DNA from: an uncultured Chloroflexia bacterium
Lineage (GTDB): Bacteria > Chloroflexota > Limnocylindria > QHBO01
NCBI GenBank assembly: GCA_963825525.1
Contig: CAWGTN010000002.1
Coordinates: forward strand, 800,001 to 864,000
Direction: 5' to 3'
DNA: 64,000 nucleotides
The translations under genes were made by a program, and so were the position numbers. Below the pieces are notes generated by a model. The model was not told the origin of the DNA. It worked only from the letters and a program-made list of their open reading frames with translations, and made no database searches. Numbering within the stretch: the first letter of the stretch is position 1; each line of letters starts with the position of its first letter. Below are positions 1-64,000 of this stretch, piece by piece.

Positions 1-2
1 CC

Positions 3-104
3 CGCGGCAACGGCGTCATCGGCGGCCAGGACGAGAAGAGCCTGCTCGACGAGCTCGGTGCGGATCGTCTCGACGCCGAAGCCATGGCGGGGGCCGGACG
101 ATGA
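3..104 (+). CDS. 3' end of an upstream gene (partial; probably part of the arg operon)
   Basis: Frame reads RGNGVIGGQDEKSLLDELGADRLDAEAMAGAGR*; its TGA overlaps the ATG at 101 (ATGA coupling). Confidence 0.45.
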   Translation, partial: RGNGVIGGQDEKSLLDELGADRLDAEAMAGAGR

Positions 105-619
105 GCGAGAAGCAGGATCCGGGTGGGCTGCGCATGGCCGGGACGATTGCCGCCCTGACCTCCGATTCGTCGTACGTGCGTCGTGCCCGGACCCGTGATG
201 TCGACGCCATCCTGGCGGTCATCGGGACCTACGTGGAGCAGCACGTGCTGCTGCCGCGAACGCGCGAGGAGATCCTCGCGCACATCGACACCTGGTGGGT
301 CAGCGACCTGAACGGCGACGTGGTCGGCTGCGCTGCGCTGCGTGACTTCGGAGACGGCCTGGGCGAGCTTCGATCCCTGAGCGTCGTCGCCGAGGCTCAT
401 GGCCGCGGGCTCGGCGAGTCCCTGGTGCATGCCGTCGTCCGCGAGGCCGGGCGCCACGAGATGACGCGCCTGTTTGCCATCACCAGCAACCCGGGCTACT
501 TCGCCCGACACGGCTTCGCCGAGATCGAGATGCAGGACGTCCCGGAGATCCTGCACGTGGATCGCGTTCCGTGGCCACGGCGCAGCGGTACCGGGCACGC
601 CATGGAGCTTGCGCTGTGA
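101..619 (+). CDS. argA: Short GNAT-type N-acetylglutamate synthase
   Basis: VLLPRT, VVGCAAL, ELRSLSV, GRGLG motifs; directly upstream of argD and argF. Confidence 0.8.
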   Translation: MSEKQDPGGLRMAGTIAALTSDSSYVRRARTRDVDAILAVIGTYVEQHVLLPRTREEILAHIDTWWVSDLNGDVVGCAALRDFGDGLGELRSLSVVAEAHGRGLGESLVHAVVREAGRHEMTRLFAITSNPGYFARHGFAEIEMQDVPEILHVDRVPWPRRSGTGHAMELAL

Positions 620-1827
620 GCGAGGCCGCAGCCGCCCACGTCAGCGGCGCCGTGGCCCACGAGGCACGAGTCCACCTCCAGACCTACGCCCGCCAGCCGA
701 TCACGCTCGTGCGCGGCCGAGGCTCCTGGGTGACCGACGATGCGGGCCGCGAGTACCTGGATCTCGTGGCGGGCATCGCCGTCAATGTGCTCGGCCACGC
801 CCACCCTGCCGTGGCCGCGGCGGTCGCGGACCAGGCATCGACATTGGTACAGGTCTCGAACCTCTACTACACGCTGCCGCAGCTCGAGCTTGCCGATGCG
901 CTGATCGAGCGCTCACCGTTCGATCGCGTCTTCTTCACGAACTCCGGGACCGAGGCCAACGAGGCGGCCCTCAAGCTGGCGCGACGACACGGTCGGGAGC
1001 GCGGCGCGCACGAAGTCGTGTCGCTCCTCGGCTCGTTCCACGGCCGGACCTTCGGCTCGCTCGCGGCGACCGGGCAGCCGAAGTACCAGGCGCCGTTCGC
1101 CCCGCTGCCGCCCGGATTCCGTCATGTCGCCCCGAACGACATCGCGGCGCTCGACGCGGCGGTCAGCGAGGCCACCTGCGCGGTCCTGCTGGAGCCGATC
1201 ATGGGCGAAGGAGGCATCCATCCGCTGACCGACGATTTCCTTCGCGCCGCTCGGGCCGCCTGCGACCGTGTCGGAGCTCTCCTGATCCTCGATGAAGTGC
1301 AGACGGCCATCGGACGCACGGGCACCTTCTTCGCGTTCGAGGCGAGCTCCATCGTTCCCGACGCGGTGACCCTGGCCAAGGGCCTGGCCGGCGGGATCCC
1401 GATCGGCGCGCTCCTCGTCCGCCAGTCGGCGGCGTCATTCCAGGTCGGTGATCACGGCACCACGCTCGGGGGCAACCCGGTGTCGTGCGCCGCCGCGCTT
1501 GCGACCCTGCGCGTGCTGGACGATGCCGACCTCATGGCGAACGCGCGCGGGCGCGGCGCACAGCTCGTGGCCGGCCTGGCGCCGCTGGCCGACAACGGCC
1601 TGCTCGTCGAGGTGCGTGGGCGCGGCCTGATGCTCGGGCTGGAGACGGCCGCGCCGATCGCCCGCGCGACGGTCGCGGCCGCGCGCGACCACCACGGACT
1701 GCTCGTGAACGCCACCGGCGACACGACATTGCGGCTCGTGCCCCCGCTCACCATCAGCCAGGACGAGATCGCGATCGCGATCGAGCGCCTGGGAGCCGCG
1801 CTGGCCGAGGCGGCGGTGCCCGCATGA
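616..1827 (+). CDS. argD: Acetylornithine aminotransferase
   Basis: Class III PLP aminotransferase motifs NSGTEANEAA, FHGRT, DEVQT, TLAKGLAGG; GTG start overlaps argA stop. Confidence 0.92.
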   Translation: MSEAAAAHVSGAVAHEARVHLQTYARQPITLVRGRGSWVTDDAGREYLDLVAGIAVNVLGHAHPAVAAAVADQASTLVQVSNLYYTLPQLELADALIERSPFDRVFFTNSGTEANEAALKLARRHGRERGAHEVVSLLGSFHGRTFGSLAATGQPKYQAPFAPLPPGFRHVAPNDIAALDAAVSEATCAVLLEPIMGEGGIHPLTDDFLRAARAACDRVGALLILDEVQTAIGRTGTFFAFEASSIVPDAVTLAKGLAGGIPIGALLVRQSAASFQVGDHGTTLGGNPVSCAAALATLRVLDDADLMANARGRGAQLVAGLAPLADNGLLVEVRGRGLMLGLETAAPIARATVAAARDHHGLLVNATGDTTLRLVPPLTISQDEIAIAIERLGAALAEAAVPA

Positions 1828-2798
1828 CCGTCATCCGCGCGGCGTCGCGCCACGTGGTCCCCGCCTCGGTGCTTCATGTGCTGGGCTCCGAGGACTTCGG
1901 GACCCTTGGCCTCGACCGCCTCCTGGATCGGGCCGACGTCGCCCGCGCGGAGCGCGCGGCACCGGACGCGGCGCGACCGCTCGTCGGGCGCCAGGTGGCG
2001 CTGTTGTTCGAGAAGCCGAGCCTCCGGACGCGGGTGAGCTTCGAGGTCGCGGTCACGGCACTCGGTGGCCACGCGATCGCACTCGGGCCCGATGAGGTCG
2101 GGCTCGGTCGCCGAGAGACCGCAGCCGACGTGGCGCGCAACCTGTCGCGCCTGGTGGACATCATCGTGCTGCGCACGTTCGCCCACGCGACCCTGACCGA
2201 GATGGCCGCCGTGTCGTCGATTCCGGTCATCAATGCGCTCACCGACGATGAGCACCCGTGCCAGGCCCTGGCCGATCTGCTCACCCTGCGCCGGCAGTTC
2301 GGGAACCTCTCGGCGCTGACGCTCGCGTACGTGGGAGATGGGAACAATGTCGCGCACTCGCTCCTCCTGGCCGGCGCCGTTGCCGGAATGGAGGTCCGGC
2401 TCGCGACACCGGTCGGCTACGCGCCGAGCCCGGCGGTCGTGGCGCGTGCCGCATCGCTGTCCGACCGCATGGGCGGCCGACACGCCGTGATCGCGACCGA
2501 CCCCGTCGAGGCCGTTCGCGGCGCAGATGCCGTGTACACCGACGTGTGGGCCAGCATGGGTCGCGAGGCGGAGGCCGATGAGCGGCGCGACCGCTTCGCC
2601 GCCTACCAGGTCAACGAGCAGCTGCTGGCTCACGCCGCACCCCACGTGGTGGCGATGCACTGCATGCCCGCGCATCGGGGCGAGGAGATCTCCGCCGAAG
2701 TGCTGGATGGGCCGCGCTCGCTGGCCCTCGAGCAGGCCGAGAACCGCCGGTACGTCCAGGAGGCGATCCTCGCGACGGTGCTTGCCCCGACGGCCTGA
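1824..2798 (+). CDS. argF: Ornithine carbamoyltransferase
   Basis: FEKPSLRTRVSF, HPCQALAD, YTDVWASMG, HCMP motifs; ATGA overlap with argD. Confidence 0.93.
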   Translation: MTVIRAASRHVVPASVLHVLGSEDFGTLGLDRLLDRADVARAERAAPDAARPLVGRQVALLFEKPSLRTRVSFEVAVTALGGHAIALGPDEVGLGRRETAADVARNLSRLVDIIVLRTFAHATLTEMAAVSSIPVINALTDDEHPCQALADLLTLRRQFGNLSALTLAYVGDGNNVAHSLLLAGAVAGMEVRLATPVGYAPSPAVVARAASLSDRMGGRHAVIATDPVEAVRGADAVYTDVWASMGREAEADERRDRFAAYQVNEQLLAHAAPHVVAMHCMPAHRGEEISAEVLDGPRSLALEQAENRRYVQEAILATVLAPTA

Positions 2799-2831
2799 TC
2801 ATCGACGGTCGCGCTCCGCTAGCATCGGCGC

Positions 2832-3641
2832 ATGGAGCAGCGCACCGCCGAACTCATGGCCGATGAGGAGTCCCGTGCCGACATGTCGGCCAGCGACTTC
2901 GACCACGACTTCCTGGCGGCTCACCTGACCGAAGAACGGCGGCGCGCCGGCATCCTCGGTGAAATCCGCGAGGCGATCTTCGGCGCGCAGGACGGCCTCG
3001 TCAGCACCCTCGCGGTCGTGAGCACCGTGGCCGGCGCCACGAGCGACCGGTACGCCGTGCTCATCGCCGGCATCGCATCCGGGCTGGCGGGCATCTTCAG
3101 CATGGGCGCCGGCGAGTACATCGGCAGCAAGAGCCAGCGCGAGATCTTCGAGGCGCAGATCGCCGACGAGCGCCACGAGGTCCACGACCGACCCGGCGAG
3201 GCGGAGGCCGAGGTCGCCTTCATGTTCGAAGAAGACGGTCTGCCCCACGACCAGGCACTGGCCGTCGCCCAAGTCATGGCGCGGCATCCGGAGGTCTTGC
3301 TCAAGACGATGGTGGAAAAGGAGCTGGGCCTCACCCTCGAGGAGGGAGGCGGATCGCCGATGCAGGGCGCGCTGGTGATGGGCGGCGCATTCGCTCTCGG
3401 GACCATCCCGCCCATCGTGCCTCACCTCTTCGTGAACGGCGGGGCGGCCGTGCTCGTATCGGCGGTCGCCACGCTGTCCGTGCTCTTTGCGATCGGAGCG
3501 GTGAAGAGCCGCTGGACGCACAGGTCGTGGTGGGCTTCAGGGCTCGAGATCATGTTGCTCGGCGCGATTGCCGGAGTGGCCGGCTACTTCTTCGGCAGCA
3601 TCCTGCCCGTCCTCCTGGGAGCGCCGGAGGTGGCCGCCTAG
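2832..3641 (+). CDS. VIT1/CCC1 family Fe/Mn transporter
   Basis: IFGAQDGLVS and SMGAGEY motifs, transmembrane segments; TAGCAT -10 box 6 nt upstream (leaderless). Confidence 0.88.
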   Translation: MEQRTAELMADEESRADMSASDFDHDFLAAHLTEERRRAGILGEIREAIFGAQDGLVSTLAVVSTVAGATSDRYAVLIAGIASGLAGIFSMGAGEYIGSKSQREIFEAQIADERHEVHDRPGEAEAEVAFMFEEDGLPHDQALAVAQVMARHPEVLLKTMVEKELGLTLEEGGGSPMQGALVMGGAFALGTIPPIVPHLFVNGGAAVLVSAVATLSVLFAIGAVKSRWTHRSWWASGLEIMLLGAIAGVAGYFFGSILPVLLGAPEVAA

Positions 3642-4105
3642 GAAGCCGGCAGCTCCGCGCCACAGCCCTTGCAGAACTTCGCGTCGCCGGCATTGGCGGT
3701 CCGACATGCGTCACACACCAGCCGCAGGGCAGCGCCACAATCGTCGCAATACGCCGCGTCGGCGGCGTTCGTCCCGCCGCATTTGGCGCACGTCTCCTGG
3801 CCCGAGCCGAGGCCGAGTGCGCCGAGCGTGTCGCGGATCGTCGGCGTCACCTCACCGGCGACGAATCGCGACGCGGGCCCGAGATACGCGAACTTCGTGA
3901 TGGCGCTGCCGATGGCGATGAGCGGAAGGCCGATGAACGCCATCCAGAAGTTGCCCGGGATGCCCATCCCACCGAAGGCCGCGAAGAAGTCGATCATCGC
4001 GATCGCGGTGAACAACAGGCCCACGCCGACCATGGCCGGACCGATGATCCGCAACGAGCTCCGCAGGCTCGCCTGCTCGGGAAGCCCGGGATCGGGCGAT
4101 GGCAT
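3638..4105 (-). CDS. Membrane protein with C-terminal double zinc ribbon
   Basis: Two TM helices, then CAKCG..N...A.YCDDCG and CDAC..N...AKFCKGCG. Confidence 0.8.
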   Translation of the reverse strand: MPSPDPGLPEQASLRSSLRIIGPAMVGVGLLFTAIAMIDFFAAFGGMGIPGNFWMAFIGLPLIAIGSAITKFAYLGPASRFVAGEVTPTIRDTLGALGLGSGQETCAKCGGTNAADAAYCDDCGAALRLVCDACRTANAGDAKFCKGCGAELPAS

Positions 4106-4188
4106 TGGTCGATCCCCTTTGGATGCGGGTTGGGCGGAGGACTCACGGGTGTCGAGAACGCGGTGCGCTCCGGAGTATATGAGCGGGA

Positions 4189-4596
4189 TCAACCGCTGAC
4201 GGTGACCACGCCCACCATGCCATAGGCCTCATGCCCCGGCAGGTGGCAGATGAAGGCCAGCTGCCCGGCCGTGTCGAACGTGATGGTCGTCGATACGGTC
4301 TCGAGCGCCGGAACAGTGACCTCGGTGGGGATCGTGTCATGCCGCTCGTGCGTCCCCGTGCGATGAGCCTGGTGGAACGCCTCATCGCCGATCAGCCATT
4401 CATGATCGATCGGATCCTCGTTCACCAGGACGAAGGTCACCGGGACGCCGCGCGCGACGCTGACATTGGTCACGTCAAAGCCCGAATGGCGGATCCTGAT
4501 CGTCACCTCCTGCGCAGCCGGCCCGCTGGCCGCGGTCGTGGCCGCCGCGAGGAGCAGCGCCACGACCGCGATGATCAATCCGGCACGGCGGGTCAT
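4189..4596 (-). CDS. Secreted cupredoxin (plastocyanin/azurin-like)
   Basis: Signal peptide; type-1 Cu ligands H(DHE) and CHLPGHEAYGM; ATG at 4596. Confidence 0.85.
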   Translation of the reverse strand: MTRRAGLIIAVVALLLAAATTAASGPAAQEVTIRIRHSGFDVTNVSVARGVPVTFVLVNEDPIDHEWLIGDEAFHQAHRTGTHERHDTIPTEVTVPALETVSTTITFDTAGQLAFICHLPGHEAYGMVGVVTVSG

Positions 4597-5657
4597 GCGC
4601 CGGCGAACGGAGGCATGTGATCCGAGCCCCGTTCCGATCGTGTGATGGCGACCGGTACCGCGATCACCATGAGCGCCGCGAGCAGCAGGTAGAGCGCAAC
4701 CGGCGGACGGGGCGCCGGATTGTCCGTGAACGGGAGATAGCCCGCGTCGACCGCCGAAGGTCGACCGGCGCCGGACGCATCGATGGCGAGATCGAAGTCG
4801 AGCTGGCCCGCGCTCGACGCGATGACCACCTTGGTCAGCCATGCCGATTCGGGCACCCACTCCATGCCGGCGTCCGATCGCAGGTCGCTCAGCAGGAGAT
4901 CGGTGGCCGCCGCGCTGTGGTCGAGGATCAGCCCGTCCGACTCCGCGAACACGCCGGCACGAGGCAGGAGGGTCGGGCGGATGTCGGTCAGGAGATAGAC
5001 GTCCGCCTCGACGAGCTCCGCATCGGCCTTGCCGAGGCCCAGGATGCGCAGGGGCACCCAGGGGTTGTCGGTCGGGATGACGAGGTGCACCGGCGTGCCA
5101 TCGCCGATGGCCTGGCCGCGGGCAGCGGCCGCATCGGCATCGAAGGCAGCGGCCATGAAGATCGGTGAGCGATCGGCGTAGAAGTCGAGGACCTCGGGCG
5201 CATCGGGCGGGAGGCTGAAGCCGTGGTTCTTGGCCCACAGCCCCACCTCATCACCCCCGCCGCGCAGGATCGTGATATCGAGCGCGTCGATGGTCGTCTC
5301 GAGGAGGACCTCTGCCTCATCTGAGGCAGCCGCGCTCAACTCGGCTCCGCGAAAGAAGAGGTCGGGCTGGGGATCGGTCTCGCGGAGGAGGCGCTGGAGC
5401 GTCCAGTCGCCGCCGCGGATGACATCGGTCGGGATGCCCGGGAGGGGCGTGATCGAACCGAACTTGCCACCACCACCGGCGAACTCGAACGAGGTGACGT
5501 AGTGCTCGACACCATCGTGATAGCCGGCGAAGGTCGTGGTGCGGAGCAGGTTGACGGCACCGTTGGGGCCGATGAGGCCGCCGCATGCGAGTGCGGGCGC
5601 CGCGGTGATGAGCAGGGCGGCCGAAGCGACCACCAGGGAGAGCCATGGACGTCGCAT
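4593..5657 (-). CDS. DUF2330-like secreted, membrane-anchored protein
   Basis: Signal peptide ending ALA-CGG, W...GF..P segment, C-terminal TM anchor. Confidence 0.7.
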   Translation of the reverse strand: MRRPWLSLVVASAALLITAAPALACGGLIGPNGAVNLLRTTTFAGYHDGVEHYVTSFEFAGGGGKFGSITPLPGIPTDVIRGGDWTLQRLLRETDPQPDLFFRGAELSAAASDEAEVLLETTIDALDITILRGGGDEVGLWAKNHGFSLPPDAPEVLDFYADRSPIFMAAAFDADAAAARGQAIGDGTPVHLVIPTDNPWVPLRILGLGKADAELVEADVYLLTDIRPTLLPRAGVFAESDGLILDHSAAATDLLLSDLRSDAGMEWVPESAWLTKVVIASSAGQLDFDLAIDASGAGRPSAVDAGYLPFTDNPAPRPPVALYLLLAALMVIAVPVAITRSERGSDHMPPFAGA

Positions 5658-5839
5658 CGACCGTCCTCCTTGCATATGGGCGTGGGATCGATGCTGCAGC
5701 ACCGGGTCTGACGCCCCGGCGGGCCATTCGGTTCCGCCGGGAACGGCCTGCGGGAGGCCCGCCGGTTTGCCATCACCGTCAATACTGTGTGCGCTCGCGC
5801 TTCCCGTTGCCCGACGCGAGCAGCACGGAGGGATGACGT

Positions 5840-7722
5840 TTGCACCTGTTCGCGATCGGCTGGGGCCTGTCCGACGAGCTGGGCCAGCGCCTGCGCGACG
5901 AGGTGCGGCGGACTGCCCGGGGGTTCCCGCACCTCGACCCGGAGACGCACTGGTCGCGCGGCCTCCCGGGAGGGGTCCTTGCGACCGGGATCACGTCCTC
6001 GGCCGAGATCATTCGCCCTCGCGAATACGTGCATGACGACGGAGACATTCTCACGCGTGTTCGATGGTCTGCCGCTGGCTCCGACCATCCGGTTCGCGGC
6101 CCACCGCGCGAGCGAGCTGGCGCGGGAGTGGGAACGTCTTCCCGACATCCTCGAAGGCCGATTCATCGCCGCCCGGATCCGCGCGACTGCGGGGGATATC
6201 GAGATCCTGAACGACCCGCTCGGCGTGGGCCAGCTGTACGTGTGGGAGTCAGGCGGGGCGTCGATCGTCTCGAACAGCGCCGGGGTCATCCAGCGCGCCA
6301 TCGGTGTCACCGATCCGGATCCACTCGGGGTCAGCATGTTCCTGGCCATGGATTGGGTCGGAGCCGACCGAACGCTCCGTCGCGACGTCCGCGTCGCCCC
6401 GGCCGGCCAACGCTGGCGTTGGCGTAGCGGCGACCGCCAATGGTCGCGGAGCACGTATTGGAGCGTGGCAAGCGCGGATCTCCGCCCCGAGCGGATCATG
6501 GATGACGCGATCACCGACGGAGTGATCGAAGGTCTAGGTGGCGTGGTCGAGGCGGCGGCAGGTCATCGGCTCGATCAACGCGCCGCTGACCGGCGGGAAG
6601 GACTCGCGCATGCTCGCGGCCGTGCTGCTGGCTAAGGGGATCGATGCGCGCTACTGGACCAAGGGAGACGCCGGATCGGTTGACGTCGGCATCGCCATCG
6701 ACATCGCGGAGCGCCATGGGCTCAACCATCGGGTCGCGAATCGGCCGACCCAGGCCGAGGACGGACGCGATCCGACCCAGGACGTGGCCGCCGAATGGGA
6801 GTCGATCACGCGCGAGTTCGTTCATCAGACCGATGGGCTGGCGAGCATCTTCCTGGTCGGCAACATCCAGGGCCAGCCTCGCCGGGTCTCCAACCTCGAG
6901 GTGACCTTGTCCGCCATGTGCGCCGAGAGCGCGCGTGCGATGTACGCGCAGGACTACCTGTGCGCCCCCGACGCGAGCGTCGCGCGCATCCGTCGCTACA
7001 TGCCGTACGCCGAAACCCAGATCCCGCGGGGTCTGGTGAGCGGCGAGGCCTACGCTGCCGCGAGACGCCAGATCGCGGAGTGGGTCGATGGGGCGGATGG
7101 CATCGCGACGGTCAACCGGCCGGCTGCCTTCTACCTCGACGAGCGGTGTCGCCGATGGGCGTCGAACAACCCGCGCGAGCTCGGCCAGACCGAGGACAAG
7201 GTCCTCCCGTTCGTGACTCGCCCGTACGTCGAGGCGGTCCTCGGTCTCCATCCTGACGAGCGGGAGACGCACCAGGTGCACAAGCGCGTCATCCGCCGCA
7301 CGGTGCCCGACCTCGAGCACGATCCGCCGTTGGACCTCCCCTGGCACAGCGAGATCCCGCCCCGGGCATCCGCACGACGCAAGCTCATCAACGTCGTGAT
7401 GGCAGGCATGCCGTACCCGGCGCGTCGTGCGCTGGTCGAGACCCGTGAACGGCTGCGTCCCACGCGCGTGACCCGCGCTCCGTGGTCGCCATACGACGAG
7501 GCCAGCTGGCTCGAGGCCAATCTCGCGCACGCCCGCGACACCATCCTGTCGCGGTCGCGGTCACCACTCTGGGACTACCTCAACCGCCCGATGCTCGAGC
7601 GGCTGCTCGATCCGACGACGGAGCCCGACCGGCGGCGCCTCCACCAGCTGCCGCTGTTCGCCACGTACACGATGTTCATGTACGAGGCGCTCGAGGCCGA
7701 GCTGGCAAACGAGCGCCGCTGA
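5840..7722 (+). CDS. Asparagine synthetase-like protein (Ntn-like plus PP-loop ATPase domain); two apparent frameshifts (~6055, ~6560)
   Basis: Joined from ORFs 5840.., 5787..6635 and 6538..7722; NDPLGVGQLY and PP-loop LTGGKDSR. Confidence 0.7.
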
Positions 7723-7731
7723 CCGTCTACC

Positions 7732-10067
7732 TCACGGGAACAGGGCGTTGATCTTGGTGATCACCGAGTTCGAGACGACCGACGGGCCACCGAGCACGAA
7801 GATGCGGGCCGGCTTGAGCCGCTGAAGCTGCTGGCCCGTCGGGCTCGGCACGCTCGTACCCGAGACGAGCAGCAGCGGTCCCCCGAAGGCGCCTGCCGAT
7901 GGGCCGCCGGCCAACGCATCGGGGAATCCCAGGCCGTTGGCGACGAACGCGGTGCCCGCTGACTGAAATACGTCCTGGGCGACCTTCGCTGCGGTGGCGT
8001 AGCGGTCGGCGCCGGACATGCGAATGACCGTCCCGCTGTAACTGCCGAGCTGGGTCGCCACCGCGTTGGACACGACCGCTGTGCCACCCAGGATGACGAT
8101 GCGCGCCGGCCGGAGCCGCGACAGCTCGGTGGCGGTCGCCGAGGGGATCCCGGTCTTCGTCACCAGCAGAAGCGGGCCACCGAGCTGCGCACTGGCCGGA
8201 GCTCCCGCGAGTGCATCGGGGAAGGTGGCGCCGGTCGCGATGAATGCCGTCGGACCGCCGGGATCGAAGGCCGCTCGCGAGATGGCGGCTGCGGTTGCAT
8301 AGCGGTCCGCGCCGGCAAGGCGGTACGGTCCACCGCTGGTCGGATCGTCGTAGGAGGCGAGCTGGTTGCGCACGGTGTCGGAGACGACACCGGTCCCTCC
8401 CAGCACGTAGATGTGGTACGGCTTGAGCCGCCTTGATCTCCGCCAGGGTCGGGCCGGGAATCGCCGACTTCGACACCAGCAGGAGCGGCGACCCTGTTTG
8501 GGCGGCGAGCGCCGCTCCGGCGAGAGCATCCGGGAAGCCCGATCCCGGTGGCGATGAACAGGTAGGGAACGTGCGGGGTGAACGTGGCTGCAGAAATCGC
8601 GGCGGCCGTCGCGTAGCGGTCGGTGCCCGACAGCCGTCGGACGTCGGGTCGGGTCACCACCGCGGCCCGTGCGTCGATGAGCCGTGGCACCGCGATCCAT
8701 CCCAGGACGGAGGGAAGGGCGCGGGCAGTTCGGACCAGGTGCTGCTTCATGGTCTCGCCACCGGCCGCCAGCAGGGCCGGGTTAGCCGATGCCACCAGCG
8801 CCGCCACGCCACTGGTGTTTGCGGCGGCCATCGAGGTTCCGGAGAAGTAGCTGCCACAGGTCGCCCGGATCGTCGTCGGGGACGGAGCTGAGGATGTCCT
8901 CGCCAGGCGCGGCGATGTCGACGCTCCTGGTGCCGTAGTTGGTTGCGTCGCTCAGGAATCCCTCGTTGTGCGCCGATGCGACGGCCAGGATGTTCGAGAG
9001 GTCGAACGAGGCCGGATAGACCGAGTACGTACCGTCGTTGTCGTTGTTGTCGTTACCGGCCGCGGCGACGAACAGCGTGTCGCTGACATTGTCGATCGCC
9101 GCATAGATGGTGCTGCTGTAGTCGTAGCCGCCCCACGAGGCGTTGACGATGCGAGCGCCCTTGGCGTGCGCGTATTCGATCGCCTGCACGGCCTGGAAGT
9201 CGGTGCTGCAGGACGGGTCGTCGCTGATGAACTTCAGGGCCATGATCTTGACCGACGGGGCGACGCCGGCAATGCCGGTGCCATTGCCCGAAGCGGCGAT
9301 CGATCCCGCCACGTGCGTGCCGTGGAAATCGCCGGCGTCGTGGAGGGTGGCGTCGTCGTTGCAGAAGTCCCAGCCGTTGATGTCGTCGATGTGGCCGTTG
9401 GCGTCGTTGTCGATCCCGTCGCCGGGGGTCTCGCCGGGGTTCACCCAGGCCCGGCCCGCCAGGTCGGGATGCGAGAAGTCGACCCCGTCGTCGATGACCG
9501 CGACCACCACGTTGGGGCTGCCGGTCGTGATCTGCCAGGCCTCGGGGACGTTCATGTCGACGTCCTTGACCCCGGCGAAGCCCCCTACCGTCTGCCCCGT
9601 GTTGTTCAGGGCCCACTGCTGTCCGAAAACGGCTCGCCGGTGGGGCCGGCGAACACATGGCGCCGATACTCACGCTCGACCGATGCGACCTCGGGCCGAT
9701 GTTCGAGCGAGGTGGCGGCTGCGGCCAGCGCACCCAGACCTCCCGCCGGCTTGACGAGCTCGGTATCCGGGAGGGGGACATCGGCCACAAGCTCCAGGCG
9801 CTCGGTTGCGCGGACGGCCCGACGCTGGTCGGGCGAGGAACCGGGCCGATACGTGACGAACAGCCTGCCGGTTGGATCGCTCGGCGCGGGCTGCCCCTCG
9901 CCCTTCGGCACACCGCTTCGGGTGGGCATCGGCGCGGGTCCGGTGAGATCCGGCTCGGCGGCCGCCGATGGGGCGGGCCAGCTGCCGGAGGCGATCAGCA
10001 GGCCGGTCAGCAGCAGGCTGACGGCGGTCGCGCGAGGGCGCGATGAGGACACGCAGGATGCGGGCAC
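7732..10067 (-). CDS. Secreted S8 subtilase with three cell-wall-binding repeat 2 (CWB2) motifs; several apparent frameshifts
   Basis: Catalytic VIDDG, HGTHVAG, SGTSMA; repeats RLSGTDRYATAAAIS, RLAGADRYATAAAIS, RMSGADRYATAAKVA; signal peptide. Confidence 0.85.
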
Positions 10068-10145
10068 AGACTTCCCCCTAACTTCCGAGATGCGCGGAGT
10101 CGCACCGCGAGTCTAGGGGCGGCGGTTGGATGACGGCAAGGGGGA

Positions 10146-13100
10146 CTATCGGAACATCCGTTGCTGCTTCGCCAGGTCGAACGGTTCCGAGGGACCGCCG
10201 AGAGCATCATCGACCGAGCGCAGACGGGTTGCGACGACATTGAGGACGCTGCCCTCCACCTGGAGGCGGCCATCGATGACGAGCAGCGGATGGCGATGGA
10301 GCAGTGCGCGGTGTGCCTGGTAGACCTGGGGACGCAGGGTGACGTTCATCATCCCCGTTTCATCCTCGAGCGCGATGAAGACGAAGTTCTTTGCCGTCAT
10401 CGGATGCTGGATGCTGACCGCCAGGCCGGCCAGCCGGATGATGGCCCGATCGCGTAGCCCGGCCGCATCGGCCACGGTGATCACGCCACGGCCGGTGAGC
10501 CGCTCGCGGAAGAGCTCGACCGCGTGGAGGTTGGGGGACACGCCGGTGTCGCGGTAGTCGGCCGCGACCTTCTCGGCATCGGTCATCGGCGGCAGGGACG
10601 CACCCAGGGCGCGCTGGGCGTCATCGGTCAGACCGAGGGCGGGATGCTCCGGATCCGCATCGGCCAGGGTGGTGCGCAGCTGCCAGAGGAGCTCGCGGCG
10701 CGGCGCATCGGTCCAGTCGAAAGCACCGATGCTGATCAGCCGCTCGACCACCTGCTCGCCGAGCCCCGTCCGCGCCACGAAATCGCGGACGTTCTGGTAC
10801 GGGCCGCGATGCCGTTCGACTTCCAGGACCTCGCGCGCCCGATCGTCGATCCCCTTCACCTGGCGCAGCCCGAGCCGGATGGCCCAGGTGCCGTCGACGC
10901 CGATCCGTCGCGTGTCATGCTCCCAGGCCGATTCATTGACGTCGATCGGCAGCACCCGGATCCCGTGACGCTTCGCGTCGTTGATGACGACCGCGGGCGA
11001 GTAGAAGCCCATCGGCTGGTTATTCAGGACGCCGACGGTGTAGTGCGCCGGGTAGTAGCGCTTGAGCCAGGCCGTGTCGTAGCTGATCTTTGCGAACGCC
11101 GCGGCATGGGCGCGAGCGAAGCCGAACTCGGCAAAGGCGGAGCACTTCTGGAACAGCTCCTCGGCGTCGTGCTCCGTCAGGCCGGTGCGCATGGCGCCAC
11201 CGACGAAACGGCCGCGCTCCGCCTGCATCTTGGCGTGAGAGCGGTGTGAGCCCATGGCCTTGCGGAAGATATCGGCCTCGACCGCGGTGTAGCCGCAGAC
11301 GTCGATGGCGACCTGCATGACCTGCTCCTGGTAGAGGATCACGCCCAGCGTGTCCTCGAGAATGGGCTGCAGGGTGGGATGCGCGTAGGTGACCTCCTCC
11401 TCGCCGGCGCGGCGTCGCAGGTAGGGGTGGACGGCGTTGCCCTGGACCGGGCCGGGCCGGATGATCGCCACCTGGACGACGAGATCCTCGAAGCGCTCGG
11501 GGCGTGCCTTGGGGAGGCTCTGCATCTGGGCGCGGCTCTCGATCTGGAACATGCCGACCGTATCGGCTGCCTGGATTGACCGATAGACCTCGGGGTCGTC
11601 GTGCGGGAGCGAGTCGAGGTCGATGCGTTTGCCCGTATCGCGCTCGATGCGGTCCAGGGCATCGCTCACCACGCCCAGCGTCCGGAGGCTGAGCAGGTCG
11701 ATCTTCACCAGGCCGAGCTGCTCGATGTCCTCCTTGTCGTACTGGGTGACGACCCGGTCGGGCATGGTGGCACGCTCGATCGGGACGAGGTCGATGAGCG
11801 GCGTGCGGGTCACGAGCATGCCGCCGACATGGATGCCCAGGTGGCGCGGAAAGCCGTCGATCTCGGCGCACATGGTGAGGAGCCACTGCCACCGGTTGCG
11901 CGTCGGATGGGCGGAGGCGTGGGCGGGGGCGGGGGCGGGGGCAGTGGTCCCAGGCCGAAATTGCCACATGTCGTTCTGGACGACGTTAGGCGGGCCGTTG
12001 TCTCCCGAACTATCGGTAAATCTATGTCGCCGGACATCGAATTTCGGCTCCGAGCCACCTAACGTCGCTGAGACAGGCAGATGACGATTTCCTGTCCGCG
12101 AGCCCCCGGCTTCGGAGCCCCCCTCCTCCTCGGAGTCCCCAGCACCCTCCGGCACCACCCGCGGACGGCGGCGCTCCTCCACCGGCATTCCGCTCTCCGG
12201 ATCCACCCGAACCAGGGCCTGGCGTCCGCTCGACGGACCCGGTGACCCGTTGTCGCGCGGCGTCGGCAGCCGAAGCTCGGCACCGCTCAGCTCCCCGCTC
12301 CGCGCGTAGCGCTTCGTCGTCTCCGACTCGTGCCGAACGCTCGTGACCGATGCGTCGAGAACCCGAGCCTTCTTCGCCGGATACCAGCCGCCCTCGCTCA
12401 CCGTCCGCGGATCGAGCGTCGGCCGCGGACGCGAGTTCCACGAGGAATCGGAGCTCGGATGCACGTGTCCGGAGCCACGACCGTCGCGCCCGGGTGGGAC
12501 GGCGGCATCGGCCATGTCGACGCCGAGCTCCTCGAACAGCCACGCAAACGAGCCATCCAGCGCCAGGTCACGAGCGACATCGGTCGCGTCCCGGGTGTCG
12601 AGCGCCTTGGCCAGCGCGTCGATCCCCTCGGCCGGGAAGCCGAGCGCCTTGGCCACCTCGCGCACTGCGGAGCGCGCCCGGTACGTGATGATCGTGCAGA
12701 CCATGGCGGCGTGATCGGCGCCGTAGCGGGTGTAGAGGTACTGGATCACCTCCTCGCGCCGGTTCACGTCGAAGTCGATATCGATATCGGGCAGCGCGCG
12801 CGCCTCGTTGATGAAACGCTCGAAGAGGAGCTTGTGCTCGATCGGGTCGACCTTGGTGATGCCCAGGCAGTAGGCCACGATCGAGTCGCCGGCGCTCCCC
12901 CGCCCCTGGCCGATGATCCCGCCCTTGCGAGCGAACTCCATCAGGTCCCACACGATGAGGAAGAACTCGGAGAGGTTGGTGCGGTCGATGATGTCCAGCT
13001 CGTGGGTCAGCTGCGACAGCGCACGCTTGGTAATCGGCCGATAACGGACCCGTAAGCCGTCGTGCGCAAGCTGGTAGAGATATGAGAACGCGGTCTCGCC

Positions 13101-14126
13101 GGCCTTGGCACGGTGAACCCCGGAAACCGATACCGCTCGAAGCCGAGCTCGAGCCGGCAGCGTTCGCCGATGAACGCGCTGCGCGCCATGCCGTCCTCCC
13201 ATGCGCGGCGACTGCGCGCGTCCGGCAGCTGCTCGCCGATGGCGGCCATCTCGTGGCCGGCCTTGAGCCGGTATTCGGCGTTCGGCAGCAGCAGCTCCCG
13301 CGCCTCCTCGAGCGTTGCCCCGTGGCGAATGCAGACGAGGACGTCCTGGAGCCGATGCCCGTGGGAGTCGGCGTAGTGGACCTCGTTCGTGACCACGGTC
13401 GGCAGACCGGCTCCCGCGGCCAGCTCTGCCAGCTGCGCGACGAGCCAGTCATCATCGGCCTCGAGGTGGTGGCTGAGCTCAACGTGGAAGTCGCCATCGG
13501 CGAAATGGCGGCTCCAGGTGCGGGCTGCCTGGAGCGCCGCGGCATGGTCACCGGCGAGGAGAAGCCGCGGACACCTGGCCATTCCGGCACCCGGAGAGGC
13601 CGATGAGGTGCCCGCGCGCCTCGTCGAGCGTCGTGGTCACGAGCGTGCGTTCGAAGACCGGGAACTGCTTTTCGCCCGCCAGGTGGCCGCGTGAGACGAG
13701 GCGACTGAGCGCCGTGTAACCGTCCACGTCTCGCGCAAGAAGGACGAGATGGTCACCGGGAATCGGTCCGGCATGATGCTCTCCGGGCCAGCCGCGGCTC
13801 GCCCTGGCGCCGCGAAGCGGATCGTTCAGCTTCCGGCCCCGCTGAACACGTCGAACCTCCTCGGTGGTGCGCGGGATCGTCAGCTCCAGCCCGATGACCG
13901 GCCGAACCGGTGTGAGCCCGGCCTCGCGGGCGGCGTCGGTCTTGGTCTCCTGGCCGGCCTTCCAGGTTCGGACTGCCGCATACAGGCCGGCGTGGTCGGT
14001 GATGGCCAGCGAGGGCAGGCGGAGCTGTGCTGCGCGGGCAATCAGCTCTTCGGGGTGCGAGGCACCATCGAGGAAGCTGAAATTGCTGTGTGCGTGGAGT
14101 TCGCAGTAGTCGTCCGGCATGCCCAT
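10146..14126 (-). CDS. dnaE2: Error-prone DNA polymerase III alpha subunit; frameshifts near 13580 and 13115; ~210-aa insertion
   Basis: ELHAHSNFSFLDGAS PHP domain, GRGSA, PDIDIDF, GFPRHLGIHVGG, NNQPMGFYSP, LEDETG. Confidence 0.92.
11958..12090. repeat. ~133-bp imperfect palindromic element inside dnaE2
   Basis: CGACGTTAGG (11981-11990) / CCTAACGTCG (12058-12067), imperfect outer arms, internal mini-hairpins; AT-richer than flanks. Confidence 0.6.
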
Positions 14127-14141
14127 CTGGACGGCCGATGA

Positions 14142-14157
14142 TAGAACGTTTGTTCTA
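14142..14157. promoter_or_regulatory. LexA (SOS) box overlapping the dnaE2 -10 (TATCAT, minus strand)
   Basis: TAGAAC-GTTT-GTTCTA fits GAAC-N4-GTTC; same arms upstream of imuA. Confidence 0.85.
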
Positions 14158-14230
14158 AGACGGGAAGACCCGAACCGGATTGCGACCCGCGCCAGATTGA
14201 ACCGATCCCATGACGCCGACGCCATACCCT

Positions 14231-14812
14231 GTGACTGCACCGAGAGCGCGACATGAGGACGGAATGGACGAGCTGGTGGAACGGGCCCGTGCCGGCGACC
14301 ACGACGCCTATGCGGCCGTCATCGGCATGACCATCGATCGGATGCACGCCACCGCCACGCTGATGACTCGCGATCGAGCGCTCGCCGAGGACGCCGTCCA
14401 GGAAGCATGTCTCCGTGCGTGGCGAGATCTCCCCGGCCTGCGCGAGCCGGCGCGCTACGAGGCCTGGATGCGACGCCTCCTCGTCCGCTCCTGTCTCGAC
14501 CTGCTGCGGCGCCAGCGTCGAGGCCCACCCGATCGCCGCGTCGATGCCGGCGACCACTACGCCCGTGACGCGTCCGACGGCGTGGCGCTCCGTGATGCGC
14601 TGGAGCGAGCCTTTCGTCGCCTCACCCCCGAGCATCGGGCCGTCGTGGTCCTCACCCACTACGAGGACCTCTCCATCCTCGAGGTCGCCGATGCTCTGCG
14701 CATCCCGCCGGGGACCGTCAAATCGCGTCTCCATCACGCGCTGCGTGCCATGCGAGCCGCTCTCGAGGCCGATTCGCGCGCGCCCGGCCGCGCGGAAGGA
14801 GAGCTGCAATGA
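14231..14812 (+). CDS. ECF RNA polymerase sigma factor (start 14231 or 14264)
   Basis: AEDAVQEA..RAW region 2; EVADALRIPPGTVKSRLHHA region 4. Confidence 0.9.
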   Translation: MTAPRARHEDGMDELVERARAGDHDAYAAVIGMTIDRMHATATLMTRDRALAEDAVQEACLRAWRDLPGLREPARYEAWMRRLLVRSCLDLLRRQRRGPPDRRVDAGDHYARDASDGVALRDALERAFRRLTPEHRAVVVLTHYEDLSILEVADALRIPPGTVKSRLHHALRAMRAALEADSRAPGRAEGELQ

Positions 14813-16221
14813 CGGACTTCGAGCGTGACCCTGTGATTGCCGAATGGTTGGACGGCGAGGCGCCGAGTGCCGCCGACCCGGCACTCGTCGACCGAATCGT
14901 GTCAGCCAGCGCGCGGTCCCGCCAGAGAAGTGGCCGGCAGATCTGGGTCGCATCGCCCGTCGGGCGAGCGCTCGCCGCTGGGGCAGCCGCGATGGCGATC
15001 GTCCTCGTCGGCTGGATGATCTCAACGTCCGGCCCCCCCATCGGCCCGACGCCGTCGACGGGTCCGTCATCGGCAGCGACGCCCAGTGACCTGGCGACGG
15101 GAACAGCCGCGCCGTCGCCATCGGCATCCGTGCCCGCCCCGAGTCCGTCAATCTCGCCGGTGGACGCCTGGTCGGGCCGCGACATCCCAAACGCCGAAGC
15201 CGGCGGGTGGACCGGAGCAATCCCGCACGATGTCGTTGCGACCGAGGCCGGCCTGGTGGCGGTCGGCGAGGTCTACCCGTGCTGCGCCGACGCCAAGTAT
15301 GAAGACACCTGGCAGGTCGTGATCTGGACCTCACCGGACGGGCGGAGATGGGAGCTCGTGCCGGATCTCGAGACCTTCGGAAAGGCGGGCATGCGTGCCG
15401 TGACGGCGAATGACGCGGGTCTCCTGGTTGCGGCCGGGTACGAGACCGTCCTGCCGACCAACGCTGCACGTGAGCGCGGGCGCCTCTACCAACAGGAAGG
15501 GCGGCTGTGGCGGAGCAGCAACGGGACGGATTGGATCTCGCTCCCCGCCCCCGCCGCCGGTGGGTTCGCTGACATCGGCTGGAGCTCCTCGGGATGGGTC
15601 GCAGCGGGAACGGTCGTGGACGAGGCGGGCGAAGAGACTTCCGCAATCTTCACCTCATCCGACCTGGCGAGCTGGTCGACGGTGGACATGGGTCCCGGCT
15701 ACTTCGGGCATGTGGCGACGGATGGCGCAGGCCGCGTCGTGGCCGTCGGCTGTCTCGGCCCGCGGGGCGACTGCCAGACGAGGGCCATGGCCCGAGGCGA
15801 CGGGATCGAATGGAGTGCCTCCGACCTGGACGGCACGGTCTCGTCGGTCATCGGACTGCCCGACGGCGGCTTCGTGGCAGTCGGCGAGTGGTCGCAGCAA
15901 CCGGCGGCATGGTCCAGCGCCGATGGCATCACCTGGCAGCCACGGCACTTCACCGACCGGAATGCCACCGGCTTCTCCGCCATCGCCCTCGACGGCCAGG
16001 GCGTGGTCGCGACCGGTGTCCCGGCGCGCACCACCGATGCGGTCGGGGTGTGGTCCTCGGTCGATGCGGGCCAGCTCTGGACGCAGGTGGCCGAGCTCGA
16101 GCTGGTTGCCGGCGCAATAGAGACCCGGATCACGGCCGCTGCGTACCGCGACGCGCAGTACATCGTGCTCGGAACCGTGTTCGACACAGGGGGCCGGCCA
16201 GCCGCCTGGCACGGCCCCTAG
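14809..16221 (+). CDS. Putative membrane anti-sigma factor with Ser/Pro linker and beta-propeller-like ectodomain
   Basis: Coupled to the ECF gene; one TM helix; repeated W.S.DG..W Asp-box-like motifs. Confidence 0.7.
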   Translation: MTDFERDPVIAEWLDGEAPSAADPALVDRIVSASARSRQRSGRQIWVASPVGRALAAGAAAMAIVLVGWMISTSGPPIGPTPSTGPSSAATPSDLATGTAAPSPSASVPAPSPSISPVDAWSGRDIPNAEAGGWTGAIPHDVVATEAGLVAVGEVYPCCADAKYEDTWQVVIWTSPDGRRWELVPDLETFGKAGMRAVTANDAGLLVAAGYETVLPTNAARERGRLYQQEGRLWRSSNGTDWISLPAPAAGGFADIGWSSSGWVAAGTVVDEAGEETSAIFTSSDLASWSTVDMGPGYFGHVATDGAGRVVAVGCLGPRGDCQTRAMARGDGIEWSASDLDGTVSSVIGLPDGGFVAVGEWSQQPAAWSSADGITWQPRHFTDRNATGFSAIALDGQGVVATGVPARTTDAVGVWSSVDAGQLWTQVAELELVAGAIETRITAAAYRDAQYIVLGTVFDTGGRPAAWHGP

Positions 16222-16239
16222 AGAGGAGGCCGGGGCCGG

Positions 16240-16650
16240 TCAGCCACCCGTCGCGGTGAGCGTGATCACGACGTCGACGAGCTCCCCACACGGGATGTCG
16301 ACGATGGTCGTCGCCGGGGCATAGTGCGCATCGACCGTCGAGATCGTGAACCGGCCGGCGACGTCGGTCGCCTCGAACTTGCCGTCGGATCCGGTCCGCG
16401 TCGAACCGGTGAACCCGTCGCCGGCCACGACCTGGATGAAGATGTCGTCGAGCGGCGTCCCATCGGTGTCGGTGACCAACCCGTCGATTCCACCGCCCGA
16501 CACGTCGTCCCGCCCGCATGCCACCACGGAGGGGGACGGCGCGGCAGGTTCGGATGACGGCGCGGAGTTGCACGAGGCCAGCGCAACCACGAACGCAACG
16601 GCCAAGGCCGGAAGCCAGCGCCCGGCGTATCTGTGGGTCGAGATGGACAT
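16240..16650 (-). CDS. Lipoprotein with carboxypeptidase regulatory-like (transthyretin-fold) domain
   Basis: Lipobox LASC; IDGLVTDTDGTPL...TGSDGKF pattern. Confidence 0.72.
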   Translation of the reverse strand: MSISTHRYAGRWLPALAVAFVVALASCNSAPSSEPAAPSPSVVACGRDDVSGGGIDGLVTDTDGTPLDDIFIQVVAGDGFTGSTRTGSDGKFEATDVAGRFTISTVDAHYAPATTIVDIPCGELVDVVITLTATGG

Positions 16651-16699
16651 CGCGCACAGTATGCCGAGGCTCGGCCGGCCGTGCCAATTGGCCGATGCC

Positions 16700-17953
16700 T
16701 CAGGCCGGACGCGGAACGGCGACGCCCCTGCGCCCGACGAGCAGGATCGTCGCCGCGGGCACGAGCAGTGCGCCCGCCACCAGGGCGAGGGTCGCGTAGG
16801 ACGTCCATGCCAGCACGAATCCTGAGGCCAGGCCGGCGCCCGCGGCCGATGTCCAGATCAGCCCATCGGCGAGGCCCTGGACCCGTGTCCGTTCTCCAAG
16901 CTCCAGCCCGCGCGTCAGCATGGCTGAACCGGCCACGAACCCGAGGTTCCACCCGTAGCCGAGAAGGAACAGGGCCGCGATCAAGAGGATGCTGCTCTCC
17001 GGCGGGCTCACCGCAGCGAGGATCGCCGCGATCAGAAGGATTCCGAGCCCGGCGCCGATGACCGGTGGGCTCCCGAATCGATCGGTCAGGCGGCCGGACA
17101 ATGGCGACAGCGCGAACATTCCGAAGACGTGCGCCGAGAGGACGATCCCGACCGTCCCCAGGCCATGCCCATGCTCGGCGAGGTGCAGTGGCGTCATCGT
17201 CATGATGAGCATCATCACGACCTGGCCGGTCGCCAGGGTCGCGAACGCCACCATGACCGCCGGCCGGCGGATCAGCTCCCTGAGCGGTGCCGACGACGGG
17301 GTGGACGTCCCGGCGATCGGGGTCGAGGCACTCACCAGGCTGAAGGGTTCGGGACGCAGGAAGACGAAGGCGACCAGCAGTGCCAGCCCGATGAAGACCG
17401 CCGTCGTCGCGTACGTGCCGGCCAGCGGCGGAAGCCCCATGGATGCTGCGATCTCGCCTGCCGGCCCCACCAGATTAGGACCTGCCACGGCGCCCACGGT
17501 CGCACCCCAGACAACGAGGCCGATCGTGCTCGCCCGCTTCTCAGGCGGGAACAGGTCGGCGGCCACGTACCGACCCAGCTGGGCCGAGCCGTTGGCGAAC
17601 CCCGCCAGCGCGCTTCCGGCCAGGAGCAGCGGCAACGACGCACCCAACACCCCGACCAGGGCAATTCCACCACCCACCATGCCGATCGTCACGCCGAGCA
17701 ACATGCCGCGCCGACGCCCGACCCGGAGCATGACGATCGAAAGCAGGCTTGCAGCTGCGGCAGTTCCGAGGGTGCTCAGGGCCGTGGGCAGTCCGCCGGA
17801 GGCTGCGCCGCCGGCGATATCCGCGGCCGCCAGCGTCCCGGCAGTGACGGCCGCGAGGTAGCCGGTACTCCCGAGAGCGGAGATCGTGAACAGCGTCCAG
17901 ACGATCCGTCGCCGTGCCGCCACGAGCGGGTCGGAGGTGACGCTCGCAGTCAT
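16700..17953 (-). CDS. MFS transporter
   Basis: ~12 TM helices; RVGRRRG and GRLTDRFG motifs. Confidence 0.9.
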   Translation of the reverse strand: MTASVTSDPLVAARRRIVWTLFTISALGSTGYLAAVTAGTLAAADIAGGAASGGLPTALSTLGTAAAASLLSIVMLRVGRRRGMLLGVTIGMVGGGIALVGVLGASLPLLLAGSALAGFANGSAQLGRYVAADLFPPEKRASTIGLVVWGATVGAVAGPNLVGPAGEIAASMGLPPLAGTYATTAVFIGLALLVAFVFLRPEPFSLVSASTPIAGTSTPSSAPLRELIRRPAVMVAFATLATGQVVMMLIMTMTPLHLAEHGHGLGTVGIVLSAHVFGMFALSPLSGRLTDRFGSPPVIGAGLGILLIAAILAAVSPPESSILLIAALFLLGYGWNLGFVAGSAMLTRGLELGERTRVQGLADGLIWTSAAGAGLASGFVLAWTSYATLALVAGALLVPAATILLVGRRGVAVPRPA

Positions 17954-18807
17954 CCGTTCACGAAGCGTTCGAGAAATTGGCGCGGATACAGCCCGCTCGC
18001 CCGCAGCTCAGCTGCCGCGTCTCTCCCGATCCAGCGGTAATGCCACGGTTCGTACGAGAAGCAGGTCGACGCCTGGCTGCCAGCCGGGTAGCTCATGACG
18101 AAACCATATTCCCATCCGTGCGCCGCCATCCACGCGCCCTCGGGCGATTCGACGGCCCAGTCACCGAACCGTCCACCCCAGCCGGGCGACGACAGGTCCA
18201 GCGCCGTCCCAAGCTGATGTTCCGAGTGACCCGGGCGCGCGCTGCGCGCCAGGGCTGCCGCGTAGCCCAGCCGTGCGACCCAGCTGTTGAAGGTCGAGCT
18301 CTGGCTTCCGTACGACCGATACGCCGAGTCGATGATCACCGTGAGCCCGGCCGCCTTCCACGCCGCGGCCATCGCCGCCAGGTCATCGAGCATGGCAGCC
18401 CGCACGAGCTTGGTACCCGATGCGCCCCCCAGCCCCGCCGCCGACGCGGCCACCAGATCCGGCGGCACATACCCGGCCGGCAACGCGTAGGTCCGATCCA
18501 GGACCACCAGGTTGAGATCAGCGGCCGACGGCGCGGCGAGGTCTCGGTCGACGCAGTGATCGGCGACCAGTGCGGCGCGGAACGACGCGACCATGGCCGG
18601 CTCGGGCGGACGGACGGTTGCGCCCCTGGCCACCACGCGTTCCGGACCGAGTACCGCATCGGGCCTCGGCGATGCTGCCTCGGTGCCCGTCGGAACAATC
18701 GAGGGGTCGAGACGCGGCGATGGCGCGTCGCCGCCGGAGCAGGCGTTCACGACCAATGCCACGGCTATCAGGCCGCTGCCGAGGAAGGAGCGCACGCCGC
18801 GCCTCAT
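17950..18807 (-). CDS. VanY/M15B D-Ala-D-Ala carboxypeptidase lipoprotein
   Basis: SAYRSY, SARPGHSEHQLGTALD, YEPWHYRW. Confidence 0.88.
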   Translation of the reverse strand: MRRGVRSFLGSGLIAVALVVNACSGGDAPSPRLDPSIVPTGTEAASPRPDAVLGPERVVARGATVRPPEPAMVASFRAALVADHCVDRDLAAPSAADLNLVVLDRTYALPAGYVPPDLVAASAAGLGGASGTKLVRAAMLDDLAAMAAAWKAAGLTVIIDSAYRSYGSQSSTFNSWVARLGYAAALARSARPGHSEHQLGTALDLSSPGWGGRFGDWAVESPEGAWMAAHGWEYGFVMSYPAGSQASTCFSYEPWHYRWIGRDAAAELRASGLYPRQFLERFVNG

Positions 18808-19697
18808 GCCGGCGCCAGGTGCTCGAGGGTCGCCATGTTCTCCGTGGTCCCGTCCGCCGCGAGCGGGATGATCGCCACGTGGTCGGCGCCGGCGGCATGC
18901 ATCAGCCCAATCCTGTCGCGCGCCTCGTCAATGGAGCCGATCGCGACCATCGCCTCGACCAGGCGGTCACTCCCCGGGGGCTCCCAGTCCGTGGCCTCGA
19001 AGCCCTGGAGCTCCCATGATGCCTGGTAGGTGGGCGTTCGCAGGTACGGCCTGAGATAGGCGCGCGCGGCGTCTCGATTGTCAACGTGTCCGATGGCCAC
19101 CGGCAGGGTCACGGCGAGACGCGGACGCGACTCGCCGCCCACCGCGTCGAGTCGGCCCCGCATCCACGCCACCCGCTCCGCGGTGACCAGGTACGGCAGC
19201 GCACCATCGGCTTCGCTGGCGGCCAGGTCGGTCATGCGTTCGCGAAGGGCCGCGAGCATGACCGGCGGCTCGTGCCCGGGATCGGATGACGGTCCGCGAT
19301 AGATTGCCGATCGGTACGCGGCCAGGTATTCGCGCATGCGCGTGAGCGGACGTTCGAAGTGGTGCCCTCGCAGCTTTCCGGCCAGGTGCGGATGACTGAC
19401 GCCCAGGCCCAGCACGAATCGACCGCCGCTTGCCTCCGCCAGTGTTCCGGCCGCCATCCGGGTCGTCTGGGCGTCGCGGCCCCAGATGCTCACGATGCTC
19501 GTCGCCAGGATGATGCGGTCGGTTCCCCCCGCGAGAAGGGCCAGCAGAGCGATCGGCTCGCGGCCGACGGTCTCGGGAACCCAGAGCGTCCCGTACCCCA
19601 GCGCCTCCGCCCGCTGGACGTACGCCGTCGCGTCGGCAGCGTTGAGCGAGTCGAGGTGACCCCACACGCCGAGCGTCCCGAGATCGAAGTCCGTCAT
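18804..19697 (-). CDS. Luciferase-like monooxygenase (LLM) family oxidoreductase, probably F420-dependent
   Basis: AEALGYGTLWVPE, GGRFVLGLGVSH, AGADHVAI. Confidence 0.85.
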   Translation of the reverse strand: MTDFDLGTLGVWGHLDSLNAADATAYVQRAEALGYGTLWVPETVGREPIALLALLAGGTDRIILATSIVSIWGRDAQTTRMAAGTLAEASGGRFVLGLGVSHPHLAGKLRGHHFERPLTRMREYLAAYRSAIYRGPSSDPGHEPPVMLAALRERMTDLAASEADGALPYLVTAERVAWMRGRLDAVGGESRPRLAVTLPVAIGHVDNRDAARAYLRPYLRTPTYQASWELQGFEATDWEPPGSDRLVEAMVAIGSIDEARDRIGLMHAAGADHVAIIPLAADGTTENMATLEHLAPA

Positions 19698-20479
19698 GAG
19701 CCGATGCTAGCCGCAGCCTCGAATCGGTAACGGAGAAAGAGCTCGCTCTCGTGCCGCAGGACACTCGTCAAGCGGCCCGTGCGCGGAGTGCCGGCGAACG
19801 GCGATGCCGGACGAATCGGCGCGATCATGGACAAAGCATCGGTCCCCAGCAGATGCGCCCCGACGGTCCAATACACCTCGTCGATGAGGTCGGCGGCGAG
19901 GAACGAAGCATTCAGCCCGGGACCACCTTCCAGCAGCAGGGAGCGGACGCCACGCTCGGCTAGGACGGCCAGCACCTCGGCCGGTTCGGGTCGCTCGCCC
20001 GCAACCCGGATGAGCTCAGTGCCGGCCGGGGCATGGTGGACCGGACTTTCGGCGCCGACCACCAGCAGGCGCGGCTCATCGCCCTCGAACCACGATGCCT
20101 CCAGGGGCACGGGACCACCGCCGGCAATCACGATGCCGATGGGATTCGGCGTTCGGCCGAGGGCCTCACGCCGTTCGGCGAGGTCGTTCCCGACTCGCAG
20201 CCATATCCCGGTTGCCCGCAGCGTTCCGACTCCGCTGCCCACGGCGTCGAAGGCGGCGCGATAGAGGCGCATGAGTCGCCGATCGGCGCGGCTGCCCAGA
20301 CCCTCCGCCGTGCCGTTGAGCTGAGCCCGCCCGTCGATGCTCGTCACCATATTGATGGCGACGGACGGCCGTCCGGGTGGGGCCGCCGGCGGCACGAAAT
20401 CGGCCATGACGGCATCGAGGTCCTGGTCCGCCGACGGATCCGGCCAGAGTCGATCGACTCGGTATCGGTGAGGCTGCAT
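19694..20479 (-). CDS. RibD C-terminal / dihydrofolate reductase family protein
   Basis: NMVTSIDGR, GVGTLR, LLLEGGPGL motifs. Confidence 0.85.
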   Translation of the reverse strand: MQPHRYRVDRLWPDPSADQDLDAVMADFVPPAAPPGRPSVAINMVTSIDGRAQLNGTAEGLGSRADRRLMRLYRAAFDAVGSGVGTLRATGIWLRVGNDLAERREALGRTPNPIGIVIAGGGPVPLEASWFEGDEPRLLVVGAESPVHHAPAGTELIRVAGERPEPAEVLAVLAERGVRSLLLEGGPGLNASFLAADLIDEVYWTVGAHLLGTDALSMIAPIRPASPFAGTPRTGRLTSVLRHESELFLRYRFEAAASIGS

Positions 20480-20489
20480 CGAGCCGATG

Positions 20490-20903
20490 CTAGACCGGGC
20501 GGTGCTCCTCTGCCGCCGCCAGCTGCTCCTCGTCCCACGCAATGTGGACGTTCGACGATGTGAGTCGAGTCACGGAGTCCGCCGGGACCACGTGGACCTT
20601 GCCGTCCCGATAGGACGTGACGGCAACGCCATGAAAGATGTTCTCGGTCTCGGTCCCCAGCATCTCGCTGACGCGGCCCAGCTCCTCGCCGGCCGGTCCC
20701 ACGACAAGGGTGTCTGCCTCGACATACGCCCAGGCGACCGGGTCGTCGGGCCCGGGGAGATCGAGCTCCGCGGCCTCCGGCTCACCCGAGCCACCGGTGT
20801 TGCCCGCGCTGTCGCCAGGCGGCAGTCGGTCCTGGTCCGGATCGAGGCCGCCCTTCATGCCCGGGTCATCGATGGCCCCTGGCTGCCGATCAAAATCGTT
20901 CAT
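20490..20903 (-). CDS. Acidic PRC-barrel-like (DUF2171-like) protein
   Basis: DPVAW..V...T.VVG..GEELGRV..MLG....IFHG pattern; leaderless -10 TAGGGT. Confidence 0.6.
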   Translation of the reverse strand: MNDFDRQPGAIDDPGMKGGLDPDQDRLPPGDSAGNTGGSGEPEAAELDLPGPDDPVAWAYVEADTLVVGPAGEELGRVSEMLGTETENIFHGVAVTSYRDGKVHVVPADSVTRLTSSNVHIAWDEEQLAAAEEHRPV

Positions 20904-20940
20904 GCCTCCACCCTATCGCACGTCGGATGCCCGATACGAC

Positions 20941-21861
20941 CTACAGCACGAAGGGTGGGGTAAATCCGAGATATCGGTCGAACTGTCCGAATGGGCGGCT
21001 GGCCATGAGCAGGGTGAGGAACGGGTCGACTCGGAAGCCGCGGCCCAGCAGGTGACGCATTGCCACGATGTTGGGTGCGGGCACCTCGAACCCGAGGCTC
21101 TCACGGCCCATTGCCACGGCGCGCCCCTCGAGATGGAGCAGCACATCGGGCTGGTGATGGGGCTCCAGGGCCGCGATCGGCCCGACCCCGTCCGCGCCGA
21201 TGAAGGCAAATGCGGCCGGGCGGCCGTCCGGGCTCAGATAGACGTAACCCTCCCGCCGCGCCAGGATCCAGTCGAGCTCGCCACCGCGATCAGCACCAAG
21301 CACCGCGCGTTCGATCTCCATGACGGTAGCGAGCGACGCGGGCCCGCTCTGTGCCTCGATCAGGACGGGCGACAGGGCGTCGGCCGGCGGTGATCCATCG
21401 GTTCGCGGCTCCCCGGTGAATCCGATGATCGGGAACTGGATGGCGGTGCCGGCACGAAGATAGCGGGCCAGCGCCCGAACGTCGGCGGTGGCAATGATGA
21501 GGCGCACTTCGCCACGGTCGACCGGAAACGCGCGTTCGAGCAGCTGCCGGCCGATGCCAGCCGATTGTCGGTCGACGCGCACAAAGAACTCCGTGAGCTC
21601 GAACAGCCCCCCGCGCTCCAGCGAGCGGGCGTATCCGAGCAGGCCCTCGCCGCCGTGACCCTCGGCCACCCACCACTCCGCGGCAATGTCAGCCAGGTGC
21701 TGGTAGAGCGCCTCGAAACGGGGCCATGCCTCCTCGGCGGTGCCGTCCCAGGCTGTGCCGAGCCGCACGGCGAGATCCTGGATGGAGCCCCAGAAGAGGG
21801 CGAAGCAATCGAACGAGTCGTTGCGGTTCCCTGGGCGCAGATGGGGAAGCTCCGCGGACAT
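20941..21861 (-). CDS. Tandem GNAT N-acetyltransferase
   Basis: FFVRVDRQSAGIGRQLL motif A; second degenerate GNAT half. Confidence 0.8.
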   Translation of the reverse strand: MSAELPHLRPGNRNDSFDCFALFWGSIQDLAVRLGTAWDGTAEEAWPRFEALYQHLADIAAEWWVAEGHGGEGLLGYARSLERGGLFELTEFFVRVDRQSAGIGRQLLERAFPVDRGEVRLIIATADVRALARYLRAGTAIQFPIIGFTGEPRTDGSPPADALSPVLIEAQSGPASLATVMEIERAVLGADRGGELDWILARREGYVYLSPDGRPAAFAFIGADGVGPIAALEPHHQPDVLLHLEGRAVAMGRESLGFEVPAPNIVAMRHLLGRGFRVDPFLTLLMASRPFGQFDRYLGFTPPFVL

Positions 21862-21920
21862 TGGAGGCCTCGCTAGCGACTGCTGACCGCCGGATCGTAC
21901 TCCGCAGGTTCCGCGCGATC

Positions 21921-22175
21921 TCAGTCGTACAGGCGCTCGAGATGCCAGGTGCCGCGAATCTCGTCGAGGAAGATCGTGCACAGCAGGCCCGAACGGGTGA
22001 CGACCTTGAAGCAGGCGCGTGCCACCGGCTCGCGCCACCAGGCATCGTCGACCCGCCAGCGGTTGCAGATGCCGAGCTCGCCATGGTCGGTGCCGTCCAT
22101 TTTCAGGCGGACCGGCACGCCGGTGGCATCGGTCTCGACCTGGACCAGCGGGAGATCGGGATAGCGTCGAGTCAT
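21921..22175 (-). CDS. DUF6504-like small protein (resembles the ImuB C-terminal module)
   Basis: RWRVDDAWW...W.LERLYD; ATGA-coupled to imuB. Confidence 0.75.
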   Translation of the reverse strand: MTRRYPDLPLVQVETDATGVPVRLKMDGTDHGELGICNRWRVDDAWWREPVARACFKVVTRSGLLCTIFLDEIRGTWHLERLYD

Positions 22176-23287
22176 GCGCCGATATCCACCAGCTGCGACC
22201 GATGCTCGGGTAGCGCCGCGGTCGGGCGGTCCGCGGTGGCTCGCCACAGGCGCCCCTCTCCGAACCGATGCCGCATCCGTTCGAGCGACCAGCGCAGCTC
22301 CTCCCAGCGAGCGGCGCGGGCCTCGAAGGCGGGAAGCTGGCTGGTCGACGGGTCGCTCAGACGATCCAACGCGAGGAGCATCGCGACGACCCGGGGCTCG
22401 GCAACCTCCTCTTCCGGCTGAAATTGCCCCGGAGCGGGACTGACGGCCACCTTGGGCAGACGGAGCCGGGCCGCTGCCTCGAGGCGGGAGAGCAGCAGCC
22501 GCGCGATCCAGTCCGGCTCGAGGGCCGGCTGGGGGAAGGGCTGGGCGACGTGCAGTGCCGGTGCGTCCTCCAGGGTGAGGCGCAGGACCGCGCGGCCGGG
22601 CGCCACGTGCCGATCACGCAGGCGGTCGCACAGCTCGGCCGCCAGGCGCCGAAGCGTCAGGCTCACGGCACCGATCCCGTCGAGCGGCGTCTCGAACGAG
22701 ATGCGGGCCTCCACGCGTTCCGGGCGCCGGCGCGGCACGATCGGCCGCGGGTCATGGCCGCGAGCCAGGGCCTGGAGCCGCTCCCCCACCACGCCGAACT
22801 GGGAACCGACCGCGGAGCGCGGCAGATCGGCGAGCTGGCGCATGCGGGTCAGCCCGAAGAGCGCAAAGCGCTGTCGCATCGCCGGATCGGCGGGCAACAG
22901 GGTCAATGGCAGGTCGGTGAGCTCCTCGCGTTCGAGCGTGCGAAACGCGGCCGGGGCTTCGGGACGTTCGAATCGGGCAAGGCGCGCGGCGAGCGACGCC
23001 AGCCAGCGGTTGTCACCGATGCCGCAGCGGGTGCGCAGTGGGGCCACCGATCGCGCGAGCATCACGGCCCGAGCCGCGATCCTTCGTTCCGGCCCCCACA
23101 TCGGCTGGAGGCCGGTGATATCCACGAGCGCGACACCGGTATCCACGGCCTCAATGCGCGGGGAGAGGTCGTCGAGCGCATCGAGGATTCGCTCGAACGG
23201 CCGCGCGTCCGCATCGGCGCTGCGGAGGTCGGGCCAGACGAGAGCCAGGAGACGAGTCACGACGGCGAGTCGTCGATCGCTTCCCAT
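22172..23287 (-). CDS. imuB: ImuB-like inactive Y-family polymerase
   Basis: SPRIE, GIGDNRWLASLAA, LFGLTRMRQLA..P.....QFG; catalytic palm residues absent. Confidence 0.75.
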   Translation of the reverse strand: MGSDRRLAVVTRLLALVWPDLRSADADARPFERILDALDDLSPRIEAVDTGVALVDITGLQPMWGPERRIAARAVMLARSVAPLRTRCGIGDNRWLASLAARLARFERPEAPAAFRTLEREELTDLPLTLLPADPAMRQRFALFGLTRMRQLADLPRSAVGSQFGVVGERLQALARGHDPRPIVPRRRPERVEARISFETPLDGIGAVSLTLRRLAAELCDRLRDRHVAPGRAVLRLTLEDAPALHVAQPFPQPALEPDWIARLLLSRLEAAARLRLPKVAVSPAPGQFQPEEEVAEPRVVAMLLALDRLSDPSTSQLPAFEARAARWEELRWSLERMRHRFGEGRLWRATADRPTAALPEHRSQLVDIGA

Positions 23288-23303
23288 GGGGTGGGCGCAG
23301 GCA

Positions 23304-24095
23304 TCACGCGCTCACCACCCGGAGTGCGGGGCGGGCTTCTGACACCGGCTGCGGGCGAGCCAACGTGACGAGGAGTGGATCGATGCGCCGGCCCTCGCCG
23401 AAGAAGAGGTCCAGCTCCGCGGATCCACCGGCCAGCGCCCATCGATGACGCTCCACGGTTGCGCTCACGCGCTGACCGACGAGGTCACGACCGACGGTCA
23501 GCCAGGCAGTGCGCCGAAGCAATACCCGGACCCCGACCGCCACCCCGGCCACCGTGCGCCCGGCCGGGGCCAGGACGATCGCCGAGGTGCTGCCCGAACG
23601 CGCCAGCAGCGAGCCGAGCCGATCCAGCGCGCGACGCTCCGGCATCGAACGCTCCCCGAGGTCGAGGACCAGCGCATCGATCAGGCCCGAGCGCCCCAGC
23701 CAGGCCGCCAGCTCGATCGCCTCGGCGGGATCACGCGGGCGCACGACAAGGAGCCACTCGAGGCTCAGCCCGAGGCGCGCGGCCACGGCCAGGTCGAGGG
23801 TGCCGTCGAGATCGAGCCAGGCCGTCAGCCCCCCGGCGGCCTGCGCAGCGACCAGCGAGGTCAATGCCAGCGTGCTTCCCCCGCCCCCCACGGGCGCGTC
23901 CAGGAATGCCAGCGCACCGCGTGGCCAGCCCCCGGTTCCGAGCGCGGCATCGAGCGACGCATGCCCGCTCGAGACCGATGGACGCGCCTGCTCCGGCATC
24001 GGCGCATCACTGCCGCGGCGCAGCCCGAGGCCGCGTTCGCGGAGGGCCTCGAGGGCGTTGGCCAGGGATGGCGTAACGGCGGTATCGGTCAGCAT
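23304..24095 (-). CDS. imuA: ImuA-like RecA-fold protein with degenerate Walker A
   Basis: SSGHASLDAALGTGGWPRG, GGGSTLAL (no Lys), AWLD; upstream of imuB with a LexA box. Confidence 0.75.
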   Translation of the reverse strand: MLTDTAVTPSLANALEALRERGLGLRRGSDAPMPEQARPSVSSGHASLDAALGTGGWPRGALAFLDAPVGGGGSTLALTSLVAAQAAGGLTAWLDLDGTLDLAVAARLGLSLEWLLVVRPRDPAEAIELAAWLGRSGLIDALVLDLGERSMPERRALDRLGSLLARSGSTSAIVLAPAGRTVAGVAVGVRVLLRRTAWLTVGRDLVGQRVSATVERHRWALAGGSAELDLFFGEGRRIDPLLVTLARPQPVSEARPALRVVSA

Positions 24096-24109
24096 CGGAC
24101 CATGGATGA

Positions 24110-24125
24110 TAGAACAGATGTTCTA
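24110..24125. promoter_or_regulatory. LexA (SOS) box overlapping the imuA -10 (TATCAT, minus strand)
   Basis: TAGAAC-AGAT-GTTCTA. Confidence 0.85.
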
Positions 24126-24149
24126 GTTGGGGAAGGTCCGAAATCCCTT

Positions 24150-24158
24150 TGCTATACT
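24150..24158 (+). promoter_or_regulatory. Extended -10 promoter of tRNA-Ala
   Basis: TGCTATACT ending 26 nt before the tRNA. Confidence 0.65.
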
Positions 24159-24184
24159 CGCCGCCGGTCCCGCACCGTCCGTTT

Positions 24185-24260
24185 GGGGATGTAGCTCAGC
24201 TGGGAGAGCACTGCGTTCGCATCGCAGGGGTCAGGGGTTCGAGTCCCCTCATCTCCACCA
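24185..24260 (+). tRNA. tRNA-Ala (anticodon CGC)
   Basis: 76-nt cloverleaf; GGGGATG/CATCTCC acceptor with G3:U70; CTGCG-TTCGCAT-CGCAG anticodon arm; TTCGA loop; CCA end. Confidence 0.97.
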
Positions 24261-24314
24261 CCTCCTGCCTCCTCTGCGTGGGAGTCGCTCGCGGGTCTCA
24301 TTCACGGCCCCCCC

Positions 24315-24492
24315 CTCGAAATATCGGCTGAACTTCACGGGAGTGCGGTTCTGGGTGCCGATCTCGCGATATATCGAGTGTCGGCGTGCGGGAAGCGCAC
24401 CACGGCGGGCTGCTCACGCTGCGAGACACTCGACATTTCGCGGGAACGACGCGCCAATGAGCCTTCCGGTGAAATCCACTCGATCAATCGAG
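24315..24492. repeat. ~180-bp imperfect inverted repeat (REP/MITE-like)
   Basis: Inner arms TCTCGCGATATATCGAGTGTC (24362-24382) / GACACTCGACATTTCGCGGGA (24425-24445) plus pairing outer arms. Confidence 0.65.
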
Positions 24493-24506
24493 AGTCTGCA
24501 AAGGCC

Positions 24507-24563
24507 GCCACCTCACGCCCGCCACCTCACGCCCGCCACCTCACGCCCGGCCACCCGACGCCC
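24507..24563 (+). repeat. 14-bp tandem repeat
   Basis: GCCACCTCACGCCC x3 perfect plus one degenerate copy. Confidence 0.85.
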
Positions 24564-24695
24564 GACCCCCCACGGCTGCGCGCTGCGCCACACGCTCGGC
24601 ACGCGGCCGTCGGATCTTCGCTTTCGCACGAGCAACATCCACCCGGGACCAGGCGTCTCAGGGCCGATCCACGCGTCACACGGAGTTCTCCGCCC

Positions 24696-25094
24696 ATGGT
24701 CCGAACGCTGGTCAGCGCTGCCGCCGTGTGCATCGCGTCCTGGCTGGGTCTTCTCGTCGGCGCCGGCAACGTCGGCCTTCAGCGCTCCGTGTCGATCGGG
24801 CCGCTGACGCTCTTCGAGCACCCGCTCGCCATCGTGCTGGCCAGCGGGATGGCCTTCGTGATGGCGTTCGCGGCGACCGCGCTGCGCAGATCGAGCCACC
24901 CTCGGCCCCGAGGTCTCGTTGCCGCCGTCCTGGCCGGAGACACGTTGGGAGCCGTCGTGATCGCGCCGCTGGCAGTGGGCGAGCTGACGCCGATCAACGC
25001 CCCGGCGATCTTCGTCGCTCTTGCCGTCCTCGGGCTGCAGCCACTCGCCACGCTTGCCGGCGCGACTGTGCCGCGCGTGCTGCGTCCCGCCTGA
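24696..25094 (+). CDS. Hypothetical membrane protein (~4 TM)
   Basis: Hydrophobic ORF from ATG 24696; ECF-like promoter GCAAC-N17-CGTC upstream. Confidence 0.6.
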   Translation: MVRTLVSAAAVCIASWLGLLVGAGNVGLQRSVSIGPLTLFEHPLAIVLASGMAFVMAFAATALRRSSHPRPRGLVAAVLAGDTLGAVVIAPLAVGELTPINAPAIFVALAVLGLQPLATLAGATVPRVLRPA

Positions 25095-25102
25095 CCACCG
25101 TC

Positions 25103-25639
25103 ATGCGGCCATGGTTCGTGCTGCTTGTTCTCACGGCGTGCAGCGGCGTCCAACCATCGCCACCGGCCTCGAACGCCGCGGGGGAGTGGCTCAGGTGTGA
25201 CGGCGACGAATGGTCGGTCCAGTACCCGCCGGAGTGGGTCGTTCACGAGGCCGATGAGGCGCGCGATCTGGCCGTCTGCGCCCTGTTCGCGCGCGAGCCC
25301 TTCCAGGCTGAGCCGGAGGACGACTGGGGATGGAGCGGCGCGCAGATCGTCCTCGGTCTCAAGGCGGGCTGCCGCGGCTCGTTCGAGGTATCAACGTCCG
25401 AGGAAGAGATCGAGATCGAAGGCTTCCCGGCATGGCGCCGAGCACTCCGCGACGGGCATCTCGACGACGGTCCGCCAACCGCCTACGAGTACTTCATCAA
25501 CCTGAGTCCGGGTGAGGAGTGCGAGGTTGGACGGTGGTTCTACGGTCGCACCGAGGGCGACGACCCAGGCGACTTCGAGGAGAACCGCGTGGTCCTGGAC
25601 GCGATGATGGCCACGCTGAGCCTGCGAAACGCCGATTAG
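25103..25639 (+). CDS. Hypothetical lipoprotein (PsbP-like pattern)
   Basis: Lipobox LTAC; WSVQYPPEW and C-terminal LDAMMATL. Confidence 0.65.
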   Translation: MRPWFVLLVLTACSGVQPSPPASNAAGEWLRCDGDEWSVQYPPEWVVHEADEARDLAVCALFAREPFQAEPEDDWGWSGAQIVLGLKAGCRGSFEVSTSEEEIEIEGFPAWRRALRDGHLDDGPPTAYEYFINLSPGEECEVGRWFYGRTEGDDPGDFEENRVVLDAMMATLSLRNAD

Positions 25640-25759
25640 GGCACCTCTGTCAGCAAGGTGACGAAACCTGCCGCGAGTTGCGCACTGCACGTACGATGGT
25701 GAATGGCCCGCCCGGGCCGGCGACCAAGCGAGGTCGTTCTGACAGGGAGGTTTTCCAAC

Positions 25760-26902
25760 ATGCCCCGATTTGGACTGTCCATCATCGGCCTCGTGGTCCT
25801 CGCACTGGTCATCACGGCCTGTGGCGACACCCCGCCGCCATCCTCAGCTGCACCCGGTTCGAGCACCGATGCCAGCCCAACCGACGCGCCGACGGCTGGC
25901 GAAAGCGCCGAGCCCACCGACGCACCCTCCGGCGAGGGTCGCCTGGCGGCTGTCCAGGACCGCGGCCAGCTGATCTGCGGCGTGAACGGAAGCTTGCCCG
26001 GCTTCAGCTTCCTCGATGACAGCGGCAACACCGTCGGCTTCGACGCTGACTTCTGCCGCGCCGTCGCAGCGGCCGTCCTTGGTGACTCCGAGGCCGTTGA
26101 GTTCCGCGCCCTTTCTGCCGACCAGCGCGGTCCGGCTCTCCAGACCGGCGAGGTCGACGTCCTCATCCGCAACACGACCTGGACCGTCAGCCGCGACACG
26201 AGCTGGGGCATCTTCGCTCCGACCACGTTCTATGACGGCCAGGCAATCATGGTGAACTCCACCCTGACCGACGCCAGCACCCTGGCCGACCTCGACGGCG
26301 CCACGGTGTGCGTCCAGTCCGGCACGACGACCGAGCTGAACCTGGCCGATGCATTCCGCCTCGCGGGCATCGAGCTCGGCGAGCCGGCAGTCTTCCCGGA
26401 GATCGATCCCACCTACCAGGCGTACGAGGAAGAGCGCTGCGACGCGGTCACCAGCGACCGATCGCAGCTTGTCGCGCGGCGCACGGGCTTCGAGAACCCC
26501 GATGACCACGTCATCCTCGATGATGTCCTCTCCAAGGAGCCGCTTGGCCCGGTCGTTCCGATCGGCGACGACCAGTGGTTCAACGTGGTGAAGTGGGTCG
26601 TATTCGCGACCATCGAGGCCGAGGAGCAGGGCATCGACTCGACCAACGTCGAGGAGACCGCCTCGTCCACGGACAACCCGATCGTCCAGCGATTCCTGGG
26701 CGTCACGCCCGAGGGCAGCGATCCGTTCGAGTCCGGCCTCGGCCTGGACGCCGAGTGGGTCGTGGACGTGATCGGCCAGGTCGGCAACTACGCCGAGATC
26801 TACGATCGCAACCTCGGGCCGGGCACGCCGTTCGACCTCGAGCGCGGGCTGAACAGCCTGTGGAGCGACGACGGGCTGCTGTACGCACCACCGTACCGAT
26901 AG
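25760..26902 (+). CDS. aapJ: General L-amino acid ABC transporter, substrate-binding lipoprotein
   Basis: RGQLICGV, GFDADFCRAVAAA, RNTTWT, SKEPLGP, GNYAEIYDRNLG; GGGAGG RBS. Confidence 0.9.
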   Translation: MPRFGLSIIGLVVLALVITACGDTPPPSSAAPGSSTDASPTDAPTAGESAEPTDAPSGEGRLAAVQDRGQLICGVNGSLPGFSFLDDSGNTVGFDADFCRAVAAAVLGDSEAVEFRALSADQRGPALQTGEVDVLIRNTTWTVSRDTSWGIFAPTTFYDGQAIMVNSTLTDASTLADLDGATVCVQSGTTTELNLADAFRLAGIELGEPAVFPEIDPTYQAYEEERCDAVTSDRSQLVARRTGFENPDDHVILDDVLSKEPLGPVVPIGDDQWFNVVKWVVFATIEAEEQGIDSTNVEETASSTDNPIVQRFLGVTPEGSDPFESGLGLDAEWVVDVIGQVGNYAEIYDRNLGPGTPFDLERGLNSLWSDDGLLYAPPYR

Positions 26903-26915
26903 GCATCGGCTAGCA

Positions 26916-26944
26916 ATCGGGGCGGGAGCAATTCCCGCCCCGAT
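26916..26944 (+). terminator. Stem-loop after the binding-protein gene (mRNA stabiliser or partial terminator)
   Basis: ATCGGGGCGGGA-GCAAT-TCCCGCCCCGAT, 12-bp perfect stem. Confidence 0.6.
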
Positions 26945-27026
26945 CCGTTAAGTCCTCGGAGCCGAGATCTTGCGTTTGCGTTTGATCCGAAGGTTGAGGA
27001 CGCTGCCCGCCTGGCTCGCGGCCCGC

Positions 27027-28202
27027 ATGCCGCGTCGCGCATCCGGAGGCGTTCCGCTGTGGCGCGACGTCCGCTTCCTGGAGATCGCGGCCCAGGCCGC
27101 GGTCGTCGTCGTCATCGGCCTCGTGGTCTGGTTCATGGTCAGCAACATGATGTCGGCCATGAGCCAACGGAACCTCGGGTTCGGGTTCAGCTTCCTGGGA
27201 CGCCAGGCGGGCTTCGAGATCAGCGAGAGCCCGATCCCCTACTCGTCGCGAGACACGTACGGCACGGCATTCATCGTCGGCCTGCTCAACACCCTCTTCG
27301 TCAGCTTCCTCGGCATCATCCTGGCCACCGTGCTCGGCCTGATCGTCGGCGTGGCACGCCTGTCACCGAACTGGCTCGTCGCGAGGATCGCGGCCGGCTA
27401 CGTCGAGATCATCCGCAACACCCCGCTGCTCGTGCAGCTCGTCCTCATCTACTTCGCCGTCCTGCTCCAGCTTCCAAGCGTCTCGAGCAGCATCACGATC
27501 GGCGAGGGCTTCTTCCTCAACCAGCGCGGCGTGTTCGTGCCCGGCCCACAGGTCGCCGACGGCTTCGGCATCCTCGTCGCGTCGATCGTGATCGGCATCG
27601 TCGGGCTCATCGTCGCCAACGTGGTCGCCGGGCGGCGGGAGGATGCCGGGAAACCCTCGTACCGCATGCGGACGATCGCCACCGTCGCCCTTGTCGCGCT
27701 GCCGGTCCTCGGCTGGTTTGCCGCCGGCGGCCAGCCGCTGACGTTCGACCTGCCGGTGAAGGAGCGGTTCAACTTTGCCGGCGGCCTGCGCCTGTCACCC
27801 GAATTCTCGGCGCTGCTCTTCGGGCTGGTGCTGTACACCGCCGCCTTCATCGGTGAGGTCGTGCGCGGTGGGATCCAGGCCGTGCGTCGCGGACAGCTCG
27901 AGGCGGCTCGCGCGCTCGGGTTCACCGAGGGTCAGACGCTGCGACTCGTCATCTTCCCGCAGGCGCTGCGCATCATCGTCCCGCCGCTCACGAACCAGTA
28001 CCTCAACCTGGCGAAGAACTCGAGCCTGGCGATCGCGGTGGGCTACCCGGACCTGTTCAAGGTGGGCCAGACCATGGCCAACCAGACGGGCCAGCCAGTG
28101 CCGGTGCTCATCATGATCATGGGCACCTACCTGGCGATCAGCCTCTTCACCTCGCTGCTCATGAACATCTACAACCGACGCGTCCAGGTGCTGGAGCGAT
28201 GA
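27027..28202 (+). CDS. aapQ: Amino acid ABC transporter permease
   Basis: [42 protein letters not shown]. Confidence 0.88.
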
Positions 28203-29392
28203 CCGCCGAGTCGATCCGACCACCGCGCACCGTCATCGGCCCGATCGCCTGGCTGCGCGAAAACCTGTTCTCCGGCCCGATCAGCTCGATCATCACCATC
28301 CTGCTCGGCGCCCTGCTGGTGTGGGTGGCCATCCAGGTCGGGCAGTGGGCGTTGACGGAAGCGCGCTGGAGTGTCGTCAGCAACAACCTGCGCCTCTTCC
28401 TCATCGGACAGTACCCCGCAGACCAGGCATGGCGCCTGTGGGCGGCGATGGCGATCCTGTCGATCCTGGCAGGCGCCTCGGCCGGCATCTTCGGGCTGGC
28501 GTCACGCATGCTCGCAGTCACCCTTTCGGCCGTCCAGCTGCTCCTGGCGCTGCTCATGCTCTTCTCGCCGATCGGCCTGACGGCGGTCGTCGCCTTCGCC
28601 TTCAACGCCGGCATCGTGTGGATCGCCATGATCGCCGGGTTCCGTGGATGGGTGCCGCGCCGGCCGCTCGGCTGGGCATGGATCGCCTCGCTGCCGGCCG
28701 CGTTGTACCTGCTCAGCGGGTTCTCCGGGACGCCCCTGAGCTCGGTCAGCTCGAACGTGTGGGGCGGACTCCTGCTCACGGTCCTGCTGGCCGTGGTCGG
28801 CATCGTGCTCTCGTTCCCGCTCGGCGTGGTGCTCGCCCTTGGACGGCGTTCGGAGCTGCCGGTGCTGCGGATCCTGAGCACCGGCTACATCGAGCTCATC
28901 CGCGGCGTGCCGCTGGTCACGATCCTGTTCATGGCCGACATCATCCTGCCCCTCTTCCTGCCGGGCGAGTGGCGGCTGGACCGCATCGCGCGAGCGATGG
29001 GTGGCATCACGCTCTTCTCCGCCGCCTACGTGGCGGAGAACGTCCGCGGCGGCCTCCAGGCCATCCCCAGTGGCCAGATCGAGGCGGCCCAGGCGCTCGG
29101 GCTCGGGGGCGTGCAGACCAATCGCTACATCGTGCTGCCGCAGGCATTGCGGGCCGTGATCCCGGCCAATGTCGGCCTCTTCATCAGCCTCCTCAAGGAC
29201 ACGACGCTGGTCACGATCATCGGCCTCCTCGAGCTGCTCGGCATCAGCCGCGCGGTGCTGGCCCAGTCCGAATCGTTCGGTGCAAGCCTGGAGGTCTACG
29301 TGTTCATCGCCGCCGTCTTCTTCGTCCTCTCCTACGCCATGTCCCAGGCAAGCTATCGGCTCGAACGCGCCCTCGGGGTGGGCACGCGCTGA
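28199..29392 (+). CDS. aapM: Amino acid ABC transporter permease
   Basis: [33 protein letters not shown]. Confidence 0.88.
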
Positions 29393-29427
29393 TGGAAACG
29401 CAACCGACCCCCGATCGAGGTGAACCG

Positions 29428-30201
<774 letters not shown>

Positions 30202-30326
30202 CCTCGCTCCACACACATGCGAATCTGCGCAAATCTATGACTTAGGTTTGACGCGCGAGCCTTGCCGCCCCGTAGCCTCCGGTCGCCGCCCACTTCGACC
30301 CCGCTCGAATCGGTGACCGATCGACC

Positions 30327-31473
30327 TTGTCCCGACCATCCGTCGACATCGACCGTATCCGCGTGCGATTCGCGACCTTCCGTGGTCATGCCGCGCCCGA
30401 CCGTGAGCGCCTGGCGCGTGAGCTCCGCGCATCACCGGCCATCGAGCACGTCCTGCTCGAGACCTGCCACCGGGTCGAGCTGGCGTCCGTGGAGGATGGG
30501 CCCTCACCACGACGGTCAGCTGAGCGGCCGGGACGCCATTCGTCGCGTGTTCGAGGTGGTGGCCGGCTTCGACTCGGCCGTGGTTGCCGAGGAGCAGCTG
30601 CTGGGCCAGGCCCGTGGTGCGTACGAGGCGGCGCTCGCCGCCGGGACGACCGGACCGATCCTCAACGAGCTCTTCCAGCGCGCGCTCCGGTTCGGCCGGA
30701 GCGTCCGCAGCCACGCGCGCCCCGGAAGCGACCGATCGCTGGCCGACCTGGGCGCCGGGTGGCTCGAGGAGCACCTGCCGCAGTCGCCGGCGACGACACT
30801 TGTCGCCGGAACCGGTGAGATGGGACGCATCGTCGGGCATCGGCTCGCCGCTGGCGGCCACCGGGTCATCGTGGCCTCGGGGTCGGCGGAGCGCGGTGGA
30901 CGCCTGGTGGAGGAGCTGGAAGGCGACGGGCACCAGTTGCATGTCGGGCCGCTGACTCGCGGCCGTCTCGACCACGTTGACGCCATGGCGCTGGCCGTCA
31001 GACCTCGCGGAGCGATCGTCCAGGGCGAGCAACTCGGATCCGCGCGACCGTGGGTCCTCGACCTATCGACGCCGAGCGTCGTCGATGCCGAGGCGGCCAC
31101 GGTGCTCGGCGAGCGGCTGCTCACGATCGACGCGCTCGCAACGCTCGGCGGTGGCCGTCGGGTGCTGGCGCCGGCCATCGAGCGGCGACTGCGTGCCGAG
31201 CTGGTGGCAGAAGTCGAATCGTTCATCGAATGGCTCGACGTCCGTGGGTCTGCCGATGCCCTGCGACTGTTGCACGCCGAGGCTGAGGCAGTGCGCCGGC
31301 GGCACCTGGAACGCCTCCGCACCCGCGGAGGACTAGATGATCGGCAGCTCGCCGCCGTTGAGGCTGCGGCCACGGCCATGGTCGGTGAGCTCATGCACGG
31401 CCCCACCGTGGCGCTGCGACGCGGTGGGGCGGACGCCGAGACCGTGCGCCGCCTGTTCAACCTCGAATCGTGA
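30327..31473 (+). CDS. hemA: Glutamyl-tRNA reductase; apparent frameshift near 30505
   Basis: LLETCHRVE in one frame; VAGFDSAVVAEEQLLGQ and GTGEMG in the next. Confidence 0.8.
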
Positions 31474-33119
31474 CGACGGTCAGCACGGTCCGAATCGGGA
31501 CGCGCGAGAGCCGCCTGGCGCTGGCCCAGGCACGAATCGCGGCGACCGCCGTCGCGCAGCGCCTCGGTCCCACCCGGTTGGTGCCGATCACGACGCGCGG
31601 CGATGCCATCAGCGCACGACGCCCGAACGCCGGATGGGTCGAGGTCGACGGACAGTTCACGCGCGAGCTCGAACGCGCGCTGCTCGAAGGACGCGTCGAT
31701 CTGGTGGTGCACTCCTACAAGGACCTGCCCACCGAACCGGTCCCCGGCCTCCACATCGGCGCGGTTCTCGAGCGGGCCGACGCACGCGATTGCCTGGTGA
31801 CCGCCGACGACCGAACGCTCGATGACCTTCCGTTCGGCGCGCGGATCGGCACGAGCTCGCCGCGACGCGCCGCGCAGCTGGCAGCAGCACGCTCGGACCT
31901 CATCGCGGTGCCGGTGCGCGGCAACGTGGAGTCACGGCTCGGCCGGCTGTACGCCGGAGAATTCGACGGCCTGATGCTCGCCGCGGCCGGACTGGATCGG
32001 CTCGGCATCGCAGTTCCCGCTCATGCGCGTCTGCCGTTCGACCTCGTCCTCCCTGCCCCGGCACAGGGCGCCCTGGCCATCCAGATCCGTGCCGGCGACG
32101 CGTCGCTGCAAGCAGCGCTCGAAGGCGTGGACCATGGGCCGACGCGGGTCGGGGTGGAGGCGGAGCGGACGCTGCTACGGGCCATCGGCGGTGGCTGTCT
32201 CGCCCCACTCGGCGCTCTCGGGGAAGTGGCCCATGACGAGCTTCGCCTGCGCGCGACCTTCGAGGACGCCGACGGCGCCATTCGACGAGCGGATTGCCGC
32301 GGCCCAGTCACGGACGCGGCCACGGTCATCGCCGATGTGGCCGCCCGGATCAGCCGACGCATGACCCGTCCCATTCTTGTGACGCGCCCCGCGGGCCAGG
32401 CCAATGAGCTCCTGGCGCTCCTCGAGCAGCGTGGCGTTGGCGCGGTCAGCGTGCCCACCGTGGCGATCGACACGGCATCGGCGGCCGAGGACCTCGACGC
32501 CATGCTCGACGGGCTCGCAGATGCCGATTGGCTGGTCCTGACCAGCGCGAACGGCGCCGAGGCGCTGGCCTCGCGGATCGTGGCCACGGGCCAGGAGCTG
32601 CCGGCCGCGATCCGGGTGGCGGCCGTCGGTCCCGCGACCGCCGACGCCCTCGCGCAGGCCGGGATCCGCGTTGACCACGTGCCGTCCGACTACCTCACGG
32701 TGGCGATCGCCGAAGGGCTCGGCGATGTCTCCGGCCGCCGCGTGGTGCTCGCCCGCGCCGATGCCGCAACACCGGACCTGCACCGGGCACTGGTGGCGCG
32801 GGGGGCCCGAGTGGAGGAGGTCGTGGCCTATCGCACGGTCGAGGGACCGGGCGTCAACAGGGATCGGTTGCAGTCGCTCCTCCAGGGCGACCTCGCCGGC
32901 GTCGCGTTCACGAGCGGATCGACCGTCCGCGGCCTGACGCGCCTTGCCGGCGGAGTCCATCGCGCGCGGGCGCGGCTGCTCCCTGCCTACTGCATCGGCC
33001 CGGTGACGGCGGCCGAGGCCCGCCAATCGGGCTTCCACATCGCCGGCGTCGCCACCGTCCACACGGCCGAAGCCCTCGCCGATCTCATCGCCACCGACCT
33101 TTCACGGGAGAACCCATGA
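31470..33119 (+). CDS. hemC: Hydroxymethylbilane synthase fused in frame to uroporphyrinogen-III synthase (HemC-HemD; the HemD part begins at ATG 32361)
   Basis: IGTRESRLALAQ, VHSYKDLP, GTSSPRR, GGGCLAP; then ILVTRP, LTSANG, VGPATA, FTSGST. Confidence 0.88.
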   Translation: MTTVSTVRIGTRESRLALAQARIAATAVAQRLGPTRLVPITTRGDAISARRPNAGWVEVDGQFTRELERALLEGRVDLVVHSYKDLPTEPVPGLHIGAVLERADARDCLVTADDRTLDDLPFGARIGTSSPRRAAQLAAARSDLIAVPVRGNVESRLGRLYAGEFDGLMLAAAGLDRLGIAVPAHARLPFDLVLPAPAQGALAIQIRAGDASLQAALEGVDHGPTRVGVEAERTLLRAIGGGCLAPLGALGEVAHDELRLRATFEDADGAIRRADCRGPVTDAATVIADVAARISRRMTRPILVTRPAGQANELLALLEQRGVGAVSVPTVAIDTASAAEDLDAMLDGLADADWLVLTSANGAEALASRIVATGQELPAAIRVAAVGPATADALAQAGIRVDHVPSDYLTVAIAEGLGDVSGRRVVLARADAATPDLHRALVARGARVEEVVAYRTVEGPGVNRDRLQSLLQGDLAGVAFTSGSTVRGLTRLAGGVHRARARLLPAYCIGPVTAAEARQSGFHIAGVATVHTAEALADLIATDLSRENP

Positions 33120-34130
33120 CCCTCATCTCCGAAGCACGAACCGCCGCCGCGATCCACCGCGGTCGCCGGCTTCGACGTACGCCGGCACTCCGTGCGCTCG
33201 TGCGCGAGACGCGACTCGATCCGGGCATGCTCGTCGCGCCGCTCTTCGTGCGGCCCGGCCGGGGAGTGCGCGAAGAGATCGGCTCCATGCCCGGTCAGCA
33301 CCGCCTCAGCGTGGACCTCGCTGGCCGAGCACGCCTTGCAGCTCATGCGGGCCGGTGTCCGATCGGTCCTCCTCTTCGGGCTGCCGGATGGCAAGGACGG
33401 CGAGGGGTCCGGGGCATGGGCCGATGACGGCATCGTCCAGCAGGCGCTGCGCGCGATTCGGCTTGCGGTGGGCGACGAGCTCGCGGTCATCGCCGACGTC
33501 TGCCTGTGCGAATACACCTCGCACGGCCACTGCGGCGTCCTCGATGGCACGAGCCATCGACAACGACGCAACCCTGCCGCTCCTCGCGCGCGCTGCCGCA
33601 TCGTTGGCGCGGGCCGGGCGCCGACATCGTGGCGCCGAGCGCGATGATGGACGGCCAGGTCGCCGCCCTCCGATCCGCACCTCGACGAGCAGGACCTGGT
33701 CGACACGGCGATCCTCGCCTACGCGGCGAAGCACGCATCGGCCTTCTATGGGCCATTCCGGGAAGCTGCCGATTCGGCGCCGGCCTTCGGCGACCGGCGT
33801 GCGTACCAGATGGACGCCGCCAACGGTCGGGAGGCGTTGACCGAGATCCTGGCTGACGTCGACGAGGGCGCCGACATGATCATGGTCAAGCCGGCCCTGC
33901 CGGCCCTCGATATCGTCGCCGCGGCGCGCGCCGCCATCGATCTGCCGATCGCTGCCTACCAGGTCAGCGGCGAGTATGCCGCCATCTGCGCGGCCGCCGA
34001 GCGTGGCTGGCTGGACCGCCGAGGCGCGGCGCTCGAGTCGCTCACCGCCATCGCACGGGCCGGCGCCGGCATCATCGTCACCTACTTCGCGCTCGAGGCC
34101 GCCGGCTGGCTGCGGGAGACGGACCGATGA
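33116..34130 (+). CDS. hemB: Porphobilinogen synthase; several apparent frameshifts
   Basis: [54 protein letters not shown] spread over frames. Confidence 0.88.
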
Positions 34131-34809
34131 GCGACGAGCGATTCGTCCACGCCTGGCTCCTGCGCCTCGACCCGGCCTGGCGCCGACTGGACGCCGCGGC
34201 GCGCCGGGCGGACATCGACGCGTTCTGTGTCGCTGCTGCGCGCACCGACCAACGGCTGATGCAACACAGCTACTCGACCATCGGCCTTCGCGCGGAAGGC
34301 GACCTCCTGCTGTGGCGCATGAGCGAGTCCATCGAGGCGGTCGAGGAGACCGCGGCTGACCTCCTCTCGACCGGGATCGGTCGCTGGCTGACGCCGGCCA
34401 TCAGCATGATCGGGCTCACCCGTCCCTCGCAGTACGTGAAGCGGCCGACGGCCCAGGAGCAGTCGCTGTTCAGCGGCGAGCGCTCGAAGTACGTCGTCGT
34501 CTATCCGTTCACGAAGTCGGTCGAGTGGTACCTCACCCCGGCCGAGGAACGACAGGAGGTGATGAAGGGCCACATGCGGGTCGGACACCGCTACCCGCAG
34601 GTCCGCCAGCTGCTGGCGTACTCCTTCGGGCTCGACGACCAGGAGTTCATCGTCGCGTACGAGACCGATGAGCTCATCGCCTTCCAGGACCTCGTCCGCG
34701 AGCTGCGCGAGACCGAGTCACGCCGTTCAACCATCCGCGACACGCCGATCATCACCGGCATCCATCGGCCACTCGGCGAGATCCTGGATATGCTGTCGGG
34801 ACCCGATCG

Positions 34810-34813
<4 letters not shown>
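34127..34813 (+). CDS. hemQ: Coproheme decarboxylase (chlorite dismutase family)
   Basis: [39 protein letters not shown]; inside heme operon. Confidence 0.85.
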
Positions 34814-36067
<1,254 letters not shown>

Positions 36068-36071
<4 letters not shown>

Positions 36072-37130
36072 TCGAGAGCATCCCCTCACCCACCACCGCC
36101 TGGACCGGCGAGGCCCGGTTCTGCGCCGCCCTGGGCCACGAGCAGCCCGATCGCACGCCGATCTGGTTCATGCGGCAGGCCGGTCGCTGCCTGGCCGACT
36201 ATCGGAAGCTGCGCGAGCGCTACCCGATCCTGACGCTGGCCAAGACGCCCGAGCTGTGCGCGGAAGTGACCGTCATGCCGGTCGATGCCTTCGGCGTCGA
36301 CGCGGCGGTCCTGTTCGCCGACATCATGATCCCGCTCGAGCCGATGGGCGTCAGCCTCGAGATCCAGCCCGACGTGGGGCCGATCATCCATGACCCGATC
36401 CGCTCGCGGGCACAGATCGATGCCCTGCGCTCCTTCGATCCGGCCGACGAGACCGCCTTCGTCATGGATGCCATCCGGCTCGTCCGACAGCAGCTCGACG
36501 GGAAACAGGCCGTCATCGGCTTCAGCGGCTCGCCGTTCACCCTGGCCTGCTACCTCATCGAGGGCAGACCATCGCGCGACTACGCGATCGCCAAGGCCTT
36601 CATGTACCGCGAGCCCGAGGCGTGGCACGCGCTGATGGAGAAGCTGTCGACGTGTCGTCATCGACTACCTCAACGCCCAGATCGAGGCCGGGGTGCACGT
36701 CGTCCAGCTCTTCGACTCGTGGGTGGGATCGCTCGGGCCGTCTGACTACGTGACGTATGTCCAGCCACACGTGGCTCGCATCTTCGCGGGCATCCGGGGT
36801 GCGCCGGCCATCCACTTCGGGACCGGCACCGCCGCGCTCCTGGAGCCGATGACGGTCGCCGGCGGCGACATCATTGGCGTCGACCATCGCCAGTCGCTCG
36901 ATCGAGCCTGGGAGCGCATCGGCTTCGACCGGGGCGTGCAGGGCAACCTGGACAGCACCCGCGTCATCGCGGGTTGGGAGGCGACTGCCGACGGCGCACG
37001 GGACGTCCTGCGTCGCGCGGCGAACCGGCCCGGCCACATCTTCAACCTCGGGCACGGCGTCCTGCCCGACAGCGACCCGGACGTGCTCCGACGGCTCGTC
37101 GACCTCGTGCACACCGAGTCGGCGCGATGA
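36068..37130 (+). CDS. hemE: Uroporphyrinogen decarboxylase; apparent frameshift ~36655
   Basis: WFMRQAGR, FADIM, QLFDSW, QGNLD, FNLGHG. Confidence 0.9.
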
Positions 37131-38060
37131 GTGATCGCCTCGGCGTCCTGCTCATGACGTACGGCTCGCCGGCCGACGACCTCCACGACCTGCCCGAGTA
37201 CCTCGCGGCAGTGCGGGGTGGACGCGCGCCCGATGACGAGCTGGTCGCCGAGTTCCGGCGGCGCTACGAGCTCATCGGCGGGTCACCGCTCATCCAGATC
37301 ACCCGTGCCCAGGCGGCGGCCGTGGAAGACCGCCTTCGGGCGGACGGCATCGACGCCTCAGCGACCGTCGGCATGCGCTTCTCCGCGCCCACGGTCCTCG
37401 ACGGCCTCCGCGAGCTGCGCGAGCTCGGATGCGAACGAGTGAGCGCCATCGTCATGAGCCCGCAGTACTCGGAGCTGCTCATGGCCGGGTACCGGCGCGC
37501 GATCGACGGCGGCGGTGGAAGAGCTGGGCACGTCCGCTCCGGCGGTGGAGCTGGCACCGGCATGGCATCGCGAGCCCGGGTTCATCGAGGCGGTGGCGGA
37601 GAAGGTGCGCGACGGCCTGGCGGAGCTTCCGGCCGGCACGCCGGTGCTGCTCACCGCCCATTCGCTTCCGCGCCGCGTCGCCGATGCTGAGCCTGGGTAC
37701 CTCGACCAGCTGCAGCGTCACGGCGGAGGCGGTGGCCGCGTGCCGCCGGCATCCCCGACGACGGCTGGCACTTCTGCTGGCAGTCGGCCGGCCACGAGCC
37801 CGGCGAGTGGATGAAGCCCGACTTCAGCGACCTCCTGCCCGCAGCTGCGTGACGCCGGTCACCGGTCGGTCCTCGTCGCGCCGATCCAGTTCCTGGCCGA
37901 CCACCTCGAGATCCTCTACGACGTCGACATCGGCGCACGCGAGCAGGCGACGGCCGCCGGCATGGCGTTCGCCCGGATCGAGTCACTCAACGTCTCGCCC
38001 ACCTTCATCGGCACGCTCGCCACGATCGCCGCTCGGAGCCTCGCGCCAGCGGAGGCCTGA
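37127..38060 (+). CDS. hemH: (Copro)porphyrin ferrochelatase; several apparent frameshifts
   Basis: GVLLMTYGSP, RRYELIGGSPL, PQYS, TAHSLP, WQSAG, FLADHLEILYDVD. Confidence 0.88.
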
Positions 38061-38095
38061 CGCGCGGCGACGGCCTCATCGGCTAGGGTGAGCCG

Positions 38096-38545
38096 ATGCA
38101 GCGAGTCGAACGGCGCGCGACGATCCAGGCACCACCCGACGAGGTCTTCGCGTACCTCGCGGACCTCGATCGGCTGGCCGAGTGGCAGAGCGGCGTCACG
38201 GAGGCGCGCCGCACGTCCGACGGCGAGATGCGTGTCGGTGCCACCGCTCACGTCACGCGCCAGCTGATGGGCCAGCGCATCGATGCGCCCCTGACCGTGA
38301 CCGCCTACGAGCCGCCGCGCCGGCTGGCCATCGAGAGCGAGGTGAGCGGCGTCCGCGCGGACGCCACGCTCGAGGTCGCACCGTCCGGCACGGGCAGCGA
38401 GGTCACGTTCGCCATGGAGATCCGCGGCTCGATGCTGACCGCGTTCATGGAGCCGATGATCGCCTCGGCAGCCGGGGGCGACATCCAGGCCAGCCTCGAG
38501 CGCCTGAGCTCCCGCCTCGAGGGCGGCCCGAAGCCGGCCGCCTAG
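38096..38545 (+). CDS. SRPBCC/polyketide cyclase family protein
   Basis: TIQAPPDEVFAYLAD...EW pattern; leaderless TAGGGT -10. Confidence 0.85.
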   Translation: MQRVERRATIQAPPDEVFAYLADLDRLAEWQSGVTEARRTSDGEMRVGATAHVTRQLMGQRIDAPLTVTAYEPPRRLAIESEVSGVRADATLEVAPSGTGSEVTFAMEIRGSMLTAFMEPMIASAAGGDIQASLERLSSRLEGGPKPAA

Positions 38546-39018
38546 CCCCCGAGCGCGATCGTCACGGCCACCTGGTTGCTGTACGCGCTCGTCCAGCCGG
38601 GCGACAGCGAGCGCACGACGTAGTAGTAGGTCGTGAGCGTCGAGAGCGCCCCGTTGTCCGTCCAGCTCGCCGTGGTCCGACCCGCGGCCGTCGCCACGAG
38701 CACGTAGCCTGACCCATTCGTCGTGGAGCGCCACACCTCGTACCCGGTGGCGAAGGCGTCGGGCGTCGGGGTCCACGACAGCTGCGGACGCGAGACGAGT
38801 CCGGCCGTGCAGATCACGAGGGTCGCGGCGCACGTGACGTTGGACGGCGGATCGAGTACCTGGACCGAGGACGTTACCGGCTGGGCCCCGACACTCGAGA
38901 ACGCCGCCATGGAGCTGTTGCCGCCACCGGAGAAGGCGACCGCGACGAGCACGGCGACGCCGAGCCAGCTCGCGAGGCGTCGCCGGCCGCGGGTGTGCCA
39001 GGTGGATACCGGGTCCAT
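38542..39018 (-). CDS. Secreted protein with SipW-type signal peptide and fibronectin-III-like domain
   Basis: TM then SSMAAFSS; LSWTP, GYEVWRS, YYYVVRS. Confidence 0.7.
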   Translation of the reverse strand: MDPVSTWHTRGRRRLASWLGVAVLVAVAFSGGGNSSMAAFSSVGAQPVTSSVQVLDPPSNVTCAATLVICTAGLVSRPQLSWTPTPDAFATGYEVWRSTTNGSGYVLVATAAGRTTASWTDNGALSTLTTYYYVVRSLSPGWTSAYSNQVAVTIALGG

Positions 39019-39163
39019 GCGGCTTCGAGTGTCGGGCGCCTCAGCGCCGAGCGAAACCCATCGATGCGCCGTGGATCGCCACCGATGGTCCTATTGGTCG
39101 CCGTGCGCGCGTGCCCCACGCTGGAGCCAAGACATTCGTCACTTTGCGGGGAGACTCCACTCG

Positions 39164-39766
39164 ATGGTCACCAAGACCACCTCCATGCGCGAGCGTGCGC
39201 TCGCGTTCCTTCTTCCGGGTGTTGCCATGGTCGGCATCGGGGCCGGCAGCCTCAGCCTCGCGCTGTTCACCGACAGCGCCAGCGTCGACGGGACGTTCAC
39301 GGCAGGCACGATCAGCCTCGACCCCAGCGACGTCGCATCGCTGTCGCTCTCGTCCGGCGCGCTGCTGCCCGGCGACGTGCTGACCGACGACGTCACGATC
39401 ACGAACGACGGCACCGCCGAGCTGCGCTACAGCGTCGCGACCTCGAGCACGAACGCCGACACCCTCGCGCTGCGCGACGTCCTGACGCTGACCGTGCGCG
39501 AGGTCGACACAACGACGCCCGTCACGCCCTGCAACGACTTCGACGGCACGCTGGTCGTCGCACAGACGGCCTTCGGGGCCAGCTCGGTCGGCATCGGCGA
39601 TGCCACCGCAGGCGAGCAGGCCGGTGACCGCACCCTGGCTGCCGCCAGCAGCGAGACGCTCTGCTTCCGCATGAGCCTCCCGTCGGCGACCGGCAACGCC
39701 TACCAGGGCGCGACGACCACTACGACGTTCACCTTCAACGCCGAGCAGACCGCCAACAACCCGTAG
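39164..39766 (+). CDS. TasA/camelysin-like fibre protein with SipW-dependent signal peptide
   Basis: SLALFTDS...FTAGTI, LLPGD, NDGT..LRY, GNAYQG.....TFTFNAEQ; adjacent to sipW. Confidence 0.8.
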   Translation: MVTKTTSMRERALAFLLPGVAMVGIGAGSLSLALFTDSASVDGTFTAGTISLDPSDVASLSLSSGALLPGDVLTDDVTITNDGTAELRYSVATSSTNADTLALRDVLTLTVREVDTTTPVTPCNDFDGTLVVAQTAFGASSVGIGDATAGEQAGDRTLAAASSETLCFRMSLPSATGNAYQGATTTTTFTFNAEQTANNP

Positions 39767-39785
39767 CGGCCGTGAGATCCACGCG

Positions 39786-40367
39786 ATGATCGAGCTGCTC
39801 GTCCTCCGGACGTGGCGGGTCATCCTGGGCGGCCTGATCGTCATCCTGTCCGCCACGGTGCTGCTGCTCGGGATCGGCGCGCGCGTCGGACCTGCCATGG
39901 GCTACGAGCTCTATGCGATCCGCAGCGGGTCCATGGAGCCGTCCATCGGCGTGGGGTCGCTCACCGTGGTGGACCGCTCGCGGACGCCCGGCGTGGGCGA
40001 GGTCGCCACCTTCCGGCTGTCGAACGGCACCGCCGTGACGCACCGCGTGACCCGGGTCGTCGAGATGGACGGGCAGCGCTGGATCGAGACCCGTGGCGAC
40101 GCGAACGCGGCACCTGACCCGGCGCTCATCCCGTCGGACGCCGTCGTCGGCGTGGTGGCGACCCGCATCGCCTTCCTGGGCTACCTCCTGGCGCTCCTGG
40201 CCATGCCGACCGGCATCGTCACGCTGCTGGCGACCGGTGCCACGCTCCTCGTCGCGAACCGGCTCGTCGAGGGCGCGGAGGGACGAGCCATCGAGCGACG
40301 CGACCGTCGACATCGGCGATCTGCGCTGAGCCATCGCCGAACGCTGGCCCCGCTCTCCGGCCACTGA
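39786..40367 (+). CDS. sipW: Signal peptidase I, SipW (Ser-His, ER-type)
   Basis: SGSMEPSI, VTHRV, TRGDANAAPD. Confidence 0.88.
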   Translation: MIELLVLRTWRVILGGLIVILSATVLLLGIGARVGPAMGYELYAIRSGSMEPSIGVGSLTVVDRSRTPGVGEVATFRLSNGTAVTHRVTRVVEMDGQRWIETRGDANAAPDPALIPSDAVVGVVATRIAFLGYLLALLAMPTGIVTLLATGATLLVANRLVEGAEGRAIERRDRRHRRSALSHRRTLAPLSGH

Positions 40368-40409
40368 CGACCACCTGACGGCTAAAGCTCGCCAGTCCAC
40401 CAGCCCCAG

Positions 40410-40429
40410 TACCTTGACACGCCAAGGTA
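40410..40429. promoter_or_regulatory. Putative PadR operator
   Basis: TACCTTG-N6-CAAGGTA overlapping TAGTAT -10 just upstream of the padR ATG. Confidence 0.6.
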
Positions 40430-40441
40430 GTATTGCCGAGG

Positions 40442-40783
40442 ATGGACGAGACGAAACGCATCGCCCTGCGCAAGGGCCTGCTCGAGTACCTGATTCTCGC
40501 GATCGCCTCGAACGACCGCGTCTACGCCGCCGACATCCTGGAACGCCTCCAAACGACCGACTTCGCCACCCAGGAGGGAACGCTCTATCCCCTGCTGAGC
40601 AAGATGCGCAGGGAGCAGCTGCTGGACTACGAGTGGCGCGAGTCGGCCTCCGGGCCGCCGCGCAAGTACTACGGGCTCACGGATGCCGGCCGAACGCAGC
40701 TGACCGGCTTCCGAGCGTATTGGGGGTCGATCAACCACCTCATCGACGAACTGGGCAGGAGCCACCATGCACCGAGTGATTGA
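40442..40783 (+). CDS. PadR family transcriptional regulator
   Basis: LRKGLLEYLIL, EGTLYPLL, W.ES.SGPPRKYY. Confidence 0.9.
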   Translation: MDETKRIALRKGLLEYLILAIASNDRVYAADILERLQTTDFATQEGTLYPLLSKMRREQLLDYEWRESASGPPRKYYGLTDAGRTQLTGFRAYWGSINHLIDELGRSHHAPSD

Positions 40784-41303
40784 CATCAGCCTGGCCGGGC
40801 ACCCCGCCCCGTTCCGGCTCCACGACGACGCCTACGACATGCTCCAGCGCTACCTCGAGGGCGCGCGGTCCGGACTGGCCGACGAGGCCGATCTGGCCGA
40901 AGTCATCGACGATCTCGAGCGATCCATCGGCGAGAAGCTGACGGCCGGCTTGAACAACGACCGAGGGGTGGTCAGCTCGACGCAGATGCTTTCCGTGCTC
41001 GACGAGATGGGGACGGTCGAGCCGGGCACGCCTCCCCTGTCGGCGCCGACTCCGGCGGCACCGGGCACGGGGCGCCGCCGTCTCCTGCGCATCCGGAAAG
41101 GCCAGGAGGTAGCGGGCGTATGTAACGGCCTCGCCGAGTACTCGGGGTCCAACCTCACCCTGGTCCGGTGGATCTTTGCCCTCCTCACGATCTTCACCGG
41201 CGGACTGTTCGGCCTCGTCTACCTGGTCGCCATGTTCATCCTGCCGATCGTCGAGACGCACGCCGACTTCCGCGCAGCGCAGCCGATCGCCAAGGTGGCG
41301 TAA
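40767..41303 (+). CDS. PspC domain-containing membrane protein
   Basis: DDAY..L..YL N-terminus; AGVCNGLAEY...VRWIF PspC domain. Confidence 0.85.
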   Translation: MHRVIDISLAGHPAPFRLHDDAYDMLQRYLEGARSGLADEADLAEVIDDLERSIGEKLTAGLNNDRGVVSSTQMLSVLDEMGTVEPGTPPLSAPTPAAPGTGRRRLLRIRKGQEVAGVCNGLAEYSGSNLTLVRWIFALLTIFTGGLFGLVYLVAMFILPIVETHADFRAAQPIAKVA

Positions 41304-41379
41304 GCGCGTCGGCAGGGCCTCGGACGACCGCCGGCTCAGACCTTGGGCCGGCTCCAGCCCCTCAGGAGGATTTCGAACC

Positions 41380-41895
41380 TTGGGCCTTCCGCGATCGGTC
41401 ATAGCCGCGACACTGAGCATCTGCCTGGCCAGCTGTTCGGCCGCCACTCAGACTCCGGAGGTGTGCCGAGGTGTGCCTGCGGACCTCGGCGGCTGTGATG
41501 AGAATCAGCCCACGTTCTCAGGCACGACGTGTTCGGAGGTCGGGATGCAATTCGGTGAGCAGCTGGATCGGCGATTGGTGGCCGTCATAGACGGCCCGGC
41601 GATTGTCGATGGTCGCGCACGATCGTCACAGGCCCTGGCGTTCACGATTCTGGTGACCCAGCGTGCGAATGAGTACCTGCGCGGCGCCGGGATGGTTCAG
41701 GCCTGTGACGCCGACGAGTTCATGCTGGCGGCGGAAGAGGCATTCACGGATCAACTGATAGATCACGCTGGCTCACTCGTGTCCGAGATCGAGCCACATG
41801 ACTATGAGGACTGGCTGGCCGATCTCCGAGAAGTCGTGCAAGTCATCGATCAGGACGAAGGTCTTCCGTACGAGGGCGTCACTCCATCGGCCTGA
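41380..41895 (+). CDS. Hypothetical lipoprotein
   Basis: AGGAGGA RBS, TTG start, lipobox LASC; codon usage less GC-biased than host genes. Confidence 0.65.
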   Translation: MGLPRSVIAATLSICLASCSAATQTPEVCRGVPADLGGCDENQPTFSGTTCSEVGMQFGEQLDRRLVAVIDGPAIVDGRARSSQALAFTILVTQRANEYLRGAGMVQACDADEFMLAAEEAFTDQLIDHAGSLVSEIEPHDYEDWLADLREVVQVIDQDEGLPYEGVTPSA

Positions 41896-41951
41896 CGGGA
41901 TGCTTGCCGGCACGCCGCTCATGCCGAGTACCCAGAAAGCGCGGTGGGACG

Positions 41952-41983
41952 CGGCAACTTCAGCGCGCTCTATCTACTACCCC
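41952..41983 (+). repeat. Orphan right-end terminal inverted repeat of a second element
   Basis: CGGCAACTT-cagcg-CGCTCTATCTACTACCCC; matches 48148-48178 and is the reverse complement of 41998-42029 outside the 5-bp spacer. Confidence 0.85.
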
Positions 41984-41997
41984 TACCCTCGATTGAG
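41984..41997 (+). repeat. 14-bp target-site duplication, left copy
   Basis: TACCCTCGATTGAG, identical to 48179-48192. Confidence 0.9.
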
Positions 41998-42199
41998 GGG
42001 GTAGTAGATAGAGCGGCCCAAAGTTGCCGGTTCAGGTTGCGAACACATCCGAGAGAACTACGTCCCATCGCTCAGACCGTGGTGACCCGGCCTCGGCCGA
42101 CCTCCTCGCCGCACGTCCGAACCGCAAGACGCTAACAAGGCGTAGCCGTCAGCCGAGGCGCACTGCTCCTGGACTCGGGCGGCCGTGTCGATCGTGCGG

Positions 42200-42510
42200 G
42201 CAACCACCGGGATCCGCCGATCTCGGTGATCGTGCCGGCATGGGCTTGCGGGCACGCTTCTTCTTGGCCGGGTAAGGCTACGGCAGCGGCTCAGTGAGCG
42301 ACGATTTGCCATTTGCGTCCACGAACCAAGCGATCTGGTCGTAGAACTGCCCCTCGTCCGCGTCCCGAAGGATGGTCCTCGGCAGAGTCTCGAGCTTCGT
42401 AGGCGGCTCGCGCCGGGGCGCCACGAAGGCCTGGTACAGCGGATCGTCCTTTGCGGGTCGATGTTGTCCTCGCCGAGGACCATCAAGTTCTCGCCGAACC
42501 GTCGCCGCCG
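42200..42510 (-). pseudogene. Fragment of an unidentified gene
   Basis: Protein-like stretch RRFGENLMVLGEDNID / AKDDPLYQAFVAPRREPPTKLETLPRTILRDADEGQFYDQIAWFVD, broken by a frameshift and a stop, no start. Confidence 0.4.
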
Positions 42511-42518
42511 TCCCCTGC

Positions 42519-43367
42519 CTACCGCCCGACCTCGAGCTGGCGTGCTCCGTTCACGCCGTACGTGACCTTGATAGTGGACTCGCTGAACGTGGCCTGACAT
42601 CCGGCGGTGCAGTCGGCGTCGTCGACATTCGCATCGACAAATTTGGCGGCCTCGCTGTCTTCGCCGCCCAGCAGCGCACTCGCCAGCGCGTTGAATAGTG
42701 GTTTGGCAAGACCCTTATCGATACCTGAGTCGTCGGCAGAGATGACGGCACTGGTTATGCCATCGACATAGTCGGTGGCCCAATAGGCAGCGTTGACCAT
42801 GTACGAGACATCACCATCAGATCCTTGACAGTCAAGGCCATAAGTCGCGCCCATCTCAGGGGATTGAGCATATGACTGGCATTCAAGCCCGAATTCTGCA
42901 GCAGCCGCGGCGACATCGAAGATAGTCGCGCCCGCGACGCCTGCAGGCCTTGGTGGAATGGAGGCATCAGCACCTGGCAACTCGCCCGCAATCTCCGGGG
43001 ACGAAGGCGCAGTTGGCTCTGGCGTAGCCGCGGAGGGACTCGCGCCGTTCGACGGGGCTGGCGCCAGGGACTCCTCAGGCGCTGGAGTGGCTGAGGGCGC
43101 GGGAGCAACGCTGGACGGCTGCGCCTGACTAGGAGACGCCGGCGGTCCGAATCCAACACCCAAGTTCGCTGCCCAGTTGAGCGCCGTCGCTGACAACACG
43201 GCTGCCACGACGATCGTCGCGACAGCAGGCACCACGGGCCACCATGGACGTCGCGAGCGATCAGTGAAGCGCGCAAGATCCAGGCTAGGCGCACGGCGAG
43301 CCCCACTGTCCGCGTACCTCCGCAGCCGTTCGCCCAATACCTGATCCGGATTCGGGGAGTCGCTCAT
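42519..43367 (-). CDS. Putative membrane anti-sigma factor
   Basis: ATGA-coupled to the ECF gene; one TM, Ser/Pro/Ala linker, Cys-containing ectodomain. Confidence 0.7.
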   Translation of the reverse strand: MSDSPNPDQVLGERLRRYADSGARRAPSLDLARFTDRSRRPWWPVVPAVATIVVAAVLSATALNWAANLGVGFGPPASPSQAQPSSVAPAPSATPAPEESLAPAPSNGASPSAATPEPTAPSSPEIAGELPGADASIPPRPAGVAGATIFDVAAAAAEFGLECQSYAQSPEMGATYGLDCQGSDGDVSYMVNAAYWATDYVDGITSAVISADDSGIDKGLAKPLFNALASALLGGEDSEAAKFVDANVDDADCTAGCQATFSESTIKVTYGVNGARQLEVGR

Positions 43368-43894
43368 GACAGATCCTTTCGCAACCTACTTACTGCGCGT
43401 GAAGTGCGAACCCTTGCCCCTGATGGGGACAGGCCCGTGGCTCTAGCGATTTCGGCGGACGTCCAACCCAACACGAACTTGAGGGCCAACACCTGGCGGT
43501 CGAGCGCGCTCAGGCGAGCAAGGGCGGCGGCAAGATCCGGGTCCGCGTAACGGTCAGCTGAACTAATGGCCGCCGTGGGATCGTCCAGCGTAGTCTCGCG
43601 TGCCGTTCGCCTGTTGCGCGATCGACGATGCTCACGGGCTCTATTGCACGCGATCGCGGTGACCCATGCTCGGAATCGTTCGGGCTCGTTGAGCTGTTTG
43701 CGGCGCGACCACGCGGTGTCCCAAGCGTCTTGAACCGCCTCCCTAGCCGCAGTGGAATCGCCGGTAATTACGAAGCAGGCGCGGACCAAATCGACGTCGT
43801 ACGCCAGGACCAACTGCGTAAACGCAGCATGGTCGCCATGCGCTGCGCGCCTTGCGAGGGACACCGAAGGGGACTGCTCCGTACTGATCGCCAC
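43364..43894 (-). CDS. ECF RNA polymerase sigma factor (alternative start 43912)
   Basis: AREAVQDAW..AW, FRAWV..IACN, SAEIA..TG.S....RVR.SRA; TGAAAC-N16-GCATCTA promoter just upstream. Confidence 0.88.
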   Translation of the reverse strand: MAISTEQSPSVSLARRAAHGDHAAFTQLVLAYDVDLVRACFVITGDSTAAREAVQDAWDTAWSRRKQLNEPERFRAWVTAIACNRAREHRRSRNRRTARETTLDDPTAAISSADRYADPDLAAALARLSALDRQVLALKFVLGWTSAEIARATGLSPSGARVRTSRAVSRLRKDLS

Positions 43895-44004
43895 GGGTAG
43901 TAGATGCCTCACCTGCTGGAAGTGTTTCAGCCTCGCTCGAGCCTGATCGAGCCCTCAACGTGGCTCCTTCCGCGTATTAGAGATCAGGGGAGGAGCAGCG
44001 CAAG

Positions 44005-44018
44005 TAGGGATTCTCCTA
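44005..44018. promoter_or_regulatory. Putative LuxR/NarL-type operator
   Basis: Imperfect palindrome TAGGGATTCTCCTA upstream of the M23 gene. Confidence 0.4.
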
Positions 44019-44109
44019 ATTGCGATGAGACCGATCCGCTCACAGGCTCACCTTTGCGGCCAAGTGCCGCGCAACAGTGCACGGGAAGCAGAGGACGGAG
44101 GACGGTTTC

Positions 44110-45036
44110 GTGCGTCGCAGAGTACGAGCACTATCGGTGAGCTTGGTCGTCGCGGTAGCGCTGCAAGTGCTGACCGTGGCAGCCGTCAGCGCGGCAACGG
44201 GGCCGTATACGCTGCCCTTCTTCGATCCAAGCATTATCCGGACACAAAACTGTCACCAGGGCTGCGCGTACGACTATGGGATGAGCTACCAGGACGTGGC
44301 ATCGACCCGGCAGGGTGTCGTTGCCTTTGTCGTTACTGGCAACGGCGTCGGCGAGTGCAATCCGAACACGACGAAGAAGGCCAACTACGTCTTCATACGG
44401 CACAGTGATAACCAGCACACCCTCTACTACCACCTCAGTACCGTGAGCGTCGCGCAGGGGCAACTGGTATCGGCCGGTCAAAAGATTGGCGTCTCCGGCG
44501 CGTCGGGGTACTCGTGCGGTGCACACCTCCACTACGTTCTCTACTCAAGCGCTACCCGCTCGGACGCCACATCATTGGTCCCAGATGGACGGTGGACTAC
44601 TTCTCCGGGGCGTGTTCCCTGGCTGGCCAGGTATGTCACAGAGGCGAGCCCTAGTGGGTATACCAGGCTGGGCGGGACTACATGGACCACTTGGGTTGAG
44701 TTCCGCAACGACGGCGGACGCACCTGGGACTGGCAGAACGACAGTTATGGGCGAGCAAGAGTGTTTCTTTCCGCGGTGAACTCGACCGGCACGGCGACGC
44801 GCAACAGCAGCTTCTACGTTTCGGGAGACTGGTCGTCGGCCTACGAGGCTACTATGGCCGATGTCGATGACATCGCTCCTGGCGTTACAGCGCGTTTCAC
44901 CTTCAAGCTCAAGGCACCTTTGGCCGGGGGGACCTTCACCGAACGCTTCAGTCTGCGGGCTAACAGCCTTTGGTGGTTCAACTACGCCACTCTCGGGAAT
45001 TACTACATCCCAATCTCGGTGACCCATTGCTGCTGA
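44110..45036 (+). CDS. Secreted M23 metallopeptidase with C-terminal Ig-like domain
   Basis: GGAGGA RBS; signal peptide; YYHL..V.V..GQ.V..GQ.IG.SG.SG...GAHLHY; WVEFRNDG..TW Ig-like domain. Confidence 0.82.
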   Translation: MRRRVRALSVSLVVAVALQVLTVAAVSAATGPYTLPFFDPSIIRTQNCHQGCAYDYGMSYQDVASTRQGVVAFVVTGNGVGECNPNTTKKANYVFIRHSDNQHTLYYHLSTVSVAQGQLVSAGQKIGVSGASGYSCGAHLHYVLYSSATRSDATSLVPDGRWTTSPGRVPWLARYVTEASPSGYTRLGGTTWTTWVEFRNDGGRTWDWQNDSYGRARVFLSAVNSTGTATRNSSFYVSGDWSSAYEATMADVDDIAPGVTARFTFKLKAPLAGGTFTERFSLRANSLWWFNYATLGNYYIPISVTHCC

Positions 45037-45125
45037 GGGCTTCGTTTCCTCGGGGCGCGGGGAAGTCGTTCGCATTCGCACCCCGAGCGTCCAGCCCGCT
45101 TACAGCGGACACAACGTGCGTGGCG

Positions 45126-45812
45126 TTAGGGCGACGGAGTGGCCCCGGGGAAGGCAGGTACTCGGTCCCCTAGGAGTGAATTACTGCTTGCCCGGTGGTA
45201 GAAGGAAATGGGCACGTCCAGCCAACGCCCGCGGTGTGCTTTGACGGCGAGCTCCGTTCTTGACAGCGAACTCGTTCTGGCGAGGAGGCGCGATAGGTGG
45301 GCCTCAACGGTCTTGTGGCTGATGTTGAGGGCAAATGCGATCTCGTCGTTGGTCCGGGCGTCCACAACCCGCTCCAGCACCGCTCGTTCCCGTGGGCTCA
45401 AGCGCAAATAGTCCTCAGGCCCACCGAGCACATCAGCTTCGTATGCCGCCTCGCCGCGTGCCACCCGGGCAAGTGCTGCGATCATCTGCGAGGGACCGTA
45501 TGACTTGAGGAGAAAGCCGGCAGCACCGAGACGGAGGCTTGCCTGTGCGATATGGGGGGCCGCCGTTGCGGAGACCAACACCACGGCTGGTGGTGGCGAC
45601 CGGCGAGCGGCCTCAGCCAGCAAGTCGAAACCGGTCCCGTCAGGCAGGTGAAGAGCGCTGACAACAATCCGTATCCCGGCGTGCATCGACCTTCGGGCGT
45701 CCGCGAAGGTCGCGCATCTGGCGGTCACACGCATGTGTGACGTTGAGTGGATAGCCGAAGCGAGGCCTTCCAGAAAGAACGGTTGATCGTCGACCACCAC
45801 TACATGGCTCAT
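45126..45812 (-). CDS. Orphan NarL/LuxR response regulator; phosphoacceptor Asp apparently replaced
   Basis: VVVVDDQ, VVSALHLPDG (Ala at the Asp position), GFLLK, LSPRE...TNDEIA..L.IS.KTVE.H. Confidence 0.82.
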   Translation of the reverse strand: MSHVVVVDDQPFFLEGLASAIHSTSHMRVTARCATFADARRSMHAGIRIVVSALHLPDGTGFDLLAEAARRSPPPAVVLVSATAAPHIAQASLRLGAAGFLLKSYGPSQMIAALARVARGEAAYEADVLGGPEDYLRLSPRERAVLERVVDARTNDEIAFALNISHKTVEAHLSRLLARTSSLSRTELAVKAHRGRWLDVPISFYHRASSNSLLGDRVPAFPGATPSP

Positions 45813-46045
45813 GGGGGGTCGCCGCGCTACTCCAGGATGTTGCACAACCGCTGTTATGGCACCCGGCCGCTTACCAGCCACTAGTGCGGCAGCGGACGGA
45901 AAGGGGAAGCCCGCCTATTCGGGGAAGTGGAGGCGCGCTCGGCGGCTTCGGTCGCGGGTGGACTGCTCGGGAAAGTGTCCATGCCCAATCTCCCCACCGT
46001 GGTCTCATGACATGAGACCATCGCGAGCGACAATGCGCTTGCTCG

Positions 46046-48133
46046 TTGCCGATTGTCAATAAGCAATACTTGACACTTCAGCTCCCGCCGGAAAAGGAGT
46101 GGTCGCACCTTGTTAGACCGTCGATCGCTCCTCACGAGCAGAACCACGACCGAGGTCCCTTCGATGCGTTGGTTGATCTCGTCCGCGACGGTGCGGCGGC
46201 GCTCGTCGCCAACGACGTGCCGATCGGCGAGGTGTATGGCGCACTGTGGTCGAGGGAGTTCCCGGTATTCCATCGAATCGCGTTGCACTTGCTTAGCGAG
46301 AACCCGACGCTCGCCCCCGAGGAAACTCGATCCGCCGTGCTGAATATCGACAGCTTCTACAACTCAGCGGTGCTGCACGAGTACACGGAGCTTGTAAGAG
46401 CTTCGTACGGTGTGCTCGACCAGGAGGCTCGGAGGTCCTACCTGCGGTTGATCGGCAACGGTTCACGGGACTCGGACATGACGGAGGAGCAGGCTGACTA
46501 TTGGCGATTGGTGCGTTACGCAGTCATCGTCGACGACCTAGCAGGCGAGGATCGCGCTACCTACGAACGACTAGAGAGCCGGTTCGGCAAGGTCGACGAA
46601 CCATATATGCCTTTTCACTCGCGATCGTGGCGCGGGCCAACAAGCCCCCGTAGTCCCGCAGAGCTCGCCAACATGACTATCGAGGAGATCGTCGACTACG
46701 TCCAAACGTGGAAGGCCCCCGATGGGCCGTTTGACCATAGCGAGGAAGGCCTAGGTCGAGCTATCGCATCCGCGATAGGCGATGACCCCACTCGCTTCGC
46801 TACCGCTGCGGTGGAGTTCCTTCGGCTCCCAGCCGCCTATGGACGTAGTGTGGTGAGCGGGCTGCGCGACGCCATACGAGCAGAGCAGACCTTTGAATGG
46901 CAACCGGTTCTACAGCTCTGCGAATCGCTCATCAGTCCGGACGAGTCGTCCGACGAGACGAGGTGGACACGACGGGAAATAGGGCACCTGATCGAGCAAG
47001 GGATGGCGGACGGACCGACTCAGATACCGGCCGACCTGTGGCCAGTCGCGTGGAGGGTAATCACACGACTGGCAGCGGACTTGGAGCCAGATCTCGAATA
47101 CGAAGGGCGGTATGGGGAAGACAACATGGATCCATACACGCTGTCCATCAACACGGTTCGGGGGCAGGCTATCCATGCAGCCATCGCATTTGCCCTTGCC
47201 GGACATCGTGCATCGGATAGCGCCGGCCGTCCCTGGTCGCTGCCTTCCGAAATTCGCGAGTTCTTCGAAAGGCATGTTGATCCAGCGCGAGATCCGTCTC
47301 CCGCCATTCAATCGGTGTTTGGTGCTCTCTTACCGCAGGTCCAACTCCTTGATCCTGTGGGATTCGAGAGCCTGACTAGAAGACTCTTTTCTAACGATCA
47401 CGCGCTGATAACACGGGCCGCGGGGGAGGCCTACCTTGTATTCGCGCGGCCGTATCGGGCCGTGTACCCCCACGTCGACCACCTGTATCTAGCCTCAGCG
47501 CAGTCGTGGGAAGGCTCGGGCTGGCGCTGGATGCGCTCGCCGAGTGAAGGACTGGTCAGCCACCTGGTCACGTACTACCTGATCGGTGTTATCGATCTGC
47601 AGGGTGGATCGCCTCTGCGTCTCTTGCTCGACAATGCGAGCGCGGAGACGAGGGCCGAAGTCATCGAGCATGTCGGTCGCATAGTGCGCGACGAGGAGCA
47701 TCCACTTAGGCCGGACCAACTTGCGCTCTGTCAGGCGCTGTGGCTTGACCGCCTGAACGCCGCACATCGGGACCGCGAGCACGTGCGAGCAGAACTTTCA
47801 CAGTTCGGATGGTGGTTCTCGTCTACGCAACTTGATTCCGGATGGGTACTGGAGAATGCCTTGGCCGTATTGGGTCTCGGCGTGTCCCTTGATCCCGAGT
47901 TCGCTGTCTTTCCCCGGCTTGCGGAACTTGCACCATCGCATCCGCGAGAGGCGATCCGAGTCGTGTCGGAGACCGTCGACCTCGAGCACGAGATGTGCCG
48001 CGTCCACAGCGAGCGGGATCACATCCGAGACATCGTCGCAACTGCACAAGCCAGTGACGACCCTGACGCGCGCCAAGGGGCAAGTGACGTTCTCAATCAG
48101 CTCGCGGCGCGGGGAATCAGCCTCGAACCTTGA
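46046..48133 (+). pseudogene. Probably 5'-truncated remnant of a large alpha-helical hypothetical protein
   Basis: 695-codon open frame without a convincing RBS or start; protein-like from ~46080 (RPSIAPHEQN, GPTSP, SINTVRG); stops 14 bp before the right TIR. Confidence 0.6.
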
Positions 48134-48178
48134 TATCCGTGGGCCGGCGGCAACTTCGTAGCGCTCTATCTACTACCC

Positions 48179-48192
48179 TACCCTCGATTGAG
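48179..48192 (+). repeat. 14-bp target-site duplication, right copy
   Basis: TACCCTCGATTGAG, identical to 41984-41997. Confidence 0.9.
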
Positions 48193-48217
48193 GGCCCGCC
48201 GAGCCCTGTGCTATCCT
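48188..48217 (+). promoter_or_regulatory. Sigma70-type promoter of the T-box/tRNA/GNAT/leuS transcript
   Basis: TTGAGG (48188-48193), N18, extended -10 TG-C-TATCCT (hexamer 48212-48217). Confidence 0.6.
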
Positions 48218-48394
48218 CGGCCGCGAACGCGTCGACGCGGGAGCAGTACGCGCTGCGCCTCGTTCACAGCGAGCCGGGATGGGTGGAAGCCGGCGAACCG
48301 AGGAGCGCGGAACTCACCTGCCGAGCAGTCCGGGCGAGGAGTCCGACCGGGTGGCGCCCGATACCACGCCGACGAGTGGACCGATGAAATTCGT

Positions 48395-48470
48395 GGGGTT
48401 GTAGCTCAGCTGGGAGAGCACCTGCATGGCATGCAGGGGGTCGGGGGTTCGAGTCCCCCCAGCTCCACCA
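48395..48470 (+). tRNA. tRNA-Ala (anticodon GGC), nested in the T-box leader
   Basis: 76-nt cloverleaf; GGGGTTG/CAGCTCC acceptor with G3:U70; CCTGC-ATGGCAT-GCAGG arm; CCA end. Confidence 0.97.
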
Positions 48471-48520
48471 TCCTCTACCGAAGAGGCATCGGCCAAGCTC
48501 AGGTGGTACCGCGGAGATGT

Positions 48521-48556
48521 GAGCCCCTTCGTCCCGAGCAGACGGAGGGGTTTGTC
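48521..48556 (+). terminator. T-box attenuator terminator
   Basis: GAGCCCCTTCGTC-ccgagca-GACGGAGGGGTTT; its 5' arm can alternatively pair with the T-box. Confidence 0.8.
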
Positions 48557-48572
48557 GTGTCTGGAGAACCTG

Positions 48573-49133
48573 ATGATCATGACCGGGAACGGCGAGGCGA
48601 AGACGGCGCGGGACGGCCGGCGCTGGACGATGCGTCCGGGTCGCCCGACTGACGGCCGCGCGCTGGCCCGGCTGTTCGCCGAGGTGCGCGAGGAGGGCCG
48701 CTGGCTGATCACCACCCCGGGCTCGGTCAGCGAGCCGTCGGAAGCGTTCTGGATCAGCGAGCTGATCCGGGCTTCGGAACACCTGGCCCTGGTGGCCGAG
48801 GTGGACGGGGAGGCGATCGGAAACGTGCTGGTCAGCGTCGATCGAGGGCGCGCAACCGAGCACATCGGCGTGCTCTCGATCTGCATCGGGCGCGACTGGC
48901 GCGACGTCGGGATCGGCAGTGAGCTGGTCGGGGCCGCCCAAACATGGGCGCGCGAGCGGGGCCTGCGCAAGATCTCACTCGGCGTCTTTCCCGACAACGA
49001 GCGTGCGATTGCCGTCTACGAGCGCCGCGGGTTCGTCCGCGAAGGCGTTCGCCGCATGCAATATCGATCGGGCGACGAGTACCGCGACGAGGTGCTGATG
49101 GCCTGGTTCCCGCAGGAGGCTGAGGACCGATGA
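48573..49133 (+). CDS. GNAT N-acetyltransferase (YhhY/AaaT-like)
   Basis: WRDVGIGSELV, LGVFPDNERAIAVYERRGF; ATGA-coupled to leuS. Confidence 0.85.
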   Translation: MIMTGNGEAKTARDGRRWTMRPGRPTDGRALARLFAEVREEGRWLITTPGSVSEPSEAFWISELIRASEHLALVAEVDGEAIGNVLVSVDRGRATEHIGVLSICIGRDWRDVGIGSELVGAAQTWARERGLRKISLGVFPDNERAIAVYERRGFVREGVRRMQYRSGDEYRDEVLMAWFPQEAEDR

Positions 49134-51640
49134 CGACCGAGAGCGAAACCGCCGCCCGAGCCGGGCGCTCGCGCTTCGATCCGGCATCGTACGAATCGAA
49201 GTGGCGCGAACGCTGGGCCGCGGACGAGCTGTACGTGGCACGGGACGACGACCCGCGTCCGAAGCGCTACGTCCTGACGATGTACCCGTATCCGTCGGGC
49301 GACCTCCACATCGGCCACTGGTATGCGGCGACCGGGCCCGACATCTATGCCCGTATGCAGCGGATGCGCGGTGACAACGTCATGTTCCCGATGGGCTTCG
49401 ACAGCTTCGGGCTGCCCGCCGAGAACGCCGCCATCGACCGGAACATTCACCCGGCCACCTGGACGGCGGCGAACATCGAGCGCATGCGGACCCAGTTCCG
49501 CAGCATGGGTGCGATGTTCGACTGGTCGCGCGAGCTCGCAACCTCGGACCCCGACTACTACCGCTGGACGCAGTGGATCTTCCTCCAGTTCTTCAACGCG
49601 GGGCTCGCCTACCGGGCCATGGCGCCGGTGGACTGGTGCCCGAAGGACCAGGTCGTGCTGGCGCGCGAGCAGGTCGAGGGTACGGATCGGCACTGCTGGC
49701 GCTGCGGCACGCCGGTCATCAAGCGCGACCTCGAGCAGTGGTGGTTCCGCATCACGAACTACTCCGACGAGCTGCTCGACTTCAGCGGCCTCGATTACCC
49801 CGAGCCGATCAAGCTCATGCAGACGAACTGGATCGGCCGCTCGGAGGGGGCGGAGATCGACTTTCCCACCGAGGCCGATGATGTCGAGCCGATCCGCGTC
49901 TTCACCACGCGGCCGGACACGGTGTTCGGTGCCACGTTCATGGTGCTGGCGCCGGAGCACCCGCTCGTCGCAACCCTCACGACCGAGGATCGGCGAGCGG
50001 AGGTCGACGCCTACGTGGCCACGGCGCGGCGAGAGACCGAGATCGAGCGCATGAACACCGAGCGCGAGAAGACCGGGGTCTTCATCGGCGCCTATGCGGT
50101 CAACCCGATGACGAATGAGCGGATCCCGATCTGGATCGCCGACTACGTGCTGCCCGGCTACGGAACGGGGGCGATCATGGCCGTCCCCGCCCACGACGAG
50201 CGTGACTATGAGTTCGCGACGAAGTTCGACCTGCCCATCCGATACGTCGTGGCACCTCCGTCCGGCGAGGTGCCCGATGGCCGGGCCCTTGTCTCGCACG
50301 CCGCCGACGAGGTGCTCATCGACTCCGGCGAATTCACCGGGATGCGAGCCGAGGACGCGATCGGCGCGATCACGAAGTCACTCGAGGAGTCCGGGCGCGG
50401 GCAGATGGCGGTCACGTACCGTCAACGCGATTGGCTCGTCAGCCGGCAGCGGTACTGGGGCGCGCCGATCCCGATCGTGTACTGCGAGGAGCATGGCGCG
50501 GTCCCGGTGCCCGAGGATCAGCTGCCGATCGTGCTGCCCGAGGACGTGGACTTCGCGCCGACCGGCGTCTCGCCGCTCCAGTCGCATGCCGAGTGGCTGG
50601 CCGCGGAGTGCCCGACCTGCGGTGGGCCGGGGCGCCGTGAGACCGATACCCTCGACACGTTCATCGATTCGAGCTGGTATTTCCTCCGCTACTGCTCGCC
50701 GCACGACCGAGAGCGAGCCTGGAACCAGGACGAGGTTGCGGCATGGATGCCGATCGACCTCTACACCGGCGGCGCCGAGCACGCGGTCATGCACCTGATG
50801 TACTTCCGGTTCTTCGTGAAGGCCCTGCGTGACCTCGGACACCTGACGATCGACGAGCCGACGATGAGGCTGCGGAACCAGGGCCAGATCCTGGGCGCCG
50901 ATCACAACCGGATGAGCAAGTCACGCGGCAACGTCCAGGCGCCTGACGAGCTCGTCGAGCGCTACGGGTCCGACACGGTGCGCGCCTTCCTGATGTTCAT
51001 CGGGCCGTGGGACCAGGGCGGACCCTGGAACCCCACCGGCATGGAGGGCATTCACCGCTGGCTGGGACGGGTGTGGGGAGCCGCGCTGCCAGAGGAACGT
51101 CGCCGCGCCGCAGGAGGCCAGGCGCCGGGAACGTCGGAGGACCTGGAGCGCGCACTTCGCCGCGTGACCCACGCGACGGTCGCTGCAGTGACGGACGATT
51201 ACACCGGCCTGCGCTTCAACACCGCGATTGCCAAGCTCATGGAGCTGACGAACGCGATCATCCGCGCCCGCGAAGCGGGCCAGGCTCAGTCGGGCGCCTA
51301 CGCCGACGCCGTCGACACGCTGCTCCTGCTGCTCGCGCCGCTCACCCCGCACATCGCGGAGGAGCTGTGGGAGCGACGGGGCGGCACGTACAGCGTGCAT
51401 CAGCAGGCCTGGCCGGAGGCCGATCCGGCACTGGTCGCATCCGACGTGGTCGAGCTGCCGATCCAGGTGGACGGCAAGCTGCGTGATCGGCTGGTGGTGA
51501 ACGCCGATACGCCCGCCGAGGAGATCGAGCGCCTGGCGCTCGCCTCCGATCATGTCCAGCGCTACCTGGCCGGGCGTGCGCCCCGACGGGTGATTCAGAT
51601 CCCCGGGAAGCTCGTGAATATCGTCACGCCACGGGACTGA
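49130..51640 (+). CDS. leuS: Leucine--tRNA ligase
   Basis: MYPYPSGDLHIGH, FTTRPDT, GTGAIMAVPAHDERD, SRQRYWG, RMSKS. Confidence 0.97.
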   Translation: MTTESETAARAGRSRFDPASYESKWRERWAADELYVARDDDPRPKRYVLTMYPYPSGDLHIGHWYAATGPDIYARMQRMRGDNVMFPMGFDSFGLPAENAAIDRNIHPATWTAANIERMRTQFRSMGAMFDWSRELATSDPDYYRWTQWIFLQFFNAGLAYRAMAPVDWCPKDQVVLAREQVEGTDRHCWRCGTPVIKRDLEQWWFRITNYSDELLDFSGLDYPEPIKLMQTNWIGRSEGAEIDFPTEADDVEPIRVFTTRPDTVFGATFMVLAPEHPLVATLTTEDRRAEVDAYVATARRETEIERMNTEREKTGVFIGAYAVNPMTNERIPIWIADYVLPGYGTGAIMAVPAHDERDYEFATKFDLPIRYVVAPPSGEVPDGRALVSHAADEVLIDSGEFTGMRAEDAIGAITKSLEESGRGQMAVTYRQRDWLVSRQRYWGAPIPIVYCEEHGAVPVPEDQLPIVLPEDVDFAPTGVSPLQSHAEWLAAECPTCGGPGRRETDTLDTFIDSSWYFLRYCSPHDRERAWNQDEVAAWMPIDLYTGGAEHAVMHLMYFRFFVKALRDLGHLTIDEPTMRLRNQGQILGADHNRMSKSRGNVQAPDELVERYGSDTVRAFLMFIGPWDQGGPWNPTGMEGIHRWLGRVWGAALPEERRRAAGGQAPGTSEDLERALRRVTHATVAAVTDDYTGLRFNTAIAKLMELTNAIIRAREAGQAQSGAYADAVDTLLLLLAPLTPHIAEELWERRGGTYSVHQQAWPEADPALVASDVVELPIQVDGKLRDRLVVNADTPAEEIERLALASDHVQRYLAGRAPRRVIQIPGKLVNIVTPRD

Positions 51641-51661
51641 ACGGCCGGCTCGATAAGGTCC

Positions 51662-51795
51662 GGGTAACCGCGGGGTAACGGCGCCCGCCGTAGAGTGCGG
51701 TCCTGCTTCCGACGCCCGGCGCCGAGTGCCCGGGTGCCGGGCGTCGGACGCAGCTGCTCGCCTTCACCTCATCCTTCGCCTCCCCGACGGGAGGC
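51662..51795 (+). promoter_or_regulatory. comEA upstream regulatory region
   Basis: GGGTAAC direct repeats (51662, 51673), TAGAGT -10 (51691), 13-bp stem (51708-51748), SD-occluding hairpin GCCTCCC-CGAC-GGGAGGC. Confidence 0.5.
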
Positions 51796-51801
51796 TCCAC
51801 G

Positions 51802-52440
51802 ATGTCTCGTTCCGATCGCATCACGCTCGCCGCCGGTGGATGCGCGCTGGTGCTTGCGCTGGCCGGCGGGTGGTTGCTGTTCGTGCCATCGGATCCGGCC
51901 GCACTGGGTGTGTCAGCCATCGCGACCGTCCTTCCATCCGGTGCCGCCGTGCCCGAGTCCAGCCCGACCAGCTCCCCCGTCGCGTTGATCGTCGTGGATG
52001 TCCAAGGCGCCGTCGAGACCCCCGGGATCCGCGAGCTTCGAGGCGGCGCGAGGGTGGCAGATGCCATCGCGGCGGCCGGTGGCTACGCTTCCGACGCCGA
52101 CCTGGCGGCGGCCGCCGCAACGCTCAACCTCGCCCAGCCACTGAGCGACGGTGAGCAGATCCGCGTCCCGCGCATCGGCGAGACCGCCGCGCCCGGAGTC
52201 GCTACGGGCGGCGGGCCGCCGACGGCACCGGGGGCCGGGGGTGCCGGCGGGCTGGTGGATCTGAACACGGCCACGCCCGAGGCCCTCGAGGCCCTGCCGG
52301 GGATCGGGCCCGTCACGGTGCAGAAGATCGTGGCGGCCCGGCAGGAGCAGCCGTTCACCTCGCTTGACGACGCCGTGCAGCGCGGCGTCATCAACCGCGG
52401 CCAGCTGGAGGACATCCAGGCCCTCGCCACGGCCGGCTGA
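51802..52440 (+). CDS. comEA: Competence DNA receptor
   Basis: TM, SLBB domain (VVDVQGAV..PG, RVADAI.AAGG, NLA..L.DG), HhH (DLNTAT...LEALPGIGP). Confidence 0.92.
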   Translation: MSRSDRITLAAGGCALVLALAGGWLLFVPSDPAALGVSAIATVLPSGAAVPESSPTSSPVALIVVDVQGAVETPGIRELRGGARVADAIAAAGGYASDADLAAAAATLNLAQPLSDGEQIRVPRIGETAAPGVATGGGPPTAPGAGGAGGLVDLNTATPEALEALPGIGPVTVQKIVAARQEQPFTSLDDAVQRGVINRGQLEDIQALATAG

Positions 52441-52441
52441 G

Positions 52442-55336
52442 GTGGGTGCGACTCGCCTCGTCCTTCCGGGAATCGTGGCCGGCGCCGCATCCGGGATCCT
52501 CGCCGCCGATCAGGGGTGGCTGCCTCCGGTTGGCGGTGTCGCTCTGGGCGGACTCGCCCTCCTGGCCGGCGCGTTTGCGCTCTCCGGCACCATCACCGGC
52601 GCTCGGTTGGCCTTCGCAGCCGCTGTGGCCATCGGTATGGCCGCCGGCGGGTGGCGGTTCGACGCCGTGGCCTCATCCAGCCTCGAATCCGGCCCGTCCC
52701 TGGCGACGCTGGTCGATGGCGCAGACCATGACCTGGTGGGGACGGTCGCCGACGATCCGCGCCCGCGCCAGGATCGGCTTCAGCTCGTGCTGACGGACGT
52801 GTCCGCCGATATCGCGGGAGTCCCGACGCCGATGTCGGACGGGCTGGTTGCCTGGACGCCGCGGGGGCTCGACATCGGAAGCGGCGATCGCGTCTGGCTC
52901 CGCTCGCGGCTCGAGCTACCCGAGGACTTTGACGGTTTCGCGTATCGCGAGTATCTCGCGCGCCAGGACGTGTCAGTCATCGGACGACCGCGGGATGTTC
53001 GCCTGGTTTCGAGGGTCGCGGGGCCGCAGGCGATCCTGTACGGCACGCGCCGCGCACTTCTCGACGGCCTCAACTCGCTGGTCCCGGAGCCCGAGGCGGC
53101 ACTGGGAGCAGGCATCCTGCTGGGGGTCCGCGCGGCCATCGCCCCGGAGATCAGCGACGCGTTCGCCGTCGCCGGGCTGACCCACGTGGTCGCCATCTCG
53201 GGTTGGAATATCGCGATCGTGACGGCACTCGTCGCGGCCGCCGTGCGACCCCTCGAAGCCGGCCCCGGCGGCCGCTGGACGACCGCGCTGATCGCCGCGG
53301 GGGTGGTTGGGGCCTACGTGCTGTTGACCGGAGCCAGCCCGTCCGTCGTTCGGGCAGCGCTCATGGCCGCCGCGATGCTCATCGCCAGGCTCGGTGGGTC
53401 CCGTGCCCACGCCGCATCGGCGCTCGGCGTGGCCGCGCTGGCCATGCTGCTGGTCGCGCCCGCCGTCCTGTGGGACGTGGGGTTCCAGCTCTCGCTGCTC
53501 GCCACCGGTGGGCTCATCTGGTTCGGCGCGAGCATCGAGCGGCGGCTGCACGGGTGGCCGGCATGGATTCGCGAGCCGGTGGCCCTGACACTGGCCGCCC
53601 AGCTGACCACGCTGCCGGTCATCCTCGTGAACTTCGAGCGGCTCTCGCTCGTCGCCCCGCTCGCGAACGTGCTCGTGGTTCCGTTCGTGCCGGTGGCCAT
53701 GCTCTTCGGCGCAATCGCTTCGGCGGTCGGCATGCTCGATGGTGTCGTCCACCTGTCGCTGGTGGGCGACCTCGCGGGTTGGCTGGCAGGTGGGGCCGAG
53801 TGGCTGACCCTGCGGGTCATCATCGTCCTCGGCAGCCTGATGGCATCGGTACCGCTGGCGGCGGTCGACGTCTCGCTCCCTCCAGTCCTGGCAGCGGCAT
53901 GGCTTCCGGTCCTCGGACTTGCCAGCTGGGCGATGTCGGCTCCGTCCACAGATCCGGTCGCAGAGCCGATGCGCTCCGGTCAAACCGCACCGCCGGCCGT
54001 TATCGCGCGCGTGGCGCGCCCCGCGCCCATCGCCGCGTTCCTCGTGGCCATCCTGGTGGTTGTCACCGTTGGCTCGCGGCCCGACGGCCGTCTGCACATC
54101 ACGGTTCTCGATATCGGCCAGGGGGATGCGATCCTGGTCGAGGCCCCGACCGGCGCCACCATGCTCGTCGACGGAGGCCCCGATCCTGAGCTGACCCTGC
54201 GACGGATCGGCGCAAATCTGCCCTACTTCGCCCGCCGCATCGATGTCCTGGTGCTCAGCCACCCGCACCAGGATCATGTCGCCGGACTCGTCGACGCGCT
54301 GCACCGGCATCGGGTGGGTGTGATCCTCCACGCCGGGATCGAGTTCGAGAACCCGGCCAACGACCGCCTCCTGGCCGATGCCGCCGCTCGAGGCGTCTCG
54401 GTGCAGGCGGTGACTGCCGGCAATCGCATCCGGTTGGACCCGACCACCTCGATCGAGGTCATCTATCCGGCCGCGACCGATGTCGCTTCACCGCTCCCCG
54501 ACGGCGATATCAACAACGGCTCGCTCGTGATCGTGCTGCGCCATGGTGCCTTCACGGCGCTGTTGACCGGCGACGCCGAGGCTCCCGTCGAGGAGCGGCT
54601 CGCCGCGCGTGGCGAGCTGCCGGTGGCCGACATGCTCAAGGTCGGGCATCACGGCTCCACGTCCTCGACGTCGGAGATCCTGCTCGCCCGTGTCGATCCC
54701 TACGTCGCGGTGATCTCCTCGGGAGCCGGGAACGAGTACGGCCACCCGGCCCCCGAGACGCTGGCCGCCCTCGCCGCGCGCCCCGCGACCGAGGTGTATC
54801 GGACCGATCTCCAGGGCGACATCGAGCTCGTGACCGATGGCAGCCGGTTCATGGTGAGGACCGATGCCGGATGGAGCACGTCACGGGCAGTGCACGGGGG
54901 CGGGGTGGCGGGTAGCATCGGACCGTGGCCGTACCCGATCGACTCACCGCGCGGAGGCTGCTCGACGAGGCGGGCCTGCCAGACGGCATCGTCCGCCATT
55001 CCGAGGGGGTGGCCCGGGTTGCCGGCGCCGCGGCGGCACTGCTGGCCGAGGCGCAGATCCCGATCGACGGCGCGCTGGTGGAGGCCGCGGCGCTGCTCCA
55101 CGACATCGACAAGATCGAGATCCGACGCACCGGCGGCGAGCATGGAATCGTGGGCGCCCGACGGCTCGAGGCAGCAGGGTACGAGGAGCTCTCGATCCCG
55201 GTCGCCTCCCATCCGGTCACCGCGCTGCTGGATGACGATCGATTTCCGATCGGCTGGCCATCGGTCGTGGTGGCGATCGCGGACCGCCACGTCGCGCAGG
55301 ACTTCGTCACCATCGACGAGCGCCTGGACGACATGA
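52442..55336 (+). CDS. comEC: DNA uptake channel ComEC/Rec2; homology ends near 54880 and the frame runs on over the next gene
   Basis: GLTHVVAISGWN, SVVRAALM, GFQLS, LDIGQGDA, SHPHQDH, KVGHHGS, YGHP. Confidence 0.9.
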   Translation: MGATRLVLPGIVAGAASGILAADQGWLPPVGGVALGGLALLAGAFALSGTITGARLAFAAAVAIGMAAGGWRFDAVASSSLESGPSLATLVDGADHDLVGTVADDPRPRQDRLQLVLTDVSADIAGVPTPMSDGLVAWTPRGLDIGSGDRVWLRSRLELPEDFDGFAYREYLARQDVSVIGRPRDVRLVSRVAGPQAILYGTRRALLDGLNSLVPEPEAALGAGILLGVRAAIAPEISDAFAVAGLTHVVAISGWNIAIVTALVAAAVRPLEAGPGGRWTTALIAAGVVGAYVLLTGASPSVVRAALMAAAMLIARLGGSRAHAASALGVAALAMLLVAPAVLWDVGFQLSLLATGGLIWFGASIERRLHGWPAWIREPVALTLAAQLTTLPVILVNFERLSLVAPLANVLVVPFVPVAMLFGAIASAVGMLDGVVHLSLVGDLAGWLAGGAEWLTLRVIIVLGSLMASVPLAAVDVSLPPVLAAAWLPVLGLASWAMSAPSTDPVAEPMRSGQTAPPAVIARVARPAPIAAFLVAILVVVTVGSRPDGRLHITVLDIGQGDAILVEAPTGATMLVDGGPDPELTLRRIGANLPYFARRIDVLVLSHPHQDHVAGLVDALHRHRVGVILHAGIEFENPANDRLLADAAARGVSVQAVTAGNRIRLDPTTSIEVIYPAATDVASPLPDGDINNGSLVIVLRHGAFTALLTGDAEAPVEERLAARGELPVADMLKVGHHGSTSSTSEILLARVDPYVAVISSGAGNEYGHPAPETLAALAARPATEVYRTDLQGDIELVTDGSRFMVRTDAGWSTSRAVHGGGVAGSIGPWPYPIDSPRGGCSTRRACQTASSAIPRGWPGLPAPRRHCWPRRRSRSTARWWRPRRCSTTSTRSRSDAPAASMESWAPDGSRQQGTRSSRSRSPPIRSPRCWMTIDFRSAGHRSWWRSRTATSRRTSSPSTSAWTT

Positions 55337-55482
55337 AGACACGTCATCCCGAGCATGCCGACGACATCGAAGCCGCTCGGCGACCGTCGCACGCCCTCGA
55401 GGCGGAGCTTGCCGAGATGGTCGGCCTGGCCGTCGATGATTTGGTCGACCGGCTGCGCGACGCGTGGGCGGCGGGCTCATGA
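54925..55482 (+). CDS. HD domain phosphohydrolase
   Basis: HSEGVA, AALLHDIDK, EHG..GA, IADRH; leaderless TAGCAT -10. Confidence 0.85.
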   Translation: MAVPDRLTARRLLDEAGLPDGIVRHSEGVARVAGAAAALLAEAQIPIDGALVEAAALLHDIDKIEIRRTGGEHGIVGARRLEAAGYEELSIPVASHPVTALLDDDRFPIGWPSVVVAIADRHVAQDFVTIDERLDDMKTRHPEHADDIEAARRPSHALEAELAEMVGLAVDDLVDRLRDAWAAGS

Positions 55483-56507
55483 CCGCCAACCTGCTCCTCA
55501 TCCACGGTGACGACGGTTTCGGCCTGGACCTCGCCCTCCGCGCGTTCGCGGGCGACGTCGACGCCAGTGACCTCGCGGAGATCGTGCCTGAGCGAACGCC
55601 CGACGAGGCGGCAATCGACCGGGCGCGCCTGGAAGCCGGCACCATGAGCATGTTCGGGCTCCACCTCGCCGTGCTTCGTCAGCCACTCCGCGCGGCGGGC
55701 CGGTCCACGGCGGCGGCCGATCGGCTGCTGGCCCTGGTGAACGACCTCCCGGACGGTACGGCACTGGCGCTTGTCGAGGAACGGCCATCGCGGGACATCT
55801 CGAAGCCGCCGGCCCTGCTGAAGCGCCTGGCCGAGGCAGTCAAGGGGCGCGGGGGACGCGTCGAGGAGCATGCCGCTCCGAGGCGGGGCGAGCTGCGGGG
55901 ATGGATCGTGGCCCATGCCGCGCGCCTCAGCCTCCCCATCGAGATGCGGGCCGCCCACGTGCTGGCCGAGCGAATCGGCGGGGCCATCTGGGAGACCGAC
56001 ATCGAGCGCGGGGAGATGACGCGCATCGCGGATGGCGAGCTTCGCAAGCTGGCGACGTACGCGGGTGACCGCTCGATCAGCGTGGCGGATGTCGAGGCGC
56101 TGACCCCCGACACGCGGCCCGCATCGGTGTTTGCGATCACCAACGCGCTCGATCGGCGGGAGCCGGCCGCGGCGGCCGATGCCCTGCGACGAGCGCTCGA
56201 GGACGGTCAGCCCGGGTTGCGCATCCTTGCGTCACTGGCAGGTCGAGTCTCGGACCTCATCGTCGCCCGGGACTTGGTGGCTTCGAAAACGCCCCCGAAC
56301 GAGATTGCCCGTCGCCTGGCTCGAGGCAACGCCAGGATGGCCGAGCGCATCGTGGACGCGGCTCGCCGCTATCGGGGGGAGGAGCTCGAGCGGATGCTCA
56401 TCGGCCTCCACGAGGCGGACGTGGCCATCAAGGCGAACATCATGGACGAGGAGCCGGCGCTGGTCGCCTGGCTCGGGGAGCACCTGCTGGCCTCGCGGCC
56501 CGCCTGA
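55479..56507 (+). CDS. holA: DNA polymerase III subunit delta
   Basis: LLIHGDD, ELRKLATY, I...DVE.L, VFAI.NAL; conserved comEC-holA context. Confidence 0.82.
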   Translation: MTANLLLIHGDDGFGLDLALRAFAGDVDASDLAEIVPERTPDEAAIDRARLEAGTMSMFGLHLAVLRQPLRAAGRSTAAADRLLALVNDLPDGTALALVEERPSRDISKPPALLKRLAEAVKGRGGRVEEHAAPRRGELRGWIVAHAARLSLPIEMRAAHVLAERIGGAIWETDIERGEMTRIADGELRKLATYAGDRSISVADVEALTPDTRPASVFAITNALDRREPAAAADALRRALEDGQPGLRILASLAGRVSDLIVARDLVASKTPPNEIARRLARGNARMAERIVDAARRYRGEELERMLIGLHEADVAIKANIMDEEPALVAWLGEHLLASRPA

Positions 56508-56514
56508 GCTGTCG

Positions 56515-56793
56515 CTAGGCGGCGGGCGCCTGTCCGGCGGAGCCGGCGCTCAGGACTCGATCGGACTCGATCGCGAACGTGCACCGGGCGCCATCGAGCC
56601 CGAGGATGCCGATGAGCTGCTGGTCGACGTACAGCTGGCGACACGGCACGCACAGGGCACCGGGGATGGCGAAGAAGAGGCGCTCGTCGGCTTCCGGATC
56701 ACGGAACACGGTGTCGAAGACGCTCGTGAGGAGGCTGCCACTGCAGAAGCGGCAGGTCTCGATTGATCGCGAGCGACGCGTCTGATCGGTCAT
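56515..56793 (-). CDS. Small zinc-ribbon-like protein
   Basis: CRFC...IPGALCVPC; host-like codons; leaderless CATGCT -10. Confidence 0.6.
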   Translation of the reverse strand: MTDQTRRSRSIETCRFCSGSLLTSVFDTVFRDPEADERLFFAIPGALCVPCRQLYVDQQLIGILGLDGARCTFAIESDRVLSAGSAGQAPAA

Positions 56794-56881
56794 GCATGGA
56801 GCATGCGAACGCCGAGGCGCCCTCTCAATGGGACCGATGGGCCATGCCCGACGGCCCGGGCTGGTACTTCCGGCCCCTGGC

Positions 56882-57280
56882 TCAGACGATGCGAACGACC
56901 TGCGCAGCCTTGCCCCACAGGCGCTCGAGACCGTAGAACTCGCGCTCCTCGGGCGCGAACACGTGGACGATCACCGTCCCGAAGTCGATGAGCACCCAGC
57001 GTGCCGACTGCCGCCCCTCGGTCCCGCGCGGCCGAATGCCCTCGTCGCGCAGCTCGTCGATGATGGCGCCGGAGAGCGCCGCGACCTGCCGATCGCTGCG
57101 CCCGGAGCAGATGACGAAGAAATCGGCCATGGTGGTGAGCTCCGCCGTGCGCAGCATGACGATGTCGTTGCCCTTCTTGTCCGACGCGATCTCGACGATC
57201 CGATGCGCCAGGGCAGCCGCATCCTCCGGGATATCGACCCGCTCGGTCGCCACCTTGTCGTCCGCCGCCTCGTCAACCAC
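56882..57280 (-). CDS. rsfS: Ribosome silencing factor
   Basis: DKKGNDIV, DFFVICSG.S.RQV, WVLIDFG..IVHVF..EEREFY.LERLW. Confidence 0.92.
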   Translation of the reverse strand: MVDEAADDKVATERVDIPEDAAALAHRIVEIASDKKGNDIVMLRTAELTTMADFFVICSGRSDRQVAALSGAIIDELRDEGIRPRGTEGRQSARWVLIDFGTVIVHVFAPEEREFYGLERLWGKAAQVVRIV

Positions 57281-57953
57281 GGCGGTACAGCGCTCGTTCG
57301 ATGATGAGCTCCTCCACGTCGCGCGGCACAAGGTAGCGGATGGTGTGCCCCGCCGCCACCCGCCTCCTGATCTCGGACGAGCTCACGTCGAGGGATGGCC
57401 CCTCGAGGAGCCTGATCCGGCCCGCTCGGTCACCGAATCGCTCGGCCAGGAGGCCCCGGGGCGGCATCGGAGTCCCTGGTCGCGGCCCCACAACCCATTC
57501 GATCTCCTCGAGCAGCCGGTCGGGCTCACGCCACGAGTCGATCTGGGCCAGCGAGTCGGCTGCCATGATCAGCGTCAGCTCGGCGTCCGGGTGGAGCCGC
57601 TTCAGTTCGAGAACGCTGTCGATCGTGTACGACGGTCCGGGGCGCTCCATCTCGAGGCCGCTGAGCTCGAACGTGGGTTCGTCCTGGATCGCCAGCCGCG
57701 TCATGAGCAGCCGATCCGCGGCGCGCGTGACCGGTCGCCCACCCTTGTGAGGAGGTTGGGCCGCGGGCATGAACAGCACCCGGTCGAACCCAACCGTGTC
57801 GGCCGCCAAAGCAGCCAGCCAGAGGTGCCCGACATGGGGAGGGTCGAACGTTCCGCCGAATACACCGATGCGATGCGGGGCATCATCGCGGGCGGTGGGA
57901 GCCCGTCGGGTCCCAGGACCGGCGTCGGGGGCCATCAGGAGAGCGGGGCTCAA
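57273..57953 (-). CDS. nadD: Nicotinate-nucleotide adenylyltransferase
   Basis: GVFGGTFDPPHVGH, PPHK, SYTID, SSSEIR. Confidence 0.93.
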   Translation of the reverse strand: MSPALLMAPDAGPGTRRAPTARDDAPHRIGVFGGTFDPPHVGHLWLAALAADTVGFDRVLFMPAAQPPHKGGRPVTRAADRLLMTRLAIQDEPTFELSGLEMERPGPSYTIDSVLELKRLHPDAELTLIMAADSLAQIDSWREPDRLLEEIEWVVGPRPGTPMPPRGLLAERFGDRAGRIRLLEGPSLDVSSSEIRRRVAAGHTIRYLVPRDVEELIIERALYRRG

Positions 57954-59236
57954 TCGTCTTCACCCCACTCAAGGTCGATCGGGCCGACGTGCACGGTCGA
58001 GCCCGCCGACGCGCCGGCGCGCCGCAGCTCGACGTCGACGCCGAGCCGCTCGAGCAGACGCCAGAAGCGATCCCGGGACTCCTCGTTCTCGAAGTTGGTC
58101 CGTGCCGCCTGCAGCTCCAGGCGACGCCCTCGGACACGGAAGCCGTCTCCATCCGCAACGACCTCCCAGCCCTCGGCCAGCGGATCGAAGCGGTGGACGC
58201 GCATCTCCCGATCCGGGTGCTCTTCCTCCTGGATGGCCGCGTCGGCGATGGCGCTGGCCAGGCGAGCTCGGAGCTCGTCAAGTCCGGTTCCGTCATGGGC
58301 GCTGACGCCGATGGGTGCGTCGCCACCTGCGGCGAGCGCGCGTCGCAGCTCGGGCCATCGCTCCCCCACCTCGGGCAGATCGAGCTTGGTGACGACCAGC
58401 GGCAGAGGTCGATCGAGCAGGCTGGCATCGTGGAGCCGAAGCTCATCGGCGACCGCCCGCCATTCCTCGACCGGCTCGCGTCCCGCGCCATCCACGACGC
58501 CGACGATGACCCGCGTCCGCTCCACGTGGCGCAGGAAGTGATGTCCTAGCCCACGGCCTTCGTGAGCTCCCTCGATCAACCCGGGCACATCGGCGATGAC
58601 GACCGTGTGCTCCTCGTCGATCGCCATCACGCCGAGGTTGGGCGTGATGGTGGTGAAGGGATAGGCGCCGACCTCGGGTCGGGCCTCCGTCAACGCGGCC
58701 AGGAGCGTCGACTTGCCGGCATTCGGGGCACCGACCAGGCCGATATCGGCAATGAGCTTCAGTTCGAGCTCGATCCAGCGCTCCTCGCCCGGGGTGCCCT
58801 TCTCGGCATGCTTCGGCGCGCGATGCGTGGCGCTCGCGAAGTGGACGTTTCCGCGGCCGCCGCGGCCGCCGTGCGCGACAACGAGGCGCGCGTCCGCCTC
58901 CATGAGCTCACCGAGGTAATCGCCGTCGGGGTGCGAGCGGACGAGCGTGCCGGGGGGGACGCGGATCGTGACATCCGGCGAATTCTTGCCGTGAGCGCGG
59001 CGACCCATGCCCTTGCCGCCGGGCGCCGCTCGGAAGTGGCGGCGGCGCTTGAAGTCCCCCAATGTCGTCATGCCGGCCTCGACGACCAGGATGACGCTGC
59101 CGCCTCGTCCCCCGTCGCCGCCGTCGGGGCCACCGCGCGGGACGTGGGCCTCGCGCCGGAAGCTGGATGCGCCGTCGCCGCCCGTTCCGCCGGAGACGAG
59201 GATGCGCGCGCGGTCAGCGAACACGGGACGGGGCAT
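57950..59236 (-). CDS. obgE: GTPase ObgE/CgtA
   Basis: GGPDGGDGGRGG, GAPNAGKST, YPFTT, DVPG, TKLD. Confidence 0.95.
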   Translation of the reverse strand: MPRPVFADRARILVSGGTGGDGASSFRREAHVPRGGPDGGDGGRGGSVILVVEAGMTTLGDFKRRRHFRAAPGGKGMGRRAHGKNSPDVTIRVPPGTLVRSHPDGDYLGELMEADARLVVAHGGRGGRGNVHFASATHRAPKHAEKGTPGEERWIELELKLIADIGLVGAPNAGKSTLLAALTEARPEVGAYPFTTITPNLGVMAIDEEHTVVIADVPGLIEGAHEGRGLGHHFLRHVERTRVIVGVVDGAGREPVEEWRAVADELRLHDASLLDRPLPLVVTKLDLPEVGERWPELRRALAAGGDAPIGVSAHDGTGLDELRARLASAIADAAIQEEEHPDREMRVHRFDPLAEGWEVVADGDGFRVRGRRLELQAARTNFENEESRDRFWRLLERLGVDVELRRAGASAGSTVHVGPIDLEWGEDD

Positions 59237-59284
59237 AGCAACGCACGCGGCCGGCGCCGTCGAGGGTCGGGGGGGACGCCGAGA

Positions 59285-60064
59285 CTAGAAGTATCGCTGG
59301 GGGTTGTCGATCACGCCGTTCACGATCACTTCGAAGTGAACGTGCGGACCGGTGCACATGCCGGTGCATCCCACGGCGCCGATGCCCTGCCCGGCACCGA
59401 CGGCCTGCCCGGGGCTGACCCAGATCTGGTTGAGGTGGTTATACACGGTCTGCATGCCGTTGCCGTGGTCGATGGTGATCACGTTGCCGCCGCCATTGTT
59501 GCGCCAGCCGGCACCAATCACCACGCCACCCTGGGCGGCCACGACCTGCGAGCCGTAGGGCGCGGCGATGTCGAGAGCAAGATGGCCAGCGTGGTAGTAC
59601 TGGCTGATGCCGCCCACGGGCACGGGCCATACCAGGCGACCGGTGGCGGGTGCGGGTGCGGCACCGCGCGTCGACGGGCCGGAATTCGCGTTGCCGACGC
59701 TGGTCGGCGCGGGAAGCGGTGTCGCATTCGGATCGATGGCGAACGGTGTCGGCAGCGGCTGCGAAGGAATCTGGGCGGGAGCGGCGCGGTTGACGGACGG
59801 CAGGTCATCGGCGCGGCTCGAAGTCACGCTGAACGTGGACGGCGAGCTGAGGTCCTGCGCATCTCCGGCGCCGCGAACGGTTGAGACGATGGTCGGGAAT
59901 CCCGTCTCGGCGCGACTCTGGCCCACGGAGCCCGTGGCCTGCGACTGTGCGACCCCGGCGGCCGTGGCGAGCACCACGAGGCTAACGACCGAGAGATGGG
60001 CGATCACCCTGGCGGGCAGGTTGCTGTCGGCAACGCGGCGGGTCAGCCGTCGCAGATGAGGCAA
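59285..60064 (-). CDS. M23 family metallopeptidase
   Basis: HLALDIA, IDHGNG..T.Y.HL, TGPHVHFEV; TTGACC-N18-TACGAT promoter at 60212-60183. Confidence 0.88.
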   Translation of the reverse strand: MPHLRRLTRRVADSNLPARVIAHLSVVSLVVLATAAGVAQSQATGSVGQSRAETGFPTIVSTVRGAGDAQDLSSPSTFSVTSSRADDLPSVNRAAPAQIPSQPLPTPFAIDPNATPLPAPTSVGNANSGPSTRGAAPAPATGRLVWPVPVGGISQYYHAGHLALDIAAPYGSQVVAAQGGVVIGAGWRNNGGGNVITIDHGNGMQTVYNHLNQIWVSPGQAVGAGQGIGAVGCTGMCTGPHVHFEVIVNGVIDNPQRYF

Positions 60065-60277
60065 TAGAAACTCAGCTCCGCTTGCGGATGGTCAGGTTCG
60101 ACGCAGTCACATGAACCGCCACAGCCGTGCAACGCCCTCGATCACTCCCCCGTCGTCGAAGGGCCGGTTTCATGCGGGCACCATCGTAGCAGCGGCGCCG
60201 CGGGCGGGTCAAACCAAAGATCAGGGCACGGTGAACCGGACCATCGGGTGGTACGGAGCGGTGCGCTCCGATCGGGA

Positions 60278-61660
60278 TCAGGGCGCTTCGGAGCTGAGCT
60301 GAAGCGCCGGGGATCCGAGATCCGCGGTGGTCGTGCTCCCATCACGTAGCGAGATCCATGCCACGGCGCGACCCTGCGACTCGTGGGCGAGGTGCACCTG
60401 GAGCGTCACCGCCTCTCCCGGCGCGAGCGCTGGAACTTCGACGGGCAGTGGGGCCAGCTCGGCCGGCGGCGAGGCGAGGTAAGGCTGATCAGTCTCTTCC
60501 CAGCCCACCATCAACTCCAATCCGGGGGGCCACGGCTCGGATCCGGAATTCGTGAGGCGCAGCCCGACAATGTCTTCGTCGATCGAGTCGACCCAGAACA
60601 TCGGTCCCTCGCCGTCCACCGCGGTCGGCGTACGCGCCGTGTCGTCGGCCAGGCCGATGCTGGCCGCAAGGCTCCGCTGAGCCAGGTACGCGGCCAGCCC
60701 GTCCATCAGGCCCTGCGCCACGCCCTCCTGTCCGGCATCCGACGCGAGAAGGTCGTGTTCCGCGCGCAGGGTGATCGAGCCTACCTCTGCCAGGACGACC
60801 GGCATCAAGCCGCCGCGCGTGGGCTGCTTGGCCGGATCGGGCCGATCGGGTGTCGGCTCGAACAGCGGCGGCGCGACGATGTAGAGGTTGTGGGCCGTGA
60901 TGCCACGGTCGCCGCGCTCGTAGCCGGCGAGCGGCGCGAGCCGCGAGACGACGCCGTCCTGTACGCCCTGCGCCAGTTTCGCGGTCTGCTCCGCACCCCA
61001 CGGAGTCTCGTCGGTGTAGAAGGTCTCGGTGAACGCAATCTCGATGCGTGCTCCGCCCTCGCTCGGCGAGTTGATGTGGATGCTGATCAGCGCATCCGCG
61101 CGCGCCACGTTGGCCAGGTCCAGGCGAGCCTGGAGCTCGTCACGGGTTCTTGTGGCCTCGGGAACGTCAGGCCCGAAGCCGACGACACCGTCACCGTTGA
61201 CGTCGCGCCACGGGGGACCATCGCACCCCAGCGGCGGGTAGTCATCACCAGCAAGGGCGTTATCGGCGTCGCGGATCATCACGACCTCCACGCCATCGGC
61301 GGTCAGCCGATCGCGCAGATGCCGGGCAATGCCCAGCGTCAGGGACTTCTCCGCGAGCTCGACACCGCGTTCCGACGGGTCGGGTACGCCCCAGTCGAGG
61401 CAGCCGCCGTGGCCGGCGTCGATCGCCACCGTGATCGCGCTGGGGTTCGGGGCGTACAGGGCACTCGTGGACCCCGGTGCCGGCACGATGTTCCCGTCGG
61501 TCGGCGGCGAGCTCGGCTCGTTGCTGGGCGGGTTCAGCGTCGGGGCGGCATCGCTCGTGGTGCGTGGCGTCGCGTCCACGTCTGCGAGGCCGCAGCCAGC
61601 CAGCAGCACGACGAACGCCAGCGACAGCCGGAGCGAGCCAAGACGCGTGCTGAACCTCAT
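60278..61660 (-). CDS. N-acetylmuramoyl-L-alanine amidase (Amidase_3) lipoprotein
   Basis: Lipobox LAGC; IDAGHGG, EK, ISIHIN, PVVLAEVG. Confidence 0.85.
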   Translation of the reverse strand: MRFSTRLGSLRLSLAFVVLLAGCGLADVDATPRTTSDAAPTLNPPSNEPSSPPTDGNIVPAPGSTSALYAPNPSAITVAIDAGHGGCLDWGVPDPSERGVELAEKSLTLGIARHLRDRLTADGVEVVMIRDADNALAGDDYPPLGCDGPPWRDVNGDGVVGFGPDVPEATRTRDELQARLDLANVARADALISIHINSPSEGGARIEIAFTETFYTDETPWGAEQTAKLAQGVQDGVVSRLAPLAGYERGDRGITAHNLYIVAPPLFEPTPDRPDPAKQPTRGGLMPVVLAEVGSITLRAEHDLLASDAGQEGVAQGLMDGLAAYLAQRSLAASIGLADDTARTPTAVDGEGPMFWVDSIDEDIVGLRLTNSGSEPWPPGLELMVGWEETDQPYLASPPAELAPLPVEVPALAPGEAVTLQVHLAHESQGRAVAWISLRDGSTTTADLGSPALQLSSEAP

Positions 61661-61680
61661 CGGGACGCGAGACCTGGAGA

Positions 61681-63153
61681 TCAGGTGCGCTCGGACGCCT
61701 CGACGCTCTTGCTCAGCGAGACGAGGAACTCCGCGTTGTTCTTCGTCTTGCCGAGACGCTGCATGAGCAACTCGATCCCCTCGTTGGGGCCGACGGCGCT
61801 CAGCATGCGGCGCATGGTCCACACCATCCGCAGCTCGTTCTCGTCGAGCAGGAGCTCCTCGCGCCGGGTACCGGAGCGGAGCACGTCGATGGCCGGGAAG
61901 ATGCGCTTCTCGCTGAGCTTCCGGTCGAGCGCCAGCTCCATGTTGCCGGTGCCCTTGAACTCCTCGTAGATCACGTCGTCCATGCGGCTGCCGGTATCGA
62001 CCAGGCAGGTGGCGATGATCGTGAGCGAGCCGCCATGTTCGATGTTGCGCGCCGCACCGAAGAATCGCTTCGGTGGGTACAACGCCACGGGATCCACGCC
62101 ACCCGAGAGGGTCTTGCCGGAGGCCGGCAGGGCCAGGTTGTAGGCGCGCGCCAGGCGGGTGATCGAGTCGAGCAGGATCACCACGTCCCGACCGGTCTCG
62201 ACCTGGCGCTTGGCGATCTCGAGGCACATCTCCGCCACGCGGGTGTGGTTCTCGGTCGGCTCGTCGAAGGTCGAGGAGTAGATCTCGCCATCGACGCTGC
62301 GCTGCATGTCGGTGACTTCCTCGGGGCGCTCTCCGATGAGCGCAACCATGAGGAGGGCCTCGGGCGCGTTTTCGGTGATGCCCGCCGCGATCTGCTTGAG
62401 CACCGTCGTCTTGCCGGCCTTGGCCGGCGACAGGATGAGACCGCGCTGCCCCTTGCCGATGGGGCTGATGAGGTTGATCAGTCGCTGGGTGAGGTTCTTC
62501 TGGTCGGTCTCGATGTCGAACATCTCGTCGGGGAAGACCGGCACCAGCGAGTCGAAGTAGGGGCGGCGCTTGGCCACCTCCGGCTCAACCCCGTTGACCG
62601 TGTCGACGCGCAGCATGCCCCAGTACTTCTCCTGGTCCTTGGGCGGGCGCGTCTGCCCCGTCACACGGTCGCCGGTGCGCAGCCCGAAACGGCGAACCTG
62701 CGAGGTGCTGACGTAGATGTCCTCGTTCGACGGCATGACGCCGTTCACGCGAAGGAAGCCGAATCCCTCGTCGACGATCTCGAGGATGCCCTCGGCCTCG
62801 CCCGACTGCCCGTTGCGCTCGGACTGCGGTGGGGCCAACGGCACGACGTCGAGCAGCTTGAGGATGAGGTCGGAATGCTCGAGCTCCTCGAAGCCGGTGA
62901 TCTGGTGGTCGGAAGCGAGCTCCCGCAGCTCCTCGATCGGCTTCGCCTGCAGGTCGGCGAGGTTCATCCCCGGATCGTCGGCATCCGATGGAAACGGCCC
63001 GGTGAAGATGGACGAGTACTGGCCCGACGCGTAGTCGTTCCGGCGGCGCGGGGCATAGCCACCGCGCTGCTGTCCCTGCTGAGGGCGCCGAGGTGCGGAT
63101 TCTTGCCGGCGTCGCGATCGGCGACGCTGCTGTGGTCGCGCGTCGTCGTTCAT
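61681..63153 (-). CDS. rho: Transcription termination factor Rho with Arg/Gln-rich N-terminal extension
   Basis: [47 protein letters not shown]. Confidence 0.97.
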
Positions 63154-63353
63154 GGTCGCCTCGGCTGCCAGCAGTGCTTCATGTAGGACCTGACCTCGAT
63201 GAGCTTCGGGGAGCCGTCCCTGCTGCACCACCCTCGATTCGTCATGAGGGTCTGGGTAAAACGTCGGCAGGAGCGGCAGTTGAAGAGGTCGACCCGGGGG
63301 TCGTCGGAGCGGCCGGGGGTCGGGGGCTGGTGATCGGGATCACGTGCGGTCAA
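63150..63353 (-). CDS. Small four-Cys (putative Zn-binding) protein coupled to rho
   Basis: DLFNCRSCRRF...GWC...KHCW; TGA overlaps the rho ATG; TTG start follows the upstream gene's stop. Confidence 0.6.
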   Translation of the reverse strand: MTARDPDHQPPTPGRSDDPRVDLFNCRSCRRFTQTLMTNRGWCSRDGSPKLIEVRSYMKHCWQPRRP

Positions 63354-63357
63354 ACGG

Positions 63358-64000
63358 TCAGACCTTGCGGGTCCCGGCACGGGTGGTGATGTTGGGTCCC
63401 CCATATCCGCTCATCTCACCGATGAGACGCGTCCGAATCTGACGCAGGAGGGGTCTCCAGTCCAGGGCATCATACCCGACCTGCGCAAGCGCGTCCTCGA
63501 TGCTCGACGCGCCCTCCAGGTTCGCCACGGCGTCCCGGGCCCCATCCGATGACCACCAGGCGGCCCCGAACCGCGTCTCGAGCCGCTCAGCCATTGCGCC
63601 GGCCACGATGGCCCGCTCGACGATGGCCAGGGACGAGCGCGGCGGCCCGAGGAATCGGAGATATGCGGCCTCCGGCATGGCCACGCCGATCATATGGCCG
63701 ACGATGCCGGAGAAGTAGGCTCGCTCCAGCGCATCGTCGCGGGTCTCCGCGAGGCGCACCTCGTACAGCGCGACGCCGATGGCCAGCCGCACCTGCCACA
63801 GCCGGGAAAATGCGGCGAAGTCCGCGAACGGTGCGATCTCGTCGGAGGCCATGCCGAGGACGCTGCCGAGCCAGGTCGGGTCGCCGACCAACCAGCCGTA
63901 CAGGTCGCGAACCACCCCGGCCCCGAAGGTCGCGGCCTCTCCGTCACCGGCCAGGGCGGACCATCCACCGCGCCAGCCGTCCACGAGGTCGCCTTCGGGC
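63358..64000 (-). CDS. Hypothetical protein, C-terminal part (possibly a degenerate M3-peptidase-like fold); runs off the window
   Basis: Open to the window edge; ERLETRFG.AWW segment. Confidence 0.55.
   Translation of the reverse strand, partial: PEGDLVDGWRGGWSALAGDGEAATFGAGVVRDLYGWLVGDPTWLGSVLGMASDEIAPFADFAAFSRLWQVRLAIGVALYEVRLAETRDDALERAYFSGIVGHMIGVAMPEAAYLRFLGPPRSSLAIVERAIVAGAMAERLETRFGAAWWSSDGARDAVANLEGASSIEDALAQVGYDALDWRPLLRQIRTRLIGEMSGYGGPNITTRAGTRKV

Follow-up and report, generated by a model that had tools for sequence, protein, structure and literature searches.

Casposases make target-site duplications (TSDs) of 14-15 bp and integrate artificial cargo flanked by terminal inverted repeats (TIRs), as described in PMC6614799. 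Tandem casposons and solo TIRs are among the arrangements reported from Methanosarcina (PMC4779613). The TIR of M. mazei is described as beginning with GGGATATAGG and being accompanied by a 14-bp TSD, and a mini-casposon was seen to enter the MetMaz-C1 TSD in vivo, giving a tandem (PMC10359463). In the literature consulted, we found no report of natural non-autonomous casposons, of casposons in Limnocylindria, or of -35-directed insertion, and no mention of Chloroflexota casposons of the kind described below. Here we analyze a 64,000-nucleotide stretch of DNA from an uncultured Limnocylindria bacterium (hereafter the window), in which positions 41998-48178 very probably represent a non-autonomous derivative of a casposon family living in Limnocylindria (Chloroflexota).

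The 14-mer TACCCTCGATTGAG is found on the forward strand at 41984-41997 and 48179-48192, where it abuts the outer edges of two inverted arms; with up to one mismatch allowed, these are its only two occurrences in the window, against 0 expected (100 shuffles). The left TIR (arm B, 41998-42029, + strand) reads GGGGTAGTAGATAGAGCG-N5-AAGTTGCCG, and the right TIR (arm C) lies at 48148-48178 on the - strand. The 32-bp arms are 87% complementary, the mismatching part being the five central bases only, and the 18-mer arm end has three matches in the window (0.03 expected). The exact direct repeat measures 17-19 bp because it runs into the G/C runs; a GGG start of the TIR with 15 duplicated bp and a GGGG start with 14 fit equally well. 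The right arm ends in CCC, not CCCC. The initial annotation had read these three C's correctly and had suspected a homopolymer error; this is probably not the case, since a Logan contig of 244 bp, built from a public run that may share its sample with the assembly, has 0 differences from window 47963-48206, CCC included. A 572-bp Logan contig, to which the same caution about the sample applies, has 0 differences from 41775-42346 and spans the left repeat junction. The G+C content of the interior is 0.62, compared with approximately 0.70 outside. The exact 14-bp duplication at the edges, the inverted repeats of about 32 bp with their N5 centre and the lower GC of the interior had all been proposed in the initial annotation, and each is borne out here.

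Beside the left arm, approximately 0.5 kb contains no convincing ORF. The genes to its right begin with a single-pass membrane protein (42519-43367, - strand), whose start overlaps the stop of an ECF-type sigma factor gene (43364-43912, - strand; Sigma70_r2 and r4_2). The two had been annotated as an ECF/anti-sigma pair; the first half of this reading holds by its domains, while the membrane protein is a putative anti-sigma factor by position only, lacking both a Pfam match and a zinc anti-sigma motif. They are followed by an M23 peptidase gene (44077-45036, + strand; PF01551, E 6e-17), a response regulator gene with REC and LuxR/GerE HTH domains and no adjacent kinase (45126-45881, - strand), and a 5'-truncated Dsr1-like defence gene (46046-48133, + strand). 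The 695 amino acid product of the latter covers only 552-1008 of the 1227 positions in the Dsr1 model, and most of its homologues are 900-1190 amino acids long, with 220-450 further N-terminal residues. None of the 10 interior ORFs scanned matches a transposase or integrase family, and no trace of cas1 or polB is found inside the element (best tblastn E 0.13). The peptidase, the orphan regulator, the truncation and the absence of transposase, integrase and PolB agree with what had been noted earlier. The 6.2-kb element is single-copy. No cargo relatives appear among the matches listed from 40 relatives, one metagenome scan gave no relative of the element, and comparison of the cargo with 146 fetched loci gave weak similarity of the ECF factor and the regulator only (25-31%), with no second cargo copy.

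The last five bases of the right-hand duplication copy lie inside the -35 box of a predicted host promoter (48188-48217, + strand), which consists of TTGAGG (48188-48193), a spacer of 18 nt with TGC at its end, and the -10 box TATCCT (48212-48217). This copy keeps the predicted promoter whole. Of 16 loci from relatives, 15 have TTGAG at the corresponding position, always with TATCCT or TACCCT after it, and in 12 of all 16 loci homology resumes at 48182-48188. The first gene downstream is a tRNA-Ala(GGC) (48395-48470, + strand), followed by a GNAT acetyltransferase ORF and leuS; the insertion is approximately 200 bp upstream of the tRNA gene and not in its 3' end. The initial annotation had placed it before a leuS T-box. 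We reject this target: the Rfam T-box match scores 44 bits against a threshold of 93 and overlaps the tRNA gene, and what was targeted is a -35 box, in the promoter ahead of tRNA-Ala. Empty sites, which had been anticipated, are present in relatives. In genomes G014 and G016, no more than 66-88 unaligned bp separate the PspC-domain gene from the same promoter, with arms absent, and G017 joins window 40371 to 48185. Arms occur in none of the 16 loci at the relatives' version of this promoter.

A third arm (arm A, 41952-41983, - strand), overlooked in the initial annotation, lies directly to the left of the left 14-mer. It has 0 mismatches to the TIR pattern and pairs with arm B at a distance of 14 nt, the whole left junction being a 78-bp arm(-)-14-arm(+) palindrome (inverted repeat I1). 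From this one arm and the base composition, we infer that an earlier element at the same site, which we call E1, has left its decayed right end in 41952-41983 and the approximately 0.65-0.7 kb adjoining on the left. Its putative remnant (41304-41951), foreign-looking DNA of low GC3, begins right after the stop codon of the host PspC-domain gene (TAA, 41301-41303); GC3 falls from approximately 41300, homology to G014 and G016 ends at 41259 and 41252, respectively, and a variant contig in run X1 departs from the window after 41307. The remnant contains a lipoprotein ORF (41380-41895, + strand) that has a signal peptide with lipobox (LASC) and, at 41364, the ribosome-binding site AGGAGG. The left end and left duplication of E1 are gone, and the copy at 41984-41997 would be common to E1 and the 6.2-kb element. 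Tandem arm(-)-14/15-arm(+) junctions are also seen at three other loci (L055, L056 and L059).

What do the same arms enclose elsewhere? Of 401 genomes sampled from the class, 46 contain the bipartite repeat GGGTAGTAG[A/T]TAGAGCG-N5-AAGTTGCCG. The backwards control of the motif gives 0 matches in all 401; a separate scan of the window's own genome gave 1+2 control matches, which a renewed scan of the window did not reproduce. A scan of 185,579 species genomes yields 48 stretches with the arm motif, recorded as Limnocylindria or Limnocylindrales (17), Chloroflexota, Chloroflexi or Chloroflexia (27), Anaerolineaceae (1), Dormiibacterota (2) and Steroidobacteraceae (1). At two loci the arms bound not a DDE transposase, but Cas1 together with PolB: L053 (15,414 bp; Cas1 with PF01867 at E 1e-43 and TIGR00287 at E 1e-36; a PolB of 1000 amino acids) and L056 (17,922 bp). 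Both are flanked by 14-15-bp direct repeats and, judged on their sequences, are true casposons. The invariant residues E180, H263, D275 and E278 are kept in all eight aligned Cas1 proteins; the casposases of this family are extended at the C-terminus by approximately 190 residues, in which a CxxC...C pattern is conserved. In the PDB the closest match to Cas1 is 6opm (E 3e-23), labelled only as Cas1 in the PDB table; we take it for the casposase of M. mazei. The consensus of 25 polymerase homologues contains Exo I-III and motifs A (DxxSMYP), B (KxxxNxxYG) and C (DTD). PF03175 is matched by 15 of the 25 and other polymerase families by none, while PDB sequence searches gave no match; the assignment as PolB rests on the motifs and on mostly sub-threshold Pfam matches.

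Complete paired-arm elements number 14 in the 21 sources examined. Two have both genes, one has a polB fragment (L062), one keeps only the last approximately 80 residues of Cas1 (L067), and ten, including the window element, have neither gene and range from 1.2 to 8.4 kb. The Cas1-less L054 has type I restriction-modification cargo in common with the autonomous L056, at 72-75% nucleotide identity. In the window's own genome, which is 92% complete, neither protein queries nor PF01867 found Cas1 or PolB, and a helper may be missing from the assembly. The central inference of the initial annotation, a casposon derivative without Cas1, is upheld by the Cas1 and PolB bounded by these arms in relatives, by the empty sites and by the independently built Logan contig across the junction.

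The family appears to share a target preference. TTGA[CG] stands at the expected place in 53 of 63 unique arms and is absent in 10, and TAnnnT is found 16-19 nt beyond it in 25 of 27 promoter-side flanks against 0.6 expected, these flanks not being independent events, as target sites are often orthologous between genomes. At least five distinct promoter classes are hit. These observations suggest that the family inserts at -35 boxes of host promoters.

How does the element compare with known casposons in its features and their published descriptions? Like family 2 (MetMaz-C1, Aciduliprofundum boonei), it has TIRs, a 14-15-bp duplication and, in autonomous relatives, a Cas1-type casposase; site-specific insertion, tandem arrays with one TSD and solo-TIR remnants are described there as well (PMC4779613, PMC6614799, PMC10359463), and the M. 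mazei TIR likewise is given as starting with GGG. Unlike family 2, the window element lacks cas1 and polB, its host is a bacterium and not a euryarchaeon, its target is a -35 box instead of a tRNA 3' end or IR1 site, and the PolB of its relatives matches the protein-primed-type PF03175, whereas that of family 2 is reported to be RNA-primed. Family 3 shares bacterial hosts and intergenic insertion (PMC4779613), but the hosts named there are Streptomyces, several Proteobacteria and Ca. Acetothermum, and its PolB too is described as RNA-primed, in contrast to the PF03175 matches found here. Family 1 (thaumarchaeal) is described with a protein-primed-type PolB as in our elements, but has archaeal hosts, targets the 3' end of the aEF-2 gene and has a casposase described as lacking a C-terminal extension (PMC8464041), unlike the casposases found here. 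Artificial mini-casposons, with a resistance gene between TIRs, have the same TIR-cargo-TIR plan without cas1, with casposase acting in trans, and are described as integrating in vitro (A. boonei, N. koreensis) and in vivo (M. mazei). They are laboratory constructs, whereas the window element and at least nine others occur naturally, with host-type or defence genes as cargo. MITEs and other non-autonomous DDE derivatives have likewise kept their ends and lost the enzyme, and such copies outnumber autonomous ones; Tn7-like pile-ups also reuse one site and build a small island (an analogy drawn in PMC4779613). Here, in contrast, Cas1 takes the place of DDE or TnsABC enzymes, the duplication measures 14-15 bp, and most copies hold one or several genes, unlike empty MITEs.

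The element could also have landed as a complete casposon that later lost cas1 and polB by internal deletion and gene replacement, and thus be a dead casposon that never moved without Cas1. The truncated gene and the ORF-poor stretch at the left arm are signs of decay, L067 and L062 resemble deletion intermediates, L054 has cargo homologous to that of an autonomous element, and neither a helper nor a second copy was found. Yet the two TIRs and the duplication remain perfect with no cas1 or polB remnant between them, and a loss would have to have been clean and recent. Moreover, Cas1-less elements of 1.2-3.8 kb with varied cargo occupy the same type of site in many genomes, which movement in trans explains more easily; a Cas1 match at E ≤ 1e-10 is missing from 35 of the 46 genomes with arms, a weak argument given that these are incomplete metagenome-assembled genomes (MAGs). 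Loss in place is a serious possibility that, on balance, we doubt. That the 6.2-kb unit travelled in its present Cas1-less form is, in our judgment, an evenly balanced proposition: the missing cas1 and polB traces are compatible with either route, and the single copy of the element, with no second copy of the cargo found, leaves movement in trans a candidate route.

It is very improbable that the block is an integrative island of a tyrosine or serine recombinase, with the 14-mer as att core, the arms as recombinase-binding sites and arm-14-arm as an attP-like structure. The palindromic junction, the 46-49-bp direct repeats flanking the block and the nearby tRNA gene would suit such an island, but the insertion is upstream of the tRNA and integrase families are absent from the scanned ORFs. 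The duplications vary between loci and have only the terminal TTGAC/G in common, and were therefore made on insertion instead of being a core common to element and target. We consider it extremely improbable that the block is a DDE transposon (Tn3-family, IS4/IS1634-type or a cargo derivative) whose ends start with GGGG by chance. Tn3-family ends do begin with GGGG, and an element without a transposase cannot by itself reveal its family; however, the Tn3 target duplication is 5 bp, whereas exact repeats of 14-15 bp flank 11 of the 14 paired elements (they are imperfect in the other three), Cas1 and PolB are the only enzymes common to elements with these arms, and transposase and integrase families are absent among their scanned ORFs. 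We give as little credence to the arms being host operators just upstream of -35 boxes, two of which enclose a foreign block by chance. Their fixed distance of 9-10 nt from a -35-like TTGAC with a properly spaced -10 would agree with operators, but the same promoter lacks the arm in relatives, and the arms form inverted pairs around unrelated DNA with a directly repeated flank. In addition, at 20 arms the duplicated TTGAC lies directly against the G-run, on the side opposite to the flanks scored for a -10, and the window's own left copy has no -10 after it. Finally, a chimeric join or collapsed repeat can practically be dismissed, even though the genome is a MAG and assemblers are known to fail at palindromic junctions, as the Logan contigs agree with both ends and independent MAGs have the same architecture.

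By analogy with assayed casposases, a casposase would have joined the 3' ends of both TIRs to the two target strands 14-15 bp apart, and gap repair would then have doubled TACCCTCGATTGAG. The target would be the 9-10 bp upstream of the -35 TTGAG, together with TTGAG itself, in the promoter before tRNA-Ala. This site may have been used earlier by E1, the second insertion producing a tandem array with one common duplication. The two 32-bp TIRs would have been kept as the substrate of the family's Cas1-type integrase (casposase), with the interior 6.1 kb being unrelated cargo. With no casposase found in the genome, the element would be stranded at present unless a helper casposon comes in. A 6.2-kb foreign block between casposon ends, with neither Cas1 nor polymerase, suggests that natural hitch-hiker casposons exist.

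The 6.2-kb element (41998-48178) lies between two exact copies of a 14-mer, TACCCTCGATTGAG, which occurs in the window only at 41984-41997 and 48179-48192 when one mismatch is allowed (0 expected from 100 shuffles). The repeat reaches 17-19 bp once the runs of G and C are counted, and its 14-bp core is exact. Directly inside both 14-mers are the 32-bp terminal inverted repeats (TIRs), here called arms (41998-42029, plus strand; 48148-48178, minus strand). At both ends they read GGGGTAGTAGATAGAGCG-N5-AAGTTGCCG, with differences confined to the five central bases, and show no mismatch to the motif that bounds elements with Cas1 and PolB genes in related genomes. The G+C content is 0.62 in the interior versus about 0.70 in the flanks. 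A third arm (41952-41983, minus strand), overlooked in the initial annotation, adjoins the left 14-mer on its left side, so that the left junction has the form arm(-)-14-arm(+), a 78-bp palindrome. Two Logan contigs, one of 572 bp across the palindrome (41775-42346) and one of 244 bp over the right end, match with 0 differences; the assembly itself may derive from the runs behind them. Over 40500-49500, four soil runs show no joint that skips the element, but their contigs lose rare variants and cover the region incompletely. The window's genome (2.58 Mb, four contigs, 92% complete) contains no arm besides these three. A backwards control with a shorter pattern gave 1 + 2 matches in this genome, which were not reproduced when the window was re-scanned; with a longer pattern it gave none in 401 genomes, the window's own included.

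How widespread are such arms? The pattern GGGTAGTAGATAGAGCG-N5-AAGTTGCCG (up to three mismatches) occurs in 46 of 401 genomes sampled from the class Limnocylindria, and its backwards control in 0 of 401. Arm-bearing genomes are unevenly spread over the families of the class (f1, 28/153; f3, 17/137; f2, 0/92; f4, 0/16; f5, 0/2); in the window's genus there are seven among 51, in addition to the window's own genome. When one genome per species (185,579 species) was scanned for exact matches, 48 stretches were returned, labelled Candidatus Limnocylindria or -ales (17), Chloroflexota, -i or -ia (27), Anaerolineaceae (1), Dormiibacterota (2) and Steroidobacteraceae (1). Three fetched loci contain arm pairs of the same orientation, 118-203 bp apart: L063 (2668/2871; +,+), L064 (6065/6267; -,-) and L065 (8117/8235; -,-). 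In L063 and L064, a separate promoter-like flank precedes each of these arms. Neither a simple element nor a tandem array accounts for the same-orientation pairs.

The initial annotation had proposed looking for a cas1 or polB gene between the same TIRs, and two loci contain both. In L053, arms 15,414 bp apart enclose genes for a 514-amino-acid Cas1 (PF01867, E-value 1e-43; TIGR00287) and a 1000-amino-acid protein; in L056, the arms are 17,922 bp apart, and between them are homologues of both and a type I restriction-modification (R-M) system. These two elements are true casposons. Residues E180, H263, D275 and E278, the Cas1 catalytic pattern, are invariant in eight aligned casposases from the class, which also have a C-terminal CxxC...C in common. 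The best PDB match of a related Cas1 is 6opm, presumably the casposase of M. mazei. A Pfam search with the C-terminal extension (approximately 190 residues) of three casposases, aimed at a helix-turn-helix or sigma-region-4-like reader of TTGAC, gave nothing at an E-value of 1 or less except a zinc-ribbon hint at 0.16. Cas1 matches (E-value 1e-10 or less) are present in 23 of the 401 class genomes. Nine of them are long, uninterrupted and 44-100% identical to the L053 query (44-53% in the eight other genomes); five, at 29-36% identity, are probably CRISPR Cas1. Within the window's genus the only match is in an unpublished genome, G310. Several casposase genes of the class contain stop codons or survive as C-terminal fragments only (G308:C2, G047, G311, G053); autonomous copies commonly decay.

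The large protein is a member of a family that numbers at least 1828 proteins. A consensus of 25 sequences contains Exo I (DxE), Exo II and Exo III and the motifs A (DxxSMYP), B (KxxxNxxYG) and C (DTD). PDB searches with the single protein and with the 25-sequence profile found no matches, nor did a search of NCBIfam, so its identity as PolB rests on these motifs and on PF03175. This protein-primed-type family is matched weakly by 15 of the 25 members (best E-value 6e-7) and other polymerase families by none, whereas family 3 casposons have an RNA-primed-type PolB according to the accessible text of PMC4779613. As for the HNH endonuclease, another family 3 feature, the only candidate seen among the L053 ORFs scanned is a protein with a GmrSD_C nuclease domain. 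This protein is one of four SLH-domain proteins (another has PD40 repeats) that are encoded together with an ion channel in the cargo of the L053 casposon (L053 1529-7830). A 165-amino-acid ORF beside polB of L053 is conserved in four loci and has no family match. At least 20 contigs are apparently common to the Cas1 and PolB match lists, a proxy for widespread cas1-polB linkage.

We searched the window and 20 fetched loci for arm pairs and found 14. Two enclose cas1 and polB (L053, L056), one a polB fragment only (L062) and one only the last 80 or so residues of Cas1 (L067). The other ten have neither gene: the window's element (6.18 kb), L054 (8.36 kb), two in L055 (3.81 kb each), L057 (2.33 kb), L059 (1.85 kb), L058 (1.56 kb), L068 (1.29 kb), L069 (1.27 kb) and L060 (1.20 kb; from the unpublished genome G115). 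Exact flanking repeats of 15-17 bp (G/C runs included), equal to a 14-15-bp duplication, flank 11 of the 14, and imperfect ones the remaining three (L062, L067, L068). Among the cargo found in Cas1-less elements are type I R-M, an ECF sigma factor, an NlpC/P60 hydrolase and a RibD_C reductase. The R-M module of L054 has 72-75% DNA identity to that of the autonomous element of L056, which shows that the L054 element descended from a full casposon. No Cas1 match was found in 35 of the 46 arm-bearing genomes, which are incomplete metagenome-assembled genomes. Had the two tandem 3.8-kb elements of L055 been copies of one Cas1-less element, they would have proved movement in trans; they have no nucleotide similarity beyond the arms.

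What does the site of the window's element look like in relatives? Homology resumes at 48182-48188 in 12 of 16 relatives' loci and at 48203-48205 in the other four, and none of the 16 (one of them, L019, from the unpublished genome G006) has an arm at this promoter. In two relatives, G014 and G016, the gene for a PspC-domain protein (window 40409-41259) is followed by 66-88 bp of unaligned DNA and then by the resumed homology. In a third, G017 (locus L006), window position 40371 is joined to 48185, and the PspC-domain gene is absent too. The empty site anticipated by the initial annotation is therefore present in these three genomes. These limits of homology place the insertion relative to the relatives at approximately 41304-48185, and GC3 likewise falls from about 41300, not from 41984. 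The insertion is the sum of an older remnant, comprising a lipoprotein ORF (41380-41895) and the solo arm, and the 6.2-kb element. A Logan contig of one run (X1) matches the window up to 41307 (C>T at 41261) and continues into unrelated sequence, showing that the left edge of the foreign block is precisely where a close strain diverges. Farther left, a 97-nucleotide "tRNA-???" with a four-base anticodon, called by ARAGORN at 39385-39481 (minus strand) within a high-GC3 coding region, is probably a false call; the ORF at 38723-39766 (plus strand) carries a signal peptide of the SipW-dependent type and weakly matches TasA-like models (TIGR04088, NF046066).

From 48186 on, the relatives conserve GATTGAGG-N17/18-TATCCT, a predicted -35/-10 promoter with an extended -10 box; TTGAG is kept in 15 of the 16 loci. 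Downstream of it are tRNA-Ala(GGC) (48395-48470), an ORF for a GNAT acetyltransferase and leuS. About 180 nucleotides between the -10 box and the tRNA gene are conserved as well. The upstream DNA differs in most of the 16 relatives, marking the site as a variable hotspot. We reject the T-box formerly placed before leuS: the Rfam match at 48223-48539 scores 44 bits against a threshold of 93 and overlaps tRNA-Ala. An Rfam tmRNA match on the tRNA-Ala gene (41 bits, threshold 47) is an artefact of the tRNA-like domain.

The flanking repeats differ from locus to locus except at their end, which excludes an att core common to the loci. The 14-15-bp repeats of L053, L056 and the window all end in TTGAC/G. 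TTGA[CG] is found at 53 of 63 unique arms, abutting the G-run at 20 and at a distance of 9-10 nucleotides at 35 (two show both); both placements are expected from a 14-15-bp duplication that ends in TTGAC. In 25 of 27 flanks of the second kind without an abutting arm, TAnnnT follows the hexamer after 16-19 nucleotides (0.6 expected). Distinct target promoters include those of tRNA-Ala (window), tRNA-Glu(CTC) (L040, L041, L043, including the autonomous element of L053), an Rrf2 regulator gene with a putative palindromic operator, and an ABC ATPase gene. Because many target sites are orthologous, these counts exceed the number of insertion events. Junctions of the abutted form arm(-)-14/15-arm(+) occur also in L055, L056 and L059. 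The promoter of the Rrf2 gene hosts several insertions (flanks of L024, L025, L027, L029, L036, L055 and L056); the palindrome after its -10 box, AATCCCGAC-N8-GTCGGGATT, is presumably the Rrf2 operator.

The cargo of the window's element begins with a single-pass membrane protein (42519-43367, minus strand), whose gene overlaps that of an ECF sigma factor (43364-43912, minus strand) and which is a candidate anti-sigma factor by position only. An M23 peptidase (44077-45036, plus strand), a REC-LuxR regulator (45126-45881, minus strand) and a Dsr1-like protein of 695 amino acids (46046-48133, plus strand) follow. Homologues of the latter are mostly 900-1190 amino acids long, with an N-terminus longer by 220-450 residues, so the window's copy is 5'-truncated; one metagenome scan for its relatives gave 119 pattern matches, none of them related. 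The ORF at 42058-42600 (minus strand), with its Arg-rich translation, looks spurious. ECF sigma factors are cargo of two unrelated Cas1-less elements (L055 10713-11264 and the window's; 31% identical), and cell-wall hydrolases recur (M23 in the window, NlpC/P60 in L055).

The autonomous casposon described by Krupovic et al. in 2014 reportedly combines a Cas1 casposase, a family-B polymerase, TIRs and a target-site duplication (TSD) of about 14-15 bp. The window's element shares the TIRs and the duplication but not the Cas1 and PolB genes; with the autonomous Limnocylindria casposons it has the end motif, the duplication length and the target motif in common. We have directly established its ends and duplication, the sites left empty in relatives, its link to the family and the -35 box as target. 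By analogy, a casposase would join the 3' ends of the TIRs to target strands 14-15 bp apart, as reported for an assayed casposase in the accessible text of PMC6614799. TIR-flanked cargo would be integrated by a casposase in trans, and re-use of a resident TSD would give tandems, as described in the accessible parts of PMC6614799 and PMC10359463 for cargo and of PMC10359463 and PMC4779613 for tandems.

That the window's element travelled as a Cas1-less unit we regard as having a roughly even chance. The initial annotation had it mobilised in trans; we found neither a helper nor a second copy, and absence in such incomplete data is weak evidence. Cas1 was found neither by protein query nor with PF01867 in the window's genome (92% complete), in a search whose positive control matched in seven of 14 known genomes, and PolB had no match there either. 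No second copy of the element was seen among the matches listed from 40 relatives, in the fetched loci or in one metagenome scan. The element may instead have lost its genes in place, which is quite possible, if well short of an even chance. In agreement with either route, its ten ORFs include no Cas1, the best tblastn match to a related casposase in 41300-48200 has an E-value of 0.13, and PolB has no match in the element. An integrative island carried by a recombinase is very unlikely, given that the flanking repeats differ between loci and that the ORFs scanned in the window's and relatives' elements include no integrase or transposase family. A Tn3-family transposon, with its 5-bp duplication and DDE transposase, is likewise very unlikely, given the 14-15-bp duplication and the same lack of a transposase family.

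TIRs, 14-15-bp TSDs, tandems, solo-TIRs and bacterial casposons in intergenic sites are already known. The literature compared includes PMC4046053, PMC4779613, PMC9939771, PMC6614799, PMC10359463, PMC9755687, PMC11551731, PMC13343696, PMC9966878 and PMC6452270, in their accessible text, with most subscription journals outside its reach. Within it we found no natural Cas1-less casposon derivatives with cargo, no casposons of Limnocylindria and no targeting of promoter -35 boxes by casposons; its Cas1-less "mini-casposons" are laboratory constructs only. The string GGGG, with which the A. boonei TIR had been said to begin, is absent from the accessible text of PMC6614799. The casposon census is small, a 2024 comparison having used 48 reference elements (PMC11551731, accessible text).

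It is tempting to join these observations in one reading, which we offer tentatively, as somewhat short of an even chance. Limnocylindria would host a large undescribed casposon family with Cas1 and a protein-primed-type PolB. Its casposase would read the -35 hexamer of tRNA-Ala, tRNA-Glu, Rrf2 regulator and ABC ATPase promoters and insert exactly 14-15 bp upstream of the hexamer's end, and the promoter would survive. Cas1-less mini-casposons would outnumber their parents, move in trans and ferry arbitrary cargo (R-M, ECF sigma modules, cell-wall hydrolases, defence genes) between genomes. If true, casposon derivatives mobilised in trans would be known from nature for the first time, as would a Cas1 integrase directed to promoters; the leader- or promoter-proximal integration of CRISPR spacers would be a parallel.

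Our results indicate that Cas1-less casposons arise in nature and outnumber autonomous ones in this class (10 of 14 complete elements examined), that their cargo is real and includes genes for restriction-modification and others of defence type, and that the integrase of the family selects the -35 box, a landmark both very short and functionally meaningful, and spares the promoter. The compact TIR pair with its defined target may be of use in engineering. The CRISPR adaptation machinery presumably descends from casposons; the family offers a directly testable system for target reading by a Cas1 integrase and possibly a natural model of how leader-proximal spacer integration arose from a transposon.
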